Shown here in pieces: positions 1 to 64,000 of a stretch of 64,000 bases of DNA. The stretch comes from a candidate division WOR-3 bacterium (GTDB taxonomy: Bacteria > Hydrothermota > 32-111): the NCBI GenBank assembly GCA_037481815.1, contig JBBFKX010000003.1, forward strand, positions 1 through 64,000. Reading direction: 5' to 3'. Every line of letters begins with the position of its first letter. Position 1 is the stretch's first letter. Position numbers and translations under genes: made by a program. Below the pieces are notes generated by a model. It worked only from the letters and a program-made list of their open reading frames with translations, did not search any database and was not told the DNA's origin.

Positions 1-2
1 CA

Positions 3-272
3 TGCACTATCAAGATATCTCCCAGAACTATCCCCCTTAAACCATATCTCTTTCCCCACTCTCTCCCCTACCCATATCAGTTCAGGAAAACTCCCCTTCA
101 CTCCATAACACTCACTCTCAAATACTATTGAATCCAACTTTATCGTATCATACCCAACATTGCAAAATTTTATCTCCTTATACAATGTGTCTCCATTTAC
201 ACTACTCCCGAATATCAGTTTTTTATTCTCGGAGACGGTGCTTGACTTTTTGACATTTTTGGGAATTGGTTC
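3..272 (-). pseudogene. Partial, apparently headless ORF encoding an Ig-like (ASH/choice-of-anchor D-like) domain; runs off the window edge
   Basis: Frame is open from the TAA at 273-275 to the window start: EPIPKNVKKSSTVSENKKLIFGSSVNGDTLYKEIKFCNVGYDTIKLDSIVFESECYGVKGSFPELIWVGERVGKEIWFKGDSSGRYLDSA. The LxFG...IxxxNxG..L..I...G.Y pattern is Ig/ASH-like. No ATG in frame; the first possible start is a TTG at 185, inside the domain. Confidence 0.5.
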
Positions 273-295
273 TTAAAAAAACAAAAACCGATTTT

Positions 296-1648
296 CTATA
301 CCAACAAAAACAAAAAAGTTGCTATCAAAAAAAGGATGAAAAAGATCTTACTCATATCTTTTAATTTTAAAGTTGGATCTTCGCCTGAAAATGATAGACC
401 AGTTTTTAAAATTTCATCTCTATAATCAAAAATTGTTCTGTCAAAATCAACATTTTTTTTTGAGAAAAAATCGAGCATATAATTCAACAGAGGTAAAAAT
501 CCTGAAGTCAAGATAAAGTTAGACAGAGTCGTATCAAGAGGTAAAGAAACATAAAATTTTTCATCTGAAAATGAAACAAGTTTATTCCCCTCTTCATCAA
601 CTATTAACGGTTCTTGTGGGATGTTCGAAATCTTGTTATAGTAAAGATTGTCAAAACCATTTTTTATAACTTCCTTTAAATTTTTATCCTTAAAAATTAT
701 TTCCTTTTTTCCTAGTGTTGTGTTGAACATGTATTCATTAAAAAAAACAATACCTTTTTTTATATCATCTTTTTCAGAAATAAAAATATCACTTTTACCT
801 GTTTCATATCCCAGTGCTTTGAGTGCTATCTTGATACTCTTGTCATTTATCAGGTTGTTTACCTTTTTGTTTTTTAAAAATATTGTTTTTGAAAATTTTA
901 TTGAATCGTTAAAAACTTTTAAAAAAGTTAAAGAATCAAATGAAATATCGAAAAAATTGATTCCTTTTTTTAGTAAAACCTTTTCTTGTTTATCGTTTAC
1001 AGTTAAGGATACAACCTTTTCATCTTTTGAAAAAATTTTGATCACAGGAAAAATATCAAGGATTAGAATATCAAAATCGTTATCAATTTTTATAAAATCA
1101 AAGTCATCCCTGAACCTTTCATATACTCTATCTGAAATCAAAACTGTTTTTATTGACGGAGAATTTATTTTTTGTATCAATCTAACATAATTTCTGATCA
1201 CACTCTCTTTTTCTAAAAGTTCTCCAGAAAAAATTTTTTCTTTTTTGAATGGATAATCGACCTTTTCGTTATTATCAAAAATCAAAATTTTTTCAAAATC
1301 GTTCCCTTTTTTATACTCTTTGATAATACTATCTACCTTTTCACTTTTAAGATTTAAAAATGGAGTGTTGTCTATATATACAAGAAGAAATTCGATTTTT
1401 TTTGATCTTATGTATGGTTTTGATAAAAAAAGTATTAAAAACGAAAATGAGAGTAAAAAGAGAATTATTTTGAAAATGTATATGAAAATTTTTAAATCCT
1501 TTTTTATAATACTTTTCTCTTCTTCATTAAAAATATCAACATAAGGATAGTTTTTTACTTTTTTGAATTTTTTTGAAAATATCAAGAGAAACAGAAATAA
1601 AGGTAAAAGAGAAAAAAGGATAAAAATATACTCTCTATAGAAAAACAC
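296..1648 (-). CDS. BatA-like N-terminal domain membrane protein (vWA-associated type)
   Basis: N-terminal 'LLPLFLFLL..K...YP' double-TM BatA pattern, 'LSKPY', C-terminal TM helix; overlaps the DUF58 gene. Confidence 0.6.
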   Translation of the reverse strand: MFFYREYIFILFSLLPLFLFLLIFSKKFKKVKNYPYVDIFNEEEKSIIKKDLKIFIYIFKIILFLLSFSFLILFLSKPYIRSKKIEFLLVYIDNTPFLNLKSEKVDSIIKEYKKGNDFEKILIFDNNEKVDYPFKKEKIFSGELLEKESVIRNYVRLIQKINSPSIKTVLISDRVYERFRDDFDFIKIDNDFDILILDIFPVIKIFSKDEKVVSLTVNDKQEKVLLKKGINFFDISFDSLTFLKVFNDSIKFSKTIFLKNKKVNNLINDKSIKIALKALGYETGKSDIFISEKDDIKKGIVFFNEYMFNTTLGKKEIIFKDKNLKEVIKNGFDNLYYNKISNIPQEPLIVDEEGNKLVSFSDEKFYVSLPLDTTLSNFILTSGFLPLLNYMLDFFSKKNVDFDRTIFDYRDEILKTGLSFSGEDPTLKLKDMSKIFFILFLIATFLFLLV

Positions 1649-2495
1649 TCTTTCTCCTTAAAAAGAATTTTGAAAGTGGTTTTTCAAATCCTTCCTCGAT
1701 CATTATATGGTTGTAATCTATTCCATTTTCATAACAGATCTTTTTTATCCTTTCATTCCTTTGTTTTAAAACTTTCAACCTATCAGAAGAAGAATCAAGA
1801 AAAAGAGTTTTACCTGTTTCCATATCTTTCAAATATACATTTTCAAAATTTTTTCTTTCAAACTCTTCTTTACTCTGAAGATGAAAAACTATCGAATCGT
1901 TTTTAAAAACTTTGTATATGGAAATCGTTTTCATAATGTTTTCAAGATTCTCTCCAAAATCTGTTATAAAAATAACAAAAGTTGATTTTTTTACTTTTGG
2001 TAAAATTCCCTGTAAAACTTTTGCACCTTCTGTTTCTCCCTCTGGTTTTATCTTTTCAAGATCTTGGTAGATCTGAAAAATAAGGTTTTGCTTTTTTGAT
2101 GGTTTATGAAAAATTCTTATCCTGTCATTATAGAGCGAATAACCAAAAGAATCGTTCTGTCTTTTTGAAATCAAAGCGAAAACAAAAAGTAATGTTTTTC
2201 CATATTCGAATTTGTTTGAAAATTGCATGGATTTTGAAGAATCAAGAAACACATGAATATCGGTATCCGACTCACCTTCATTTTCTCTTACAAAAAGTTT
2301 TTCACTCCTTAAAAAAACTTTCCAGTCAATCTTTTTAAAATCATCACCCTGAATATATTCTCTGTACTCAGAAAATTCTGACGAAAATCCTTTGTATGGA
2401 GTTTTATGGATACCTGAAAAATATCCTTTTAAAATATATTTTGATCTTAAAAAAAGGTTTTCAATTCTTAAAATTTCTGAAAAATTATTATTCAT
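1635..2495 (-). CDS. DUF58 family protein (vWA-like, MoxR-associated)
   Basis: G.H...KGFSSEFSEYREYIQGDDFKKIDWK, LDSSKSM MIDAS-like motif, FITDF. Confidence 0.92.
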   Translation of the reverse strand: MNNNFSEILRIENLFLRSKYILKGYFSGIHKTPYKGFSSEFSEYREYIQGDDFKKIDWKVFLRSEKLFVRENEGESDTDIHVFLDSSKSMQFSNKFEYGKTLLFVFALISKRQNDSFGYSLYNDRIRIFHKPSKKQNLIFQIYQDLEKIKPEGETEGAKVLQGILPKVKKSTFVIFITDFGENLENIMKTISIYKVFKNDSIVFHLQSKEEFERKNFENVYLKDMETGKTLFLDSSSDRLKVLKQRNERIKKICYENGIDYNHIMIEEGFEKPLSKFFLRRKSVFL

Positions 2496-4038
2496 CTATT
2501 CTGTAAATCTTTAAACTTTCATTTTGAAAAGATGTTCTGTATATAATGTGTGTTGAATCAAAAAACGATGGTTTATTGCCATAGTAAAAATAGTATGAAA
2601 TTTTATATCTTTTTAAATCTTCCAAAAGTTTATCCTTATCATTTGAGTAATAAAAAGTTCCATAATATTTTAAATTAAGATAATATGAGATGTATGTAGT
2701 GTTCTTTCTATTTAAGTTTGATGCAACATTTCCTGAGATATTCAGATTTTTCAATTCTGATGAAAGGTTGTAAACATCTTTTCCAGAGTTAAGATCAGAC
2801 TTCAACTCTTTCAAAGGCATTATCAAAAATGATAATGAAATCAAAATAAAAGATAGGATTTTTAAAAAATTTCTTATTTTAAAATTTTCTAAAACAATCA
2901 AAAAGAGGGAAGCGATTAAATAAAAATTGATAAAAATATACCTTCTTTCAATTTCAACAGGTAAATACCCAATAAAAGATATGATTGATGCAAAAAAAAT
3001 CAGAAAGAGATTTTTTCTTTTTTTCTTTTTGATAAATAGAAAGACAGATAAAATAAAAAATAAAGGTAAAAATAAAGAAAAGGATAATAAAAGTTTGAAT
3101 GTTCTCAATGTTCTCTCAGAAACGATTTTTAAATAATAATTCAAATTTTCAAATACCATTTTAACACTAACTTCTGGATGTTTTACATAAGAAGGGTCAT
3201 CCCAGAAAGATGTTGAAAGTGAATCTGGTGGGGGAAGAGGGTGTGTATAAACCTCTTTCAGTTTTAAAGTATCAATTGTCAAAGTTGTATAGTTGAACTT
3301 ACCTGTTGTTCCAACTGTTGGATAACCGTATTTTGCAGAGATAATAAAGATCCAGATTGAGGATAGAGCAATGAAAACTATTCCCGATAGGAATAAATAT
3401 TTTATTTTCCGAAAATCTCTTTTAATCAAATTGATAAAGAATAAAATTATCAAAAGACCAAGGAAGAAGAAAAAACCGTATGTTTTTGCAAGGTATGTTA
3501 AAAAACCTATAAATCCAAGTAAAATAAAGGAATATTTTTTATTGAAAAGATTTTCATCAACTAAAAATGATAATAAAAACAGGAAAAAGGTTGTAATTAT
3601 AAAATCTGATGTAATTTTTATAAGAGTAAAATGTGTTGTGACAATTGGGACAAAAAAAATCAAAAAAATTTTTTTGTAGTTTGATACAATACCAACATTT
3701 TTTAAAAATCTATCAAACAAGTATATTGAGAATAAACCTATAAAATATGATAAAATTTTAAATGAGATTACACCTTCTTTAAAAACTACCAAAAAAGGAA
3801 TAAGTAAAAAAGATATCAATGGAGACCAATAACCGTTGACAGCAAGTTTAAAATTTCCTGATAAATATTTTTTTGCGATGTTTATGAGTGAAATCCCATC
3901 GGGGTTGATCTGGTACCTAAAAAAAAGAAGAAAGTAAAAGAACAATATTGTGTACAGGATGAACGTTAACAAGAGATAATATTTTGAAATAAAATCTTTA
4001 ACTTTTTGTTTCATGATAGGATTCCTCTGCATTGACAT
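2488..4038 (-). CDS. Polytopic membrane protein, probable GT-C (ArnT/PMT-like) glycosyltransferase
   Basis: About 12 hydrophobic segments; NPDGISL...GYWSPL after TM1, YLAK, ERRY. True start may be the ATG at 4014. Confidence 0.55.
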
Positions 4039-5569
4039 TCCAGATCGCTTCTTTACTTTTTTTGTTCTCAGTGATTATCTCATAACATTCCTTGGCGCTG
4101 AGCATCGAATGATCCATGTTGTTATACCTATGCATTCCATTTCTTCCAATTAAGAAAAGGTTATCAATCTTATCAGAATAATTTTTTACAATATCAAAAT
4201 CTCTGTAAACCCCAAAATATGCAGGATACGCTTTTTCTTCTTTTAAAATTATACTATCAAGAACATCTTCCTTTTTAAAAAACCCGATTTTTTCCATCTC
4301 TTCATAGGAAAAATTTTTTAAAAGATCTTCTTCAAGATTCCAGATCGGGTCAGAAGTGTTTGCGAAATATTCAAGGCCCATCCAGACAAAATTTAAGTCC
4401 TTTACAAGGTATGGTGACCAGTTGTTAAAAATCTGTGCTCTTCCAACCTTAACATCCTTTTCCTGAATATAGATCCAGTTATCCGGAATGATATTGTTTA
4501 CCGTTTTGATTTTCGTTTTATTTTCAAGTAAGAGTTTTTTTAGTAAAACTCCAACAGTGAAAAAGTCCCTGTACTGTAAATTCAATGCAACCCGTTTTAC
4601 ATCATCAGGAATATTGTCTCCTTCGATTCCTTCAAAAAGATCTTTTATCGGAAGAGTTGATATGAAATAATCACACTCGATTTTTTCAATTTTTTTGTTT
4701 TTATCTTCAACCTTGATAGATATTACTTTGTTATCTTTTAAAACTATTCCAACAATTTTTTTATTTTTTTCTATTTTTCCGCCATTTTTTTCAACAAGAT
4801 TACCAAGTTCTTCCCAGAATTGTCCGGGTCCATATTTTGGATATAAAAATTTTTCGATCAAACTCGTTTCAACCTCTTTTTGATCAATATTTTTACTCTT
4901 AAAATTTTTTGTTATCGCATGGATTATCGCTTTACCTATATCAAGTCCTTTGACCCTCTGCCTTCCCCAACTCGCTTCAATATCTTTACATGAAACCCCC
5001 CATACCTTTTCTGTATAGTCCTTGAAAAATGTATCGTAAAGTTCAAATCCAAATCTGTTGATAAAAAAATCTTCAAGATTCTTTTCTTCTTTGATCGGTT
5101 TGATCTTGACTTTTAAATAGTCCAGTCCGATTTTAAAACTTTTTGAAATACCAAGGTTTTTTAATGTCTCAAAAGATAAACTTACAGGATAACTGTAAAA
5201 TTTTCTACCATAAAAGATTCTTGATAATCTGTTCCTTATAAGAAAGAGATTATCCTCTTTTTCGGGATCAACTATCCTCTCACTCATTTTTAAATCAATG
5301 GATTGATTTAATATTATTTGATCTTTTGATCTTTCTGTCTGTACTGGAAATATTGAAGTCCAAAAGTCCATTACCCACGAAGATTTTGAAAAGAATCTGT
5401 GTCCACCAAGATCTATTCTGTTACCATTGTAGTTGTATGTTTTTGCGATTCCACCGAGATTGTCAGATTTTTCAAAAAGGATAACTTTATAGTTTTTATT
5501 TTTTGAAAAAAGATATGCGGCTGTAAGTCCGGCAGGACCTCCACCACCGATAATTACTATTTTTCCCAT
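3998..5569 (-). CDS. NAD(P)/FAD-dependent oxidoreductase (protoporphyrinogen oxidase / UDP-galactopyranose mutase-like)
   Basis: GxGxxG motif, [33 protein letters not shown]. Confidence 0.85.
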
Positions 5570-5578
5570 ATGGAAAAG

Positions 5579-5606
5579 ATTATATGTTAAAACAAAAAAA
5601 ATTCAA
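5579..5606 (-). promoter_or_regulatory. Sigma70-type promoter
   Basis: TTGAAT-16 nt-TATAAT; 9 nt separate the -10 box from the ATG at 5569. Confidence 0.55.
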
Positions 5607-5610
5607 CAAT

Positions 5611-7386
5611 TTAAAATTTCAAAAGTTTGATACTTTGTAAAATATTATTTTCTTTAAAAATCACAAAGAATATTCCATTTCTTCGTAATTCTTTTAAATC
5701 ATTTTCTCCCTGATAAAGTGTTTTCAAAATTTTACCGTTACAATCAACAAGTTTTGCAGAACTAATGTTTTCGAGTATTATCTTATTTTCAGAAAGAAAA
5801 ATTTTCATTTTTTCTTCGTTTTCTTTTGTAATAACATCCTTTTGTGAGGTTTCATTCGATCTTGTTAAGTTAAAACTAAGATCATAATCAAAAAAGTTTG
5901 AAAATGTCTCTTTTATCAACTGGTCAAGATTCTTACCATCAATATATTCCAGAGGAAAACCAAAAAATACTGACTTATGCGTTTTTGCAACATTGTTAAC
6001 ACCAACATATACAGGTGCTTTTGATTTTCCAAGATAGTAGTTTACATTTACGAAAGTGTCTCTTGGAAAAGGCATAACATAATCAACATTTGAAGAAGTT
6101 GCTTCAACCTGCTGTATTAATGATGTATACGGATTTAAAGAATAAAAACTTGTCTTATCTGCTGTGAAGAAGACATCATCGTAAATGCTTGATCTGTAAT
6201 CAATCCACAAAAAGTATGCTAAAAATGGAAACTCATCAGTTTGTAAGTTTTGCCCAGGTATTCCATACGATTAAGCAAGATTTTCACCTGAAACAAGAAT
6301 GTTCCCTCCATAGGTAAGATATCTTTGTAAATTGAATGTGTCATTTGGTAAAACAAATGGTTCTCCATATTCTCCTGTGTAAAGAATTACTGTTGTGAAT
6401 TTTGAAAGAAAAGTATAATTTGGATAGGTTCCGGTCGGTTTTAAATTTACATAAAAATACTCAATTCCATTATTATCAAGTGCTTTTAAAAGATCATAAG
6501 TAGATTTTGCAACCTGTCCATCATCCTGTATCACAAGAGTTCTTCCAATCGAGAAGAATCTCAAAATATCTCTTAAATAACTTGTTCTTATGAGAATATT
6601 TTTCATCGAATCCGGTATATCTTTACCCTGTTTATATGGAAAAGCGTAAGCACCAAAATCTGTTGTTTGCATCACTGTTTTTCCAGGGAAATAGTATGGT
6701 GCTTTCGACTCCGGAGGTGTATACGCTGTTGCTGTTGACCTGTAAAGTTTTCCTTTTGCATTGAAAACAAGGAATGGATAATAGTATGGTTCACCGATTC
6801 CATAAAAGTTTCCAAGTTGATCTATAGAATAATCGGGAGCAGTCCCTGCAGGATACACAAATTCATAATATCTGCAAAAGTTTGATGTTGTATCGGTGTA
6901 AACTGTTTCAACATAAGAATAGTTCGTACCACCACTATAGAGTAGATAGTTATTAAAGTACATATTTAGAAAATTTACATCAGTTCTATCAAGATAATCC
7001 GCAATGTTGTTACCTTCAAGATATAAACACCCTCCACTATCAAGGTACTCTTTCAGTTTGTCTATATCACTTTGTGAAATTATTGTGGTTAAAGCAGGTC
7101 GAGGTCCACATGTAATAAAAACTGCTCCATACTGCAATAGTTCTTCTATAGGAGGTAAAGTATTATTGATATCAAGATTATGAGAATCTTTTGAAAATCC
7201 AAGTATCCCAAACGATTGTATTAGATTTTCTTCATATCCTATGTATTTGTCAGGGTTATCAGGATCTTGAAAGGTAAGTCCGTTGTCATTATCCCACAAA
7301 AATATTCTCACATTACTGAAATTTTGAGGGAATAATATTACAAAAATCGTCAAAAAACTTAAGAAAAATATTATGGATTTTTTCAT
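5611..7386 (-). pseudogene. Secreted T9SS-CTD-like protein interrupted by one in-frame TAA (ORFs 6271-7407 and 5611-6210 form one gene)
   Basis: Both ORFs share a frame, and the 60 nt between them read open (SYGIPGQNLQTDEFPFLAYF). Signal peptide MKKSIIFFL follows an AAGGAGG SD (start 7386). Two repeats of a D-D-x-G...YLxxGG.L...G.N domain. CTD-like end (LVDCNGK...GIFFV...KLLKF). Confidence 0.75.
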
Positions 7387-7460
7387 AAAACCCTCCTTAT
7401 AGTTCATAGATTAAACTATACACAGGTTGAAGTCAAGAAAAAAATAACAAAAAAACCATC

Positions 7461-7489
7461 TTGACTTTTTGTAAAAAATTACATAAAAT
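7461..7489 (+). promoter_or_regulatory. Sigma70-type promoter of the C25 peptidase gene
   Basis: TTGACT-17 nt-TAAAAT, then AAAGGAGG SD before the ATG at 7508. Confidence 0.6.
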
Positions 7490-7507
7490 TTTACAAAAGG
7501 AGGAAAT

Positions 7508-10500
7508 ATGAAAAAGATATTTAACTTTATCATCTTACTTTTCTTTCTCCAGACATTTTCTTATCCATTAAGGATGGAACAAGATATGAACGATTTTGAA
7601 GTAAAATTTTTTCCTTTTTCAAAAAAATTGATCTTCAACTATGAAAAAAATGTCCTTGTAGTTCATCAGAAGGATATTACTCCTGATGAATTGAATTTCA
7701 TGCTACTCTCTTTGGGATACCAATATATCAACATCGTAAACTATGACGCCTCTTTTAATTCTGTTAAACACATTATAGATTCGGTTAAAAATACGAAAAA
7801 ACTTTGCTGTATAATCCTTATTGGTGATGAAAAGAGAATCAATCCCTATAGAAACTGTTTAAACCCTTACACATTAAAATATTTTTCATCAGATATGTTA
7901 TTTTCAAATCCATTTTGTGATACTTTCTTTGTTCCTGTTTCGAGGATCCCTGTTTCAAACCAGAACCAGTTGGACATTTATATTGAAAAATTGAAAAATT
8001 TTCTTTTTGATAACTCAAATGTTAATTTTATCTTTTCTTCCCCTTTCTATGATTACAATCAGGACTCAACAGAAGATTATCTTTATTTTACATATCCTTA
8101 TTTTATCAACAAAGTTATAAAAGGAAAAATATATGGAGAAACGAATTCTTCTTTTCCAAAATACACTTACACATATGAGAAATTACCTGATTCTTTGATC
8201 TTTCCTCAATACAACTGGTTCTTTGAGTTAAACATGTTGAATCAGGAAACAGACAATTTCATTTTTACATATAGAGGTCATGGTAATACGATTTCAACGG
8301 TTCTTCCAGATTTTTCATTAAGTGATATCTATTCTTTAAATTTCTCAAAAAGTGGAATTTTTCTTTTCTTTTCATGTCTTGTTGGTAGTTTTGATAAAGA
8401 AAATTCGAACTTTGAAAGATCTTTTTCTGAATCACTTCTTGTTTCTAATTGTAATTCGATACTAACCCTTTCATCTTCATCTGAAACTTTTTACCAATAC
8501 AACAATTATATGATGAACAAATTTTTTGATTTTTTTAACGATAACTGTTTTAAACTTGAAAAAACGGAAAGTGAATCGATCTTTTTGGATCTGTATACCA
8601 AATTGGTTTTCTCGTTTTTAAATTATGCTGGTATAAACGACTACTCTATCTCCCAACTACTTTCATACAATCTTTTTGGGGTTCCAGTTTTGAGTATGAA
8701 AAAATCTTCTACAAACAAACCCTATCTTATTTCAAACTATTGTAAAATATCAGATTCTTTAATAGAAATAAACATTTTCCAACCCTGCAAAATAAACATA
8801 TTTTCAAAGGAAAAGATTCTTGATACTTTTAACTTCTTTGAAACCACGAAATTCTACTACAGATTTTTTAACTTAAAACCTGAATCTTTCTACTATATTT
8901 CATCATATAAAAATGGTGTTTTATTTATTGATTCGTTCTATTTGGATCGTGATTCCATTTACATAGACACAATCTTTTTTTCAGATAGTTTATCAAACAA
9001 CAACGGTATGATAGAGGAAGGAGAACCTGTACAGATTTATTTCAAACTAAATAGTAATATCGATCAACAAAGGATAAGATTCATCTCAAACTCTTGTGAA
9101 ATTCTCGAAAATATAATTTTTGATAAAGAGTTTTATAAAGTGACAGTAAAATCTTTAAAAGGTGTAAAGAGTTTAGATTTTAATATCAAGGTTGATTCGT
9201 TTAATTTTTATTTTTCCTTTCCTGTAAACATGTTCAGAATCGTGATTGATTCAATTATATCAAATGAAACTATAATTTTCTATGAGAACCAGGAATATCA
9301 ACTTGGAATTTTAATATCAAAAATAAACGACTTTCCTTCAGAAAGTATTAAAATAAAATTTTTAAATAACGGTTACAAAGTGTTAAAAGATACTTTTTGG
9401 ATAAAAACTCCTTTTGAAAAGATTATCATATGGAACCATTTTACATTTTTTAACGATACAAATCAAATAACGATTGAATATTCCAATGGTTTTATAATGG
9501 ACACAGTTTCAATTATGATTTTAACAAGCAAAAGATTTTCCCTGTTTTTTTTCGATCCATTAAACAACTATCAAAACTCAAACTTTTTAACATTTTTAAA
9601 AGATTCGATGAAGATTTTTGTAAACATTTCAAACAGAATCGATACATCAATCTTTTATTCCTCTTACTTTTTCTCTTATGGTGTTTATCCAAAGATATAC
9701 CATATTACTTCGGATGAATCAAAATTTATAGAAAAATTGATTTCAAAAAACATTCCCCTGATCGTTGAAGGAGGAGATGTTTTTGGATACGACAAAGAGG
9801 GAAAAAGGATCAAAGAACTTTTCAACATAAAAGAATCGTATGATGGAAATTACATGTATAAAGGAAGTGTTGTTAAGATCCTGCCTTTATACATCGATGT
9901 TTTCTATGATACCACAACAAACTACATCGATTACTATGTAACCGATTATCCCGTACTTTCATTTGAGAATAAATTTTTTGGTTCACTAAAAGATAACAGA
10001 ATCGCACAATCTCTGCTTTTAAAAAACCTAAAATATTATGATCAGAGCATACTATATTACTATTACACTCTCTTTCTTTTTGATTTTCACGAAGGAATAT
10101 CATTTAAAGAAACCATTGATATTTCAATAAATAGAAATTTCGAAATATGTTCAAATGTTGATAATCCTCAATTAATTTTTTGCTCCTCTCTAAGCAGTTT
10201 TATTGATTCGATTGAATTTGAAAATTGCAGGATTATAGATCCTCACTCTAAAAAAACTGCAAAAGTTTTTATCAAAAGAAATTCACCTCCATTTTTCACA
10301 AAAATAGTTCTATCAACAGGATTTTTTGAATATACATTATTTTTAAAATACACTCCATACAATCAAACAAAAAAAGTAAAAGAAAAAGAAATATTGAAAA
10401 GTGAAGATAAAAAAATCTATTTCGATAGAGCAGGAAGAAAAGTTTTAAAACATGATTTGAAAAATTTTGATATTTATTTTAACAACAACAAAAAGTTACT

Positions 10501-10516
10501 AATGTTAAAAAAATAG
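7508..10516 (+). CDS. Peptidase C25 (gingipain-like) secreted cysteine protease with CTD-like tail
   Basis: Signal peptide; IILIGD, SDMLF, VSRIP, YRGHG (catalytic His), FSCLVG (catalytic Cys), YNLFG; NNNGMIEEGE Ig-like segment; tail IYFDRAGRKV...KKLLMLKK. Confidence 0.75.
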   Translation: MKKIFNFIILLFFLQTFSYPLRMEQDMNDFEVKFFPFSKKLIFNYEKNVLVVHQKDITPDELNFMLLSLGYQYINIVNYDASFNSVKHIIDSVKNTKKLCCIILIGDEKRINPYRNCLNPYTLKYFSSDMLFSNPFCDTFFVPVSRIPVSNQNQLDIYIEKLKNFLFDNSNVNFIFSSPFYDYNQDSTEDYLYFTYPYFINKVIKGKIYGETNSSFPKYTYTYEKLPDSLIFPQYNWFFELNMLNQETDNFIFTYRGHGNTISTVLPDFSLSDIYSLNFSKSGIFLFFSCLVGSFDKENSNFERSFSESLLVSNCNSILTLSSSSETFYQYNNYMMNKFFDFFNDNCFKLEKTESESIFLDLYTKLVFSFLNYAGINDYSISQLLSYNLFGVPVLSMKKSSTNKPYLISNYCKISDSLIEINIFQPCKINIFSKEKILDTFNFFETTKFYYRFFNLKPESFYYISSYKNGVLFIDSFYLDRDSIYIDTIFFSDSLSNNNGMIEEGEPVQIYFKLNSNIDQQRIRFISNSCEILENIIFDKEFYKVTVKSLKGVKSLDFNIKVDSFNFYFSFPVNMFRIVIDSIISNETIIFYENQEYQLGILISKINDFPSESIKIKFLNNGYKVLKDTFWIKTPFEKIIIWNHFTFFNDTNQITIEYSNGFIMDTVSIMILTSKRFSLFFFDPLNNYQNSNFLTFLKDSMKIFVNISNRIDTSIFYSSYFFSYGVYPKIYHITSDESKFIEKLISKNIPLIVEGGDVFGYDKEGKRIKELFNIKESYDGNYMYKGSVVKILPLYIDVFYDTTTNYIDYYVTDYPVLSFENKFFGSLKDNRIAQSLLLKNLKYYDQSILYYYYTLFLFDFHEGISFKETIDISINRNFEICSNVDNPQLIFCSSLSSFIDSIEFENCRIIDPHSKKTAKVFIKRNSPPFFTKIVLSTGFFEYTLFLKYTPYNQTKKVKEKEILKSEDKKIYFDRAGRKVLKHDLKNFDIYFNNNKKLLMLKK

Positions 10517-10517
10517 T

Positions 10518-10546
10518 TTGACTTTATTCTGATCGATTTTTATAAT
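10518..10546 (+). promoter_or_regulatory. Near-consensus sigma70 promoter, probably leaderless
   Basis: TTGACT-17 nt-TATAAT; the ATG begins at the 7th base after the -10 box; no SD. Confidence 0.7.
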
Positions 10547-10552
10547 TTTTCT

Positions 10553-11593
10553 ATGCATATAATCATTTTTACATTTTTTTTACTTTTGTGCGAAAATCTG
10601 TCCGGATATACGATTAAAAAGAGTGATCTTATACTTTATTACGATACATTGACTTTACAACAAAAGGTTTCTCAACTTTTCATAGTTTACAGAAACGATC
10701 TTAATTTTACTGAGAATACACCGGGTGGAATCATTCCATCAAGAAACCTTTTAAAAAAGATATATTATAAAAAAATTCCTGTTGATTCTTTAACAAAAAA
10801 CTTTAAAGTCCCGCCTTTGATCTGTATCGATCAGGAAGGAGGAAAGGTTGATAGATTGTCTTTCATAGAAAAAACCCCATCCTTAAATTCGATTTTTCAT
10901 GATTATGAAAGAAGAGAAATAATTATAAAAAATATGGTTTTAAACCAAAAAAGGTTAGGAGTAAATTTAAACCTTTCACCTGTCCTTGATATATCATATC
11001 AAAAAAATTCGATGATGAGAAGAACAGATCGAAATATTGTATCAACTGTCGATTCCATTCAGGAATTCATTGAATTATATATCTCTATTCACAAAAGTAT
11101 GAAAATATTGAACTGTGTAAAACTTTTTCCAGGATATGGTGAAACTTTTGATAATTCGGATGTCGTTATACCAAAATTTAAAGGTGGTAAAGAACTGTTT
11201 GATAAAAATATAGATCTGTTTTACCATTTTTTTGATAAGGTCTCATTTGTGATGCTTTCAAATCTAATTTATCCTTTCCTTGACACCCTACCCGCTATAA
11301 GATCACAAAAAATAGTAGAACTTGTTCGAGATAAGAACAAAAATATTGTTATAATTGCTGATGATATAGCATCAAAATCCAATAAAAATCCATTTTTAGT
11401 TTTAAAGGAATCTTTTAAAAGTGGAGTTGATATGTTCATTCTCATGAACGATACTCTTTTTGAATATATGGTGGATTCACTTTCTTTATGGATCTCAAAT
11501 GGAGAGGTAGAAAAAAAGGATTTTGATGAAAAACTCTTTAGAATAATGTTGAAAAAAGAGTATCTTTTTAATTTTATAAAAAACCGAAGTTAA
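10553..11593 (+). CDS. Glycoside hydrolase family 3 N-terminal domain protein (NagZ-like, altered catalytic loop)
   Basis: IDQEGGKVDR, NLSPVLD, KLFPGYG (canonical KHFPGHG), IIADD. Confidence 0.8.
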   Translation: MHIIIFTFFLLLCENLSGYTIKKSDLILYYDTLTLQQKVSQLFIVYRNDLNFTENTPGGIIPSRNLLKKIYYKKIPVDSLTKNFKVPPLICIDQEGGKVDRLSFIEKTPSLNSIFHDYERREIIIKNMVLNQKRLGVNLNLSPVLDISYQKNSMMRRTDRNIVSTVDSIQEFIELYISIHKSMKILNCVKLFPGYGETFDNSDVVIPKFKGGKELFDKNIDLFYHFFDKVSFVMLSNLIYPFLDTLPAIRSQKIVELVRDKNKNIVIIADDIASKSNKNPFLVLKESFKSGVDMFILMNDTLFEYMVDSLSLWISNGEVEKKDFDEKLFRIMLKKEYLFNFIKNRS

Positions 11594-12291
11594 ACACCAA
11601 CTATTGAAACATTGTTCACAAACTGTGTCATTATATCTCTTGCTTTTTTTAACTCTTCAGGTTTGTAAGGTTTAATCGTTTTAAAATCATCGTTTAAAGT
11701 TTTAATGTTTCTGAACTGCTGAATCACATATTTTTTCGCACCTGCTATTAAAACCCCGATCTCTCTTATATCTTCGAGTGTAACAAGTTGTGGAACCATC
11801 GTTGTTCTGAACTCATACTCGATTTTAGAATTCAACAAGATTTCAACAGAATTTTTTATCCTTTCAAAATCAATTGTTATTCCAGAAGCAACGATATATT
11901 TTGAAGGGGAGGTTTTTATGTCCATAGCAACATAATCAACAAGGTTTTTCGTTAAAACTTTTTCAAGAATTTCTGGAGTGTAACCGTTTGTATCAACCTT
12001 TACTGGAAGTTCAAATTTTTCCTTTAACTTTATTATGAAATCAACAATTTCTTCACTCATTAAGGGTTCACCACCTGTTATACTGATACCTTCAATAAAA
12101 TTTTTTCTCTCATTAAGAAGCGAAAACAATTTGTTTTCATCTATCGTCTGTATGATATCAAAATCTTTTACAAGTTCAGGATTATGACAGAAAGGGCACC
12201 TGAAATTACATCCAGCAAGAAAAATTGTGGATGAAACTTTTTCGGGAAAATCAAGTGTAGTTATCCCTTGAAAACCTTTTACAGTGACCAT
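11590..12291 (-). CDS. nrdG: Anaerobic ribonucleotide reductase activating radical SAM enzyme
   Basis: GCNFRCPFCHN, ITGGEP, DTNG, YEFRTT; lies downstream of nrdD. Confidence 0.92.
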   Translation of the reverse strand: MVTVKGFQGITTLDFPEKVSSTIFLAGCNFRCPFCHNPELVKDFDIIQTIDENKLFSLLNERKNFIEGISITGGEPLMSEEIVDFIIKLKEKFELPVKVDTNGYTPEILEKVLTKNLVDYVAMDIKTSPSKYIVASGITIDFERIKNSVEILLNSKIEYEFRTTMVPQLVTLEDIREIGVLIAGAKKYVIQQFRNIKTLNDDFKTIKPYKPEELKKARDIMTQFVNNVSIVGV

Positions 12292-12302
12292 TTAAAAAAT
12301 TT

Positions 12303-12470
12303 TTAAAGTTTGAACTCTTTTCTGTCTTTGAACTCTTCCCTTTTACCTTCGTTCCAGTTGTTAACAGGTCTGAAATAACCAACTATTCTGCTGTAAATCT
12401 CTGTTGGAATCACTTTCACCTTTTTAACATCTTTTTCTTCACCTTTTAAAACAACTTTTACCTCTTCCAT
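12303..12470 (-). CDS. 55-aa stand-alone glycyl-radical domain of class III RNR (not in the ORF track)
   Basis: MEEVKVVLKGEEKDVKKVKVIPTEIYSRIVGYFRPVNNWNEGKREEFKDRKEFKL*; SRIVGY glycyl-radical motif; own SD (AAAAGGAGAG) inside the last nrdD codons. Confidence 0.9.
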   Translation of the reverse strand: MEEVKVVLKGEEKDVKKVKVIPTEIYSRIVGYFRPVNNWNEGKREEFKDRKEFKL

Positions 12471-14594
12471 TTACTCTCCTTTTTCGACATATATTTCAAC
12501 ACCAAATTTTTCAAGTTCTTCAGTCGTATGATCGTAAGGACAATAGTTATGCTCTCCAGGAATATATCCATGAACAGGGCATATTGAAAATGTTGGGGTT
12601 ATCGTAAAATATGGTAGATGGAAATTTTCCGCTATCTTTTTCACAAGTTTTTTACAAGCATTAGAAGAGTATATTCTTTCACCAATGAATCCATGCAAAA
12701 CAGTTCCTCCTGTATATTGACACTGGAGTTCGTCCTGCAATTTTAACGCTTCAAAAAGATCATCTGTAAAACCAACCGGAAGTTGTGTTGAGTTTGTGTA
12801 ATATGGAACATCTTTTCCTGCTGTTATGATATCCGGGAAACGTTTTTTGTCCTCTTTTGCAAGTCGATACGATGTTCCTTCAGCTGGGGATGCCTCAAGG
12901 TTATAGAGGTTCCCGGTTTCATCTGTAAATTTTTCAAGTTTTTCTCTCATAAACTTTAAAGTTTCAAGCGCAAACTCTTTTCCTTTTTCCTGACCAATAT
13001 TTTCTCCCACAAGCATTAAACACGCCTCGTTCATTCCAACAAGTCCTATAGTGGAAAAATGGTTCGCCCAATATTTTCCATTAGCTTTCTTTACCTCTTC
13101 AAGATAAACCTTAGAATATGGATAAAGGTTATCCTCTGTAAACTTTTCAAGAACTTTTCTTTTGATTTCAAGAGATTCTTTAGCTATTTCCATCATCTTT
13201 TCGAGTTTTGAGAAAAAGTCCGCTTTATTTTTACTGTTATAAGCTATTCTTGGAATGTTTATCGTTACAACACCAACAGAACCAGTCATCGGATTTGCAC
13301 CGAAAAGACCACCGCTTCTTTTTGGATGTTTTTCCTGTTTATGTTCCTGAAAAGAATCTTTATTTGAAAGTAGATTCAACTGGATCTTTTCACTCCTTCT
13401 TTTTAACTCTCTGTTGTCCAACCTCAATCTACAACACATACTCCTTGCATCTGAGGGATCCATATCGGAATTTATAAAATTACTGAAATAAGGTATACCA
13501 TATTTTGCGGTCATCTCCCATATTTTCTCAAGATTTGGATTGTCCCAATCAAAATTTTTTGTGATGTTGTATGTTGGAATCGGGAATGTAAAAATCCTTC
13601 CCTTTGCATCACCTTCCATCATGACTTCTGCAAACGCTTTGTTAAACATGTCCATCTCTTGTTGAAACTCTTTGTATGTTTCATTCATCCTTTTTCCGCC
13701 GATTATCACTCTCTCATCTTTTAATGTTTCAGGACAAACAAGATCCATCGTTACATTTGTGAAAGGCGTCTGGAATCCAACTCTTGTTGGAACATTAACA
13801 TTGAAAACAAACTCCTGCATCGCCTGTTTAACCTCTTCATATGTGAGTTCATCATATCTTATGAATGGAGCAAGATAGGTATCAAAGTTTGAAAACGCCT
13901 GTGCTCCAGCTGCTTCACCCTGCAATGTATAGAAAAAGTTAACTATCTGTCCCAGAGCGGTTCTGAAATGCTTTGCAGGTTTTGATTCTATTTTTCCTGA
14001 AACACCTCCTAAACCTTTAAGCAAAAGGAGTTCAAGATCCCATCCACAACAGTAAACGGAAAGCATACCAAGGTCGTGTATATGTAAATCTCCATCTCTA
14101 TGTGCATTTGCAACCTCTTTTGGATAGATTTTTTCAAGCCAGTATGAGGCTGAAATCGATGAAGAGATATGGTTGTTAAGCCCCTGTAAAGAGTATGACA
14201 TGTTCGAATTTTCGTTAACTCTCCAGTCTATCTTTTCAATGTATTCATCCATCAAATCGATACCATATTTTATCAACTCTTTACTCTTTCTTATCTGGTT
14301 ATGCTGCTCTCTGTAAAGTATATACGCTTTTGCTGTTTTGGCATGACCTGCTTCGATAAGCATCTTTTCAACAAGATCCTGCACATTTTCGACTGTTGGA
14401 ATTCTGCCATCTTTATACAGAACCTCAAGAACAGCAACTATCTGATTCGTTATCTTTTTCGCTGGTTCAATATCTGTTCCACCAACAGCTTTTACTGCCT
14501 TAAAAATCGCTTCAGTAATTTTGTTTTCATCAAATTTTTCCAGCCTACCATCTCTTTTTCTTATGAATTCAACCTTGGTCACCCATTCCTCCAT
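12471..14594 (-). CDS. nrdD: Class III (anaerobic) ribonucleoside-triphosphate reductase, large part, with ATP cone and without the Gly-radical tail
   Basis: ATP cone (KRDGRLEKFD), GDLHIHDL, AGAQA, FTFPIPT, RSMCCRL, YNLEASPAE, TGGTV, CPVH zinc ribbon. Likely start is the GTG at 14582 after GGAGG. Confidence 0.95.
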   Translation of the reverse strand: MEEWVTKVEFIRKRDGRLEKFDENKITEAIFKAVKAVGGTDIEPAKKITNQIVAVLEVLYKDGRIPTVENVQDLVEKMLIEAGHAKTAKAYILYREQHNQIRKSKELIKYGIDLMDEYIEKIDWRVNENSNMSYSLQGLNNHISSSISASYWLEKIYPKEVANAHRDGDLHIHDLGMLSVYCCGWDLELLLLKGLGGVSGKIESKPAKHFRTALGQIVNFFYTLQGEAAGAQAFSNFDTYLAPFIRYDELTYEEVKQAMQEFVFNVNVPTRVGFQTPFTNVTMDLVCPETLKDERVIIGGKRMNETYKEFQQEMDMFNKAFAEVMMEGDAKGRIFTFPIPTYNITKNFDWDNPNLEKIWEMTAKYGIPYFSNFINSDMDPSDARSMCCRLRLDNRELKRRSEKIQLNLLSNKDSFQEHKQEKHPKRSGGLFGANPMTGSVGVVTINIPRIAYNSKNKADFFSKLEKMMEIAKESLEIKRKVLEKFTEDNLYPYSKVYLEEVKKANGKYWANHFSTIGLVGMNEACLMLVGENIGQEKGKEFALETLKFMREKLEKFTDETGNLYNLEASPAEGTSYRLAKEDKKRFPDIITAGKDVPYYTNSTQLPVGFTDDLFEALKLQDELQCQYTGGTVLHGFIGERIYSSNACKKLVKKIAENFHLPYFTITPTFSICPVHGYIPGEHNYCPYDHTTEELEKFGVEIYVEKGE

Positions 14595-14607
14595 TTTTTT
14601 TCAAAAA

Positions 14608-14635
14608 ATATTATCACTCACTTGAAAAATGTCAA
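14608..14635 (-). promoter_or_regulatory. nrdD promoter
   Basis: TTGACA-16 nt-TAATAT upstream of nrdD. Confidence 0.6.
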
Positions 14636-14641
14636 TAGACC

Positions 14642-14689
14642 CCACAAAATATAGTGGGGTCGAGTTTTGTAAAATACAATATGTTGAAA
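14642..14689. promoter_or_regulatory. Tandem NrdR boxes
   Basis: CCACAAAATATAGTGG (14642-14657) and ATACAATATGTTGAAA (14674-14689) match acaCwAtATaTwGtg, are 32 bp apart and abut the -35 box. Confidence 0.8.
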
Positions 14690-14712
14690 AATAAAAGAAC
14701 TTATGGTTTTTA

Positions 14713-15669
14713 TTATTTTACAAACATTTCGGCAACCTTTAGAGGTATTTCATAACTCAAAGAATCGACCAATGTAAGTTCTGAAAAATCAACAAGATAT
14801 AATTTTCCCACATTTGTTGAAACCACGACTTTTCCCTTGAAATATTCTATATCTGAAGGGGATGGAATTTCAAGAGTTTTTATGATGTTTAAATCTGTAT
14901 CAAGAATGTATAATTTATTGAATATATCTGTTAAAAACACTTTATCCTCAACAACTTTCACTTTTCCAAGAAAATTATCAAACTCTAAAGAATCAACATC
15001 AACACCATCTTTTACCTTTTTAATTTTACCTTTTATATCATTATAATTTCCAACCAGAGAAACATAAACATTATTGTTTTGATCAAGATCAAGGTAGGAG
15101 GGATTTGAACCTTTAGCAATATCTGTTTCAATATTGTTAAAATCTTCTGATATTTTATAAATATGACCATTCAAGGAGGTGTTGTTTGAACCTACATATA
15201 AAAATCCATCTCTGTAAATAACCTCCTGTGGTGCTGTAACAGATAATGAATCTATTATTGAAAAACTTTCCTTTTCTATTTTAAAAATTGAATTCGAAAG
15301 CCAATCGGTAACAAAAATATAATCGTCGGAAGCATCAATATAAGCAGGTGAACTCAGTCCTCCCCTCTCTATTTGTGAAATTTTGTTTCCAGATAAATCA
15401 AACTTCTCTATCGTTGGTATACCCCCAAATCCTGAATTTGTTATGTAAATGTTTTTATCATCAACGTATATATCTGTAGGTGCTGAACCGGTTATCAAAA
15501 GTGGAGTTGATTGAAGTTGGAATAGAGAATCCACCGTATAAACCGCTTCTTTTTCCCAATCGAGAATATAGATTGAACTCTCCATCTTCTCATTTTTAAA
15601 CAGAGAACAGGAAATGCCTAACAACAAAATCGACAAAACAGATAGAACAGAAAAAACTTTTTTCATCAT
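14713..15669 (-). CDS. Beta-propeller (YncE/BtuG-like) lipoprotein
   Basis: Lipobox LGISC; repeated blades (PTDIYV...IYITN, PAYIDA...IFVTD, PQEVIY...LYVG); coupled to the TonB receptor gene. Confidence 0.7.
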   Translation of the reverse strand: MMKKVFSVLSVLSILLLGISCSLFKNEKMESSIYILDWEKEAVYTVDSLFQLQSTPLLITGSAPTDIYVDDKNIYITNSGFGGIPTIEKFDLSGNKISQIERGGLSSPAYIDASDDYIFVTDWLSNSIFKIEKESFSIIDSLSVTAPQEVIYRDGFLYVGSNNTSLNGHIYKISEDFNNIETDIAKGSNPSYLDLDQNNNVYVSLVGNYNDIKGKIKKVKDGVDVDSLEFDNFLGKVKVVEDKVFLTDIFNKLYILDTDLNIIKTLEIPSPSDIEYFKGKVVVSTNVGKLYLVDFSELTLVDSLSYEIPLKVAEMFVK

Positions 15670-17552
15670 ACCTCCATTTTTAGGTTTAAAGAGAATTTTC
15701 TTCCCTCTTCAATGTATCCTCTTACACTCTCAATTTTTAAATCGAATGGATTATCAAACGAAAAAGTTATATTTAAATTTTTCAACCTATAATCAAGGTT
15801 TATTTCATCAAGAGAGAGATAGGATGGTAAATATTTTGTGTTTTCATTGTTTAAAAACCTCTTCGATCGATACTCAAAATAAAGAGAAAAAGTTAAATTT
15901 TTGAACTCGTAACTCAAAGAATAGTTCATGTTTATAAAAGATGTGTATAAAAGCATCTTGAACCTGTTCAGATACATCGGAGAAATGGTGAATACAAAAG
16001 AGTTGTTAAAACTCAATATCTTTTTGTTGTACTGAAAACCTATGAAAGGGTTATAAGTTTTAAGGATATTTTCAGGAGTATATATACCATTTTCGTTTAT
16101 CCATCTTATAAGGTCTTTGTAAAAATTGAAGCCACCAAAAAATTTCCTATCCTCTTTTGAAAAAGCAAGATGGTATGAATAAAGTTTTTCGTTTACAAGT
16201 TTTTCATTTCCTTGAGTGAAAATATCTCCAGTCCAGTAAAGTTCGTTGAAAGTGGGTCTTCTGGTTGATATTTTCAAAGAGTGGGTTACAAGATACTCGT
16301 TAAATTTGAAATTTTTTAAAATTGAAAAACTATACACAAAATTGTTTTTCAAATTATCATCTTTGAAGGTAGATGAGAACGAAAACGAGTTTGAAATTTC
16401 AAAAGATTTTAAAACAAAATTTGAAAAAATACCGTAAAAGAATTCGTTTGAATATAAAACGTTAGTCGATACTATCCAGTTTTTTTGAAAAAACAAACCA
16501 ACACTTGTTTGTGAATAATTGTAGTTCAAAATTATGTTATCAGAACATGTTTTTGAAGTGTCATAAATTACAAGATCCTTGTTATCGTAAACATAAGTGT
16601 AAAAATTATGGGAAAATAGAATTTCTAAATTTTTTGCAGTCAAAAATTTAAAGTTTATAATTCTATTTTTTTCATAAATCGTTGAGTTATAAAATCTATG
16701 CCCTAAAATCCCAGGGTCACCAGTTTTAACCCTTCCATCGATTATTAGACTCGAAAAAATGTTGTTATTAAAATAAAAATAATTCAAATATCCCTTCTGA
16801 TAAGAGTTTAAAATTTTTTCACCACCTGGAACCACCATATCCTTTTTATCAAAGGTTTCGTTTCCAACTTTAATTCCTTTTAATGACAGCGTTAAATCTA
16901 TATCATAAGATTTTTTGTCATCAAAATTTATATTCACTTTTGATCTATCAGGTTTTTCTATTTCAAAATTTATTCCAGAAGAAAAAATGTTCTCACCATA
17001 AAAATTTGATATACCATTTTTATAAAAACTAACAGATGAAAAAAGGTTTTTTGGTAGAAGGTTTATGGGAACAGTTCTTGACTGCTGGTTAACTATTGGA
17101 ACACCATCAACACAGATCTGGTTATCTTCATTTAGAAGTCCATCTACTGAAATAACATAACTTCTGTTGTACTCTCTCAAAGTTACAGAAGGAAACTTTT
17201 TTATAACCGAAACCAAATTTTTATTTTTTGTTTCCAATTTTAAAACTTCATCTCTTATCCTCTCTTTTTCGACTACAAGCGGTTTATATGCAAAAGGTTC
17301 AATTTCAAGATAGATTTTTAAAGTTTCCTCTAAAGTTATAAATGTTAGAGATTTATATCCCAATGAAGAGACTGTTATCTCTTTTCCCTTTTCTACTTCA
17401 AATGGAGTTTTTGTTTGATAAGTTTTATTTTCATAAGAAATCGTGACATAGTAGATTTTTTCTCCACTGTTATTATCAAAAACATATATATGGGATGAAA
17501 ATGATTTCACCAGAAAGGAAAAGATAAAAATCAATATGATCAGTTTTTTCAT
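15666..17552 (-). CDS. TonB-dependent outer membrane receptor, probable cobalamin transporter (BtuB-like)
   Basis: Plug motifs (VDGVPI, SSGIN), RRPTFNELYW...GNEKLVNE, DNPFD, RGY...GRKF; preceded by a cobalamin riboswitch. Confidence 0.8.
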   Translation of the reverse strand: MKKLIILIFIFSFLVKSFSSHIYVFDNNSGEKIYYVTISYENKTYQTKTPFEVEKGKEITVSSLGYKSLTFITLEETLKIYLEIEPFAYKPLVVEKERIRDEVLKLETKNKNLVSVIKKFPSVTLREYNRSYVISVDGLLNEDNQICVDGVPIVNQQSRTVPINLLPKNLFSSVSFYKNGISNFYGENIFSSGINFEIEKPDRSKVNINFDDKKSYDIDLTLSLKGIKVGNETFDKKDMVVPGGEKILNSYQKGYLNYFYFNNNIFSSLIIDGRVKTGDPGILGHRFYNSTIYEKNRIINFKFLTAKNLEILFSHNFYTYVYDNKDLVIYDTSKTCSDNIILNYNYSQTSVGLFFQKNWIVSTNVLYSNEFFYGIFSNFVLKSFEISNSFSFSSTFKDDNLKNNFVYSFSILKNFKFNEYLVTHSLKISTRRPTFNELYWTGDIFTQGNEKLVNEKLYSYHLAFSKEDRKFFGGFNFYKDLIRWINENGIYTPENILKTYNPFIGFQYNKKILSFNNSFVFTISPMYLNRFKMLLYTSFINMNYSLSYEFKNLTFSLYFEYRSKRFLNNENTKYLPSYLSLDEINLDYRLKNLNITFSFDNPFDLKIESVRGYIEEGRKFSLNLKMEV

Positions 17553-17600
17553 CTACCATCCATCCTTGTCAGGACGGACCCTGTCATAGCAGGTTCCGAA

Positions 17601-17748
17601 CATCAGGCAGGTTTCCTGGCTTGCGGCTTAAACCTCCTGCCACCTTCCCCAAAATGGGTGGTATAAGGCATTTGTATCCGCTTACAGTTGCTTGACAGCA
17701 GTGGATTTTCACCACTTTCCCTTTTACCTCAAAAGAGCACCTGACGTG
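17601..17748 (-). ncRNA. Cobalamin (AdoCbl) riboswitch
   Basis: AGGTGCTC...AAAAGGGAAAGTGGTGAAAATCCACTGCTG...GCAACTGTAA...GGGAAG...AAGCCAGGAAACCTGCC B12-box elements; a downstream CGTCCT/AGGATG hairpin could mask the SD. Confidence 0.93.
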
Positions 17749-17810
17749 TAAGAATTATATACACTAAAAAAATTTGTCAACATCTTTCAATTTTTAAAAC
17801 CAGTTTAATA

Positions 17811-17838
17811 TTGACAATTTGTTTATTCTTTATATACT
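17811..17838 (+). promoter_or_regulatory. rpsP operon promoter
   Basis: TTGACA-16 nt-TATACT. Confidence 0.55.
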
Positions 17839-17873
17839 ATAAAATTCTAAAAAAACAAAACCCATAGGAGGTT

Positions 17874-18152
17874 ATGATGGTTAACATACATTTAAAAAGA
17901 ATTGGTAAAAACAAAACTTCTTGCTACAGAATCGTTGTTGCTGATTCAAGATTTCCAAGAGATGGAAGATTCATCGATTGTATAGGTTCATACGATCCAA
18001 AAGGAAAAAATCTTACAAAACTTGATCTTATGAAGTATGATGCCTGGATAAAAAAAGGAGCAAAGCCGACTAAAAGAGTTGAAACGATAATTAAACTTTA
18101 TAGAGAGAATAAACTTGAAGGAAAGGTAGAGAAAGATGAAATCACTTCTTGA
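17874..18152 (+). CDS. rpsP: 30S ribosomal protein S16
   Basis: YRIVVADSRFPRDGRFID.IGSYDP, GAKPT. Confidence 0.97.
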   Translation: MMVNIHLKRIGKNKTSCYRIVVADSRFPRDGRFIDCIGSYDPKGKNLTKLDLMKYDAWIKKGAKPTKRVETIIKLYRENKLEGKVEKDEITS

Positions 18153-18366
18153 GTATATAGTAAAGTCACTTGTTGATAAGCCAGAAAAAGTGAAAATACA
18201 CGTATGTGAAGGTCAGAAAACTACACTTTATGAAATCGAAATAGATAAAGAGGATGTCGGAAAAGTTATAGGAAAAGATGGAGCAACACTTGAAGCGATA
18301 AACACTCTGGTGTCAGTTTCATCTGTAAAAAATAATAGAAAATCAGTTATCGAAATCATCGATTGA
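18136..18366 (+). CDS. khpA: KH domain RNA-binding protein KhpA
   Basis: LVDKPE...DVGKVIGKDG; lies between rpsP and rimM. Confidence 0.92.
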   Translation: MKSLLEYIVKSLVDKPEKVKIHVCEGQKTTLYEIEIDKEDVGKVIGKDGATLEAINTLVSVSSVKNNRKSVIEIID

Positions 18367-18367
18367 T

Positions 18368-18856
18368 ATGTTGTTTAAAGTTGGAAAAATATTAAAGCCA
18401 CATGGATTAAAGGGAAACTTGAAGATCTATTTTTATGATAAGGATCGGGAGTTTCAGATTCCAGAATTTTTTTATATCAACGGTGAAAAATTTTTTGTAG
18501 AAAGTAGCGGAAGAATTGGGTCGAATTTTATAATAAAGTTTAAAGGAATAAATGATAGAACGGATGCGGCAAAATTACAAAACCTTTATATCGAAGTTGA
18601 AGAGAAGGATCTTGTGAAATTGAAAAATAACCAGTACCATTCTCATGAGATAGTTGGTTCAAAAATTGTTTCTAAAGATGGTCAGGAGATAGGAAAAGTT
18701 ATAAATATAATTTTTCTTGAAAATGGAGATGTGCTTGAAGTCGACATAAAAGGCAAAAAGGAAACGATTCTGTTTAAAAAAGATTTTTTTTCAGAAATAG
18801 ATCCTGAAAATAAAATTTTAAAACTAAAATACGAAGAAGATTTTTATGCGTTTTAG
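18368..18856 (+). CDS. rimM: 16S rRNA processing protein RimM
   Basis: GKILKPHGLKG, KFKGINDR, PRC barrel; synteny. Confidence 0.92.
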   Translation: MLFKVGKILKPHGLKGNLKIYFYDKDREFQIPEFFYINGEKFFVESSGRIGSNFIIKFKGINDRTDAAKLQNLYIEVEEKDLVKLKNNQYHSHEIVGSKIVSKDGQEIGKVINIIFLENGDVLEVDIKGKKETILFKKDFFSEIDPENKILKLKYEEDFYAF

Positions 18857-19589
18857 TATCATAACTCTTTTTGGAGAGTTGATAAAACCGTTCTTTGAAA
18901 CATCTTTATTGAAAAGAGCAATAGAAAAAAAACTAATCTCTGTTGAGATAATAAATTTAAGAGATTTTGGCATCGGAAAACACAAAAAGGTCGATGATTA
19001 TCCTTACGGATTGTCTTCAGGAATGATTCTAATGTGCGAACCACTAAAAAAAGCCCTTGACTCAATCGATGGGGATAACAAATATGTTGTTTTGACTTCT
19101 CCTTCAGGTGTTCTCTTAAATCAGAATATCATTGAAAAAAATCTATCGAAAAAGGATCATCTTGTTATAATAGCAGGAAGATATAAAGGTATAGATCAGA
19201 GATTTATCGATAAATATGTAGATCTTGAAGTATCCATAGGTGATTACATACTTCAAGGTGGAGAAATTCCGGCTTTGATTATAGTTGAAACGGTCAGTCG
19301 ATTCGTTAAAGGAGTTCTACATTCTATCGATTCTGCAGAGAACGACTCTTTTTCAAAGGGATTTCTTGACTCGCCTAAATATACAAGACCAAAGGTTTTT
19401 GAAGGTATGGAGGTCCCAGAAATTTTACTTTCAGGTAACCATAAAAAGATAGAAGAGTATGAAGAGTATGAATCTTTGAAACTTACATACAAAAGAAGAA
19501 AAGATCTCTTAAAAAATAAGGACTTGACAAAGAGACAAAAAGAAATTATAAATAAATTAAAATTGGAGGAAAAGAATGGCAAAACTTAA
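18846..19589 (+). CDS. trmD: tRNA (guanine37-N1)-methyltransferase
   Basis: [37 protein letters not shown]. Confidence 0.97.
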
Positions 19590-19929
19590 TATTGACAAAA
19601 TAAAAAAAGATTTTGAAAAATCTTTTGAAAAAAATGAAAAGCACGATTTCAAGATTGGAGACACAGTTGATGTATCGGTTAAGATAGAAGAGAGTGGAAA
19701 AACAAGAACACAAAAATTTAGAGGTATAGTTATAGCGAAAAGAGGCACATCTGTTGGTAAGACAATAACTGTAAGAAAAATTTCTGAAGGTATTGGTGTT
19801 GAAAGAATATTTCCTCTTAACTCCCCAAGTGTAACAGATATCAAGGTTGTTAAAAAGGGTGAAGTTAGAAGAGCGAAACTCAACTATATGAGGGGAAGAA
19901 CAGGAAAAGCTGCAACAAAAGTCGAATGA
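19576..19929 (+). CDS. rplS: 50S ribosomal protein L19
   Basis: [28 protein letters not shown]. Confidence 0.97.
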
Positions 19930-20558
19930 AAAAAAATTTAAGAAATTTCGAGGAAAAATGGTGGCGGAAAAACCGCTACTTTGTGGCTGGTGTTGATGAG
20001 GCAGGACGAGGTCCAGTCGCAGGACCTGTTGTTTCGGCCGCTGTTATTTTTCCAGAAGATATTTTTATTGAAGGTATTGACGATTCAAAAGAACTCTCTC
20101 CTGAAGAAAGAGAAGAGATTTACCAGATAATAATGGATAAAGCACTTGCGATTGGAGTTGCTTATACGGATAATGTTGTGATAGATAAAATCAACATTTT
20201 ACAGGCAACATACCTTTCGATGAAACGCGCTATAGCAAAATTGAACATAGTCCCAGATGTTGTCCTTGTCGATGGATACCCTATCCCCGATCTTCTCTTA
20301 GAACAGGAATCGATAATAAAAGGTGATTCCAAATCGATCTCGATAGCAGCAGCATCTATTGTCGCAAAAGTCCATAGGGACAGGATTATGGAATTTTACG
20401 GTATGGAGTATCCTGAGTACGATTTTGAAACCAACAAAGGTTATGCAACACCAAAACATATCGATATAATAATCAAAAAAGGTCCCTGCGAAATTCACAG
20501 AAAAACATTCACACCGGTAAAAGAGATCATTAAAAAAGTTTTTGGTGATAAAATCTAA
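19926..20558 (+). CDS. rnhB: Ribonuclease HII
   Basis: [29 protein letters not shown]. Confidence 0.97.
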
Positions 20559-20934
20559 AAATATATCAAAGGGAAAAACAGGAGAACTCCTCGCTCTGAA
20601 ATATCTTAAAAGAAAAGGTTTCCAGATTCTCTATCAGAATTTTCGTTTCGGTAAATTTGGGGAAATAGATATTATCTGTAAAAAGGATGATACTCTTGTA
20701 TTCGTTGAAGTAAAATCAAGAGGAAATGTTGAAAAGGGTACTCCAAAAGAATCGATAACAGATTTTAAAAAGCAAAGGATCTTAAAAAGTGCAAATTTTT
20801 TTTTGATAAAACATCCTGAACTTTCAGATTTGAATTTAAGATTCGATTTTATAGGGATAAAAGTTAAAAAAAATCCTTTTAAAAGATTTGAAATAGAACA
20901 TATCGAAAATGTTTTTTCTTTTGACGAATTTTAA
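20542..20934 (+). CDS. yraN: YraN family (UPF0102) nuclease-like protein
   Basis: GEIDII, LVFVEVKSR, RFD, HIEN.F. Confidence 0.92.
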   Translation: MVIKSKNISKGKTGELLALKYLKRKGFQILYQNFRFGKFGEIDIICKKDDTLVFVEVKSRGNVEKGTPKESITDFKKQRILKSANFFLIKHPELSDLNLRFDFIGIKVKKNPFKRFEIEHIENVFSFDEF

Positions 20935-21362
20935 AGATTCTTCCGAAAAATCTCTTCAACCAATCTATGACATTCTTTGTTTTTATCTCTTGGCACATGT
21001 TCGATTCTAAAAGATTTCACCTTCGATAGAATCGATTTAACCTCTTCGTATATTTTTTTAAGTTCACCATCTTTGACTTTATAAACATTTAAAAGTTGTT
21101 TAACTACAAGTTCACTATCAGAAAATATTTCTATATCCAATTCTTCTAAAGAGAATCTTTTTGAAATATCTTTTAAAGCGTAAAGCAAACCCGACCATTC
21201 AGCACGATTGTTCGTTGAGTTTTCGAAAAATCCTCCACCGTTTATCTTTTTATCATCAAAACTTATCATGTATGCGTAAGCAGCAGGTCCAGGATTATTT
21301 TTACAACCACCATCAAAACTTATTACAATTTTCATCTTTTTTAAAAAGTATAATCCTCCCAC
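20931..21362 (-). CDS. Ribonuclease HI family protein
   Basis: FDGG...NPGP, TNNRAE, SDSELVVKQ, HVPR..N. True start is probably MKIVISFDG. Confidence 0.88.
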   Translation of the reverse strand: MGGLYFLKKMKIVISFDGGCKNNPGPAAYAYMISFDDKKINGGGFFENSTNNRAEWSGLLYALKDISKRFSLEELDIEIFSDSELVVKQLLNVYKVKDGELKKIYEEVKSILSKVKSFRIEHVPRDKNKECHRLVEEIFRKNL

Positions 21363-22035
21363 AGTTGATGCAGAATTCTATCTTTTTCATGGATTTCACT
21401 CTATCAAAAAGTTGTGCTGGTATAGAAGAATAACAACCAAGACAGTATGGTTCATTGATAAGAATGACAGCCCTCTTTTTTTTCTTTTCATATATTTTTT
21501 GATATTTTTTCTGATATTCTTCAGGTAAAGACGAAACCAGTTTTTCCCTTTCAACGTTAAGTTTTTCATTCTCTTCTTCGATATCCTTTATTATGTTGTT
21601 AATCTCCTCTATCTCTTTTTTTATCTTTTCCATCGTTGAATTTTCCTGCTCAAGTTTTTTTATCTCATTTTCAAGTTTTTCAATATCAGAAAGATTTTTT
21701 AAAATCCTGTCTTCGCTTTGAGAGATGATATCCTTTTTGTGTTTTATCCCTTCAGATATCATCATGTATTCATCATTTGATTTTACATTTGATAGATATT
21801 TTTTGTCCTCCTCTATCTTATCTCTAAGAACCAATACTTTTTGTTCTATCTCTTTGTTTTCCAGAACAAGTTTTTCCTTTTCCTTCTTAAGATTCTCTAT
21901 CTTTGAAATGATTGCATCGAGTTGTTCTTTCAATTCTTTTCTTTTAAAAGGTTTATCTCCCATTTTTATCCTGTTGTTTTCGATCCTCTCTTCAATCTGT
22001 CCTATCCTTTGAAATATTTCATAAACATCTTCCAT
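21313..22035 (-). CDS. Coiled-coil C4 zinc-ribbon protein (CT398/DUF164-like)
   Basis: Long coiled coil followed by CLGC...CINCGRI; GGAGG SD precedes the ATGs at 22038 and 22035. Confidence 0.85.
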   Translation of the reverse strand: MEDVYEIFQRIGQIEERIENNRIKMGDKPFKRKELKEQLDAIISKIENLKKEKEKLVLENKEIEQKVLVLRDKIEEDKKYLSNVKSNDEYMMISEGIKHKKDIISQSEDRILKNLSDIEKLENEIKKLEQENSTMEKIKKEIEEINNIIKDIEEENEKLNVEREKLVSSLPEEYQKKYQKIYEKKKKRAVILINEPYCLGCYSSIPAQLFDRVKSMKKIEFCINCGRIILFKKDENCNKF

Positions 22036-22047
22036 CATAACCTCCAT

Positions 22048-22080
22048 AAAAAAGGGAGTGTTTTTAAACACTCCCTTTTA
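22048..22080 (-). terminator. Intrinsic terminator, potentially bidirectional
   Basis: AAAAGGGAGTGTT...AACACTCCCTTTTTT hairpin with a U-run. Confidence 0.8.
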
Positions 22081-22176
22081 AATTTTATCGTTTCAAGATA
22101 TATATTCTTATCACTCACGACTCTTTCCTTGTTTATTTTTTTCATTTTTTTTCATACATACCTCTTTGCTTTAATC

Positions 22177-22250
22177 TGGGCGAAACAGGAGTCGAACCTG
22201 TGATCTCCGGTATGTGAGACCGGCGCTCTAACCAACTGAGCCATTCGCCC
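22177..22250 (-). tRNA. tRNA-Val(CAC)
   Basis: GGGCGAA/TTCGCCC acceptor stem, CCGGT-CTCACAT-ACCGG anticodon arm, GGTTCGACT T-loop; CCA not encoded. Confidence 0.96.
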
Positions 22251-22259
22251 CGAAAATAA

Positions 22260-22287
22260 ATTATAATTTTTTGAATATTAAAGTCAA
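22260..22287 (-). promoter_or_regulatory. tRNA-Val promoter
   Basis: TTGACT-16 nt-TATAAT. Confidence 0.7.
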
Positions 22288-22305
22288 GTAATTTATAGAA
22301 TAATG

Positions 22306-22334
22306 TTGACTTTTAAAATTTTTACAGGTAAAAT
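22306..22334 (+). promoter_or_regulatory. Promoter of the lipoprotein gene, divergent from tRNA-Val
   Basis: TTGACT-17 nt-TAAAAT, then AAGGAGG SD. Confidence 0.65.
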
Positions 22335-22352
22335 TTTTAAAAAGGAGGAACC

Positions 22353-23396
22353 ATGATAAAAAAGATTCTATTTTTCTTTCTTGTAATCTCACTCATTTTA
22401 ACTTCCTGTTTCCTTTTACCACAAAAGGTGAGTGTAGATGATACAAAAACATTTTTAAACGATTTTGAAAACTCAATTAACGATCCAACATCTCAATACA
22501 ACGGAGAAAATACAACTTTAAGTATGGCCGCTGCAAACGACTTTTTCAACAAAGGTGGAACATCAAAAGGAACATTCCTGTTTCCATCGATCTCGTTCAG
22601 AAATCCTTTCAGACCTGATGTAAAAGGTGTTCAACTTTTGTTTGATACTGTATATGGAACATATCAATACGATACATTGATAGATCCCTGGGGATATGAA
22701 TATTATGATTTTGTTCTCGTTGATAATTCATACCCTGCAAACGGATACCTTTTCAAGTGGATCTTTACAGATTCACTCGGAACAAATTACAATATGGGAT
22801 TTTTGTTCGATTCTTTACAGTACTATTCAGGTGATCCTTATGAACAGACACCAACAAAAATGTATGTCGAAATTTCAGCGAATAGCAGCAGATTGATGTG
22901 GATGAGGATGAACGCGCAGTACACAACGATTTCAGGTTATGATTACGATGAGTATCAACCAACAGATTTACAGACACATTTTGAGATAACAAACGAGGTT
23001 GCATTTGAACTTGATTATGTCGGACATGAGAGTGGAGATACAACTGTTATTATCGATTCTTTAAGAGCAAAGGTAGAGGATTTTGTTAACGATGACTGGA
23101 ACGAATATACTGTAAAGATGAACAGTGATGAAACAACAGATTTTACAATGGAAAACAAAGAGGGATGGTTCCTTGCAATAAACGCTGAAAAACCTGTTGA
23201 AGTTGATACTATTTACACAAAAACAGATTATACAGGTGAATTGCAATTTAAAGGAACACACGCTGCAGATCTTGAAGGATATATCTGGAATCCAGAGGAT
23301 GTTAACCACCTTTCGATTATGATTGCAACTTATCCTGATGGTTCACAAGATACAATAATTTTGAATCCACCGGTACCACAACAAACAAAAAAATAA
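22353..23396 (+). CDS. Hypothetical acidic, beta-rich lipoprotein
   Basis: Lipobox LTSC, strong SD, own promoter and terminator. Confidence 0.75.
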   Translation: MIKKILFFFLVISLILTSCFLLPQKVSVDDTKTFLNDFENSINDPTSQYNGENTTLSMAAANDFFNKGGTSKGTFLFPSISFRNPFRPDVKGVQLLFDTVYGTYQYDTLIDPWGYEYYDFVLVDNSYPANGYLFKWIFTDSLGTNYNMGFLFDSLQYYSGDPYEQTPTKMYVEISANSSRLMWMRMNAQYTTISGYDYDEYQPTDLQTHFEITNEVAFELDYVGHESGDTTVIIDSLRAKVEDFVNDDWNEYTVKMNSDETTDFTMENKEGWFLAINAEKPVEVDTIYTKTDYTGELQFKGTHAADLEGYIWNPEDVNHLSIMIATYPDGSQDTIILNPPVPQQTKK

Positions 23397-23411
23397 ATTT
23401 CTATAATTTCA

Positions 23412-23439
23412 AAGGGGAGTTTTTGCTCCCCTTACTTTT
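23412..23439 (+). terminator. Probable intrinsic terminator
   Basis: AAGGGGAG-TTTTTG-CTCCCCTT followed by ACTTTT. Confidence 0.6.
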
Positions 23440-26400
23440 ATGAGGAATTTAATACCTTCTTTTATAATAGACAGATTGAATTCAAACCTTACAAAAGGTA
23501 ATTTTTTTGGTTATGTTGTAAGTGGAGATATAGAAAATTTTACTCCAATGGTAGAAAATCTGATGGAAAAAGACAAAGAGGGAGCCGAAATACTTGGAAA
23601 CATTTTGAACAGAACTCTTGGTAATGTGACTGATGTTATCTATAAAAATAATGGTTTCATAACATCGTTTTCAGGAGATGCGTTCACTGCAATATTTTCA
23701 GATGAAAAATCGTTTGTAAATGTACTTCAGGTTTCAAAACAGATACTTGATATTTTTTCAAACCTCAACAGAAAAGGTGGAGTGAAACTAAACATAAGGT
23801 TGGGCATTTCTTCAGGCAATATTGAGTGGGGAATATTTAACAATGAAAGATCAATATATTATTTCAGAGGCTGTGGTATAAACTCAGCGATAAGAATCCA
23901 GCATGGCAACGAATCATCTGTCATCAAAGTTGATAAAAATCTTATTGAAAAAATAGATAAAAATTTTATAAAAGAAATCAGAGATGAATATTTTATAGTT
24001 GATGATCAAAAACTTGAACAATCTAAGAACTTGAATGAAAAAGTTGAAATCATTCCATTTAAAAGTTTAAATTCAAAATTTTTTCCTGAAATCATCTCCG
24101 ATCTAAAAATCGAAGGAGAGTTCAGAAAAGTCATTCCAGTATTTATAAATTTTCCATTTGATCTTTCAAATGAAAAACTTGATCTTTTTTTAAAAATACT
24201 AGATGAAAACTCAAAGAATTATAATGCATACTTAAACAAAGTTGAATTCGGTGATAAAGGTGGAATGGCACTTCTTATTTTTGGAGCGCCTTACACTCAG
24301 GAAGATATGGTAGAAAGAGCAATACTTTGTTCAACGGGTATATTCAATCAATTAAATGAAAAAGGGATAAAAGTATCAATCGGACTTGACTATGGAACAA
24401 CATATTCTGGATTCATCGGAAGTGCTTTCTGGAAAGAGTATACTGTAATAGGAGATATTGTTAACACATCTGCAAGAATCGCAACTTTGAATAAATTCAG
24501 TGTTATGGTCTCCGAAAGGTTAGCATGTGAAACAAAAAGAGTTGAATTTTCTGATGAAACAGAGATTTCTCTCAAAGGAAAAGAAAAAAAGATAAAAGTT
24601 TTAACAGTTAAAAATATAACACAGAAAAAAAATTTTGATTTTATCTCACCTTTTATTGAAAGGAAATATGTAACCGAAAAACTTGAAAAATTTTTAAAAA
24701 ATATTGATCAGAAAAGAATCGCTGGAATAGTTAACATATCTGGTGAAAGCGGAACAGGAAAAACAAGGATTTCTTTTGAACTATTTTCAAAACTCGGATA
24801 TGAACCATTTTACACAACTGCTGACCCTATAATAAAAGAACCGATGATGGCAATAAAAAATCTTTTTGCGAACATAATCGGGATAAACACATTTGATAAG
24901 GAAACTAGAAGAAAAGAGATTTTAAAAAAATTTTCTCAGGATTTTGAAAAATTTTATGAAATCGAAGATGAGAGATTGTACTCTTTTCTACTCTACTTTT
25001 TCAACCATGAAGAAACATATCTTATAAAAAATCTTCCAGCAAGAGAAAAATTGGAAGGAACATTCTTTACTCTAAAAAACATTCTTTTTAAAAATATTAA
25101 AGATAAAAAGGTTGCATTGATCTTTGATGACTTCATGTGGGCTGATCAGGAGACCGTTGACTTTATCAACTATCTTTTGAGGGATCAGTATGAATTCAAA
25201 GGAGTTCCATTCGTTTTTCTTTACAGAGAAGAAAACGAAAATATAAAAGGTTTAAAAAAATTAGGATGTGAATCTATCATCATAAAACTTGAGAATTTTA
25301 ACTTTGAAAATGTCAAAACATTTCTTCAGAACTTTTTTAAAAGTGAGATCTCAAAAGAACTTTTGAATACTCTATGGCAAAAAAGTGAAGGTAACCCCCT
25401 ATTCCTTGAACAACTTTCCGTTCACCTTGTGAACAATGGATTATTGATAAACAAAGATGGTGTGATTAGTTTAAAGGAAACAGAATATGAAATACCTTCA
25501 AATATCGATAGATTGATAGTGTCTCGACTCGATTCGCTTTCAGCGATCACAAGGGATGGAGTCCAGAAAGCATCAATCATTGGAAAAGAGTTTGAAATCC
25601 TTTTGCTTTCATTTTTGGTAGAAAAAAAGGATCTAAACAAAATTCTTTCCGAAGCTGAAAAAAATAAAATAATTACGATCATTTCTGAGAAAACTGCACT
25701 TTTCAGGCACATTCTTTTATACGAGATAACTTACAAGATGCAGTTTAAGAAGGTGGTAGAAAAATTACATCGAAAAATCGGTGAACTTTACGAAACACTT
25801 TTTAAGGAAAATCTGATAGACTACTATGAGACACTCTATTATCATTTCTCCAAGGCAAATGTGAAAAACAAAGCGATATTCTATTTAAAAAAATCGATTG
25901 AAAAGGATATATCATCTTTTTCAAATGAGAATGCTATAAAACTGATAGATCAATATCTACAATATAGAATAAAAAAAGATGAAAGGATCCTCTTTACCAT
26001 AAAAAAAGCTGAAATATTGTCACATATCGGTAAATACAAAGATTCAATAAAAGAGTATAAAAAAATTTTAAAAGAAAAAAAACTTAAATCAAAAACGAAA
26101 GCAATCGTTTTAAAAGGAATCGGAAATTCCTTCTGGGCGATGGGGGACTATAAAAAAGCATTGTCCGAATATAAGAAAAGTTTAAAGATTGTTAACGCTT
26201 TAAAAGATAACAAAGAGATAGCGGATATATATGAAAAGATAGGGATAGTTTATTACAATAGAGGTGACTATTCAAAATCAAAAGAAATGTTCAATATCGC
26301 GTTAAGATACGCGAAAAAGGATATAGAAAAAAGATTTTCAATCTATTCGAATCTTGGACTTTTACTCTATAGACAGGGGAATTATGAAAAGGCGATGGAG

Positions 26401-27108
26401 TACTATACAAGATCGCTCGATTTCGCAAAGAAAAATAACAATCTTTCAGACCAGGCATTATTCCACCTCAGAATAGGACTTATCCATTATGAAAAACAGG
26501 AATATGATAGGGCGTTAAAAAATTATTTCACATCTCTTGATCTCAACAGAAAAACTGGTAACAGAAGGAATGAGGGAGTCACTTTAGGAAACATTGGAAC
26601 AGTTTACAATGAAATGGGTGAAACAGATAAAGCACTCGATTATCTTTTTAAAGCATTACAGATAGACAAAGAGATAAACAATCTTGAAAATGAATCAATA
26701 ATTTTGGGTAACATAGCAAACATTTATGGATCAAAAGAGGATTGGGAATCATCTCTTAAATACTATAGGGAAGCACTTGAGGTTGACCGAAAAATAGGCA
26801 GCAAGTGGTCTGAAGCGATAGATCTTGGAAACATCGGACAACTTTTTAAACTGCAAAAGAAATACAAAGAAGCTGATGAACATTTTAAAAAATGTATAAA
26901 AATAATAAGAGAGATGAATGCGAGATATCCGTTAAGCCATTTTTTGTATCATCGTTCACTACTTTTATACGAGATGAAAAACTTTAAACTATCTTTAAAA
27001 TTTTCAAAAGAGTCACTGAAAATAGCAAAAGAATTGAAAAAAGAGAACCTGATCAAAAGTTGTGAAGATCTTTTAAAGAAACTGGAGGAAAAGAATGTTA
27101 AAGTGTAA
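23440..27108 (+). CDS. Adenylate/guanylate cyclase (two class III domains) + STAND AAA ATPase + TPR repeats
   Basis: GDIENFT and SGDAF; GDKG, FGAP, EYTVIGDIVNTSAR; Walker A GESGTGKT; Walker B LIFDD..WAD; GNPLF; FRH.L; many TPR repeats. Confidence 0.9.
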   Translation: MRNLIPSFIIDRLNSNLTKGNFFGYVVSGDIENFTPMVENLMEKDKEGAEILGNILNRTLGNVTDVIYKNNGFITSFSGDAFTAIFSDEKSFVNVLQVSKQILDIFSNLNRKGGVKLNIRLGISSGNIEWGIFNNERSIYYFRGCGINSAIRIQHGNESSVIKVDKNLIEKIDKNFIKEIRDEYFIVDDQKLEQSKNLNEKVEIIPFKSLNSKFFPEIISDLKIEGEFRKVIPVFINFPFDLSNEKLDLFLKILDENSKNYNAYLNKVEFGDKGGMALLIFGAPYTQEDMVERAILCSTGIFNQLNEKGIKVSIGLDYGTTYSGFIGSAFWKEYTVIGDIVNTSARIATLNKFSVMVSERLACETKRVEFSDETEISLKGKEKKIKVLTVKNITQKKNFDFISPFIERKYVTEKLEKFLKNIDQKRIAGIVNISGESGTGKTRISFELFSKLGYEPFYTTADPIIKEPMMAIKNLFANIIGINTFDKETRRKEILKKFSQDFEKFYEIEDERLYSFLLYFFNHEETYLIKNLPAREKLEGTFFTLKNILFKNIKDKKVALIFDDFMWADQETVDFINYLLRDQYEFKGVPFVFLYREENENIKGLKKLGCESIIIKLENFNFENVKTFLQNFFKSEISKELLNTLWQKSEGNPLFLEQLSVHLVNNGLLINKDGVISLKETEYEIPSNIDRLIVSRLDSLSAITRDGVQKASIIGKEFEILLLSFLVEKKDLNKILSEAEKNKIITIISEKTALFRHILLYEITYKMQFKKVVEKLHRKIGELYETLFKENLIDYYETLYYHFSKANVKNKAIFYLKKSIEKDISSFSNENAIKLIDQYLQYRIKKDERILFTIKKAEILSHIGKYKDSIKEYKKILKEKKLKSKTKAIVLKGIGNSFWAMGDYKKALSEYKKSLKIVNALKDNKEIADIYEKIGIVYYNRGDYSKSKEMFNIALRYAKKDIEKRFSIYSNLGLLLYRQGNYEKAMEYYTRSLDFAKKNNNLSDQALFHLRIGLIHYEKQEYDRALKNYFTSLDLNRKTGNRRNEGVTLGNIGTVYNEMGETDKALDYLFKALQIDKEINNLENESIILGNIANIYGSKEDWESSLKYYREALEVDRKIGSKWSEAIDLGNIGQLFKLQKKYKEADEHFKKCIKIIREMNARYPLSHFLYHRSLLLYEMKNFKLSLKFSKESLKIAKELKKENLIKSCEDLLKKLEEKNVKV

Positions 27109-27286
27109 CAACACCAACGAATGTTTGTGCACTTATCCTGGTTGTCCAAGACATGGAAAATGTTGTGAATGTGTTGCATACCACAGACAACACAATGAGT
27201 TTCCGGGTTGTTTTTTTTCCAAAGAGGGTGAAAAGAGTTATGATAGATCTTTTGAAAATCTTATAAAAGATAGAAGGAATAAATAA
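27095..27286 (+). CDS. Small Cys-rich protein (DUF6485-like)
   Basis: C.C....CPRHGKCCECVAYH.....PGCFF; GGAGG SD. Confidence 0.75.
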   Translation: MLKCNNTNECLCTYPGCPRHGKCCECVAYHRQHNEFPGCFFSKEGEKSYDRSFENLIKDRRNK

Positions 27287-27331
27287 ACATCTTGTCTTTT
27301 TAAATATTGATAATATAATAATATTTTTGAT

Positions 27332-27404
27332 GGGCCAGTGGCTCAGTTGGGAGAGCGCATCCTTCGCAAGGATGAGGTCGGCGGTTCGACTCCGCTCTGG
27401 TCCA
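27332..27404 (+). tRNA. tRNA-Ala(CGC)
   Basis: GGGCCAG/CTGGTCC acceptor stem with G3:U70, CATCC-TTCGCAA-GGATG anticodon arm, GGTTCGACT; CCA not encoded. Confidence 0.96.
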
Positions 27405-27422
27405 TTTTAAAAAAGGAGAACG

Positions 27423-28511
27423 ATGATCAAAAGGATTGGAATTTTAACCGGTGGTGGTGATTGTCCCGGCTTAAATGCTGTTATCAGAGCAGCAGTGAAA
27501 TCAGCTATTCTGCATTATGGATGGGAAGTGCTTGGAATAATCGATGGATTTGATGGTTTGATAATACCTGACAAAATTTTTAAAATGGATTTAAACACGA
27601 TAAAAGGTATACTCCCCAAAGGTGGAACAATACTTGGAACATCTAACAGAGGAAACCCTTTCAAATATCCTGTAAGAAAGAATGGTGAAATAGTAACAGA
27701 GGACAAATCTGATGAAATTTTAAAAAACATTTTGAAATTTGGAATAGATGGATTGATCGTTATAGGTGGAGATGGAACTTTAAATATTGCATATCAACTT
27801 TACAAAAAAGGTGCTAACATCGTTGGGGTGCCAAAAACTATTGATAACGATCTTGCAAAGACCGATTACACTTTTGGTTTTTTCACGGCTGTAAACACAG
27901 CGACTGATGCCATAGATAAATTACATACAACAGCAGAATCACATCATAGAATCATGATCGTTGAAGTTATGGGAAGGGATGCAGGATGGATAGCTTTAAA
28001 TTCAGGGATAGCCGGTGGTGCAGATATAATACTTATCCCAGAAATTCCTTTCAGTATCGACAGAATCATCGAAAAAATAAATGAGAGAAACTCAAGAGGT
28101 TCGCACTTTTCCATCATAGTCGTTGCAGAAGGTGCTTATGAAAAAGGAAAGGACAAACATTATATAGAAAAAGCAAAAAATGAAGGTACACTACCAAGAT
28201 ATGGTGGAATAAGTAACTATATCGCATCCATTTTAAGTGAAAAAACTGATATGGAAGTTAGAACAACAATTTTAGGGCATATCCAGAGAGGTGGATCTCC
28301 CACAGCGTATGATAGAATATTATCTTCAAGATTCGGAGTTGAGGTTTGCGATCTTATAGCACAGAAAAAGTTTGGATATATGGTTAGTCTGGTTGGAACA
28401 GAGATAGTTTCAAGGCCTATCGAAGAGAGTATAAGTAAACAGAAACTCGTTGACCCCTATGGGCAACTCGTTGAAACAGCAAGACGGTTACAGATTTCTT
28501 TGGGGGACTGA
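27423..28511 (+). CDS. pfkA: 6-phosphofructokinase (GGDG/PKTIDND type, probably ATP-dependent)
   Basis: TGGGDCPGLN, GGDGT, PKTIDND, EVMGR, LGHIQRGG. Confidence 0.93.
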   Translation: MIKRIGILTGGGDCPGLNAVIRAAVKSAILHYGWEVLGIIDGFDGLIIPDKIFKMDLNTIKGILPKGGTILGTSNRGNPFKYPVRKNGEIVTEDKSDEILKNILKFGIDGLIVIGGDGTLNIAYQLYKKGANIVGVPKTIDNDLAKTDYTFGFFTAVNTATDAIDKLHTTAESHHRIMIVEVMGRDAGWIALNSGIAGGADIILIPEIPFSIDRIIEKINERNSRGSHFSIIVVAEGAYEKGKDKHYIEKAKNEGTLPRYGGISNYIASILSEKTDMEVRTTILGHIQRGGSPTAYDRILSSRFGVEVCDLIAQKKFGYMVSLVGTEIVSRPIEESISKQKLVDPYGQLVETARRLQISLGD

Positions 28512-28515
28512 TCAG

Positions 28516-29706
28516 ATGAGAGTTTTAATAGTTACTCCTTTTCCATTGGTAGCTTCTCAGAGTGGAATATATTCAAAAGATATAGCCACATACCTTATAA
28601 ATCAAGGTGATGAAGTTCTGGTTGTAAATTTTGACAATGAGGAAACGACTTATAACGAACAATTTAAAATCACAACCTTGTTTTTTGGAAATAACAGGAT
28701 ACCCTTTAAATTCCCCTGTTTTACAACACATCCACACACTGACAAAAATTTTTATCAGATGACTTTACAGGAAATCGAAATTTACGAAAAATATTTAAAC
28801 ATCGCATTATCAAAAATAATAGAATATTTCAATCCCGATATAATCCACTCTCAATACCTCTGGATAAACACAAAAATTCTTGGAGAGATCAAAAAGGATA
28901 TTCCTCTTGTTTCAACAAGTTTTGGAAACGAAATACAGGTATCCTCAGAAGATATCAGATATGAAGGATACGTTAACAAAGCTGTTGAGTACTCAAGATT
29001 CATAGTTGCGCCATCAAAACAGATAGAGTTATTGCTGAGAGAAAAATTTAAACTCGATGCTGTAAAATTAAAATTGATATATAAAGGATATGATGATGAT
29101 CAGTTCAAATTCATTGATGACAATTTTGAAACCTACAGAGAATATTTTGGAATAAGTGATGAGATAAAATATATTGTACTCTTTCCTGAGAGTTTAAACT
29201 ATATGAAGGGAGCTGATATTTCGATCGGATGTGCAAAAAAAATTCTGGAAATAAGAAAAGACATTTGTTTTATTTTTACGGGCAAAGGTGACTTTAAAAA
29301 AGAGGTAGAGGATCTTGTAAAAACCGATCACAAACATTTTCTTTATTTTCCTGATCTAACATATGAAGAAAGACCAACTGTATTCCATATTGCTGATCTC
29401 GTTGTACTACCTCTAAGATTTGAACAGTTTGGAACAGTTGCTCTACAATCCTTTGCGATGGGAACTCCTGTTTTATCTTCCGATGTTGGTGAACTCCAAT
29501 TTTTTGTTAACAGCGAAAACGGAAAAGTTTTAAGAGAGATAAACATTGAAAACTTTTACAAAGGTATCATAGAAATGGTTGAAAAAAATTTTAAAAAGAA
29601 ATGTTCCCTTTTCTGTCATCAGTATGCTTTCAGAAACTTTTCAAAAAATTCTGGACTCGCTCTATTAAAAAAACTTTACGAGTATGCTCTTACTGAAAAA
29701 TATTAG
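28516..29706 (+). CDS. Glycosyltransferase family 4 (GT-B)
   Basis: MRVLIV start, FPCFTTHP, PDIIH, KG.D, EQFGTVALQSFAMGTPV..DVG. Confidence 0.8.
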   Translation: MRVLIVTPFPLVASQSGIYSKDIATYLINQGDEVLVVNFDNEETTYNEQFKITTLFFGNNRIPFKFPCFTTHPHTDKNFYQMTLQEIEIYEKYLNIALSKIIEYFNPDIIHSQYLWINTKILGEIKKDIPLVSTSFGNEIQVSSEDIRYEGYVNKAVEYSRFIVAPSKQIELLLREKFKLDAVKLKLIYKGYDDDQFKFIDDNFETYREYFGISDEIKYIVLFPESLNYMKGADISIGCAKKILEIRKDICFIFTGKGDFKKEVEDLVKTDHKHFLYFPDLTYEERPTVFHIADLVVLPLRFEQFGTVALQSFAMGTPVLSSDVGELQFFVNSENGKVLREINIENFYKGIIEMVEKNFKKKCSLFCHQYAFRNFSKNSGLALLKKLYEYALTEKY

Positions 29707-29714
29707 GAGGCAGG

Positions 29715-30890
29715 ATGGAGATAAGAAAAGAATCTATCTGTGGTTCTGAAAATCCCAATGATGTTCTTGTAAAAATTGAACCAGCTGAAAATGGTATCGA
29801 CATTGAAGTTTCTTCTAATGCCGGAGATGAACAATTCACAAAAATAAAAAATCTTGTTGATCAGATTCTCAATTTTTATGGAATAGTTAACGCAAAGATC
29901 ACTATAAATGATTTTGGTGCCCCAGATTTTATAATCAAAGCAAGAATGGAAACTGTCATAAAAAGAGCTTCCCAGGAAATTGAAAAAAAGATTTATGTGG
30001 AAAAAATGGATTTGAGATATCAGCCGATAAGAACAATTTTCAAAATAAATGTCAACAATCCAAAATATCTGAACGACTCTTTTAAATTGAAACCTGATGC
30101 ATATCTTTTAGATCTTTACAAAGGGATTCCTTTAAATGAAAAAGATAGTTCAAGAATCCTCGTTGGAAATTTTTTAAATGAAAAATTGAATGAAACAATA
30201 TTTCGAATGGTAAAAATAAATCCCCTTGATCTTGGTGGTAATGACGATATTGATTATCTCACACAGTTCTCTCCAGATTTTTTTGTGTTGACGAAATGTG
30301 AAACAGAGTTTGATGTGAAAAAAACATTGGAGTTGGTCGAGAAAGCAGAAAAAAAATATAAGATTTTTAACAGGATAATGCTTATTCCTTCCATCGAATC
30401 AGTCAAAGGATTGATAAACCTGTATGAGATCTCTTCTGTTTCAGATAGAGTTTTTGGAGCGATCTTAAACATAAAAGATTATTTAACATCCTTGGCACTT
30501 CCTTCAGACAACATTACAGATCACATCTATTTTGCTAAACTTGAATTCATAACAAAGGTAAAAGCGGCAAACATTATGGCTTTTGACACAATAACTTCCA
30601 AAATAGATAACAACGATGAGATAAAAGAGGAGTTAAAAATCTCCTGGGATATGGGGTTTGATGGAAAAGTTGTGACACATCCCAAAATCATAGAACTTGT
30701 AAACTCAATTTTTAAAACTGATGGAAATATGGAAAAGTTTGAAAACATCTATTCTCTGTATACAAAAGCAAACGATATGGGTTCAGGGCTCGTGGTGAAC
30801 AACTCTTTTCTGGTTGACAAATATGAGATCATAAAAGCGATAAAATTTGTCCAACTCTCTAAAACAAACAAAGAGGAGACAAAGGAGTAA
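29715..30890 (+). CDS. CitD (citrate lyase ACP)-CitE (HpcH/HpaI aldolase) fusion with degenerate motifs
   Basis: N-terminal about 85 aa CitD-like (DFGAPDFIIKARMET..KRA); C-terminal CitE-like (IES..G, GFDGK...HP). Confidence 0.75.
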   Translation: MEIRKESICGSENPNDVLVKIEPAENGIDIEVSSNAGDEQFTKIKNLVDQILNFYGIVNAKITINDFGAPDFIIKARMETVIKRASQEIEKKIYVEKMDLRYQPIRTIFKINVNNPKYLNDSFKLKPDAYLLDLYKGIPLNEKDSSRILVGNFLNEKLNETIFRMVKINPLDLGGNDDIDYLTQFSPDFFVLTKCETEFDVKKTLELVEKAEKKYKIFNRIMLIPSIESVKGLINLYEISSVSDRVFGAILNIKDYLTSLALPSDNITDHIYFAKLEFITKVKAANIMAFDTITSKIDNNDEIKEELKISWDMGFDGKVVTHPKIIELVNSIFKTDGNMEKFENIYSLYTKANDMGSGLVVNNSFLVDKYEIIKAIKFVQLSKTNKEETKE

Positions 30891-30892
30891 AA

Positions 30893-31957
30893 ATGTTCAA
30901 AATACTTGCAATAAATCCCGGAGCAACTTCAACAAAGATAGGTTACTATGAAGATGAAAAAGAAATCTTTACTGAATCACTGAGGCACCATAACGAGAAC
31001 ATTCAGAAGTTTAAAAGGACAATCGATCAACTCGATATGAGAGTTCAGGTTGTAAGGGAGTTTTTAAAACAGAAAAATATCAAGATTGAAGAGATCGATG
31101 TTTTCGTTGCAAGAGGAGGGCCATTCAAACCGTTGAAATCAGGAACCTATTCTATAAACAAAAAAATGATCGAAGATGTCTTATCAGGGAATGTGCTTGC
31201 AGATCATGTATCAAATCTTGCATGTCTTATAGCAGAAAAACTTGCGGTTAATGAAAAACAGAAAAAATTCATAGTTGACCCAGTTTCCGTCGATGAATTC
31301 GATGATATCGCAAGGATTTCGGGACTTGAAGGTATTGAAAGAAAATCTCTTTCTCATGCTTTGAATATGAAAATGATAGCGAAAAGATGGGCAAAGGAGA
31401 ACCAAAAAGATTATTTCAAATCATCGCTTATCGTTGTTCATCTTGGAACCGGAATATCTGTCTCCGCTCATAAAAATGGAAGAATGATAGATGTAAACAA
31501 CGCTAACGATGAAGGGCCTTTCTCACCACAAAGAACCGGGACATTGCCGGTTACACAACTTGCAAAATATATCATATCAAAAAAAATGGAATATGAAGAT
31601 GTAAAAAAAATGTTAACGATGCAGGGTGGAGTTTATTCATATTTCAAGAACGATAATATTACCGAACTTGTTAAACTTATGAATGAAGGTGACAAAAAAG
31701 TGGAACTTATACTTTCAGCCATGATGTATCAGGTTTCGAAAGAGATCGGTGCGATGGCCACAGTACTTTATGGAAAAGTCGATGCGATACTTGTAACTGG
31801 TGGCATCGCTTACAATAAATGTTTAACAGATATAATTGTTGAAAGAACAAAATTTATTGCACCTGTTGTTATTTATCCTGGAGAGGATGAGATACTCGCT
31901 CTTGTTATGGGTGCTTTAAGAGTTTTAAAAGGTGAAGAAAAGGAGATGGAATATTAA
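30893..31957 (+). CDS. buk: Butyrate kinase
   Basis: INPGATSTK, RGG, H.SNL, HALN, HLG.GIS, GPFSP.R.G, TGGIAY, YPGEDE. Confidence 0.95.
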   Translation: MFKILAINPGATSTKIGYYEDEKEIFTESLRHHNENIQKFKRTIDQLDMRVQVVREFLKQKNIKIEEIDVFVARGGPFKPLKSGTYSINKKMIEDVLSGNVLADHVSNLACLIAEKLAVNEKQKKFIVDPVSVDEFDDIARISGLEGIERKSLSHALNMKMIAKRWAKENQKDYFKSSLIVVHLGTGISVSAHKNGRMIDVNNANDEGPFSPQRTGTLPVTQLAKYIISKKMEYEDVKKMLTMQGGVYSYFKNDNITELVKLMNEGDKKVELILSAMMYQVSKEIGAMATVLYGKVDAILVTGGIAYNKCLTDIIVERTKFIAPVVIYPGEDEILALVMGALRVLKGEEKEMEY

Positions 31958-31960
31958 AAA

Positions 31961-33025
31961 ATGTATAAAAAACTATTCTATTTGATACTTTTGTCTTTAA
32001 CATTCTTTTTCATTTTTCCAGAAAAAGTCCCAATTCCAACAGATTATCCAACGATTTTCCCATCAGCAAGGATCAGAGGTCTGGGTGGTAATGGAACATC
32101 GATCATGGGTGATATCAGTTCAACATTTTATAATCCAGCAACACTTTCCGGTTTAAATTCCGGAGGAATATCTTTATCCTTTGAAACCGATCATTTCTCT
32201 TCCTATGCTGAATTCATTCAAAAAGAACAATCAGTTTATGGGAAGAATATATCCTTTTTTACAATTTCAACCTATCAGGGCGGCCTCAGTTATATGCCGC
32301 TTTTTAAAATCTCTTACAGGGACTCATTCTTTGATTCTTTGAACATCGAAAGAGATTTTGAAATGAAACTTGACCAGTACTGGTTGTCTTTAACAAGTTT
32401 CACAGGTTTTAATGAAAAATTTTCATCTCCAATTTACTTTGGTATAAATTTAAAATATTTAAATGGAAAAATAGCAGAAGCAAAACTATTTTATGATTCC
32501 TTAGATAATATCATCGATGGTTTTGCTGACATATCGTACGGGAATGGATACGGTCTCGATGGTGGACTTGTACTATCCCTTTCGAATCTTTTCGTATCAC
32601 TTGTTTTCAGAGATATTTTTACTCATATCTATTGGGATATATATGATAAACAGATAATTCCCATGAATGGTAATCTCGGGATATCGTTTGTTCCTATTCC
32701 AAATCTTTTGTTCAATTTTAATGTTTCCAAATTTTTAAGAAACGAAACACCTTTTGTTTACAATATAGGTGGTGAGTATACATTTTTTGAACTCACAGAA
32801 AAAACAAACTCTTTCTGGGATGATTTAAAAAAAGGATCCCCGAGTATAAGGATTGGAACATCGTTCAAAAAGATTCCAACGCTCAGCACGGCAATCATAG
32901 ATTTTGGTTTAGGTTATAACTCTAACTCTGTTAGAGTTGATCTGTGTTTTGAATCAACACTTGAAAGGTATTATATAGGAAAATTTGACTACTATTTAAC
33001 TTTAACGATTCCAATAACAATTTAG
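31961..33025 (+). CDS. Outer-membrane beta-barrel of the PorV/UPF0164/FadL-like family
   Basis: Signal peptide; SAR..GLGG....D....FYNPA.L motif; G.N.KY, DGG, amphipathic strands. Confidence 0.65.
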   Translation: MYKKLFYLILLSLTFFFIFPEKVPIPTDYPTIFPSARIRGLGGNGTSIMGDISSTFYNPATLSGLNSGGISLSFETDHFSSYAEFIQKEQSVYGKNISFFTISTYQGGLSYMPLFKISYRDSFFDSLNIERDFEMKLDQYWLSLTSFTGFNEKFSSPIYFGINLKYLNGKIAEAKLFYDSLDNIIDGFADISYGNGYGLDGGLVLSLSNLFVSLVFRDIFTHIYWDIYDKQIIPMNGNLGISFVPIPNLLFNFNVSKFLRNETPFVYNIGGEYTFFELTEKTNSFWDDLKKGSPSIRIGTSFKKIPTLSTAIIDFGLGYNSNSVRVDLCFESTLERYYIGKFDYYLTLTIPITI

Positions 33026-33033
33026 GAGGAAAA

Positions 33034-33504
33034 ATGTTGATTTCACAGTTTTTAAAAAAGGATAATGTGATTTTTGATCTCAAAAGCAAAACAAAAGATA
33101 AAGCACTTGAAGAAATGGTTGACAGAATGAAACTCTCAAAAGAAAAGAAGGATCTGATACTTCTTTCTTTAAAACAGAGGGAGATTCTTGGAACTACAGG
33201 AATAGGAAACGGAATCGCAATACCGCATGCAAGATCGGTAGTTTTGGATAAGCTCTGTCTTTATGTTGGTATCTCCCAAAAAGGAATCGAGTATGAATCA
33301 CTTGATGGAAAAAATGTAAACATTATATTTTTGATCATAGCTCCTCCACTCGATTCTTCGAATCAGTATCTCATCCTTCTTGGAAAAATAGCCGCACTTT
33401 CAAAAAAACTGATAAAGAAAAAAGATTATCTTAAAATAGATAATTATGAGGATTTCATCGAACTGATAAAAAAGATGGAAGAAAGTATGGAGGATGAAAT
33501 ATGA
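33034..33504 (+). CDS. PTS EIIA (Ntr/fructose-type) protein
   Basis: RE..GTTGIGNGIAIPHAR with phospho-His. Confidence 0.92.
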   Translation: MLISQFLKKDNVIFDLKSKTKDKALEEMVDRMKLSKEKKDLILLSLKQREILGTTGIGNGIAIPHARSVVLDKLCLYVGISQKGIEYESLDGKNVNIIFLIIAPPLDSSNQYLILLGKIAALSKKLIKKKDYLKIDNYEDFIELIKKMEESMEDEI

Positions 33505-33857
33505 ATATACAGTTACAATATCTTATCCAGTTGAGTGATCTTGATACACAACTTGAGGAATTAAAAAATGACAGAATAAGAACAAAAGAAGAATCTTTAG
33601 GATTTAGAGTTCAGGCAAAAGAGAACGAGATAAACAAATTAAGAGAAAGTATCAGAAAAAAAATTGAACCCAATCTTTTGAACAAATATGACAAGATACA
33701 GAAAAGGTATAAGATGAGGGCAGTTGCACAGGTCAACGATGGAGTTTGTTACGGATGTTTCACTGCTCTTCCTACAAGTTATGTTGCCGAAGGGGATAAG
33801 AACAATAAAATTATAACATGTCCAAATTGCGGGAGGATTCTATTTTGGATAGAATAG
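33501..33857 (+). CDS. Short C4 zinc-ribbon protein (CT398/DUF164-like)
   Basis: LIQLSDLD helix; CYGC...CPNCGRIL. Confidence 0.82.
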   Translation: MNIQLQYLIQLSDLDTQLEELKNDRIRTKEESLGFRVQAKENEINKLRESIRKKIEPNLLNKYDKIQKRYKMRAVAQVNDGVCYGCFTALPTSYVAEGDKNNKIITCPNCGRILFWIE

Positions 33858-34459
33858 TTGAAAAAACGATCAAAAATTTAGAAAAACATCATTTTGAAGT
33901 TTTTTACTATCAGGATTTTGAAAAATTGAAAGAAAAAGTTAAAGAATATTTGAACTTTTATGAAAGTTTTTCTCTGGGGGGTTCTACGACTCTCGTTCAG
34001 ACAGGATTAAAAGATTTTATAATCAAAAATGGTAAAAGATATATTGAAAGAATAAGTGGTGATGATGAAGAAAAAAAACTTGAATCTGAAAGAGCAGCAT
34101 TACTTTCGGACATATATTTTATGTCCACAAATGCGATTTCTTCAACAGGAGCATTGATAAATATAGACAAAAGGGGAAACAGAGTTGGTGCACTTTTATT
34201 TGGTCCAAAAAAGCTTGTTGTGATAGCATCAACAAACAAGATTACAAAAGATATAGATTCTGCAATCGAGAGAGCAAAGAATGTTGCCGCTGTTTTGAAT
34301 TGCAAAAGGTTCAATTTAACAACTCCATGTGTAAAACTTCAAAGATGTATAGATTGTGAGGATGAAAATACAATCTGTTATTCAACGGTGATAACAAAAA
34401 GATCTTTTCCTCATAAAAGGATTTCGGTTCTACTCTTTGAAGGAAACTATGGATTCTAA
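33818..34459 (+). CDS. LUD domain (lactate utilization, YkgG-like) protein
   Basis: GGS.T, STNAI, NID..GNRV, FGP, NKI, C-terminal Cys cluster. Confidence 0.85.
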   Translation: MSKLREDSILDRIVEKTIKNLEKHHFEVFYYQDFEKLKEKVKEYLNFYESFSLGGSTTLVQTGLKDFIIKNGKRYIERISGDDEEKKLESERAALLSDIYFMSTNAISSTGALINIDKRGNRVGALLFGPKKLVVIASTNKITKDIDSAIERAKNVAAVLNCKRFNLTTPCVKLQRCIDCEDENTICYSTVITKRSFPHKRISVLLFEGNYGF

Positions 34460-35711
34460 ATATATTCCATTTGCACAAAAATTCAGACCCGAAACACTCG
34501 ATCAGTTTGTTGGACAGGAACATCTTGTTGGAGAAAATGGTGTTATAAGAAAATTTATCGAAGATAAAATATTGATTTCCATGATCTTTGTTGGACCACC
34601 AGGTTCAGGGAAAACGACTCTTGCAAATATTCTGGTAAAAAATTATTCACTGCCAAAACTCTATATCAACGGAATCAATTTTTCGACTACAAACTTAAAA
34701 AAAATGATTGAAGAATCGAAATCTTCAACTCTTATCATCATCATCGATGAAATACACCGTATGAACAGAATACAACAGGATGCTCTTTTACCATATATTG
34801 AGGATGGGAATGTAATAATTATCGGAACAACAACAGAGAATCCCTCTTATGAATTGACCCCGGCTTTACTTTCAAGGGTTACTGTTTTTAAATTCAACAG
34901 ATTGGAAGAAGTTCATTTAAAAAAGATTGCAAAAAATATTTTTAAAAATCTCAGAATGGAAATCAAGGATGAAAAGATTTATGAGGTTTTAATATCTTTT
35001 TCTAACAACGATGCAAGGCAACTAATAAACATTATTCAAAACTTTTATCAGGATCTAAATAGAATAAAGGATCCAGAAGAATTAAAAAAAATGATAGTTT
35101 CAAGGAAATTGATCCAGTATGATAAAAAAGGAGATTATCATTATAACCTGATTTCTGCTTTTCATAAATCAATAAGGGGCAGTGATGTTAACGCCTCTAT
35201 TTACTATTTTGCAAGGATGATAACCGGAGGAGAAGATCCTTTATATATTGCAAGAAGAATGATCAGGATCGCATCAGAGGACATTGGAAACGCTGATCCA
35301 AACGCTTTGATTTTGGCTAATAACGCTTATGAAGCTTTTGAAAAATTAGGTTCACCCGAAGGTGAACTCGCTTTATTACAATGTGCGATATACCTTGCTC
35401 TGTCCCCAAAATCTGTAGCAGTTTACAAAGCATATTCAAATTCAACAGAGTATGCGCAAAAAACATCTCACCAAGATGTTCCATACAGATTCAGAAATCC
35501 TGTTACAGAATACGATAGAAATGAAGGGATAGGAAAAGATTATAAATACCCACCAGATTATGAAAACAGTTTTGTTTTAGAAAATTATTTTCCAGATGGT
35601 GTTGAAGAAAAAGTTTTTTACTTTCCTGTTGAACGAGGTTTTGAAAGAGAAATGATAAAAAGGATAGATTACTACAAAAAATTAAAAGACAGGTTGAAAA
35701 ATGAAAAATAA
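34437..35711 (+). CDS. rarA: Replication-associated recombination protein A (MgsA)
   Basis: RP..L..FVGQ.H, GPPGSGKTT, DEIHR, TTENP, SAFHKS.RGSD, SEDIG.ADP. Likely start is the ATG at 34449. Confidence 0.94.
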   Translation: MKETMDSKYIPFAQKFRPETLDQFVGQEHLVGENGVIRKFIEDKILISMIFVGPPGSGKTTLANILVKNYSLPKLYINGINFSTTNLKKMIEESKSSTLIIIIDEIHRMNRIQQDALLPYIEDGNVIIIGTTTENPSYELTPALLSRVTVFKFNRLEEVHLKKIAKNIFKNLRMEIKDEKIYEVLISFSNNDARQLINIIQNFYQDLNRIKDPEELKKMIVSRKLIQYDKKGDYHYNLISAFHKSIRGSDVNASIYYFARMITGGEDPLYIARRMIRIASEDIGNADPNALILANNAYEAFEKLGSPEGELALLQCAIYLALSPKSVAVYKAYSNSTEYAQKTSHQDVPYRFRNPVTEYDRNEGIGKDYKYPPDYENSFVLENYFPDGVEEKVFYFPVERGFEREMIKRIDYYKKLKDRLKNEK

Positions 35712-36522
35712 AAAAATCTTTTTCATCTTACTTTTTACACTTATCAACCTTTTTTCGTGTAATGATGTGAAAAGCAAAAATACAATTATCGTTTCAACTC
35801 TGTTTCCGATCAGTTCATTTTTTCAATCTCTTCTCGATTCTACGATCGTTAGTGTAAGCGTTTTAGAAAGGAATATGGATCCACATATTTCAGATATTTC
35901 CCCTTCAAACTTAAAAAGAATTTCTGAGTCGAAGATTTTTGTTTTACTTGGTTCCAAAATCGAGTTTGAAGAAAAAAATAAAAATCAGTTTTTGATTGAG
36001 GCAAAAAATTCCATAGCGATAAACTTATCAAAATCACTGTCAAAAGTTAACGACCCACACATCTGGATTTCTCTTGATAATCTAAAAATCTTTGCAAAAG
36101 TTCTTTATGATACACTTTCCTTTTACAATATTGTCGAAAAAGAGAATCTGAATAAAAAGTTTTATATTTTAAACAATAAAATTGATTCTTTGAAAGAATC
36201 TCTTGAAAAAATAATAAAGGAAAAACAAATAAAAATTATTTTTACAGATCATAATGCTTTTTACTACTTTGGACGGGAGTTTAATATAGAAATAAAAACT
36301 ATCTCAGATAATGAAGATGAAGTGTCTGTAAAAGATCTGAAAGATATTTATGAAAAAATGTCAAAAGAAAAATTAAAGATTTTTTTCTACACAAACAAAT
36401 CTTCAGAAAATTATGCTAAAAATTTTGAAAAAGAACTCAACGCAAAAAGTTTATACATATTTCCTCTTGAAAATCCTTTAACTAATTTTGAAAACATTTT
36501 AACATTTTTAAAATCTTTATGA
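35701..36522 (+). CDS. znuA: Zn/Mn ABC transporter substrate-binding lipoprotein
   Basis: Lipobox LFSC; DPH, DPHIW, H.AF.YF. Confidence 0.85.
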   Translation: MKNKKIFFILLFTLINLFSCNDVKSKNTIIVSTLFPISSFFQSLLDSTIVSVSVLERNMDPHISDISPSNLKRISESKIFVLLGSKIEFEEKNKNQFLIEAKNSIAINLSKSLSKVNDPHIWISLDNLKIFAKVLYDTLSFYNIVEKENLNKKFYILNNKIDSLKESLEKIIKEKQIKIIFTDHNAFYYFGREFNIEIKTISDNEDEVSVKDLKDIYEKMSKEKLKIFFYTNKSSENYAKNFEKELNAKSLYIFPLENPLTNFENILTFLKSL

Positions 36523-37244
36523 GTTTTAATTACATTTTGAAAATAAAAAATTTAGGATACATTTTAAACGGAATAGTTATTCTCGAAAATATTAATTTCA
36601 CGATAGAAGAAAATGAACTCGTATCGATAATAGGTCCAAATGGTGGGGGTAAAACAACGCTTTTGAAACTTATACTTGGAATAAATAAACCAACAACTGG
36701 AACAATTGAATTTTATGACAAAAATATTTCTATAGGTTATCTCCCTCAAAGGAAAACGGATGCTTTTGATTTTCCAATCTCTGTTTATGATTTTATACTT
36801 CTTGCAAGATACAGGGGAATTTTTAAAAACTTTACAAATGATGATCTCAGAAAAACCGGAGAGACGATAATAAAATTAGGCATAGAAAAACTTTTAAAGA
36901 AAAGATTGTCAAACCTTTCCGGGGGAGAGTTACAAAAAGTTCTTCTGGCACGGGCTATCGTAAACGATCCAAAACTGCTTATACTCGACGAGCCAACCTC
37001 TTTTATTGACATAAAATCACAGAATGAATTTTATAACCTTTTATTCGAATTGAAGGAGAAAATGTCAATAATACTTGTAACACATGATCTTGGTGCAATT
37101 TCAACTAAAATAAAGAGAATAATATGTCTAAATAAAAATATAAACTTTGATGGTGATATTAACAAAAATAGAGATTTAGTAATGAACAACCTTTACGGAT
37201 ACGATGTAAATATAATAGATCATACTGATCACAAAAAATTATGA
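36519..37244 (+). CDS. znuC: Zn/Mn ABC transporter ATPase
   Basis: GPNGGGKTT, LSGGE, LDEPT. Confidence 0.88.
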   Translation: MSFNYILKIKNLGYILNGIVILENINFTIEENELVSIIGPNGGGKTTLLKLILGINKPTTGTIEFYDKNISIGYLPQRKTDAFDFPISVYDFILLARYRGIFKNFTNDDLRKTGETIIKLGIEKLLKKRLSNLSGGELQKVLLARAIVNDPKLLILDEPTSFIDIKSQNEFYNLLFELKEKMSIILVTHDLGAISTKIKRIICLNKNINFDGDINKNRDLVMNNLYGYDVNIIDHTDHKKL

Positions 37245-38032
37245 TTTTTGAATACAAATTTGTTCAATTAAGTTTATTATCCCTTATTCTTTACTCTCTT
37301 CTTGCCGCAATCATTGGAACTTTTGTTGTTTTAAGAAAAACAACATACATTTCAGGTGGGATCTCACATGCTGCCTTTGGTGGTCTTGGACTTGGAGTTT
37401 TTCTCTCCTTGAACCCAATTCTTGTTGCTATACCTTTCACTCTCATCTTTACATCCATGATGTTTTATCTCGGGAAAAAGTTTAAAATTGAAAATGACTC
37501 AACTGTTTCTATCATATGGAGTTTGGGAATGTCTTTAGGGATAATACTTTTAAATTTTAAAAAGGGATACACAGGTTATATGCTTGGCTATCTTTTTGGA
37601 AACGTTCTATCAATAAACACATTCGATATTCTATTACTTTCTGTTGTTCTTGTTTTTACAGTTATAATTTTTTTCCTTTTTATAAAGGAATTTATTTTCA
37701 TTTCGCTTGACCCTGAGTATGCAAAAATTGTCGGTATCAATTATAACATTTTTGATACCGTTTTTTATCTTTTTGTAACCTTAGGAACAGTTGTTATGAT
37801 AAAAATTTCAGGGGTTATAGTCAACATAATCTTTTTGACTATAGCCCCTTTGATCACCAAAAACCTTTTTACAAAAATTTACAAAATAATCTTTTTCAAC
37901 TTTCTTTTGAATGTATTTTTTTCACTCACAGGATTGTTCATTTCATACAAACTCGATTTTCCGTCTGGTCCTTCAATCGTTCTTGTTTCTATAGCCACTT
38001 TCATAATTTTTAAAATTTTTAAAAATTTATGA
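37241..38032 (+). CDS. znuB: Zn/Mn ABC transporter permease
   Basis: ISHAAFGG, YLFG, D.EYA...G, PSGP.I. Confidence 0.88.
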   Translation: MIFEYKFVQLSLLSLILYSLLAAIIGTFVVLRKTTYISGGISHAAFGGLGLGVFLSLNPILVAIPFTLIFTSMMFYLGKKFKIENDSTVSIIWSLGMSLGIILLNFKKGYTGYMLGYLFGNVLSINTFDILLLSVVLVFTVIIFFLFIKEFIFISLDPEYAKIVGINYNIFDTVFYLFVTLGTVVMIKISGVIVNIIFLTIAPLITKNLFTKIYKIIFFNFLLNVFFSLTGLFISYKLDFPSGPSIVLVSIATFIIFKIFKNL

Positions 38033-39271
38033 TAGTTTGTGAACTATCAATCCACTTCTGAGTTTTGGTTCAAACCATGTAGACTTAGGGGGCATCACAT
38101 TTCCAGAATCAGCAACTGTCATCAACTGTTCCATGCTTGTTGGATAAAGAGCAAAAGCAACTTCATACTCTTTTGAATCGACCAACTTTTGAAGTTCATC
38201 TATACCTCTGATCCCGCCTACAAAGTTTATCCTTTTATCCGTTCTTGGTTCTTTTATACCAAGAAGTGGATTTAAAACATTATCCTGTAAAATTGAAACA
38301 TCCAGAGATTTTATCGGATCAGTTCTAGATATTATATCCTCTTTTGCCTCAAGTTTATACCATTTTTTATCAATATACATGCTGAAAGTATGGACCTTTT
38401 CAGGTTTTTGAGATCTTTTCAATTCAACAATATTGAACTTTTTTTTCAACTGTTCGAAAAACTTTTCTTTTGTAAGGCCGTTTAAATCTTTTACCACCCT
38501 GTTGTAATCCATTATTTTCAACTGATCATCAGGATAAATTACTGAAAGAAAAAAATTGAATTCTTCTTTCCCGGTATACTTTTTGAAATTTTCTCTCCTC
38601 TTTTTTGCAACCCTTACTGCTGCAGCAGATCTATGATGTCCATCCGCAACATACAGGTTTTCTATATTGGCAAAAAGTTTCACCAATTTTTCAATTATCT
38701 TATTATCCTTAACAACAAAAAGTATATGTTGTACATTCAACTCATCCCTGAAATCGTACTCAGGTTCATTCTTTTCTATAAAATTGTTAACTATATCATC
38801 TATTTCTTTTTCTTTTCGATAGGTAAGAAAAACCGGGCCGGTGTTTGCATCTATGATATCCACATGCATAGCTCTTTCGATCTCTTTATCCTCTCTTGTA
38901 TGCTCGTGTTTTTTTATCACATCCGATATATAATCATCCACAGATGTACAGGCAACGATTCCTGTTTGTTCATGTTTTCCCATTATCTGTTTATAGATGT
39001 AAAGGTAATCATTTTTATCCTGAAACAAAACTTTATCCTTTAAAAACTTTTCAAAATTTTCCTTTCCTTTTAAGAATATTCTTTCATCGTGAACATGCCA
39101 GTCATCAGGACATTCGATTTCAGATTTTTCGATCCTTAAAAAAGAATATTTTTTATCTTTAACATATTCCCTTGCTTCTTTAACAGAAACTACATCATAC
39201 GGCGGTGCCGCTACTTCAGCTACTTTTTCTTTAACAGGTCTTATACCTTTAAAAGGTTTTATCACTGCCAT
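38027..39271 (-). CDS. DUF1015 family protein
   Basis: PPYDV, KKHE.T, ADGHHR, MPPKSTWFEPKLRSGL. Confidence 0.92.
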   Translation of the reverse strand: MAVIKPFKGIRPVKEKVAEVAAPPYDVVSVKEAREYVKDKKYSFLRIEKSEIECPDDWHVHDERIFLKGKENFEKFLKDKVLFQDKNDYLYIYKQIMGKHEQTGIVACTSVDDYISDVIKKHEHTREDKEIERAMHVDIIDANTGPVFLTYRKEKEIDDIVNNFIEKNEPEYDFRDELNVQHILFVVKDNKIIEKLVKLFANIENLYVADGHHRSAAAVRVAKKRRENFKKYTGKEEFNFFLSVIYPDDQLKIMDYNRVVKDLNGLTKEKFFEQLKKKFNIVELKRSQKPEKVHTFSMYIDKKWYKLEAKEDIISRTDPIKSLDVSILQDNVLNPLLGIKEPRTDKRINFVGGIRGIDELQKLVDSKEYEVAFALYPTSMEQLMTVADSGNVMPPKSTWFEPKLRSGLIVHKLS

Positions 39272-39283
39272 ATATTTTCCTCC

Positions 39284-40534
39284 TTACCATGCAAAAAGTT
39301 TAAAATGTGAAGTGAACTCTTTCACTTCCTCTCTGATTCTGTTTATCTCTTCTTCGTTTTCTATATTCGTTAGAACTCTATCTATAAAGGATGCTATCTT
39401 TTTCATCTCGTCCTCTTTCATTCCTCTCGTTGTCATCGCAGGTGTCCCCACTCTTATTCCACTTGTAACAAAAGGCTTTTCAGGGTCGAATGGAATCGTG
39501 TTTTTATTCACTGTAATTCCTGCTTTGTCGAGAGCTTTTTCTGCAACCTTTCCTGTTAACTTTTTACTTCTCAAGTCGACAAGCATAAGATGTGTATCGG
39601 TTCCACCCGATACAAGTCTATAACCTTTCTCTTTTAAAGATTCTGCGAGTTGTTTTGCGTTTTTTAAAACCTGTTCCTGATACTTTACAAACGATGGTGA
39701 CAGAGCTTCTTTAAAAGCTACCGCTTTTGCAGCGATAACATGCATCAATGGTCCACCCTGTATACCAGGGAACAAAGTTTTATCTACCAAAGTTGCATGT
39801 TCCTCTTTACATAAAACCAAACCACCTCTTGGACCTCTTAAAGTTTTATGAGTTGTAGAGGTAACAATATCAGCATACGGTACAGGTGATGGATGGAGTC
39901 CTGCGGCAACAAGTCCAGCGATATGTGCTATATCAACAACCAGTTTTGCTCCAACTTCATCAGCTATCTCTCGAAATTTTGGAAAATCAAAAAATCTTGG
40001 ATATGCACTTGCTCCCGTTATTATCATCTTCGGTTTCACCTCTTTTGCAAGTTCTCTCAACTTCGCATAATCTATAACTTCTGTATCCTTTTCAACACCA
40101 TAGTGAACCGCGTTGTAAAGAATCCCTGAAAAACTTATTGGATGTCCATGTGTCAGGTGTCCACCATGTGAAAGGTCCAACCCCATAAAAGTATCATTCG
40201 GTTTTAAAAAGGCAAGATATGCAACCATATTCGCCTGTGAGCCACAGTGTGGCTGCACGTTTGCATGATCAGCTTTAAAGAGTTGTTTCGCTCTTTCTCT
40301 TGCCAAATTTTCTGCAACATCGACAAACTCACATCCGCCATAATATCTTTTACCTGGATACCCTTCGGCATACTTGTTTGTCATGACGCTTCCCAAAGCT
40401 TCAAGAACAGCATCTGAAACAAAATTTTCAGAGGCGATAAGTTCTATCTTTTCCGTCTGTCTTTTTTTCTCATTCTCTATTGCTTCGTAAATTTCGAGAT
40501 CGATCCTTTTTAAATTTTCTTTTTCCATAATCAC
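39284..40534 (-). CDS. glyA: Serine hydroxymethyltransferase
   Basis: [39 protein letters not shown]. Confidence 0.98.
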
Positions 40535-41550
40535 TCCTTATTTTTCAATTCTACACTTTGTGTTGGAAAAGCAAAATTGATCTTTTCTTTATCAAAATTG
40601 TATTTTACAAGATAGTGAAAATCTTCTTTTATCTGGGCTATATTCTGGGATTTGTTTACTGCAAAATTCACATAAAGGTTTACAGAATATTGATCAAATT
40701 TATAAAAACCCACATTTATTGAGTTTTTATCTTCAATCCTTTTATCATCGTTCAGTATTTTTGTAACTATATCTGATGCTTTCTTAATGGTTTCAACAGG
40801 TGTTCTATATTCAAGTTGTAAAACATAGGAAATTTTTATCAGATTGTTTTCCATATGGTTCACAATTTTACTTTTAGCAACAAGGCTGTTAGGAAAAATC
40901 ACTATTTTGTTATCATACCTTCTCAACTTTGTCGTTCTTAAACCAACACTCATTATATAACCCAGTTCATCGTTGATTTCAACTAGGTCTCCAACATTTA
41001 AAACTTTCGAGAAAAATATCGTCATTCCACCTATCACGTTTGACAACAGATCCTGAGCCGCAAGTGCTATCGCAGCACTTCCTATTCCAAGTCCAGTAAT
41101 TATCGAGAGTACATTAACACCAAGAATACTTAAAATAAAAGTTGATGCCACTATCAACGAAAACACCAGAACAGTTTTTTTCAGAAGAGATTCTATCTGT
41201 AGTGAAAGGTTAATATGCTGTCTGAGAATATCATCTCTGTAGATTCTTTCAATAAAAAAGTTCACAAAAGATACGAAAAGGAATGTAAAGGTTAAGACAT
41301 ATAATATTTTTGTAATGTCAACCAATATGTTGAATACCTGAGTGTATTTTGTAAAAAAAGAAACAGAAATATGGAACGAGATTGAATACAAAAGGAAAAT
41401 TATAAACCAGAAAAATCTTTTGAAAAATTTATACTTTTTCTCTTTGAAGAAAATTATCAGAAACAATGTTATGGATGTTGATATCAAAATGAGAAAAAGC
41501 AAAAGAATGTATGAACTTATTTTATTTTCAAAGATTAATCTATCCATCAT
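40531..41550 (-). CDS. MscS family mechanosensitive channel
   Basis: GLGIG..A.ALAAQD, GD.V, GLRTT, PNS, FAFP. Confidence 0.9.
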
Positions 41551-42743
41551 CCTTTCCTTCTATTATACTCCTTTATTCCAAGCGAAAGAATCTTTATCGC
41601 ATCTTCAAGTTCTTTTGTGTTTAAAACGTAAGCAATCCTTATCTCATCTTTTCCTTTATCAGGGGAAGCGTAGAATCCATTGGCGGGTGCAACCATAACA
41701 GTTTTTCCATCAACTTCGAAATCTGTTAACATCCATTTAGCAAAATTATCAGCGTCATCAACAGGAAGTTTAACAACAACATAAAATGCACCCTCAGGTT
41801 TTCTTGTAAATACACCTTCAACCTTGATCAAATTTTCATAAACAACATCCCTTCTTTTCTGATATTCTTCTATCATTTCTTTCATAAAACTTTTCATATG
41901 TTTGTAACCTTCTATCATTCCTATCTGTTCGATCGTAGGTGGACACAATCTCGCCTGTCCTAACTTCAAAACTCCTTTCATCACATTTTTATTTTTTGAA
42001 ACAAGATATCCTATCCTTGCTCCACATGCCGAAAACCTTTTTGAAATAGAATCGAGCATTATTGAATTTTCCTGTGTTCCATCGATTTCAAGAATCGAGG
42101 TATGTTTTTTGTTATCAAAAACAAACTCCCTGTAAACCTCATCCGAGAGAATGAATAGGTTATGTTTTTTAGCAATTTTTACAACCATCTCCATTTCCTC
42201 TCTGGTAAAGATAGTTCCAGTTGGATTGTTCGGAGTGCATATAAGAATCGCTTTTGTTTTTGGAGTTATCAACTTTTCAAACTCTCTTTCATCAGGTAAA
42301 TGGAAACCAGTTTCAACTCTCGTTAACAATGGAACTACTCTCAATCCAGCCATTGATGCGAAACCGTTGTAGTTTGTATAAAAAGGTTCAGGTATTATGA
42401 TCTCATCACCATGATCCGCAACGGTCATCATCGCAAATATAATTGCCTCGGATCCACCTGTTGTTATGAAAACCTCATTTGGATTAACATCATAACCTAT
42501 TCCTGTAAGATATTCTGCTACAGTTTCCCTTGCAACTTTTAACCCCTGTGAAGGACCATAAGCTAAAACATGTTCAGAATAGTTTTTTATAGCGTCATAA
42601 ATATAGGTCGGTGTTGGTATGTCAGGTTGTCCGATGTTCAGATGATAAACTTTTATTCCTCTGCTTTTCGCATCTTCAGAATAAGACAAAAGTTTTCTTA
42701 TCGGTGATTCCTGCATGTTAATTACTCTTTCCGATATCTTCAT
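41547..42743 (-). CDS. PLP-dependent aminotransferase class I/II (aspartate aminotransferase-like)
   Basis: LNIGQPD, PNNPTG, DEVY, SISKR...GARIG. Confidence 0.92.
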   Translation of the reverse strand: MKISERVINMQESPIRKLLSYSEDAKSRGIKVYHLNIGQPDIPTPTYIYDAIKNYSEHVLAYGPSQGLKVARETVAEYLTGIGYDVNPNEVFITTGGSEAIIFAMMTVADHGDEIIIPEPFYTNYNGFASMAGLRVVPLLTRVETGFHLPDEREFEKLITPKTKAILICTPNNPTGTIFTREEMEMVVKIAKKHNLFILSDEVYREFVFDNKKHTSILEIDGTQENSIMLDSISKRFSACGARIGYLVSKNKNVMKGVLKLGQARLCPPTIEQIGMIEGYKHMKSFMKEMIEEYQKRRDVVYENLIKVEGVFTRKPEGAFYVVVKLPVDDADNFAKWMLTDFEVDGKTVMVAPANGFYASPDKGKDEIRIAYVLNTKELEDAIKILSLGIKEYNRRKG

Positions 42744-42948
42744 TCAATTCCTCCATTTTTTCTTTTCTCTCTTTTCCCAGCCTTCTGATCTCATCGAGAA
42801 CTTCCTGCTTCTTCAAAACGTTTTTACTTTCAAGGACATTAACCAGTGCTTCTATTGAGAGTGCATTCGTGTAAAACATTTCGGCTGGAGAAAGATTGAT
42901 TTTTATAAGTTTATTTTCTTTTTTCTTCTTTTTCTTGAACAGATTCAT
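42718..42948 (-). CDS. Hypothetical protein
   Basis: Overlaps both neighbours in the operon; helical EAL..VL..K......EV segment. Confidence 0.65.
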   Translation of the reverse strand: MNLFKKKKKKENKLIKINLSPAEMFYTNALSIEALVNVLESKNVLKKQEVLDEIRRLGKERKEKMEELNEDIGKSN

Positions 42949-43262
42949 TTTAACCCCACTATGAAATAACCAATGCCTATTCCAACAAAATCGTAAATGA
43001 GATCTTTGTAAGAAACAGTCCCATCTGAGTATCGATCATAAATTTCTTTTCCAAATGAAAATAGAACTGGAATACTTACTGAAAGAGTTATATTCTCAAG
43101 TTCAGAGTCGTTTTTCATAAAACTTTTAACAAAAAGTGCTGTTGATGCTGTCATCGCAAAAGTCGTAAAAAGATGATCAATTTTATCCTTTGAAAAAAAA
43201 GGATCTGAAAAAATATTTGTAAAGAAAACAATAAACAAAAATAGAGTTAAAAGTTTACGCAT
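42945..43262 (-). CDS. YfiM/DUF2279-like small membrane protein
   Basis: DK..H, KE.YD, S.KDL.YD..G. Confidence 0.7.
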   Translation of the reverse strand: MRKLLTLFLFIVFFTNIFSDPFFSKDKIDHLFTTFAMTASTALFVKSFMKNDSELENITLSVSIPVLFSFGKEIYDRYSDGTVSYKDLIYDFVGIGIGYFIVGLK

Positions 43263-44188
43263 TTTTCAGGTCTCCTTTTTTCAACAAGCACTTCAACTAT
43301 CGATTTGACACAGATCTTTGCCATTTTTTCTCTTGTTTCTTCTGTTGCACTTCCTATATGTGGTAACAGAACAACATTGCTCATTCTTAAGAGTTCTTCT
43401 TCGATTATAGGTTCGTTCTCATAAACATCAAGACCGGCACCCTTTATTATGTCGTTTTTCAAGGCGTATACAAGATCCTTTTCCTTTATCAGTTTCCCTC
43501 GCGCTGTATTTATGATGATAGCATCTTTTTTCATCTTTTTAAACACTTCAAGATCAAACTTAAAAAGGGTTTGTTCATTTAAAGGTGCATTGATCGATAT
43601 GAAATCAGATTCTTTTATTAGTCTTTCAAAACTCACTTTTTTGCTTATACCATCTTCTATCGCAGTTTCATCGGTAAAGATCGTTTCCATTCCAAAACCT
43701 TTAGTCCTTCTTGCAACAGCTTTTCCAATCCTTCCGTAACCAAAGATCCCAAGAGTTTTACCAAAAAGATCTTTGCCCAGAAGAAGATCCGGTTTCCATC
43801 CTTTGAACTCACCTCTTCTTACAAAATTATCTCCTTCGACTATTCTTCTTGTGACAGCAAGAAGTAAAGCAAAAGCGATATCAGCAGTTGCTTCAGTTAA
43901 AACATCTGGAGTGTTTGAAACAAAAATATTTTTTTCTTTCGCATACGAAACATCAATGTTATCATATCCGACAGCATAGTTTGCAACTATCTTCAATTTT
44001 TTCCCTTTATCTAAAATATTTTTATCTATCCTATCACTTAAAAGACATAAAAGCCCATCGTAACCCTCTATAACCTGTTCTAATTTTTCATAAGAAATTC
44101 CATTCTCAAACAGATCAACATCTATTCCATATCCGTTAAGATATTTTTTCGTATCAAAAGGTAATTTGTGTGTTTGTAAAATTTTCAT
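43247..44188 (-). CDS. D-2-hydroxyacid dehydrogenase (glyoxylate/hydroxypyruvate reductase, GyaR-like)
   Basis: AVGYDNID, NTPDVLT, G.GRIG, NTARG, LDVYE.EP, PHIGSAT. Confidence 0.92.
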   Translation of the reverse strand: MKILQTHKLPFDTKKYLNGYGIDVDLFENGISYEKLEQVIEGYDGLLCLLSDRIDKNILDKGKKLKIVANYAVGYDNIDVSYAKEKNIFVSNTPDVLTEATADIAFALLLAVTRRIVEGDNFVRRGEFKGWKPDLLLGKDLFGKTLGIFGYGRIGKAVARRTKGFGMETIFTDETAIEDGISKKVSFERLIKESDFISINAPLNEQTLFKFDLEVFKKMKKDAIIINTARGKLIKEKDLVYALKNDIIKGAGLDVYENEPIIEEELLRMSNVVLLPHIGSATEETREKMAKICVKSIVEVLVEKRRPEKCVNF

Positions 44189-44733
44189 AATCCCAGATCC
44201 TCCGAAATAGATTTCATCGCTTCAAGACAAATACTGATAAATTCTTCCAACTTTAAACCAGTTTCCTCTATCATCTGGATCTGTTCTCTGTTTGCACCAG
44301 CAGCAAACCTTTTTTCCTTAAATCTTCTGAGCACAAACTCTGTATCGATCTTATTTATCTTCTTTTCAGGGTGCATCAACGCTGATGCAACTATCAACCC
44401 AGTTAAAGGATCCACAGAAAAAAGAACCTTTTCGATAAGTTTTTCTCTCTCTTTATGACCTGGATGAGCGAGTATTGAATCAAGAATATTTTTTGTAACA
44501 TCAAGGTTTTTCAGTTTTTCAACTGTAAGGAAACCATGTTTTTGAGGATCCTTGAAGGTTTCTTTATAATCCAGATCGTGAAGAAGTCCTGCGAGGGCCC
44601 ATTCTTGTTCATCCTCTTTAAAATGTTTTGCAAGTGCTTTCATACACACTTCGCACGAAAGCATATGTTTCACGAGGTTCTGGTTGTCAACATTCTCTTT
44701 TACGAGTTTCAAAGCTTCATCTCTTGAGATCAT
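44185..44733 (-). CDS. HDIG domain phosphohydrolase
   Basis: KH, GLLHDLD, H, D.LTGLI, K.FAAG..R. Confidence 0.88.
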   Translation of the reverse strand: MISRDEALKLVKENVDNQNLVKHMLSCEVCMKALAKHFKEDEQEWALAGLLHDLDYKETFKDPQKHGFLTVEKLKNLDVTKNILDSILAHPGHKEREKLIEKVLFSVDPLTGLIVASALMHPEKKINKIDTEFVLRRFKEKRFAAGANREQIQMIEETGLKLEEFISICLEAMKSISEDLGL

Positions 44734-44743
44734 TTAAACTCCT

Positions 44744-45562
44744 TCATTCTTCTTCGTTTTTGTTTTTCCTTTTGATAATGTCATTGTAAAGGTTCATATA
44801 CTTAAAAATCGAATCGTTCAATCCAATTTTATAATAATACTTTACGATCCTATCGTACGCATCAAAATTTGTCGAATCTATCGATATAACTTTTTTAAGA
44901 ATCTCTAATCCTTTTTTTTCGTTTTTTGATTTGAGGTTTAACTCTGCATAATTCATCAAAAGTTGACAATCAAAAGAATCAACTTTAAGCCCATCTTCGT
45001 AATATCTTTTCGCCTGTTCGATGTTTCCTTGAAGAAATTCTATATTACCCAGAAATTTATACGCTTCAACATTATTATTTTCCATCTGCAGAGATTTTAG
45101 AAGAAAATCTTTCGCTTTAACAGGATCATTTTTCCTGACGAAAACTTTTCCAAGAAGAAGGTATATTTTAAAATTTTCAGGCGAAAAATATTCCGCTTTT
45201 TTTAAATAATATTCAGAAGAGTCATACTCTCCCTTTTTATAAAATGATAAAGAATAGTTGTAATATAATGTTCCAACAACCTTTTCTATACCTATAAAAT
45301 CACCTTTTAAATCTTCATACCTTTTTGTGTTTATAACCGCTCTTTTGGTATCATAAAGTTTTTCATCTGAAAGAAAAATTATATCAGCAAGTGTTTTTTT
45401 ATCAGGTTTGATCTTAAAATTTTCCTCAGCAATCTTCAAAGCGTTCCTGTAATCACCTTTTTCCATGTAGGATCTGTAATCTTTCCGAGAACACGATATC
45501 GATATAATGATCAAGAAAAACAAAACTGACAATTTAAAGTATCTTCTCATAAAGGTTCCCAT
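44744..45562 (-). CDS. TPR lipoprotein
   Basis: Lipobox SISC; tandem TPR repeats. Confidence 0.8.
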   Translation of the reverse strand: MGTFMRRYFKLSVLFFLIIISISCSRKDYRSYMEKGDYRNALKIAEENFKIKPDKKTLADIIFLSDEKLYDTKRAVINTKRYEDLKGDFIGIEKVVGTLYYNYSLSFYKKGEYDSSEYYLKKAEYFSPENFKIYLLLGKVFVRKNDPVKAKDFLLKSLQMENNNVEAYKFLGNIEFLQGNIEQAKRYYEDGLKVDSFDCQLLMNYAELNLKSKNEKKGLEILKKVISIDSTNFDAYDRIVKYYYKIGLNDSIFKYMNLYNDIIKRKNKNEEE

Positions 45563-46571
45563 TTTTTATCAACAAACTTTCAAATCTAACGCCATATTTC
45601 AAAGGTATGAATATCGACGAAGTCAGTTTAAAGATTTCCCCATCCTTTACAGTTCTATCTGTTACAAAGGTGTTTATCTCACCGGTTCCAGCACATGAAA
45701 CATAGGAAAAACCATATTCTATAGACATCTTTTCAAGTTTATGGCTCCTTAAATAATCCCTATAATTCATCTCACACTCTTTGATACTTCCTCTTTTAAC
45801 AAGGCCAGCAAGTAAAACATCTATTCCATCTTTTGCTATATTGAAAATTTTTTCTTTATTTTTGGACAATTTCCCAAAAGGAAAACTTCTCGAAAAAGAG
45901 AAACCAACACCACCTTTCATCACACCGATATCGAGAACAACTATTCTATTTTCTTTTAAAATGTCTCCATTAAGGGTTGGATATATCGTTTTTACATCAA
46001 ACCCAACATAGGTTGGTAAATATCTTTTGAATCCATCTTCATAGATCAAAAGATCGACTGCATTCCTGAGTTGAACATCCATGATTCCAGATTTTAACAT
46101 CCTTTCAACCTTATCAAAAATGAATTCCATCCTTTCGGCAATCTTTTTGATTTTTGAAATCTCATTTTTACTCTTTAAAGTTCCCAGAGTTTTTGAAGGT
46201 GAAACGAATTTAAATGTAACATAATCTTTAAAATAAAGAGAAAAAGAGGTGTTTACAAGTCCCACTCTTGTAATGCTATTCTCTTTTAAAATGTTCAACC
46301 ATTCTTTAAGAAACAATCTACCATTTTTCAAGTAATCTATGGTATCACCTTTTATAACCTCCACTGAATCAAAATTTCTCACCCTCGGGTATAGAAGGTA
46401 ATCGACTATAAGATAAACCTTCTTTTTTCCGATAAAAAGATTTGCATCATATTCACCATAGTTGAAAGAGAGATCTTTTTCAAGAAGATCAAAAACCTGC
46501 TCTGGATCATCTATAAAGATCATCTCCTTATCCTTTAAAAGATTTTGAATTATTTTTATTTTATTTTCCAT
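45534..46571 (-). CDS. M24 (Xaa-Pro peptidase) fold protein with degenerate metal site
   Basis: KS..EI, D.G...G..S..SR, IFIP..YGVRFE. Confidence 0.7.
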   Translation of the reverse strand: MENKIKIIQNLLKDKEMIFIDDPEQVFDLLEKDLSFNYGEYDANLFIGKKKVYLIVDYLLYPRVRNFDSVEVIKGDTIDYLKNGRLFLKEWLNILKENSITRVGLVNTSFSLYFKDYVTFKFVSPSKTLGTLKSKNEISKIKKIAERMEFIFDKVERMLKSGIMDVQLRNAVDLLIYEDGFKRYLPTYVGFDVKTIYPTLNGDILKENRIVVLDIGVMKGGVGFSFSRSFPFGKLSKNKEKIFNIAKDGIDVLLAGLVKRGSIKECEMNYRDYLRSHKLEKMSIEYGFSYVSCAGTGEINTFVTDRTVKDGEIFKLTSSIFIPLKYGVRFESLLIKNGNLYEKIL

Positions 46572-47604
46572 AATTTTTCAACTCTTCATAAAAAAGTTTT
46601 AAAATCTCTTCGATCGGTCCCGTTTTTACTATCTCTCCTTTTTTGAAAAGAACTCCGGTTCCATTCCCACCCGTGATACCAAGATCAGCATCTTTTGCTT
46701 CTCCTGGACCATTGACAACACATCCCATCACTGCCACCTTTATTCTGCTGTTGACATTTTCAAGGATCTTTTCAACTTCCTTCTGAACAGAAATAACATC
46801 AAAAGTCGTTCTACTACATGTTGGACAAGCAATAACATCTGGCACATTTGAGTTTATATGTAATGAGGATAAAATCATCTTAGCAACATCAACCTCGTAA
46901 AGCGGAGATTCTGAAAGTGATACTCTTATAGTATCACCTACTCCGTTCAAAAGCAGATAAGATATACCTATAGAATTTTTTATCGAACCTCTCAGAAGTC
47001 CTCCTGCTTCAGTTACACCAAGATGTATGGGAAAATCCAATTCTTTCATTTTCATGTTTGCATCTATCATTTCCAAAACATCCGATGATTTAACAGAAAG
47101 AACAAGATTATCAAAATCGTTATCAAGAAAAAAATCAACCGATCTTTTTATCGATTCAAAAAGAGCATCAGCATTAGGATAATTATACTTTTCTAAAATT
47201 TCTTTTTCAAGTGAGCCACCATTTACACCTATTCTTATGGGGATACTTCTTTCTTTTGCAACTTTAATTATTTCGAGCAAATTTTTCTTTGAGATGTTTC
47301 CAGGATTTATCCTTATTTTTGCACAACCGATTTCAATAGCAGAGATTGCAAGTTTATAATCGAAATGAATATCAGCTATAATTGGACATGGAGAATTTTT
47401 AACAATCTTTTTCAAAGAATCTTTGCATTTTATGTCAGGATATGACACACGAACGATCTGGGCACCTCTTCTGTGGAGATCTTCTATTTGTTTTATAGTA
47501 CTTTCATAATCCTCGGTCTTTGTATTCGTCATCGATTGGATAACAACAGGATTTTTACCACCTATCGGAATATTTCCAACATATACAGTTTTTTTTGAGT
47601 TCAT
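46561..47604 (-). CDS. ispG: 4-hydroxy-3-methylbut-2-en-1-yl diphosphate synthase
   Basis: QSMTNT, ADIHF, RINPGN, HLGVTEAG, CPTCSR, MGCVVNGPGEA. Confidence 0.97.
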   Translation of the reverse strand: MNSKKTVYVGNIPIGGKNPVVIQSMTNTKTEDYESTIKQIEDLHRRGAQIVRVSYPDIKCKDSLKKIVKNSPCPIIADIHFDYKLAISAIEIGCAKIRINPGNISKKNLLEIIKVAKERSIPIRIGVNGGSLEKEILEKYNYPNADALFESIKRSVDFFLDNDFDNLVLSVKSSDVLEMIDANMKMKELDFPIHLGVTEAGGLLRGSIKNSIGISYLLLNGVGDTIRVSLSESPLYEVDVAKMILSSLHINSNVPDVIACPTCSRTTFDVISVQKEVEKILENVNSRIKVAVMGCVVNGPGEAKDADLGITGGNGTGVLFKKGEIVKTGPIEEILKLFYEELKNYGK

Positions 47605-48863
47605 TCTTCAACCCTTTTGATCTTTGCTCCAATTTTTCTTAACTTCTTTTCTATAGATTCATATCCTCTGTCAATATGATATATCCTTTTTATCTCACTT
47701 TCACCTTCAGCTGCAAGAGCTGCTATTACAAGTGCTGCAGAAGCACGAAGATCTGAAGCCATTACTGGTGCACCTAAAAGTTTTTTTACACCTTTAATGA
47801 TCGCTTTGTTAGAATCAATCTTTATATCGGCTCCCATCCTTAAAAGTTCCGGTACATGCATAAACCTTTTTTCAAAAATATTTTCCGAAACTATGGATAT
47901 TCCATCTACAAGTGAGAGCAACGAAACAAACTGTGCTTGCATATCCGTTGGAAAGAAAGGATATGGCAAAACATCTATGTTTACAGGTTTCAAATTTTTT
48001 GATGATTTTATGTAAATTTCATTTTCTCCTATTGAGAGTTTGAAACCAATCTCTTTGAGTTTGTTTAAAACAGCATCCATATGTTTTGGATTGCATTTTT
48101 TTAAAATAAGTTCTCCACCTGTTATCACAGCTGAAACAAGTAGAGTTCCAGCTTCGATTCTATCAGGAATAACAGTATATTCAACAGGATAAAGTTTTTC
48201 AACACCATCAATCGTTAGAACAGGTGTATCTACTCCTGTTATCCTTGCTCCCATACTGTTTAAAAATCTTGCAACATCTGAAACTTCTGGCTCTAAAGCA
48301 GCTCCCTTTATTATTGTTCTACCATCCGCTTTAACAGCAGCCATCATAACATTTATCGTGGCTCCAACAGATGTTCCCCTGCTACCTTCAAGGAACATCT
48401 CTTTGCCTTTTAATTTTTTACACCTCGCTTTTATATATCCCTTTTCCAGTTTTATTTTACATCCAAGTTCTTCAAAACCTTTTAAATGTAAATCAATTGG
48501 TCTTTCACCTATAGCACATCCTCCGGGTAAAGATGCATCCACTTTTCCCTGTCTTCCGATCAACGCTCCCATAACATAGTAAGATGCTCTCATCTTTCTC
48601 ACGAAATCGTATGGAGCCACAAACCCAACCTTTGATGGAACATCTATTATAAGTGTATTTTTATCGAATTTAATCTTTGCACCTATGTATTCCAGAACCT
48701 TGATCATATGGTTCACATCATCAACATCAGGGACATTTCTGATGACACTTCTTCCAGTTGTTAGAAGAGTTGCAACCATTATCGGAAGAACCGAATTCTT
48801 TGATCCAGAAGTGTTCAGCTCTCCTGAAAGTTTTACTCCACCTTTGATTATGAATTTATCCAT
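47601..48863 (-). CDS. murA: UDP-N-acetylglucosamine 1-carboxyvinyltransferase
   Basis: GSKN, MRAS, LPGGCAIGERPID, PDRIEAGT, FPTDMQ, DLRA, IDRGYE. Confidence 0.97.
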   Translation of the reverse strand: MDKFIIKGGVKLSGELNTSGSKNSVLPIMVATLLTTGRSVIRNVPDVDDVNHMIKVLEYIGAKIKFDKNTLIIDVPSKVGFVAPYDFVRKMRASYYVMGALIGRQGKVDASLPGGCAIGERPIDLHLKGFEELGCKIKLEKGYIKARCKKLKGKEMFLEGSRGTSVGATINVMMAAVKADGRTIIKGAALEPEVSDVARFLNSMGARITGVDTPVLTIDGVEKLYPVEYTVIPDRIEAGTLLVSAVITGGELILKKCNPKHMDAVLNKLKEIGFKLSIGENEIYIKSSKNLKPVNIDVLPYPFFPTDMQAQFVSLLSLVDGISIVSENIFEKRFMHVPELLRMGADIKIDSNKAIIKGVKKLLGAPVMASDLRASAALVIAALAAEGESEIKRIYHIDRGYESIEKKLRKIGAKIKRVEE

Positions 48864-48864
48864 A

Positions 48865-50097
48865 TTACTCCCTTTTTATGAATGGATCAAAATTTGAATA
48901 AAACTGAATATAACCTTTATCATAGAAAAAGTATTTTCCACCCTTTTGAATATCCCTGTAGTCGGTTTCGAATCCTTTTTTGGCAACAAGATATGAATTT
49001 TCACCCAACTTAACCTTTAAACTCAAAACGAATCTTGTTTGAAATGAACCATATGAATTCGTATCATCTTCTCTTTTTATATTCGAAATCACCTGGCCAC
49101 CACTTATATCAAAAATATTTTTTGAAAAAGTATAACCAACAAACAAAAGATCTGTTTCTTTTTCAAAAAATTGCTCAACTTCCCTATACCCTTTTTCGTA
49201 TAAAAGGTCAAACTGGTTTACACCTCTTTTGTACAAAAAAGAAAAAGATAATTTTATTCTCGCATCCCGTTCTTCTGTTGTATCAGTAAGGTTAAACAAC
49301 GAAGTTGCCAGGTTTAACATTGTCAGTCTAAATCCAGTTGATAAGATATTTTGTTCTTTCCTGTCAGTATAGAATATTTGAGAAAAGATATAGTCATAAC
49401 TTGTATCAACTGAAAAAGAATATAAGAAGGAATCTAAAACCTCATCATAAAAATAATGTTTTTCTCTTGTAAAAAGTTTTTTCCTGTATAAAGTTAAAAA
49501 TTCAAGTTTTTTTATTTCCCCTTTTGAATAAAGAGATAAAATGTATGGATTGTTCTCATATATCCGTGGTTTTTCTATAATATTCTCGTTCCAGTTTTTA
49601 TGGGAATAGTTGTTATCAAAATTTTCAAGTATCAACGAAAATCTGTTTTCGGTGTTAAAACCTTTAAAATCAAAATGGAATGTTAAATCTGACTCCTTTT
49701 TATAAAAGGTTGGGTTTGCGAAAAAACCTAAACCAAAAAAATCTTTAAATCTGTAAGTCAAACCGTATTCAAAAATTTTGTTATGGAATTCAAAATCATC
49801 ATAATAAAAGTTTATAAGTTCAAAATCCAAAGATTTTATCAAAGGAATTTTTAAACCCAACAAAGATTTAATCGAAAGTTGTTCGACATTGTAACAACCA
49901 CCAGATATCATAATAAAATTTTCTTTCTTTATAAGGTCGTTAAAAATGTTTATATCAAAATCTGAACAAAATTGATCAACGATATATTCTGAATCATATG
50001 ACTCAGGCAGAATATAAGGGAAAACGAAAAGAGGTAAAAGAAGAAAAACTAAAAAAATCCTTTTTTTATTCAATTTTAAAATCCTCTGCTTTTCCAT
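48865..50097 (-). CDS. Hypothetical exported protein, probable outer-membrane beta-barrel
   Basis: Signal-like KKRIFLVFLLLPLFVF; aromatic-rich alternating strands; start uncertain. Confidence 0.55.
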   Translation of the reverse strand: MEKQRILKLNKKRIFLVFLLLPLFVFPYILPESYDSEYIVDQFCSDFDINIFNDLIKKENFIMISGGCYNVEQLSIKSLLGLKIPLIKSLDFELINFYYDDFEFHNKIFEYGLTYRFKDFFGLGFFANPTFYKKESDLTFHFDFKGFNTENRFSLILENFDNNYSHKNWNENIIEKPRIYENNPYILSLYSKGEIKKLEFLTLYRKKLFTREKHYFYDEVLDSFLYSFSVDTSYDYIFSQIFYTDRKEQNILSTGFRLTMLNLATSLFNLTDTTEERDARIKLSFSFLYKRGVNQFDLLYEKGYREVEQFFEKETDLLFVGYTFSKNIFDISGGQVISNIKREDDTNSYGSFQTRFVLSLKVKLGENSYLVAKKGFETDYRDIQKGGKYFFYDKGYIQFYSNFDPFIKRE

Positions 50098-50413
50098 AGA
50101 CGGTATCGATTTTAAGTAAATAGATCCTTAAAGTGTCCTTTTTATCAGGATCAACATTTATATCTTTTAAGATTTTTATAAGATGCTCAATTTGCTCTTT
50201 ATCCTCAACTGTTGAAAAAATTATTTTTGAATATTTATCAGAATCCTTTAAACGATATTTTAAACCCGAAAAAATTGGTATGTTGATGTTAACCGCTTGA
50301 TTTATAGTCTGTCCTTCAACTACAAAAGAATCGTTTATTCCACTTTCTACAAGTGAATTTAAAACATCCTCATAAAATTCTTCTTTATATAAAAGAAGTA
50401 TCATAAAAAACAT
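50066..50413 (-). CDS. PII-like small protein
   Basis: About 115 aa; DVL..L.E.GI....V..G, T-loop-like IPIFSGL, K.I...V.D; AAGGAG SD. Confidence 0.6.
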   Translation of the reverse strand: MFFMILLLYKEEFYEDVLNSLVESGINDSFVVEGQTINQAVNINIPIFSGLKYRLKDSDKYSKIIFSTVEDKEQIEHLIKILKDINVDPDKKDTLRIYLLKIDTVYGKAEDFKIE

Positions 50414-50427
50414 ATATTTTCTCCTTT

Positions 50428-51549
50428 TTATTTTCGATAAAGATAGCTGAGCCAGAAAGGTGTTATAAGTGTGGTAAATAGAATCATGATCACAAATCCA
50501 TTGTAAACGACCTGATCCACAAATCCTCTTGAAAGTGCTATTGATGCTATTACAAGTCCAACCTCACCTCTTGGAATCATCCCCACACCAACCTTTATCG
50601 ATTCATCCAAGGTTAAACCATTGAAAAAACTCGCAACACCACAACCTACAACCTTTGAAAAAACAGAAATTATGATCAAAATAAAAGTGAAAAGCAAATT
50701 TATATCCTTAAGATTTATCGATGTTTTTAATCCAACAACAAAAAAGAAAAATGAGATAAAAAGAGTATCAACAATTATGTGGGTATTATCCAGAACCCTT
50801 TTTGAAAACCTCGTTTTCGAAATTGAAACACCTGCAACATAAGCACCAGTTATTCCTGCAATTCCCATCTGTTCAGAAAAATAGGAAAGAAACAACATAA
50901 GTATTACAGAGAGGCTTAAAACCATATCATGTGATTTAAAATTTGAAACAAAATGGAACGCTCTATTGATTATATAGGTGTATATTATGTAAATGAAAAA
51001 AACCAGAAGTAAGAGTTTCAAAACAACCAAAATAAAATTTCCTGAATGAAAAAGAAAAACGAACGAAATCGACATAAAAAGTATACCTATAACATCATCG
51101 ATAACAGCTGATCCCAAAATCGTTATTCCACTTCTTGTGTTCAACTTCCCTATTTCCAAAAGCGTCATTACAGTTATGGACACAGATGTTGCTGTCAAAG
51201 TCAAACCAACAATGTATGCCGAACTGAAACTGAATTTCATCAAAAGAAAGATAAAAGCACACAAAAATGGAACCAGAACACCAGACAAAGCGATTATGAA
51301 AGATGCTTTCCCCTGTTTTTTTATACTTTCAAGATCAGTCTCAAGTCCTGCAAGAAACATTAAAAAAAGGATACTTATATCCGAGAAAAATTCTATAGTG
51401 TTATCAACTTTTATAATTTTTAATATCGGTCCACATAATATTCCAAGAACTATTATACCCACAACCGAAGGAAGTTTTAATCTAACAAAAATTTCATTAA
51501 CAATTTTTGTTGCAAGAAGTATGAACACAAAAATAAATATCTCATTCAT
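50428..51549 (-). CDS. Cation:proton antiporter (CPA2/NapA-like)
   Basis: P.VVG.I..G...GP, GLETD, ATSVSI, AVIDD, GM.PRGEV. Confidence 0.92.
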   Translation of the reverse strand: MNEIFIFVFILLATKIVNEIFVRLKLPSVVGIIVLGILCGPILKIIKVDNTIEFFSDISILFLMFLAGLETDLESIKKQGKASFIIALSGVLVPFLCAFIFLLMKFSFSSAYIVGLTLTATSVSITVMTLLEIGKLNTRSGITILGSAVIDDVIGILFMSISFVFLFHSGNFILVVLKLLLLVFFIYIIYTYIINRAFHFVSNFKSHDMVLSLSVILMLFLSYFSEQMGIAGITGAYVAGVSISKTRFSKRVLDNTHIIVDTLFISFFFFVVGLKTSINLKDINLLFTFILIIISVFSKVVGCGVASFFNGLTLDESIKVGVGMIPRGEVGLVIASIALSRGFVDQVVYNGFVIMILFTTLITPFWLSYLYRK

Positions 51550-52486
51550 TTTCTATCACCTTATAATAAAATTCTCCATCGAATTTATCGATTTTCAATT
51601 TTTCCTTTAGATCCTTTTCAAGTTCTTCAAGAATTATTTTTAACCTTTCAGAATCTATTCCCAAAGATATAGATATCTGTTCAAAAGTACATGGTCTTCT
51701 TTTTAAAAGTTCTTTCACTTCCTCTTTACCAACATTCGTTTTGTTGTTAACATCTTTCCCTGAAAAAACAAGATCTATCTGAACAAAATCTCCCAAAAGA
51801 TTTTTTATTCTTTCTTTATCCTCTTCATCTATAGGTTTTGCCTCAACGTATGCTGGTGGTCTTACAACAGTATTTATCTGTATTTTATCTACTCTCATTT
51901 TTTCAATAACTTTCCTTAAACCTATAAGATCGTTATCCGAGTCATTAACACCCTTAACAAGCAGTATTTCAAGAAAAAGTTTTCCTCTATACTCTTTTGA
52001 AAATTTTATCAACCCTTCTATAATATCTGAAAGTTTTAATTCTTTATTCGGCTGATTAACCTTTAAAAATGACTCTTCATTAACGGAATCAAGAGATGGA
52101 ATCACAATATCAAAATCCATCGATTCCCTTCTCACATCTTCTCTATAAAACAAAGATCCGTTAGTTAAAAGTGTTATAGGTAAAGTTGTTAACTTTTTAA
52201 CCTCATTTAAAATTTTTCCCATCTTTATGTTGAGGGTCGGTTCTCCTGAACCTGTAAAAGTTATACAGTCGATTCTTCCTGTATAATCTTTTAGAAATTT
52301 TTTTATCTGGGAAACGATTATTTCATCGTTGTGGAAATCTATTCTTTCAATTATTTTATCTGTTGTTTTTCCAACTTCGCAGTAGATACAATCGTATGAA
52401 CAATACTTTCGCTCGACAAGATCTATACCTAAAGAGTAACCTAACCTTCTCGATGGAACAGGTCCAAATATATATTTTTTGTTCAT
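51542..52486 (-). CDS. Radical SAM protein with C-terminal winged-helix-like domain
   Basis: FGPVPSRRLG.SLGID, CSYDCIYC, GSGEPTL, TNGSL; start placed at the ATG at 52486. Confidence 0.88.
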   Translation of the reverse strand: MNKKYIFGPVPSRRLGYSLGIDLVERKYCSYDCIYCEVGKTTDKIIERIDFHNDEIIVSQIKKFLKDYTGRIDCITFTGSGEPTLNIKMGKILNEVKKLTTLPITLLTNGSLFYREDVRRESMDFDIVIPSLDSVNEESFLKVNQPNKELKLSDIIEGLIKFSKEYRGKLFLEILLVKGVNDSDNDLIGLRKVIEKMRVDKIQINTVVRPPAYVEAKPIDEEDKERIKNLLGDFVQIDLVFSGKDVNNKTNVGKEEVKELLKRRPCTFEQISISLGIDSERLKIILEELEKDLKEKLKIDKFDGEFYYKVIENE

Positions 52487-52494
52487 AGATTGCA

Positions 52495-52522
52495 ATTATA
52501 ACATAAAGAAGTTAAAAGTCAA
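52495..52522 (-). promoter_or_regulatory. Promoter of the radical SAM-antiporter-murA operon
   Basis: TTGACT-16 nt-TATAAT with extended TG; 8 nt to the ATG at 52486. Confidence 0.7.
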
Positions 52523-52529
52523 ATTGACA

Positions 52530-52931
52530 CTACTGTAAAACCAATGAACTGAAGATATACCATCTTTTCTTTTTCTTAACAAGTATATGTTCCATGTTGT
52601 TAAAAATTTCATCTTTGCCTTCAACTTGAAAAACCATCCTTGTGAAAACTCTTGCTGTCTCATCTGATAAAGAAATTATTGAAAAACTATCTATCCTGGT
52701 CTGGACATTCACACTGTTAAAAATAAATTCTACAGTTCTTTTCGTAGAATTGAACTTAAAAGTATCTTCAGGGTCAATTGTTTCCATATATCCTTTTATA
52801 TCTTTTCTGTTCATAGAATCGGTATTTTTGTAAATAACCTCTTTTATCGATTCAGAATCATTCTCTTTTATCTTTTCACATGAAGAAAAAATAAACAAAA
52901 AAAGGAATACAAAAAAAATTTTTTTCATCAT
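52530..52931 (-). CDS. NTF2-like fold lipoprotein
   Basis: Lipobox FSSC; D...Y..., A.V, L.K....W.I ending. Confidence 0.65.
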   Translation of the reverse strand: MMKKIFFVFLFLFIFSSCEKIKENDSESIKEVIYKNTDSMNRKDIKGYMETIDPEDTFKFNSTKRTVEFIFNSVNVQTRIDSFSIISLSDETARVFTRMVFQVEGKDEIFNNMEHILVKKKKRWYIFSSLVLQ

Positions 52932-52943
52932 CCATAACTCCTT

Positions 52944-54149
52944 TTAAAAGATTAGATTAATTAAAAGCGGAATCAAAAGTATTGGTAAAGTTGATGGAAG
53001 AAGTATTCTGTAAACTTTAGACCAATCAGCTTTATAATACTCCCTTGTCAATGACAAACATAGATGGACAGGTGAAAGTAAAACACCGAAAAAACCTGAA
53101 GCATAAAAAAGGGTAAGTTTTATAAAATCAACTGATCCGTTCCCTTGCAAGATGATAGCAGAAACTAAAGGTAAAAGTACTCCAACATATGCTTGGTTCA
53201 CACCCGTAAAAATCCCAACAAGTATAGGTAACATGACAAGTAGTAAATAATATGTTGCCTTGAAATTCTGAAGAACAAGAAAATTATCTTTTATTATCTG
53301 TGAGTTCGAAAAGAAATCTTTAAAGATCATAACTCCGATTATAAGGAATATCATATCGAAAGAGAAAGATTTAAAAAACAGTTCAATCTTTTTTTTAAGA
53401 TCAGTTTTCAGTAAAAGAAGAAAAAGAAAGGAAACCAGAAAAACTACTATTTCCTCTTTTAGATTTGAGAAAAGAATTAAAATGACAATTATAAGAACTG
53501 GAAGAAATCCTTCAACAACATTGAGTAAACTTATTTTTAAAGATCTTTTTCTTTCAACTTTAACATTTTTTAATTTTTTTATGTAAAATATTCCTATAAT
53601 AAAAGCTATTATGGTCAAGTAGAATTGATATTTCATGATCATTCTTATTGGTATATTCAAAATGTTTGAAGTTAAAATCAAACCAGGATATAAAGGCCAG
53701 AAATATTCCCAGATATGTCTGAACCAGTAATTCACAAAAGTTTTCTGTTCTGGTTTTAAATCTATCTGATCTCCCAACTCGTTCACTATTTCTGCTGGGA
53801 AAAGAGCCCCACCTGGCATGGGTAAAAGTCCTATAAACATTGGGGGAAAAATGATAGCATATTTTACATCTCTAAAGATTTCGAGCAAACTATCTGATAA
53901 CTTTTTTATTCCCTTCTCTTTTATAACATTCGAAAGAAGTAAAACTGAATAGATTATCACAACGGTTTTTAATGTTGTATAGGAAGTAATCGATTTGATA
54001 AAAACTTTTTCTATCTCCTTAAACCCTGAATAAAAGAAAATTCCAACAAGAAAAGATGATATTAGAAGAGATATCCCCATGTTGATTTTCAACCTTAAGA
54101 AAAAAACAAAAAGTATTAGAATGAAAAAAATTTTTAACCAGAAAAACAT
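52944..54149 (-). CDS. DUF401 family membrane protein
   Basis: IGLLPMPGGA, NYWFRH.WE..WPLYP, SPVHLC. Confidence 0.9.
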   Translation of the reverse strand: MFFWLKIFFILILFVFFLRLKINMGISLLISSFLVGIFFYSGFKEIEKVFIKSITSYTTLKTVVIIYSVLLLSNVIKEKGIKKLSDSLLEIFRDVKYAIIFPPMFIGLLPMPGGALFPAEIVNELGDQIDLKPEQKTFVNYWFRHIWEYFWPLYPGLILTSNILNIPIRMIMKYQFYLTIIAFIIGIFYIKKLKNVKVERKRSLKISLLNVVEGFLPVLIIVILILFSNLKEEIVVFLVSFLFLLLLKTDLKKKIELFFKSFSFDMIFLIIGVMIFKDFFSNSQIIKDNFLVLQNFKATYYLLLVMLPILVGIFTGVNQAYVGVLLPLVSAIILQGNGSVDFIKLTLFYASGFFGVLLSPVHLCLSLTREYYKADWSKVYRILLPSTLPILLIPLLINLIF

Positions 54150-55063
54150 TATTCTCCTAAGTTTAAAAGTGGAACAAGATTTTTATCAAACGGAAGAATA
54201 ACTATTTTAGAATTCTGTGTATTCAAAAGTTCTTTAAGATTTTGAATATAGTACCATTGCAAATATTGTCTGTTTAATGACTCTGAGATCTTTTTCTGTG
54301 CCTGTGCTATACCTTCAGCTTCAATAAGTTTTCTTTCCTTTTCCTTTTTTTCTTTTTCAAGTATATATATCATTTTTTGAGATTCCTGCTCTGCTGCTAT
54401 TTTTTCATCTATTGCGTTTTTAACTCTTGTTGGAAGGTCTATATTCCTCAACAAAACTTTGTCAACGATTATACCTTTCTCGTTAAGGTTAGCATAAAGT
54501 TCATCAAATATCTTTTTGGATAACTCTTCCCTTTTTTCTGAGAAAATTTCTGAAACGTTGTAAAGAACCGTTGCGTTCCTGATCGAAGTTCTTATCGCTG
54601 GTCTTACGATCTTTTCAACATAGTTTGTCCCAATATTTTGATATACATCAACAGCTTTTACAGGATCGAGTTTATACCAGACGCTTATATCAAGAGAAAT
54701 TGTCAGCCCATCTTTTGTAAGAGATGTTATGGCATCATCACCCTTTTTAACACCTTCTTCTTTCGCAATCGACATTGTATAGTCCTGTGTTCTAACATCC
54801 ATCATAACAACCTGTACCAAAGGAAAAACAAGATGCAATCCATTTTTCAGAACTTTTTTGTCGAGATTACCAAAAAGAATCTGAACACCAACATATCCAG
54901 GTTGAACTATTCTAATTGAACTCATTAGAATAAAAAATAAAAGAAGAGTTGTAAGAACTATAATAAAATTTTTTCTGTTAAAAAAGCGAATCTTAAGACC
55001 AGTGTTATATAATACTATATAACCTATTATCAAAACCACTATCAGAAAAATTACAAAAAACAT
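54149..55063 (-). CDS. SPFH/prohibitin family protein
   Basis: V.PG.VGV...FG, GLH...P, T.DGL, LRNI.LP, AI..K..AEQ. Confidence 0.92.
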   Translation of the reverse strand: MFFVIFLIVVLIIGYIVLYNTGLKIRFFNRKNFIIVLTTLLLFFILMSSIRIVQPGYVGVQILFGNLDKKVLKNGLHLVFPLVQVVMMDVRTQDYTMSIAKEEGVKKGDDAITSLTKDGLTISLDISVWYKLDPVKAVDVYQNIGTNYVEKIVRPAIRTSIRNATVLYNVSEIFSEKREELSKKIFDELYANLNEKGIIVDKVLLRNIDLPTRVKNAIDEKIAAEQESQKMIYILEKEKKEKERKLIEAEGIAQAQKKISESLNRQYLQWYYIQNLKELLNTQNSKIVILPFDKNLVPLLNLGE

Positions 55064-55663
55064 TTATCCTCCTTTTTTGATTTTATTAAAGATTTCCCGT
55101 ACATCTTCAAAATCAAAACCCTTTCTGTAATATTTTTGAACAAGTTTTTCATCAAAGTTTTTTTCTCTTCTTAATAAGTTTTCAAGAATATTTCTTTCAT
55201 CGTAATCATCGAGAGATTCCTTTAAAAAAACACTATCAAAAACTTTTTTGAATTTTAAAAAAAGTTTAGATTCTATTTCCTTTTTTGAATATTTTCGCTG
55301 AGATTTCAAATAATCCAGATAATCTTTTATGTATTCTCCATCATCGATTAACCCATTTGCTTTAAACTCTTCCAACAATCTTTCGATTATTTCTCTGTCA
55401 ACCTTTCTCAAAAAAAGTTTTTCCCTGATCTGGTTTTCCGTGTACCTTCTTTTTGAAAGTATTCTGTAAAGATATCTCTTTGAGTCAAAAATCTGTGTTT
55501 CTTTTTCAACGGAATCAATCCAGTTATCATCTACATCCTTTCCAGTAAAAATATCGAATTTTATCAAAAGTTGATCGTATGTTGAAAAAGAATATTCTCC
55601 ATCAACAAAAACATTGACTTTCTCTTTATTTTTCTTTGCTCTCTCGATTTTTGTTATCTTCAA
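55064..55663 (-). CDS. recX: Regulatory protein RecX
   Basis: Directly downstream of recA; LS.R..TE....KL, G.IDD..Y, RKGF. Confidence 0.85.
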
Positions 55664-56651
55664 CTATCATCCCCAGTGCTTTTCTTATTTTTAATTCGAT
55701 CTCATCAGCAACTTTTTTATTTTCTTTTAAAAACTGCCTTACATTCTCTTTTCCCTGACCGAGTTTTATATCACCGTAGGAAAACCATGCACCAGTTTTT
55801 TCAATAATGTTTAAACTCGTTCCAAGATCAACGATTTCACCATCTTTAGATATACCTTCTCCAAAATATATTGATACAAGAGCTTTTTTGAAAGGTGGGG
55901 CAACTTTGTTTTTAACGACTTTAACCTCTATGTTGTTTCCAACCTCATCCTCACCAACTTTAATTGAACTTATCCTTCTTACTTCCAATCTAACCGATGC
56001 ATGGAATTTAAGAGCTAATCCTCCAGGAGTTGTCATCGGGTTTCCAAACATAACTCCTATTTTGTATCTAACCTGATTGATGAATATCACAGCTGTTTTG
56101 GATCTGTTGATAACTGCTGTCAACTTTCTCAACGCCTGAGACATCAACCTTGCCTGTAATCCCATATGCGAATCACCCATATCACCCTCTATCTCGGCTT
56201 TTGGAACAAGAGCAGCAACAGAATCTATCACAACAACATCTATACTTCCACTGCTGACCAGTTTTTCTGTTATCTCAAGTGCTTGTTCACCAGTATCAGG
56301 TTGGGATACAAGGAGATTGTCTATATCTACTCCTATCTTTGTAGCGTACACAGGATCAAGAGCATGCTCTGCATCTATATATGCTGCCATTCCTCCGTTC
56401 TTCTGTGCCTGAGCCACAACCTGTAACGCAAGGGTTGTTTTTCCACTCGATTCTGCTCCATATATTTCAACGATTCTTCCTCTCGGAATACCACCAACAC
56501 CAAGTGCAGCGTCTATCGCTATTGAACCGGTTGAAATGATATCTCCTGCCATCATCGCTTTATCACCAAGACGCATTATCGCACCTTTTCCAAAATCCTT
56601 TTCTATCTGTTTGAGTGTCATTTCAAGAGATTTCATTTTGTTATTATCCAT
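55626..56651 (-). CDS. recA: Recombinase A
   Basis: [37 protein letters not shown]. Confidence 0.99.
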
Positions 56652-56653
56652 AT

Positions 56654-57220
56654 CTATACCTCCTGATTTATTTCATGTAATGGAATATATATTGGTTGGT
56701 TATCAACAAATTTTGATTCATACAAAACAAGTGCGCTGATCGAATATCTTTTCGGTTCAAAAAAAGTTTTCTTTTCATTTACAAACCTGTACAACAGATT
56801 TCCATCATATTCCTCTTTTATCCTGGCGATAGTTATATGTGCGTTGAATCCTTTTCTGTCAAAGTCGATCCCTTTTTTTATAAGATTTTCCCTTATCGAT
56901 CCAACTGTATCTTTAAGTTCATCTGACACTTCAAGAGAGTAGAAAAATATTGCTGGATAGTTATTTTTATTGAAGAATTTTAAACCTTCACCTTTCAACT
57001 GCATCGATCTAAAATTAACAGAGTTCATGACCTCGACTATTTGAGGAACGATCTTTTCGTCAACCTGACCCAAAAATGCAACGGTTATATGCATATTTTC
57101 CGGTTTAACCCAGTTAACACCTTTAAGATCAAGATTGTTTTTTATCTTGTGTTGAACAAGCAAAAGTTCATTCTTCAGATCTGATGGAATTTTAAAAGCG
57201 ATGAATAATCTTTTACTCAT
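56654..57220 (-). CDS. thpR: RNA 2',3'-cyclic phosphodiesterase
   Basis: RLFIA and two HxT motifs (HITVAF, HITIAR). Confidence 0.92.
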
Positions 57221-58400
57221 CCTTTATCCTCCTTAAAATTGAAAACATTGACAGGTTAACTGATTTTTGTCTCACGATATCTCTGCTTCCTGTGAAAATG
57301 TATTTTTCAGTTTTAACTATATCTCTATAAAAGGTTGAAATGAACACGGTTCCCACCGGTTTCTCAACGCTCCCACCAGAAGGCCCAGCTATACCTGTTA
57401 TCGAAACGGAAAGATCAGAGTTAAAAATTTTAGCACAGTTTTTTGCCATCACAAATGAAACTTCTTTCGAAACAGCACCATATTTTTTCAAAATTTTTTC
57501 ATCAACTCTCAACAAAACATTTTTTGAATCGTTTGAATAAACTACAACTCCCCCAAGAAAAAAACTACTCGATCCTTCAATATCGGTTAACCTTTTTGCT
57601 AAAAAACCACCTGTACACGATTCTGCAACAGAGAGCGTTAAATTTTTTCTTTCGAACTCTTCCTTTAAATACAGAACCAAATTTTTTGTTCCGGTTTCCA
57701 AGAAATTGTTAGAAAATTTTATTTTTAAAAATTTTAAAATCTCTTTATCAGGGAAAAAAAGATCTATAAACCCAAAAGATGGATAAAAATGAACATTCGA
57801 TAACCGTTTTGAATTAAATTTTTCTTTCAAAACCTGGTAGATATAGCTTTCCGTTGTATTGAAGATCTTCAGGTTATACTCTTCTTCTTTTTTTTGTTGA
57901 TCGGGAATCAATTTTTCAAGGATATTCACTACTATCCACTCTACTTCTCTTACCACACCAGGTAACAAAAATATTTTAACCTTACCAGATTTCAAAAAGT
58001 GACAGAACGCTATACCTGCTTCGTTTTCAAAAACTTTTGAACCTTCTATTATTCTCGATTGTTTTTTAACTATATCTTCCGAAACATTTTTCATCTTTTG
58101 TGAAACTTTTCTAAAAATCTCCTCAGAAAAAATAACTTCTCTTTTTAAAGATCTAGCAACAGCATCAAGTGTTATGTCATCAGGTGTTGGGCCAAGTCCA
58201 CCGGTTATCACTATAAAGTTTGAATTTTTTAGTGAAAACTTCAAAATCTTATCGATATTTTTGTAATCATCTCCTACGATGAATTTCCCTATAACATCAT
58301 ACCCTTTTTTAATGAAAAAATCTGAAATGATTTTTGAGTTACTCTCCGTAACTCTATTTTTCAAAATTTCGTCTCCAACGATTAATATGGATACTTTCAT
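57213..58400 (-). CDS. cinA: CinA / NMN deamidase (MoCF + PncC domains)
   Basis: GDEIL, TGGLGPT.DD.T, AESCTGG, GAVS, TGIAGP.GG. Confidence 0.93.
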   Translation of the reverse strand: MKVSILIVGDEILKNRVTESNSKIISDFFIKKGYDVIGKFIVGDDYKNIDKILKFSLKNSNFIVITGGLGPTPDDITLDAVARSLKREVIFSEEIFRKVSQKMKNVSEDIVKKQSRIIEGSKVFENEAGIAFCHFLKSGKVKIFLLPGVVREVEWIVVNILEKLIPDQQKKEEEYNLKIFNTTESYIYQVLKEKFNSKRLSNVHFYPSFGFIDLFFPDKEILKFLKIKFSNNFLETGTKNLVLYLKEEFERKNLTLSVAESCTGGFLAKRLTDIEGSSSFFLGGVVVYSNDSKNVLLRVDEKILKKYGAVSKEVSFVMAKNCAKIFNSDLSVSITGIAGPSGGSVEKPVGTVFISTFYRDIVKTEKYIFTGSRDIVRQKSVNLSMFSILRRIKDE

Positions 58401-58837
58401 ATAACCAAGATTATCAAATGTGTTATAAGATTTGCAAAAATACCGGCCATTATATCATCAAGTATTATTCCTGTTGGCCCTTCAATATTTTCAAATTTCT
58501 CAAGGTAGAATATTTTTGCAATATCAAGATACCTGAAGATCAGAATCGAAAAAAACATGATAAAAAAATTTTTAGGCAAAAACATAATAGAAATGATCGC
58601 TCCAAGAAGTTCATCAACAACTATTCTTGTGTCATCTCCAGAAAATTTTTTTGAATTGGATATACTCACATAGGAAACAAAAAGGGTAAACACAAAAAAA
58701 TAGTAGATAATCAAAAAATTAACATTCTGGGAAAAAAACAAAAACAAAAAGAAAAGAAAGGACACAATTGTTCCACCACCTTTGATATAACCAACAAAAC
58801 ATACTGTATTAACAATTGAATAGAAAATCTCTATCAT
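58397..58837 (-). CDS. pgpA: Phosphatidylglycerophosphatase A
   Basis: IVVDE..G, FR.LDI.K, G...DD..AG. Confidence 0.9.
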   Translation of the reverse strand: MIEIFYSIVNTVCFVGYIKGGGTIVSFLFFLFLFFSQNVNFLIIYYFFVFTLFVSYVSISNSKKFSGDDTRIVVDELLGAIISIMFLPKNFFIMFFSILIFRYLDIAKIFYLEKFENIEGPTGIILDDIMAGIFANLITHLIILVI

Positions 58838-59571
58838 CTGTAGATTTCTGGAATCTTTTTGAGTTCTTTTATCTCTTCCTGTGAAAAAAGTGAAAGATAA
58901 TTCAAGATTATTATTATTCTTTTTTCGTTCTTAAAAATTCCAACACCTTCTATGTATTTTAACTTTTCCTCAGGTAAAAAAGGTGGGATTTTTTTTATAT
59001 CCGATTTTTCCATTTTTACTATACCGATGAGTTTATCAACATAAAACCCTATCCTTAGTTCATCGAGTTTCATTATAACTATCGATCCATTTTCACTTCT
59101 CTTATTTATTTTTAAGCCAAATTTCTCTCTGAGATCGAACAGAGGAAGAAAGCCCTCTTTGTCATTTAACACCCCAAAGAAACTTTTACTTTTTATTCCA
59201 AGATCGAGTGGATCTTTGTATTTAATGATCTGTTTTACAAGATCTGAATCTATACCATACTCTTCTTCATTCAATTTAAAAGAAACGTATTCCTTTTCAT
59301 CTTCAAATTCATTCTCTTTTTTTGAAACTTTTTTTTCTACCAGAAAAATTTTTTCTTCATCTTTTTGCTCAACATTTTTTAATTCTTTGATATTTTCATC
59401 TAAAACATTCTCTTTTTCATAACTAAAATTTTCCTCTTTGATCTCTTCTGTCTCTAATCTTTCAGTTTTCAAAGGTTCGATTTCATTTTGTTCCTTGACT
59501 TTCTCCTTTTTATCTTCAGGTTTTTGTCTACCGCTTTTAAAAAGAGAAGAAAGGTCAACTTTCTTTTTCAT
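58834..59571 (-). CDS. cheW: CheW-like coupling protein with an about 90-aa Glu/Lys-rich N-terminal extension
   Basis: F.L..EEYGI....V..I, P..DLR..FG, G..VD. Confidence 0.85.
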   Translation of the reverse strand: MKKKVDLSSLFKSGRQKPEDKKEKVKEQNEIEPLKTERLETEEIKEENFSYEKENVLDENIKELKNVEQKDEEKIFLVEKKVSKKENEFEDEKEYVSFKLNEEEYGIDSDLVKQIIKYKDPLDLGIKSKSFFGVLNDKEGFLPLFDLREKFGLKINKRSENGSIVIMKLDELRIGFYVDKLIGIVKMEKSDIKKIPPFLPEEKLKYIEGVGIFKNEKRIIIILNYLSLFSQEEIKELKKIPEIYR

Positions 59572-60400
59572 ATTTTTCCCCCAGAATCTCTTTTAATTTG
59601 ATTTCAGCTTTTTGAGCCCATTTACTGAATCTGTTCTTTTTTATCAGTTCTTTTAAAACTGTAATTCCTTTTTTTTCCATTCCAGCAGAGATATAAACTA
59701 GACCAAGATAATAGTAGGCTTCAAGGTGGTTTGGTCCAAGTTGTATCGTATCTTTGAGAAATTTTATAGAATCATCATACATCTCTCTTTCCATATAGAT
59801 AAGGCCAAGATAAAAATTAGCATACATCAAAGCAACCCTGTCCTTTGAGTTTTTCAGAACATATGTTAAATGTTCTATCGCTTCTCCATATATGCCTTTT
59901 TTGAAACAGACAAAACCAAGATTATTTTTAGCAATAGAGTTTTCAGGGTCTATCTGTAAAACTTTTTGAAAAACTATCATCGCATCATCATATCTCTCTT
60001 TGTTTATATATGCCCATCCTAAAAGATCAAGGGTTTTAACATCTTTCGGAGCAAGAGAACTCGCTTTTTCGAGAACTTCTATTGCATCATCATATTGTTC
60101 TTCAACAAGGAAATTCCATCCTTTGTCTATGTACGTTGATAGATCAACTTTGGATATTCTAATGTTTTGAACAAAATTTTCAAATGTACTTTTATCCATT
60201 TTTTTTGTTTTTAACTTTTTTGCCAGTTCCTTTATTTTTATGTCAGCCTGCACCAGAAAATCGTTGAGTTCCAATATCTCTTTATGAAGATTTATTATTT
60301 GATTTTTAATATTTTTTTCATCATAAGAATTTGCATCGATTTGAGATGATAAAATGTCTATCTCTTTTTCAAGATCTTTTTTAAATTCTTTAAATTTCAT
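59555..60400 (-). CDS. Coiled-coil + TPR protein within the che cluster
   Basis: N-terminal coiled coil and about 5 TPR repeats. Confidence 0.8.
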   Translation of the reverse strand: MKFKEFKKDLEKEIDILSSQIDANSYDEKNIKNQIINLHKEILELNDFLVQADIKIKELAKKLKTKKMDKSTFENFVQNIRISKVDLSTYIDKGWNFLVEEQYDDAIEVLEKASSLAPKDVKTLDLLGWAYINKERYDDAMIVFQKVLQIDPENSIAKNNLGFVCFKKGIYGEAIEHLTYVLKNSKDRVALMYANFYLGLIYMEREMYDDSIKFLKDTIQLGPNHLEAYYYLGLVYISAGMEKKGITVLKELIKKNRFSKWAQKAEIKLKEILGEKYEKES

Positions 60401-61421
60401 TTAAAAGTTCCTCTATCTTTTTTGCTATATCCTTTCTATCTAAAACAAAATCTACAGCACCTGTTTCCTCAGCAGATTTTGGCATTCCATAGATAAGTGC
60501 ACTCTCTTTTGATTCAACGATATTCTTTCCATTCATTTTTTTTATAATTTTAACACCTTCGCTTCCATCTTTACCCATTCCTGTCAGAACAACTCCAATA
60601 ATTCTGTTTTTAAAATATTTTACTGCTGAGATCATCATTATATCAGCGGATGGACGAACCGAATGGTATGGAGGATCATCCGTATGTATAATGTATCCAT
60701 TTTCATCAAACACCATGTGCTTTCCACCCTGTGCTATAACACAATCACCGTTAAGGAGTTTACAGTTATCGTAAGATTCAAAAACATTCAAATTGGATAT
60801 CGAATCAAGTCGTTCAGCAAAGGACTTTGTAAAACCAGCAGGCATATGTTGAACTATCGCAATCGCTCCATTTATATCACTCTTTATCTTAGGAATTATA
60901 TCCATCAGTGACTTAGGACCTCCTGTTGAAGATGCTATGGCTACAAGTCTTGTGGCTTCAACCCTTTTTTCTTTAAAAACTTTTTCACTTTTTTCAGTTT
61001 CCAAAACCACTTGATTCAAACTCAGAAGATTCGCCTTTAACCCTGTTTTCAATTTTACCAGAATTTCATTCTTCTTATCCTTATAATCTAAAGAGGATGG
61101 TTTCTCAACAACATCAATCGCACCAAGTTCAAGTGCTTTCAACGCTATCTTCGATCCAGTTTTTGTATATGAACTAACTATTAGAACCGGCAAACTTTTT
61201 ATCCTCAGAATATGTTGAAGTGCTATAAGACCGTTCACTTTTGGCATCTCTATATCAAGTGTCACAATATCAGGATCAAGTTCTTTTATTTTATCTATCG
61301 CTTCAAGACCATCACTCGCCTCACCAACCACTTCAAAATCATCATCTGAACTTATTATATCTTTTAAAATTCTTCTGATCAAAGCAGAATCATCAACCAC
61401 AAGGACTTTAAATTTTTTCAA
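60390..61421 (-). CDS. cheB: Chemotaxis response regulator methylesterase
   Basis: REC domain (VVDDS, LDIEMP); STGGP, QHMP, RPS.D, LTGMG.DG. Confidence 0.96.
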   Translation of the reverse strand: MKKFKVLVVDDSALIRRILKDIISSDDDFEVVGEASDGLEAIDKIKELDPDIVTLDIEMPKVNGLIALQHILRIKSLPVLIVSSYTKTGSKIALKALELGAIDVVEKPSSLDYKDKKNEILVKLKTGLKANLLSLNQVVLETEKSEKVFKEKRVEATRLVAIASSTGGPKSLMDIIPKIKSDINGAIAIVQHMPAGFTKSFAERLDSISNLNVFESYDNCKLLNGDCVIAQGGKHMVFDENGYIIHTDDPPYHSVRPSADIMMISAVKYFKNRIIGVVLTGMGKDGSEGVKIIKKMNGKNIVESKESALIYGMPKSAEETGAVDFVLDRKDIAKKIEELLNEI

Positions 61422-61897
61422 ATGAAAATCTCCCCATTTTTAAAAGAAATCACTCTTATGATACCATTTTTCACTGTAAATTCAACTGATCTACTATAAT
61501 CGCTTCCTACATCTTCTGCAACGATTGGAATCCTTAATTCTTTTAACATTTTCCTTGCAATTTCAACATTTCTATATCCTATAGAATCTTCAACACTCTT
61601 TATGAAAGTGGAAAACATGTTTGCACCACCAACAATTTTTGATTCCATTCTATACTTTTTTGCACCGAGCTGCTCCATCTCCAAAATAAGGTTTGGAAGT
61701 CCACTATCACAGTATTTATAAGGATTAAAAACAACATTCGAATAGGTTCGTGAAGGTAACATGTAATGGATCATTCCTCCTATTTTTTTTTCTCTATCAA
61801 ATAAAGTTAAAGCAACGCATGACCCAAGACCTATCGTTTTTAAAACATCATCTTCAAAACCTATATTCGCATCAGCTATCTTTATGTTGATTATCAA
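61418..61897 (-). CDS. cheD: Chemoreceptor glutamine deamidase
   Basis: T.GLGSCV, H.MLP, GGA.MF, IG.RN, ED.G. Confidence 0.94.
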   Translation of the reverse strand: MIINIKIADANIGFEDDVLKTIGLGSCVALTLFDREKKIGGMIHYMLPSRTYSNVVFNPYKYCDSGLPNLILEMEQLGAKKYRMESKIVGGANMFSTFIKSVEDSIGYRNVEIARKMLKELRIPIVAEDVGSDYSRSVEFTVKNGIIRVISFKNGEIFI

Positions 61898-62690
61898 TTT
61901 TTTTAAAAACCCTCTCTTTAATGTTTATTGGTTTATAAAGTGCTTTTGTGTTACCTGTTAAAATTTCGACCTTTCCAAGTATAAGATAACCCTCTGGAAA
62001 TAAAAGTTCATAGAACACGTTAAAAATCTTTTCCTGAAACTCCTTTGAAAAATAGATGAGCACATTTCTACATATTATAAAATCAAATTTTCCAAGAGTA
62101 AAGAGTATATTTTCTTCTTTAATATCAACAAGTTTAAAATAAACATTCTCTTTCAACGATTCATCTATGGAATAGTAATCTCCCATCTTTTTAAAATATC
62201 TGTTGATCTCACTTTCGGTTAATTCTATAAGAGAATAATCTTTGTAAAGTCCTATATTAGCTTTTTTTATAGCATCTTCATCAACATCGATCCCAACTAT
62301 CTCATAATTGAATTCATTTTTTATTCTTAACCTTTTCATGATCATATCCAAAGAATAAACCTCCTCCCCAGTAGAACACCCCACACTCAAAATCCTTATC
62401 CTTTTCTTTTTTTTTATGATTTCAGGGAAGATAACCTCTTCAAGATAATCAAAGGTTTCTCTATTTCGAAAAAATCTTGTAACATTGATTGTTAATGTTT
62501 CTTTCAATATGTTTAATTCATCTCTATCACTTTTTAAAAATTGTAAATACTCCATAAAAGTTTTTTTGCCGGTTGCCCTCATTCTGACCATAAGCCTTCT
62601 TTTGAAAGGTCTCTCTTTATAAATATTACCATCGATACCAATTTTTTGGCTTATGTAGTCAACAAGAATTTTATAATCTATTTCATCCAT
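61872..62690 (-). CDS. cheR: Chemotaxis methyltransferase
   Basis: TINVT.FFR, S.GCSTGEE.YS, CRNVLIYF. Confidence 0.95.
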   Translation of the reverse strand: MDEIDYKILVDYISQKIGIDGNIYKERPFKRRLMVRMRATGKKTFMEYLQFLKSDRDELNILKETLTINVTRFFRNRETFDYLEEVIFPEIIKKKKRIRILSVGCSTGEEVYSLDMIMKRLRIKNEFNYEIVGIDVDEDAIKKANIGLYKDYSLIELTESEINRYFKKMGDYYSIDESLKENVYFKLVDIKEENILFTLGKFDFIICRNVLIYFSKEFQEKIFNVFYELLFPEGYLILGKVEILTGNTKALYKPINIKERVFKKIDNQHKDS

Positions 62691-63999
62691 TTCTTACAGT
62701 GTTTATAGTTTTTTTGAGTATCTCGTTGCCGGGTTGTAGTTTTAAAGCTTCCTCCCAAAATTTTAGTGCCTCATCCTTTTTTCCTTTTCTATATTTGATA
62801 TTTCCCAGCTTATAAAAGACATCAAAATCTCCTTTGTTCATATTGACTAGTTGCTCAAGAACTATTTCTGCAGCCTCAAAATTTTTTTCAAGGAAATAGA
62901 AATCGATCAACGATTTGTACGGTAAAACCTCATCTCCGCATACCTCTACACTCTTTTTTAGAAAATTTCCAGCACTCTCATATTTCCCAACAGCAAGATA
63001 CATTTGCCCGAGATTGTAATGGTACTGCCAGACGGAAGGGTCATTTTTGGAAAGTTCAAAGAATATTTCTGTCGATTCGTTTACCATTCCATATTCAAAA
63101 TATATTAATCCCAAAAAATATCTGGCATACTTTAAATTTTTATCAATGTTTAAAGCCATTTTCAACTTTTCTTCAGCATCCGAAAAAAGGTTTTCCTTGA
63201 AAAGGAGTATTCCATAGTTGGCAAGAATTTTGGGATTCTCGGGTTCCATTTTTACTGCTCTTTCATAAAATTCTTCAGCTCTTTCAAAAATTCCAAGACG
63301 TTCATAGGTAAGAGCTATATTGTTAAAGAGCTGAACATTCACAACACCCAATTTTAAAAGTTCCTCAAAAAATTTTAAAGATTCATTGTAATCCCCCATC
63401 CTGAAATATATGAGTCCAAGATAAAAATATGCTTTTACATCACTTCGATCAAGTTGTATTATATGTTTGAATTCCCTAATAGCTTCTTCATGCATTTCAG
63501 TTAAAAGAAAAGCGATGCCAAGATTATAATGTTCCATTATCTTATTCTGTGAATCAACGATCACCTCTGCACTCTTTTCCTCCCCTGCATAAATATATCC
63601 AAGTTTCAGTAATGTATAAAGTTCCTTTCCGGTTTCATATTTTCCAACAGTTGAAATCTCAAATATTTCTTTTAAAGTTCTAAATCCATCAACAAGAGAG
63701 AATATATACCTTGTGATTTCGTTTTCTATATCCTCTTCTTTCTTTATACCCGTTTTAACAAGCACTGTTTTTTCCGAAGGTAACTCTTTTTCGATTATCG
63801 ACCATTCATCGATTTTTCTTGCTTCTTCAAGTAAAACATCATCGGCCTCTATCTCAACCGTAATCGTTTCTGTAACCGGTTCGATATTTGGCTCAAAGTT
63901 AAAAAATCCTGTTTTCCAGGTTAAAAGAGTAAAAATACTATCGGTGATCTGTTGTTTTATCCTCTTTTCAAGCACCTCTTTCGAAACAAAATTCATTTC
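62683..63999 (-). CDS. DUF4388 + TPR protein (5' end outside the window)
   Basis: LL.W..G.F.F, LLE.AR..DEW, VDG..T..EI, followed by many TPR repeats. Confidence 0.82.
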   Translation of the reverse strand, partial: EMNFVSKEVLEKRIKQQITDSIFTLLTWKTGFFNFEPNIEPVTETITVEIEADDVLLEEARKIDEWSIIEKELPSEKTVLVKTGIKKEEDIENEITRYIFSLVDGFRTLKEIFEISTVGKYETGKELYTLLKLGYIYAGEEKSAEVIVDSQNKIMEHYNLGIAFLLTEMHEEAIREFKHIIQLDRSDVKAYFYLGLIYFRMGDYNESLKFFEELLKLGVVNVQLFNNIALTYERLGIFERAEEFYERAVKMEPENPKILANYGILLFKENLFSDAEEKLKMALNIDKNLKYARYFLGLIYFEYGMVNESTEIFFELSKNDPSVWQYHYNLGQMYLAVGKYESAGNFLKKSVEVCGDEVLPYKSLIDFYFLEKNFEAAEIVLEQLVNMNKGDFDVFYKLGNIKYRKGKKDEALKFWEEALKLQPGNEILKKTINTVRNG

Positions 64000-64000
64000 A

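Follow-up and report, generated by a model that had tools for sequence, protein, structure and literature searches.

Among the solved one-chain class III (anaerobic) ribonucleotide reductases (RNRs) are those of Thermotoga maritima (4u3e) and phage T4 (1h7a), and finger-loop motifs, with their catalytic cysteine, have been classed as MGCR or MCCR (PMC9669993, available text). For pyruvate formate-lyase, GrcA/YfiD from E. coli and Y06I from phage T4 are autonomous glycyl-radical cofactors, and a 2026 review states, in the part of it available, that spare-part proteins are recognised for formate lyases only, and that their existence for other members has yet to be established (PMC13450708). Among the main articles of the open-access literature searched, none that describes a split class III RNR came up. 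One family-wide RNR survey is blind to a small chain since, according to its accessible text, only sequences of 400–1100 residues are kept (PMC9531940).

Here we examined a window, the whole stretch of 64,000 nt from contig JBBFKX010000003.1 of a candidate division WOR-3 bacterium, which carries on its minus strand an nrdD gene (14594..12474; 12471..14594 with its stop codon) encoding a large chain of 707 aa. This chain ends in ...EKFGVEIYVEKGE and is closed by a TAA at 12471-12473, which abuts the ATG (12468-12470, minus strand) of another ORF beginning at the very next base. The second ORF (12303-12470 including its stop, minus strand) encodes a 55-aa peptide reading MEEVK...EIYSRIVGYFRPVNNWNEGK... 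and, at this locus, lies in the identical reading frame to nrdD. The minus-strand junction sequence is AGGAGAGTAAATG. A Shine-Dalgarno GGAG (12476..12479, minus strand) is located 5 nt before the peptide ATG, within nrdD codons 706-707, and nrdG (11590..12291, minus strand) starts 11 nt past the peptide stop. The sequence-only reading had described an nrdD that stops past its ribbon without an R-x-x-G-Y motif, a next-base ORF of 55 aa with its Gly codon at 12378-12380, nrdG behind it and a Shine-Dalgarno embedded in the last nrdD codons, and all of these are in the sequence. A consensus scan detected no terminator-like sites on the minus strand between nrdD, the peptide gene and nrdG. A promoter-like TTGACA, 16 nt, TAATAT was detected 14 nt upstream of the nrdD ATG (14608..14635, minus strand), although it is weak, as the scan gave 19 sites against 12.8 expected in shuffles. 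We consider it very likely that the three genes belong to a single operon serving a class III RNR in which two chains are obligatory.

The large chain matched Pfam NRDD PF13597 (628 bits, cut-off 26.2; residues 128-688 covering profile positions 1-527 of 562), TIGR02487 (545.4 bits, cut-off 326.35) and NCBIfam NF006126 (1065.8 bits, cut-off 548), with 8p23, 9d3x, 4coi, 4u3e and 1h78 as the nearest solved chains. It is composed of an ATP-cone (residues 10-99; 14298..14567, minus strand; PF03477, E 4.8e-23, 82 bits), a catalytic barrel, a zinc ribbon and an 18-residue tail. The finger loop M386-C387-C388-R389 (13428..13439, minus strand) is of the double-cysteine MCCR type by sequence and alignment, and its four residues were invariant in 73 aligned large chains. 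The ribbon, C672-x2-H675 ... C685-x3-H689 (12528..12581, minus strand), is a putative zinc site which lies wholly on the large chain; in the same 73 rows C672, P673, H675, G676, Y677, G680, C685 and P686 were invariant and H689 was present in at least 90%. Here C-x2-H...C-x3-H stands in the place of C-x2-[CH]...C-x2-C, the fourth ligand being a His located one residue further on, and a metal may be bound by these C-H-C-H residues. The chain stops 18 residues past the ribbon, and the R-x-x-G-Y glycyl-radical motif is absent from all of its 707 aa. The tail, residues 690-707 (TTEELEKFGVEIYVEKGE; 12474..12527, minus strand), is not present in fused relatives. Its segment VEIYVEKGE resembles TEIYSRIVGY of the peptide, and a decayed duplicate was considered from this resemblance only.

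The first 20 residues of the peptide are a variable leader rich in Lys and Glu, and residues 21-55 are a conserved core containing R28-I-V-G31-Y32, at which the R-x-x-G-Y motif is carried by the neighbouring 55-aa chain and not by the large chain; the two-gene system has the motif, the single chain does not. Pfam NRDD matched the peptide with 37.8 bits (cut-off 26.2) at profile positions 533-562 of 562. Gly31 (codon GGT, 12378..12380, minus strand), the predicted radical site from the family motif, was invariant in 35 aligned peptides. We identified 164 small homologues of 30-97 aa; one small homologue comes from a Margulisbacteria MAG. No solved structure matched the peptide by sequence up to E 1. 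For the core, median pN was 0.084 and median pS 0.841, with a median pN/pS of 0.108 and a maximum of 0.307 over 153 pairs; judged from these ratios, the core is under strong purifying selection. The nrdG product, a radical-SAM activase of 233 aa with C-x3-C-x2-C at residues 28-35, matched TIGR02495 NrdG2 with 205 bits (cut-off 131.15) and also Radical_SAM and Fer4_12.

All 18 of the related loci (our own and 17 others, from 2 families and 7 genera) are split, and GGAG was located 5-8 nt before the peptide ATG in every one of them, so a homolog survey proposed in the sequence-only reading recovered both the split and its Shine-Dalgarno. The nrdD stop is TAA in 8 loci, TAG in 7 and TGA in 3. The gap from stop to ATG measures 0 nt in six loci, 1 nt in eight, 8 nt in two and 13 or 14 nt in one each, and with five gap sizes all three relative frames therefore occur. 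The six loci of our own genus have a gap of 0 and are in frame, with TAA or TAG as the stop. Of 15 further loci that were retrieved, 10 have the order large chain, peptide, activase. Surveying the phylum (272 genomes) gave 95 NrdD-type matches, 58 in short frames (44 genomes) and 35 in long frames (35 genomes), with 2 placed in neither. All of the nearest 120 large chains (63-100% identity), whose source labels include WOR-3, TA06, Spirochaetota and Firmicutes, are without the glycine and end past the same ribbon, and so are without the glycine about half of the nearest 150 clusters at 50% identity. These counts, with no paper found on the subject, agree with the earlier suggestion of an architecture that is widespread but little characterised. 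A quick tree required at least 14 fissions or fusions, which suggests repeated fission or fusion at the ribbon/glycine junction.

Copy number and linkage of the peptide gene vary. Our genome has one copy, tightly coupled to nrdD, and relatives have 2-3 peptide genes per large-chain gene, with three tandem identical copies on one Lentisphaeria chromosome. In the relatives G044 and G045 the peptide gene sits on a different contig or is not linked to nrdD, and orphan peptide genes are present in G028, G238 and G244. The split form is also found in a cultured organism, Thermodesulfatator autotrophicus S606 (L033). In L052 and L039 a complete, fused NrdD has an additional ribbon-plus-glycine ORF of 92-94 aa behind it. 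In Paceibacterota, an extra peptide copy adjoins an intact NrdD. Fused relatives in the same phylum (L018 and L020) have a C-x2-H-x10-C-x2-C ribbon, and the seam here carries about 41 residues beyond them, namely the 18-residue tail and a 23-residue leader.

Co-folding of the large chain with the peptide gave ipSAE values of 0.77, 0.77 and 0.75, and the best of three controls reached 0.00. Among 157 solved complexes 116 passed the mark used, as did 2 among 215 mismatched pairs, under calibration conditions that differ from our inputs, which had their own alignments and a riding zinc. The runs agreed in at least 91% of contacts with a partner pLDDT of at least 72, and the prediction places the peptide against the large chain's ribbon and inside its barrel. 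The confident interface takes in tail residues 693-694 and 697-706; the finger-loop cysteines 387/388 are not in the list of confident contacts. As the model may remember solved one-chain NrdD structures, the pass may show likeness to these and not binding.

In the 95.11%-complete genome, the class I/II RNR domain PF02867 was not found (12 of 14 control genomes gave matches), nor was PF01228 (Gly_radical), for which control genomes gave matches, and the only NRDD matches were the glycine-less large chain and the peptide. The class III system is thus the only RNR found in this genome. Together with the conserved split, the selection on the peptide and a co-fold above its controls, this supports the two-component RNR proposed in the sequence-only reading.

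In the two-chain enzyme that we propose, the 707-residue chain would supply the ATP-cone, a barrel of ten strands that holds the MCCR finger loop, and the full ribbon (C672, H675, C685 and H689). The peptide would be translated separately, from the ATG abutting the nrdD stop and behind the GGAG in the last nrdD codons, and the abutting stop and start with the embedded GGAG probably tie the peptide's production to the large chain's. Its core, residues 21-55, would fill the position taken in one-chain enzymes by the C-terminal glycyl-radical segment. In the predicted docking, residues 21-26 form a strand paired with those of the ribbon at 668-674 and 681-685, and the remainder of the core extends into the barrel, while the large-chain tail 690-707 and the peptide leader from residue 14 may form an extra interface replacing the absent peptide bond. 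NrdG presumably takes hydrogen from Gly31, and, as in the family, the glycyl radical would then turn the finger-loop cysteine into the thiyl radical with which nucleotides are reduced.

A one-chain nrdD cut by a nonsense mutation or an assembly error, with the 55-aa ORF as its dead 3′ end, would look as this locus does, with two parts in the same frame and a single stop between them. We give this explanation next to no credence. In Logan contigs of the runs X3, X4 and X6, from three other studies, the junction 12468-12473 is spanned without difference or gap (X5 does not span it), and no sense codon was found at 12471-12473 there or in relatives. In addition, each of the 18 split loci has its own ATG and GGAG across three stop codons, five spacings and three frames, the nearest 120 large chains all share the same ending, the core appears strongly selected and no other RNR was found. 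As the junction is reproduced, the split conserved, the peptide selected and another RNR not found, the split is almost certainly neither an error nor a pseudogene; the earlier argument for an evolved split over a random nonsense mutation, to which two families, three frames, three stops, a constant GGAG and purifying selection now contribute, was well founded. Stop readthrough, or frameshifting in the relatives, could in principle give a normal fused chain at which the separate ORF would be incidental, and in our own genus, with its six gapless, in-frame loci ending in TAA or TAG, some readthrough is possible. The other 12 loci, however, would need +1 or +2 shifts across spacers of 1-14 nt that differ in sequence, so no single recoding signal fits. 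Where the peptide gene is unlinked or on another contig (G044, G045, G028, G238 and G244), only a free peptide can work. The conserved GGAG and ATG are what independent initiation needs, and the roughly 41 additional seam residues relative to fused relatives also speak against a normal fused product, making recoding highly unlikely.

It could also be that the peptide is a spare part only, rescuing an intact glycine-bearing NrdD after oxygen damage in the manner of GrcA. Stand-alone glycyl-radical proteins are known for pyruvate formate-lyase (PMC13450708, available text), and since L052 and L039 pair a fused NrdD with an extra 92-94-aa ORF, true spares may exist elsewhere. For this genome we regard such a role as extremely unlikely, as its sole NRDD matches include no intact enzyme in need of rescue, and the peptide was found in it as a single copy.

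Returning to the obligate two-chain enzyme, its division might bring benefits. The activase may reach a free 55-residue substrate more easily, and a peptide cleaved by O2 could be swapped out instead of a 760-residue enzyme. The view of the peptide as a cheap, replaceable carrier that would limit O2 damage has circumstantial support outside this genome, in the 2-3 peptide genes that accompany each large-chain gene in relatives and in the three tandem copies of one Lentisphaeria chromosome. Perhaps, although we find it rather doubtful, the peptide is a consumable radical cartridge, charged while free by NrdG and exchanged after cleavage by O2. NrdG would then act on the free 55-residue peptide and not on the assembled enzyme, and the charged peptide would afterwards plug in. 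O2 would cut at Gly31, both fragments would leave and a fresh peptide would restore activity. The seam between the ribbon and the glycine loop would be a natural joint of glycyl-radical enzymes, many times cut and rejoined, and lineages would set the peptide supply through gene copy number. If true, a spare-part or exchange system would for the first time extend beyond pyruvate formate-lyase to another glycyl-radical enzyme, and a large fraction of class III RNRs would be concerned.

For annotation, such nrdD genes can be taken for truncated and the small ORF passed over. For work on how an activase gains access to a buried glycine, the peptide offers a minimal substrate of natural origin, and the point of apparently repeated fission or fusion marks a fold seam that might serve for engineering split glycyl-radical enzymes. 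Since the radical segment is a free 55-residue protein, the question of spare parts beyond formate lyases is now testable with three small genes, and T. autotrophicus S606 offers a cultured organism for experiments.

Compared with known systems, the split class II RNR NrdJa/NrdJb (Pseudomonas aeruginosa, class II subclade) also has its catalytic chain in two genes, divided near the C-terminus (PMC9669993 and PMC4520616, available texts). In NrdJa/NrdJb, according to these texts, the zinc-finger end is on the second chain, whereas here the large chain keeps the ribbon and nothing but the radical segment is split off. NrdJa/NrdJb is B12-dependent, without a glycyl radical or activase, and we rejected membership in it since the 95.11%-complete genome gave no match to its PF02867 domain.

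The parallel with GrcA/YfiD drawn in the sequence-only reading holds as an analogy. Both are small free proteins with a glycyl-radical segment, presumably charged by an activase, that complete a large enzyme body (GrcA as described in the available text of PMC13450708). Membership was rejected, as no PF01228 match and no full-length glycine-bearing enzyme were found beside the peptide. GrcA is a member of the PFL branch, with the Pfam domain Gly_radical PF01228, whereas the peptide here matches NRDD PF13597 only. GrcA backs up a glycine-bearing enzyme; the large chain here never has its own glycine, and therefore the peptide, unlike GrcA, would be obligatory.

With the one-chain class III RNR (NrdD and NrdG), for which the solved chains 8p23, 9d3x, 4coi/4u3e and 1h78-1h7b were compared, the two-gene form shares the ATP-cone, the barrel, the MCCR finger loop, the C-terminal ribbon, the R-x-x-G-Y motif and an adjacent NrdG2-type activase, and presumably also the reaction and its radical chemistry. 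The two-gene form differs in that a distinct 55-residue chain, separately started, carries the glycine motif, a His (C-x3-H) takes the place of the last Cys of C-x2-C as fourth ribbon ligand, about 41 additional residues are located at the seam and a charged insertion of 27 residues follows the finger loop.

The nrdD frame of 707 codons (12474–14594, minus strand), whose product, the large chain, ends in ...CPYDHTTEELEKFGVEIYVEKGE, is closed by a TAA stop codon at 12471–12473 (minus strand). The three bases directly after this stop are the ATG (12468–12470, minus strand) of a second ORF, 55 codons long plus its stop (12303–12470, minus strand, stop at 12303–12305) and encoding the peptide MEEVKVVLKGEEKDVKKVKVIPTEIYSRIVGYFRPVNNWNEGKREEFKDRKEFKL; the junction on the minus strand is AGGAGAGTAAATG. 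The codon GGT for Gly31 of the peptide was read at 12378–12380 (minus strand), and a GGAG motif (12476–12479, minus strand) lies within nrdD codons 706–707, 5 nt upstream of the peptide ATG. The activase gene nrdG (233 aa; 11590–12291, minus strand) starts 11 nt past the peptide stop. The sequence-only reading of this junction was right in all checkable points (ORFs, TAA, ATG, GGAG, Gly31 and nrdG). A consensus scan placed a promoter-like site immediately 5′ of nrdD and detected no terminator-like site between nrdD, the peptide gene and nrdG. Of the 562 positions of the Pfam NRDD profile, 1–527 match the large chain and 533–562 the peptide. The large chain also scored 1065.8 bits with NF006126 (cut-off 548) and the nrdG product 205 bits with NrdG2 (TIGR02495; cut-off 131.15), both from NCBIfam. 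Directly past the MCCR finger loop (window positions 13320–13400, NrdD residues about 399–425), 24 of the 73 aligned large chains, those of the window's lineage and its nearest relatives, carry a charged variable insertion of 19–35 residues, which the remaining 49 lack.

Positions 12468–12473 showed zero differing letters and zero gaps in contigs of three sequencing runs from three other studies (X3, X4 and X6), which are assembled contigs, not raw reads; those of a further run, X5, do not reach the junction. The nrdD TAA, for which confirmation in reads had been proposed, is the same in these contigs. The homologous stretch was taken from the 20 best-matching relatives among 41 genomes searched. 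A split at the same place, with the radical glycine on a separate peptide gene, was identified at 18 loci (the window's own and 17 others) from two families and seven genera, while two remoter genomes of the same phylum carry the normal fused gene. At the split loci, the nrdD stop codon is TAA (8), TAG (7) or TGA (3), and the ATG follows it after 0 nt (6 loci), 1 nt (8), 8 nt (2), 13 nt (1) or 14 nt (1). Since these spacings vary, the peptide takes each of the three possible frames with respect to nrdD; the 6 loci with 0-nt spacing are those of the window's genus, with the peptide in frame. GGAG was detected 5–8 nt upstream of the peptide ATG in all 18; the survey of nrdD homologs recovered both the split and its Shine-Dalgarno motif. 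A nonsense mutation as the source of the split is ruled out by the three stop codons, five spacings, three frames and constant GGAG, and the varied stops, spacings and frames across the 18 loci also rule out a single recoding signal. The 32-codon core of the peptide gave a median pN of 0.084, pS of 0.841 and pN/pS of 0.108, with a maximum pN/pS of 0.307 (153 pairs). The junction is neither an error nor a pseudogene.

In the genome, which is 95.11% complete in 20 contigs, neither the class I/II catalytic domain PF02867 (detected in 12 of 14 control genomes) nor a PFL-type glycyl-radical domain was found, and the NRDD matches were solely the large chain and the peptide of the window. Thus, the split enzyme is the sole RNR found and the peptide the sole candidate substrate of NrdG, although another RNR could sit on the missing DNA. 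With the conserved split and low pN/pS, this leaves the reading of the locus as an evolved two-chain class III RNR, as first proposed from the sequence, well supported.

Mining 272 genomes of the phylum gave 95 NrdD-type matches (counted up to E 1.6e-10). Fifty-eight, in 44 genomes, are in short open frames or past an in-frame stop, as in genome G117; 35, in 35 genomes, are in frames of 419–758 aa, fused or ended by a contig edge; and 2 are unclear. Fifteen further loci were fetched out of the 58. Ten have the order large chain, peptide and radical-SAM gene, at one of which (L109) the 716-aa neighbour was untagged by the large-chain motif. The other five are orphan peptide genes, whose neighbours belong to sulfur/cysteine metabolism or are a ferredoxin-like or SPFH gene. 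Genus g17 has one large chain and two or three peptide genes in the three genomes checked, and genus g29 has a lone peptide gene on a different contig from the large chain. Orphan copies unlinked to nrdD (L102, L103, L104 and L106), from G028, G244 and G238 with one large chain and two or three peptide genes each, have as neighbours genes for a Cys/Met PLP enzyme, a class V aminotransferase, proteins with a rhodanese domain and a 4Fe-4S protein. In G044 (contig C8) and G045 (contig C67), the large chain is in a 1106-aa open frame with its NRDD match interrupted at profile position 157, likely by an intein; its only peptide gene (L108) neighbours an SPFH/Band 7 gene on a different contig.

Outside the phylum, in a collection of 5.8 billion proteins, the glycine motif is missing in all of the 120 nearest large chains (63–100% identity), which end in C-P-x-H-G...C-P-x-x-H and then a tail; the source labels seen include WOR-3, TA06, Spirochaetota and Firmicutes. 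The nearest 150 cluster representatives at 50% identity, judged by regular expression from the sequence of the large chain alone, comprised 63 fused, 70 motif-less (including one misfiled fused form, P0338) and 17 unclear or truncated. Many of the nearest NrdD representatives (P0243–P0392) have 1000–1880 aa and match in 2–5 separate stretches, which suggests that inteins are frequent in the window's branch of class III RNRs. A search with the peptide alignment gave 80 named genome loci, among which the split was identified beside a glycine-less large chain in TA06, Caldimicrobium, Anaerolineae and Aquificales, and further in Thermodesulfobacteriota (including the isolate Thermodesulfatator autotrophicus S606), Leptospirales and other Spirochaetota, the Lentisphaeria/Verrucomicrobia group, and Fermentibacteria and Aegiribacteria, in which the genes overlap by 8 nt. 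In the latter two (MAG loci L066 and L062), the peptide ATG is 8 nt inside the 3′ end of the large-chain frame, which has 707 aa and a far longer tail, ...YIKIDRIDSETQRSLFLNIGKVSTNV.

Three seam types were recognized: a full C-H-C-H ribbon and tail, like the window; a full C-x2-C ribbon and tail; and three ligands on the large chain with a peptide starting M-x-K-C-G, which probably carries the fourth. At locus L077 of a Lentisphaeria chromosome (CP091727.1; about 2391–3020 in locus positions), the NrdD lacks the glycine and ends ...CPLEAEHKEAVNE, and three identical peptide genes of 41 aa each come after it in tandem (starts 2479, 2685 and 2891); since the peptide begins MAKCGEK, the fourth zinc ligand is probably located on it. 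A further kind of seam was seen in a Hippea MAG (L060) and in P0024, P0049 and P0062, where the tail (...EIESEIQRLKRQLELE...) and the peptide leader (...ILKRIEELEKAKKEIKG...) look helical with a heptad-like pattern, as would suit a coiled coil joining both chains. In a Paceibacterota MAG (L052, 2652–2936) and at L039 (2636–2914), an extra ORF of 92–94 aa, which has a Cys-rich ribbon of its own and repeats the glycyl-radical motif, lies 1–17 nt after a complete fused NrdD that keeps its own glycine, and is a candidate for a true spare part of a class III RNR.

A FastTree phylogeny was built on 515 barrel columns, excluding the ATP-cone, ribbon and C-terminus, from 140 of 163 candidate rows (17 unclassifiable and 6 filled below 70% were dropped). 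Explaining the fused and glycine-less forms takes 23 changes of state, 14 of them forced by well-supported branches, and shuffled labels needed a mean of 46.3. The window's large chain falls in a supported 7-row group, all of C-H-C-H type. This quick tree with our own labels suggests recurrent fission or fusion, the direction of which it does not tell.

Fused relatives have four residues from the last ribbon ligand to the E-V-Y-S-R strand; at the same seam the window has an 18-residue tail, the stop and a 23-residue leader. As C672, H675 and C685 are invariant in the 73 aligned large chains and conservation of H689 reaches at least 90%, a four-ligand site entirely on the large chain, presumably binding metal, is plausible. 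Large chain residues 110–707 and the peptide (alignments of 73 and 35 rows, respectively) were co-folded together with a zinc ion, giving ipSAE values of 0.77, 0.77 and 0.75, where the best of three controls reached 0.00. The mark passed is one that 116 of the 157 solved complexes and 2 of the 215 mismatched pairs attain; our own alignments and the added zinc depart from this calibration. Contact agreement between runs was at least 91% and peptide pLDDT at least 72. Peptide residues 21–26 are predicted to pair with ribbon residues 668–674 and 681–685, and residues 14–55 to contact the tail (693–694 and 697–706) and the barrel (333–339, 365–367, 570–579, 592–613 and 632–642); the finger-loop cysteines are not among the confident co-fold contacts. 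Docking of the two chains, for which co-folding had been proposed, is predicted, but the model may have drawn on the one-chain NrdD structures already solved, so that the pass shows likeness to their fold rather than binding.

The radical glycine (G681 of E. coli NrdD in the sequence-only reading) would be Gly31 of the peptide here; following the family's established chemistry, NrdG would activate it and the radical would pass to the finger loop. The MCCR loop (residues 386–389) is of the double-cysteine type with methionine, which according to PMC9669993 has the components for formate or thioredoxin as reductant. With a free 55-residue substrate, the activase would not need to pull the glycine loop from the barrel, and after cleavage by O2 at the radical glycine (stated in general terms in PMC13450708), only the peptide would need replacing; both ideas fit the anatomy. 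The extra unlinked peptide genes of relatives, the three tandem copies in Lentisphaeria and the additional ORF with ribbon and glycine that follows the complete NrdD of two candidate-phyla genomes also fit such a supply-and-replace logic. The window's genome has one, tightly coupled, peptide copy, and the multi-copy cases are all in other genomes. The replaceable carrier envisaged in the sequence-only reading is a good hypothesis for the function of the peptide.

Descriptions of a split class III RNR were found neither in the openly available main texts searched nor in the available text of PMC13450708, PMC4390871, PMC9669993 and PMC9531940, the first of which, a 2026 review, identifies glycyl-radical spare parts for formate lyases only. 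The layout is apparently undescribed yet common. By sequence, the window's system belongs to class III RNR with NrdG, from which it departs in one defining feature, the glycine on the catalytic chain. As in GrcA/YfiD, a small free protein bears the radical segment, but the window's peptide is of another domain family and has no intact enzyme to back up. In another class, the split class II RNR NrdJa/NrdJb is an analogue of the window's system.
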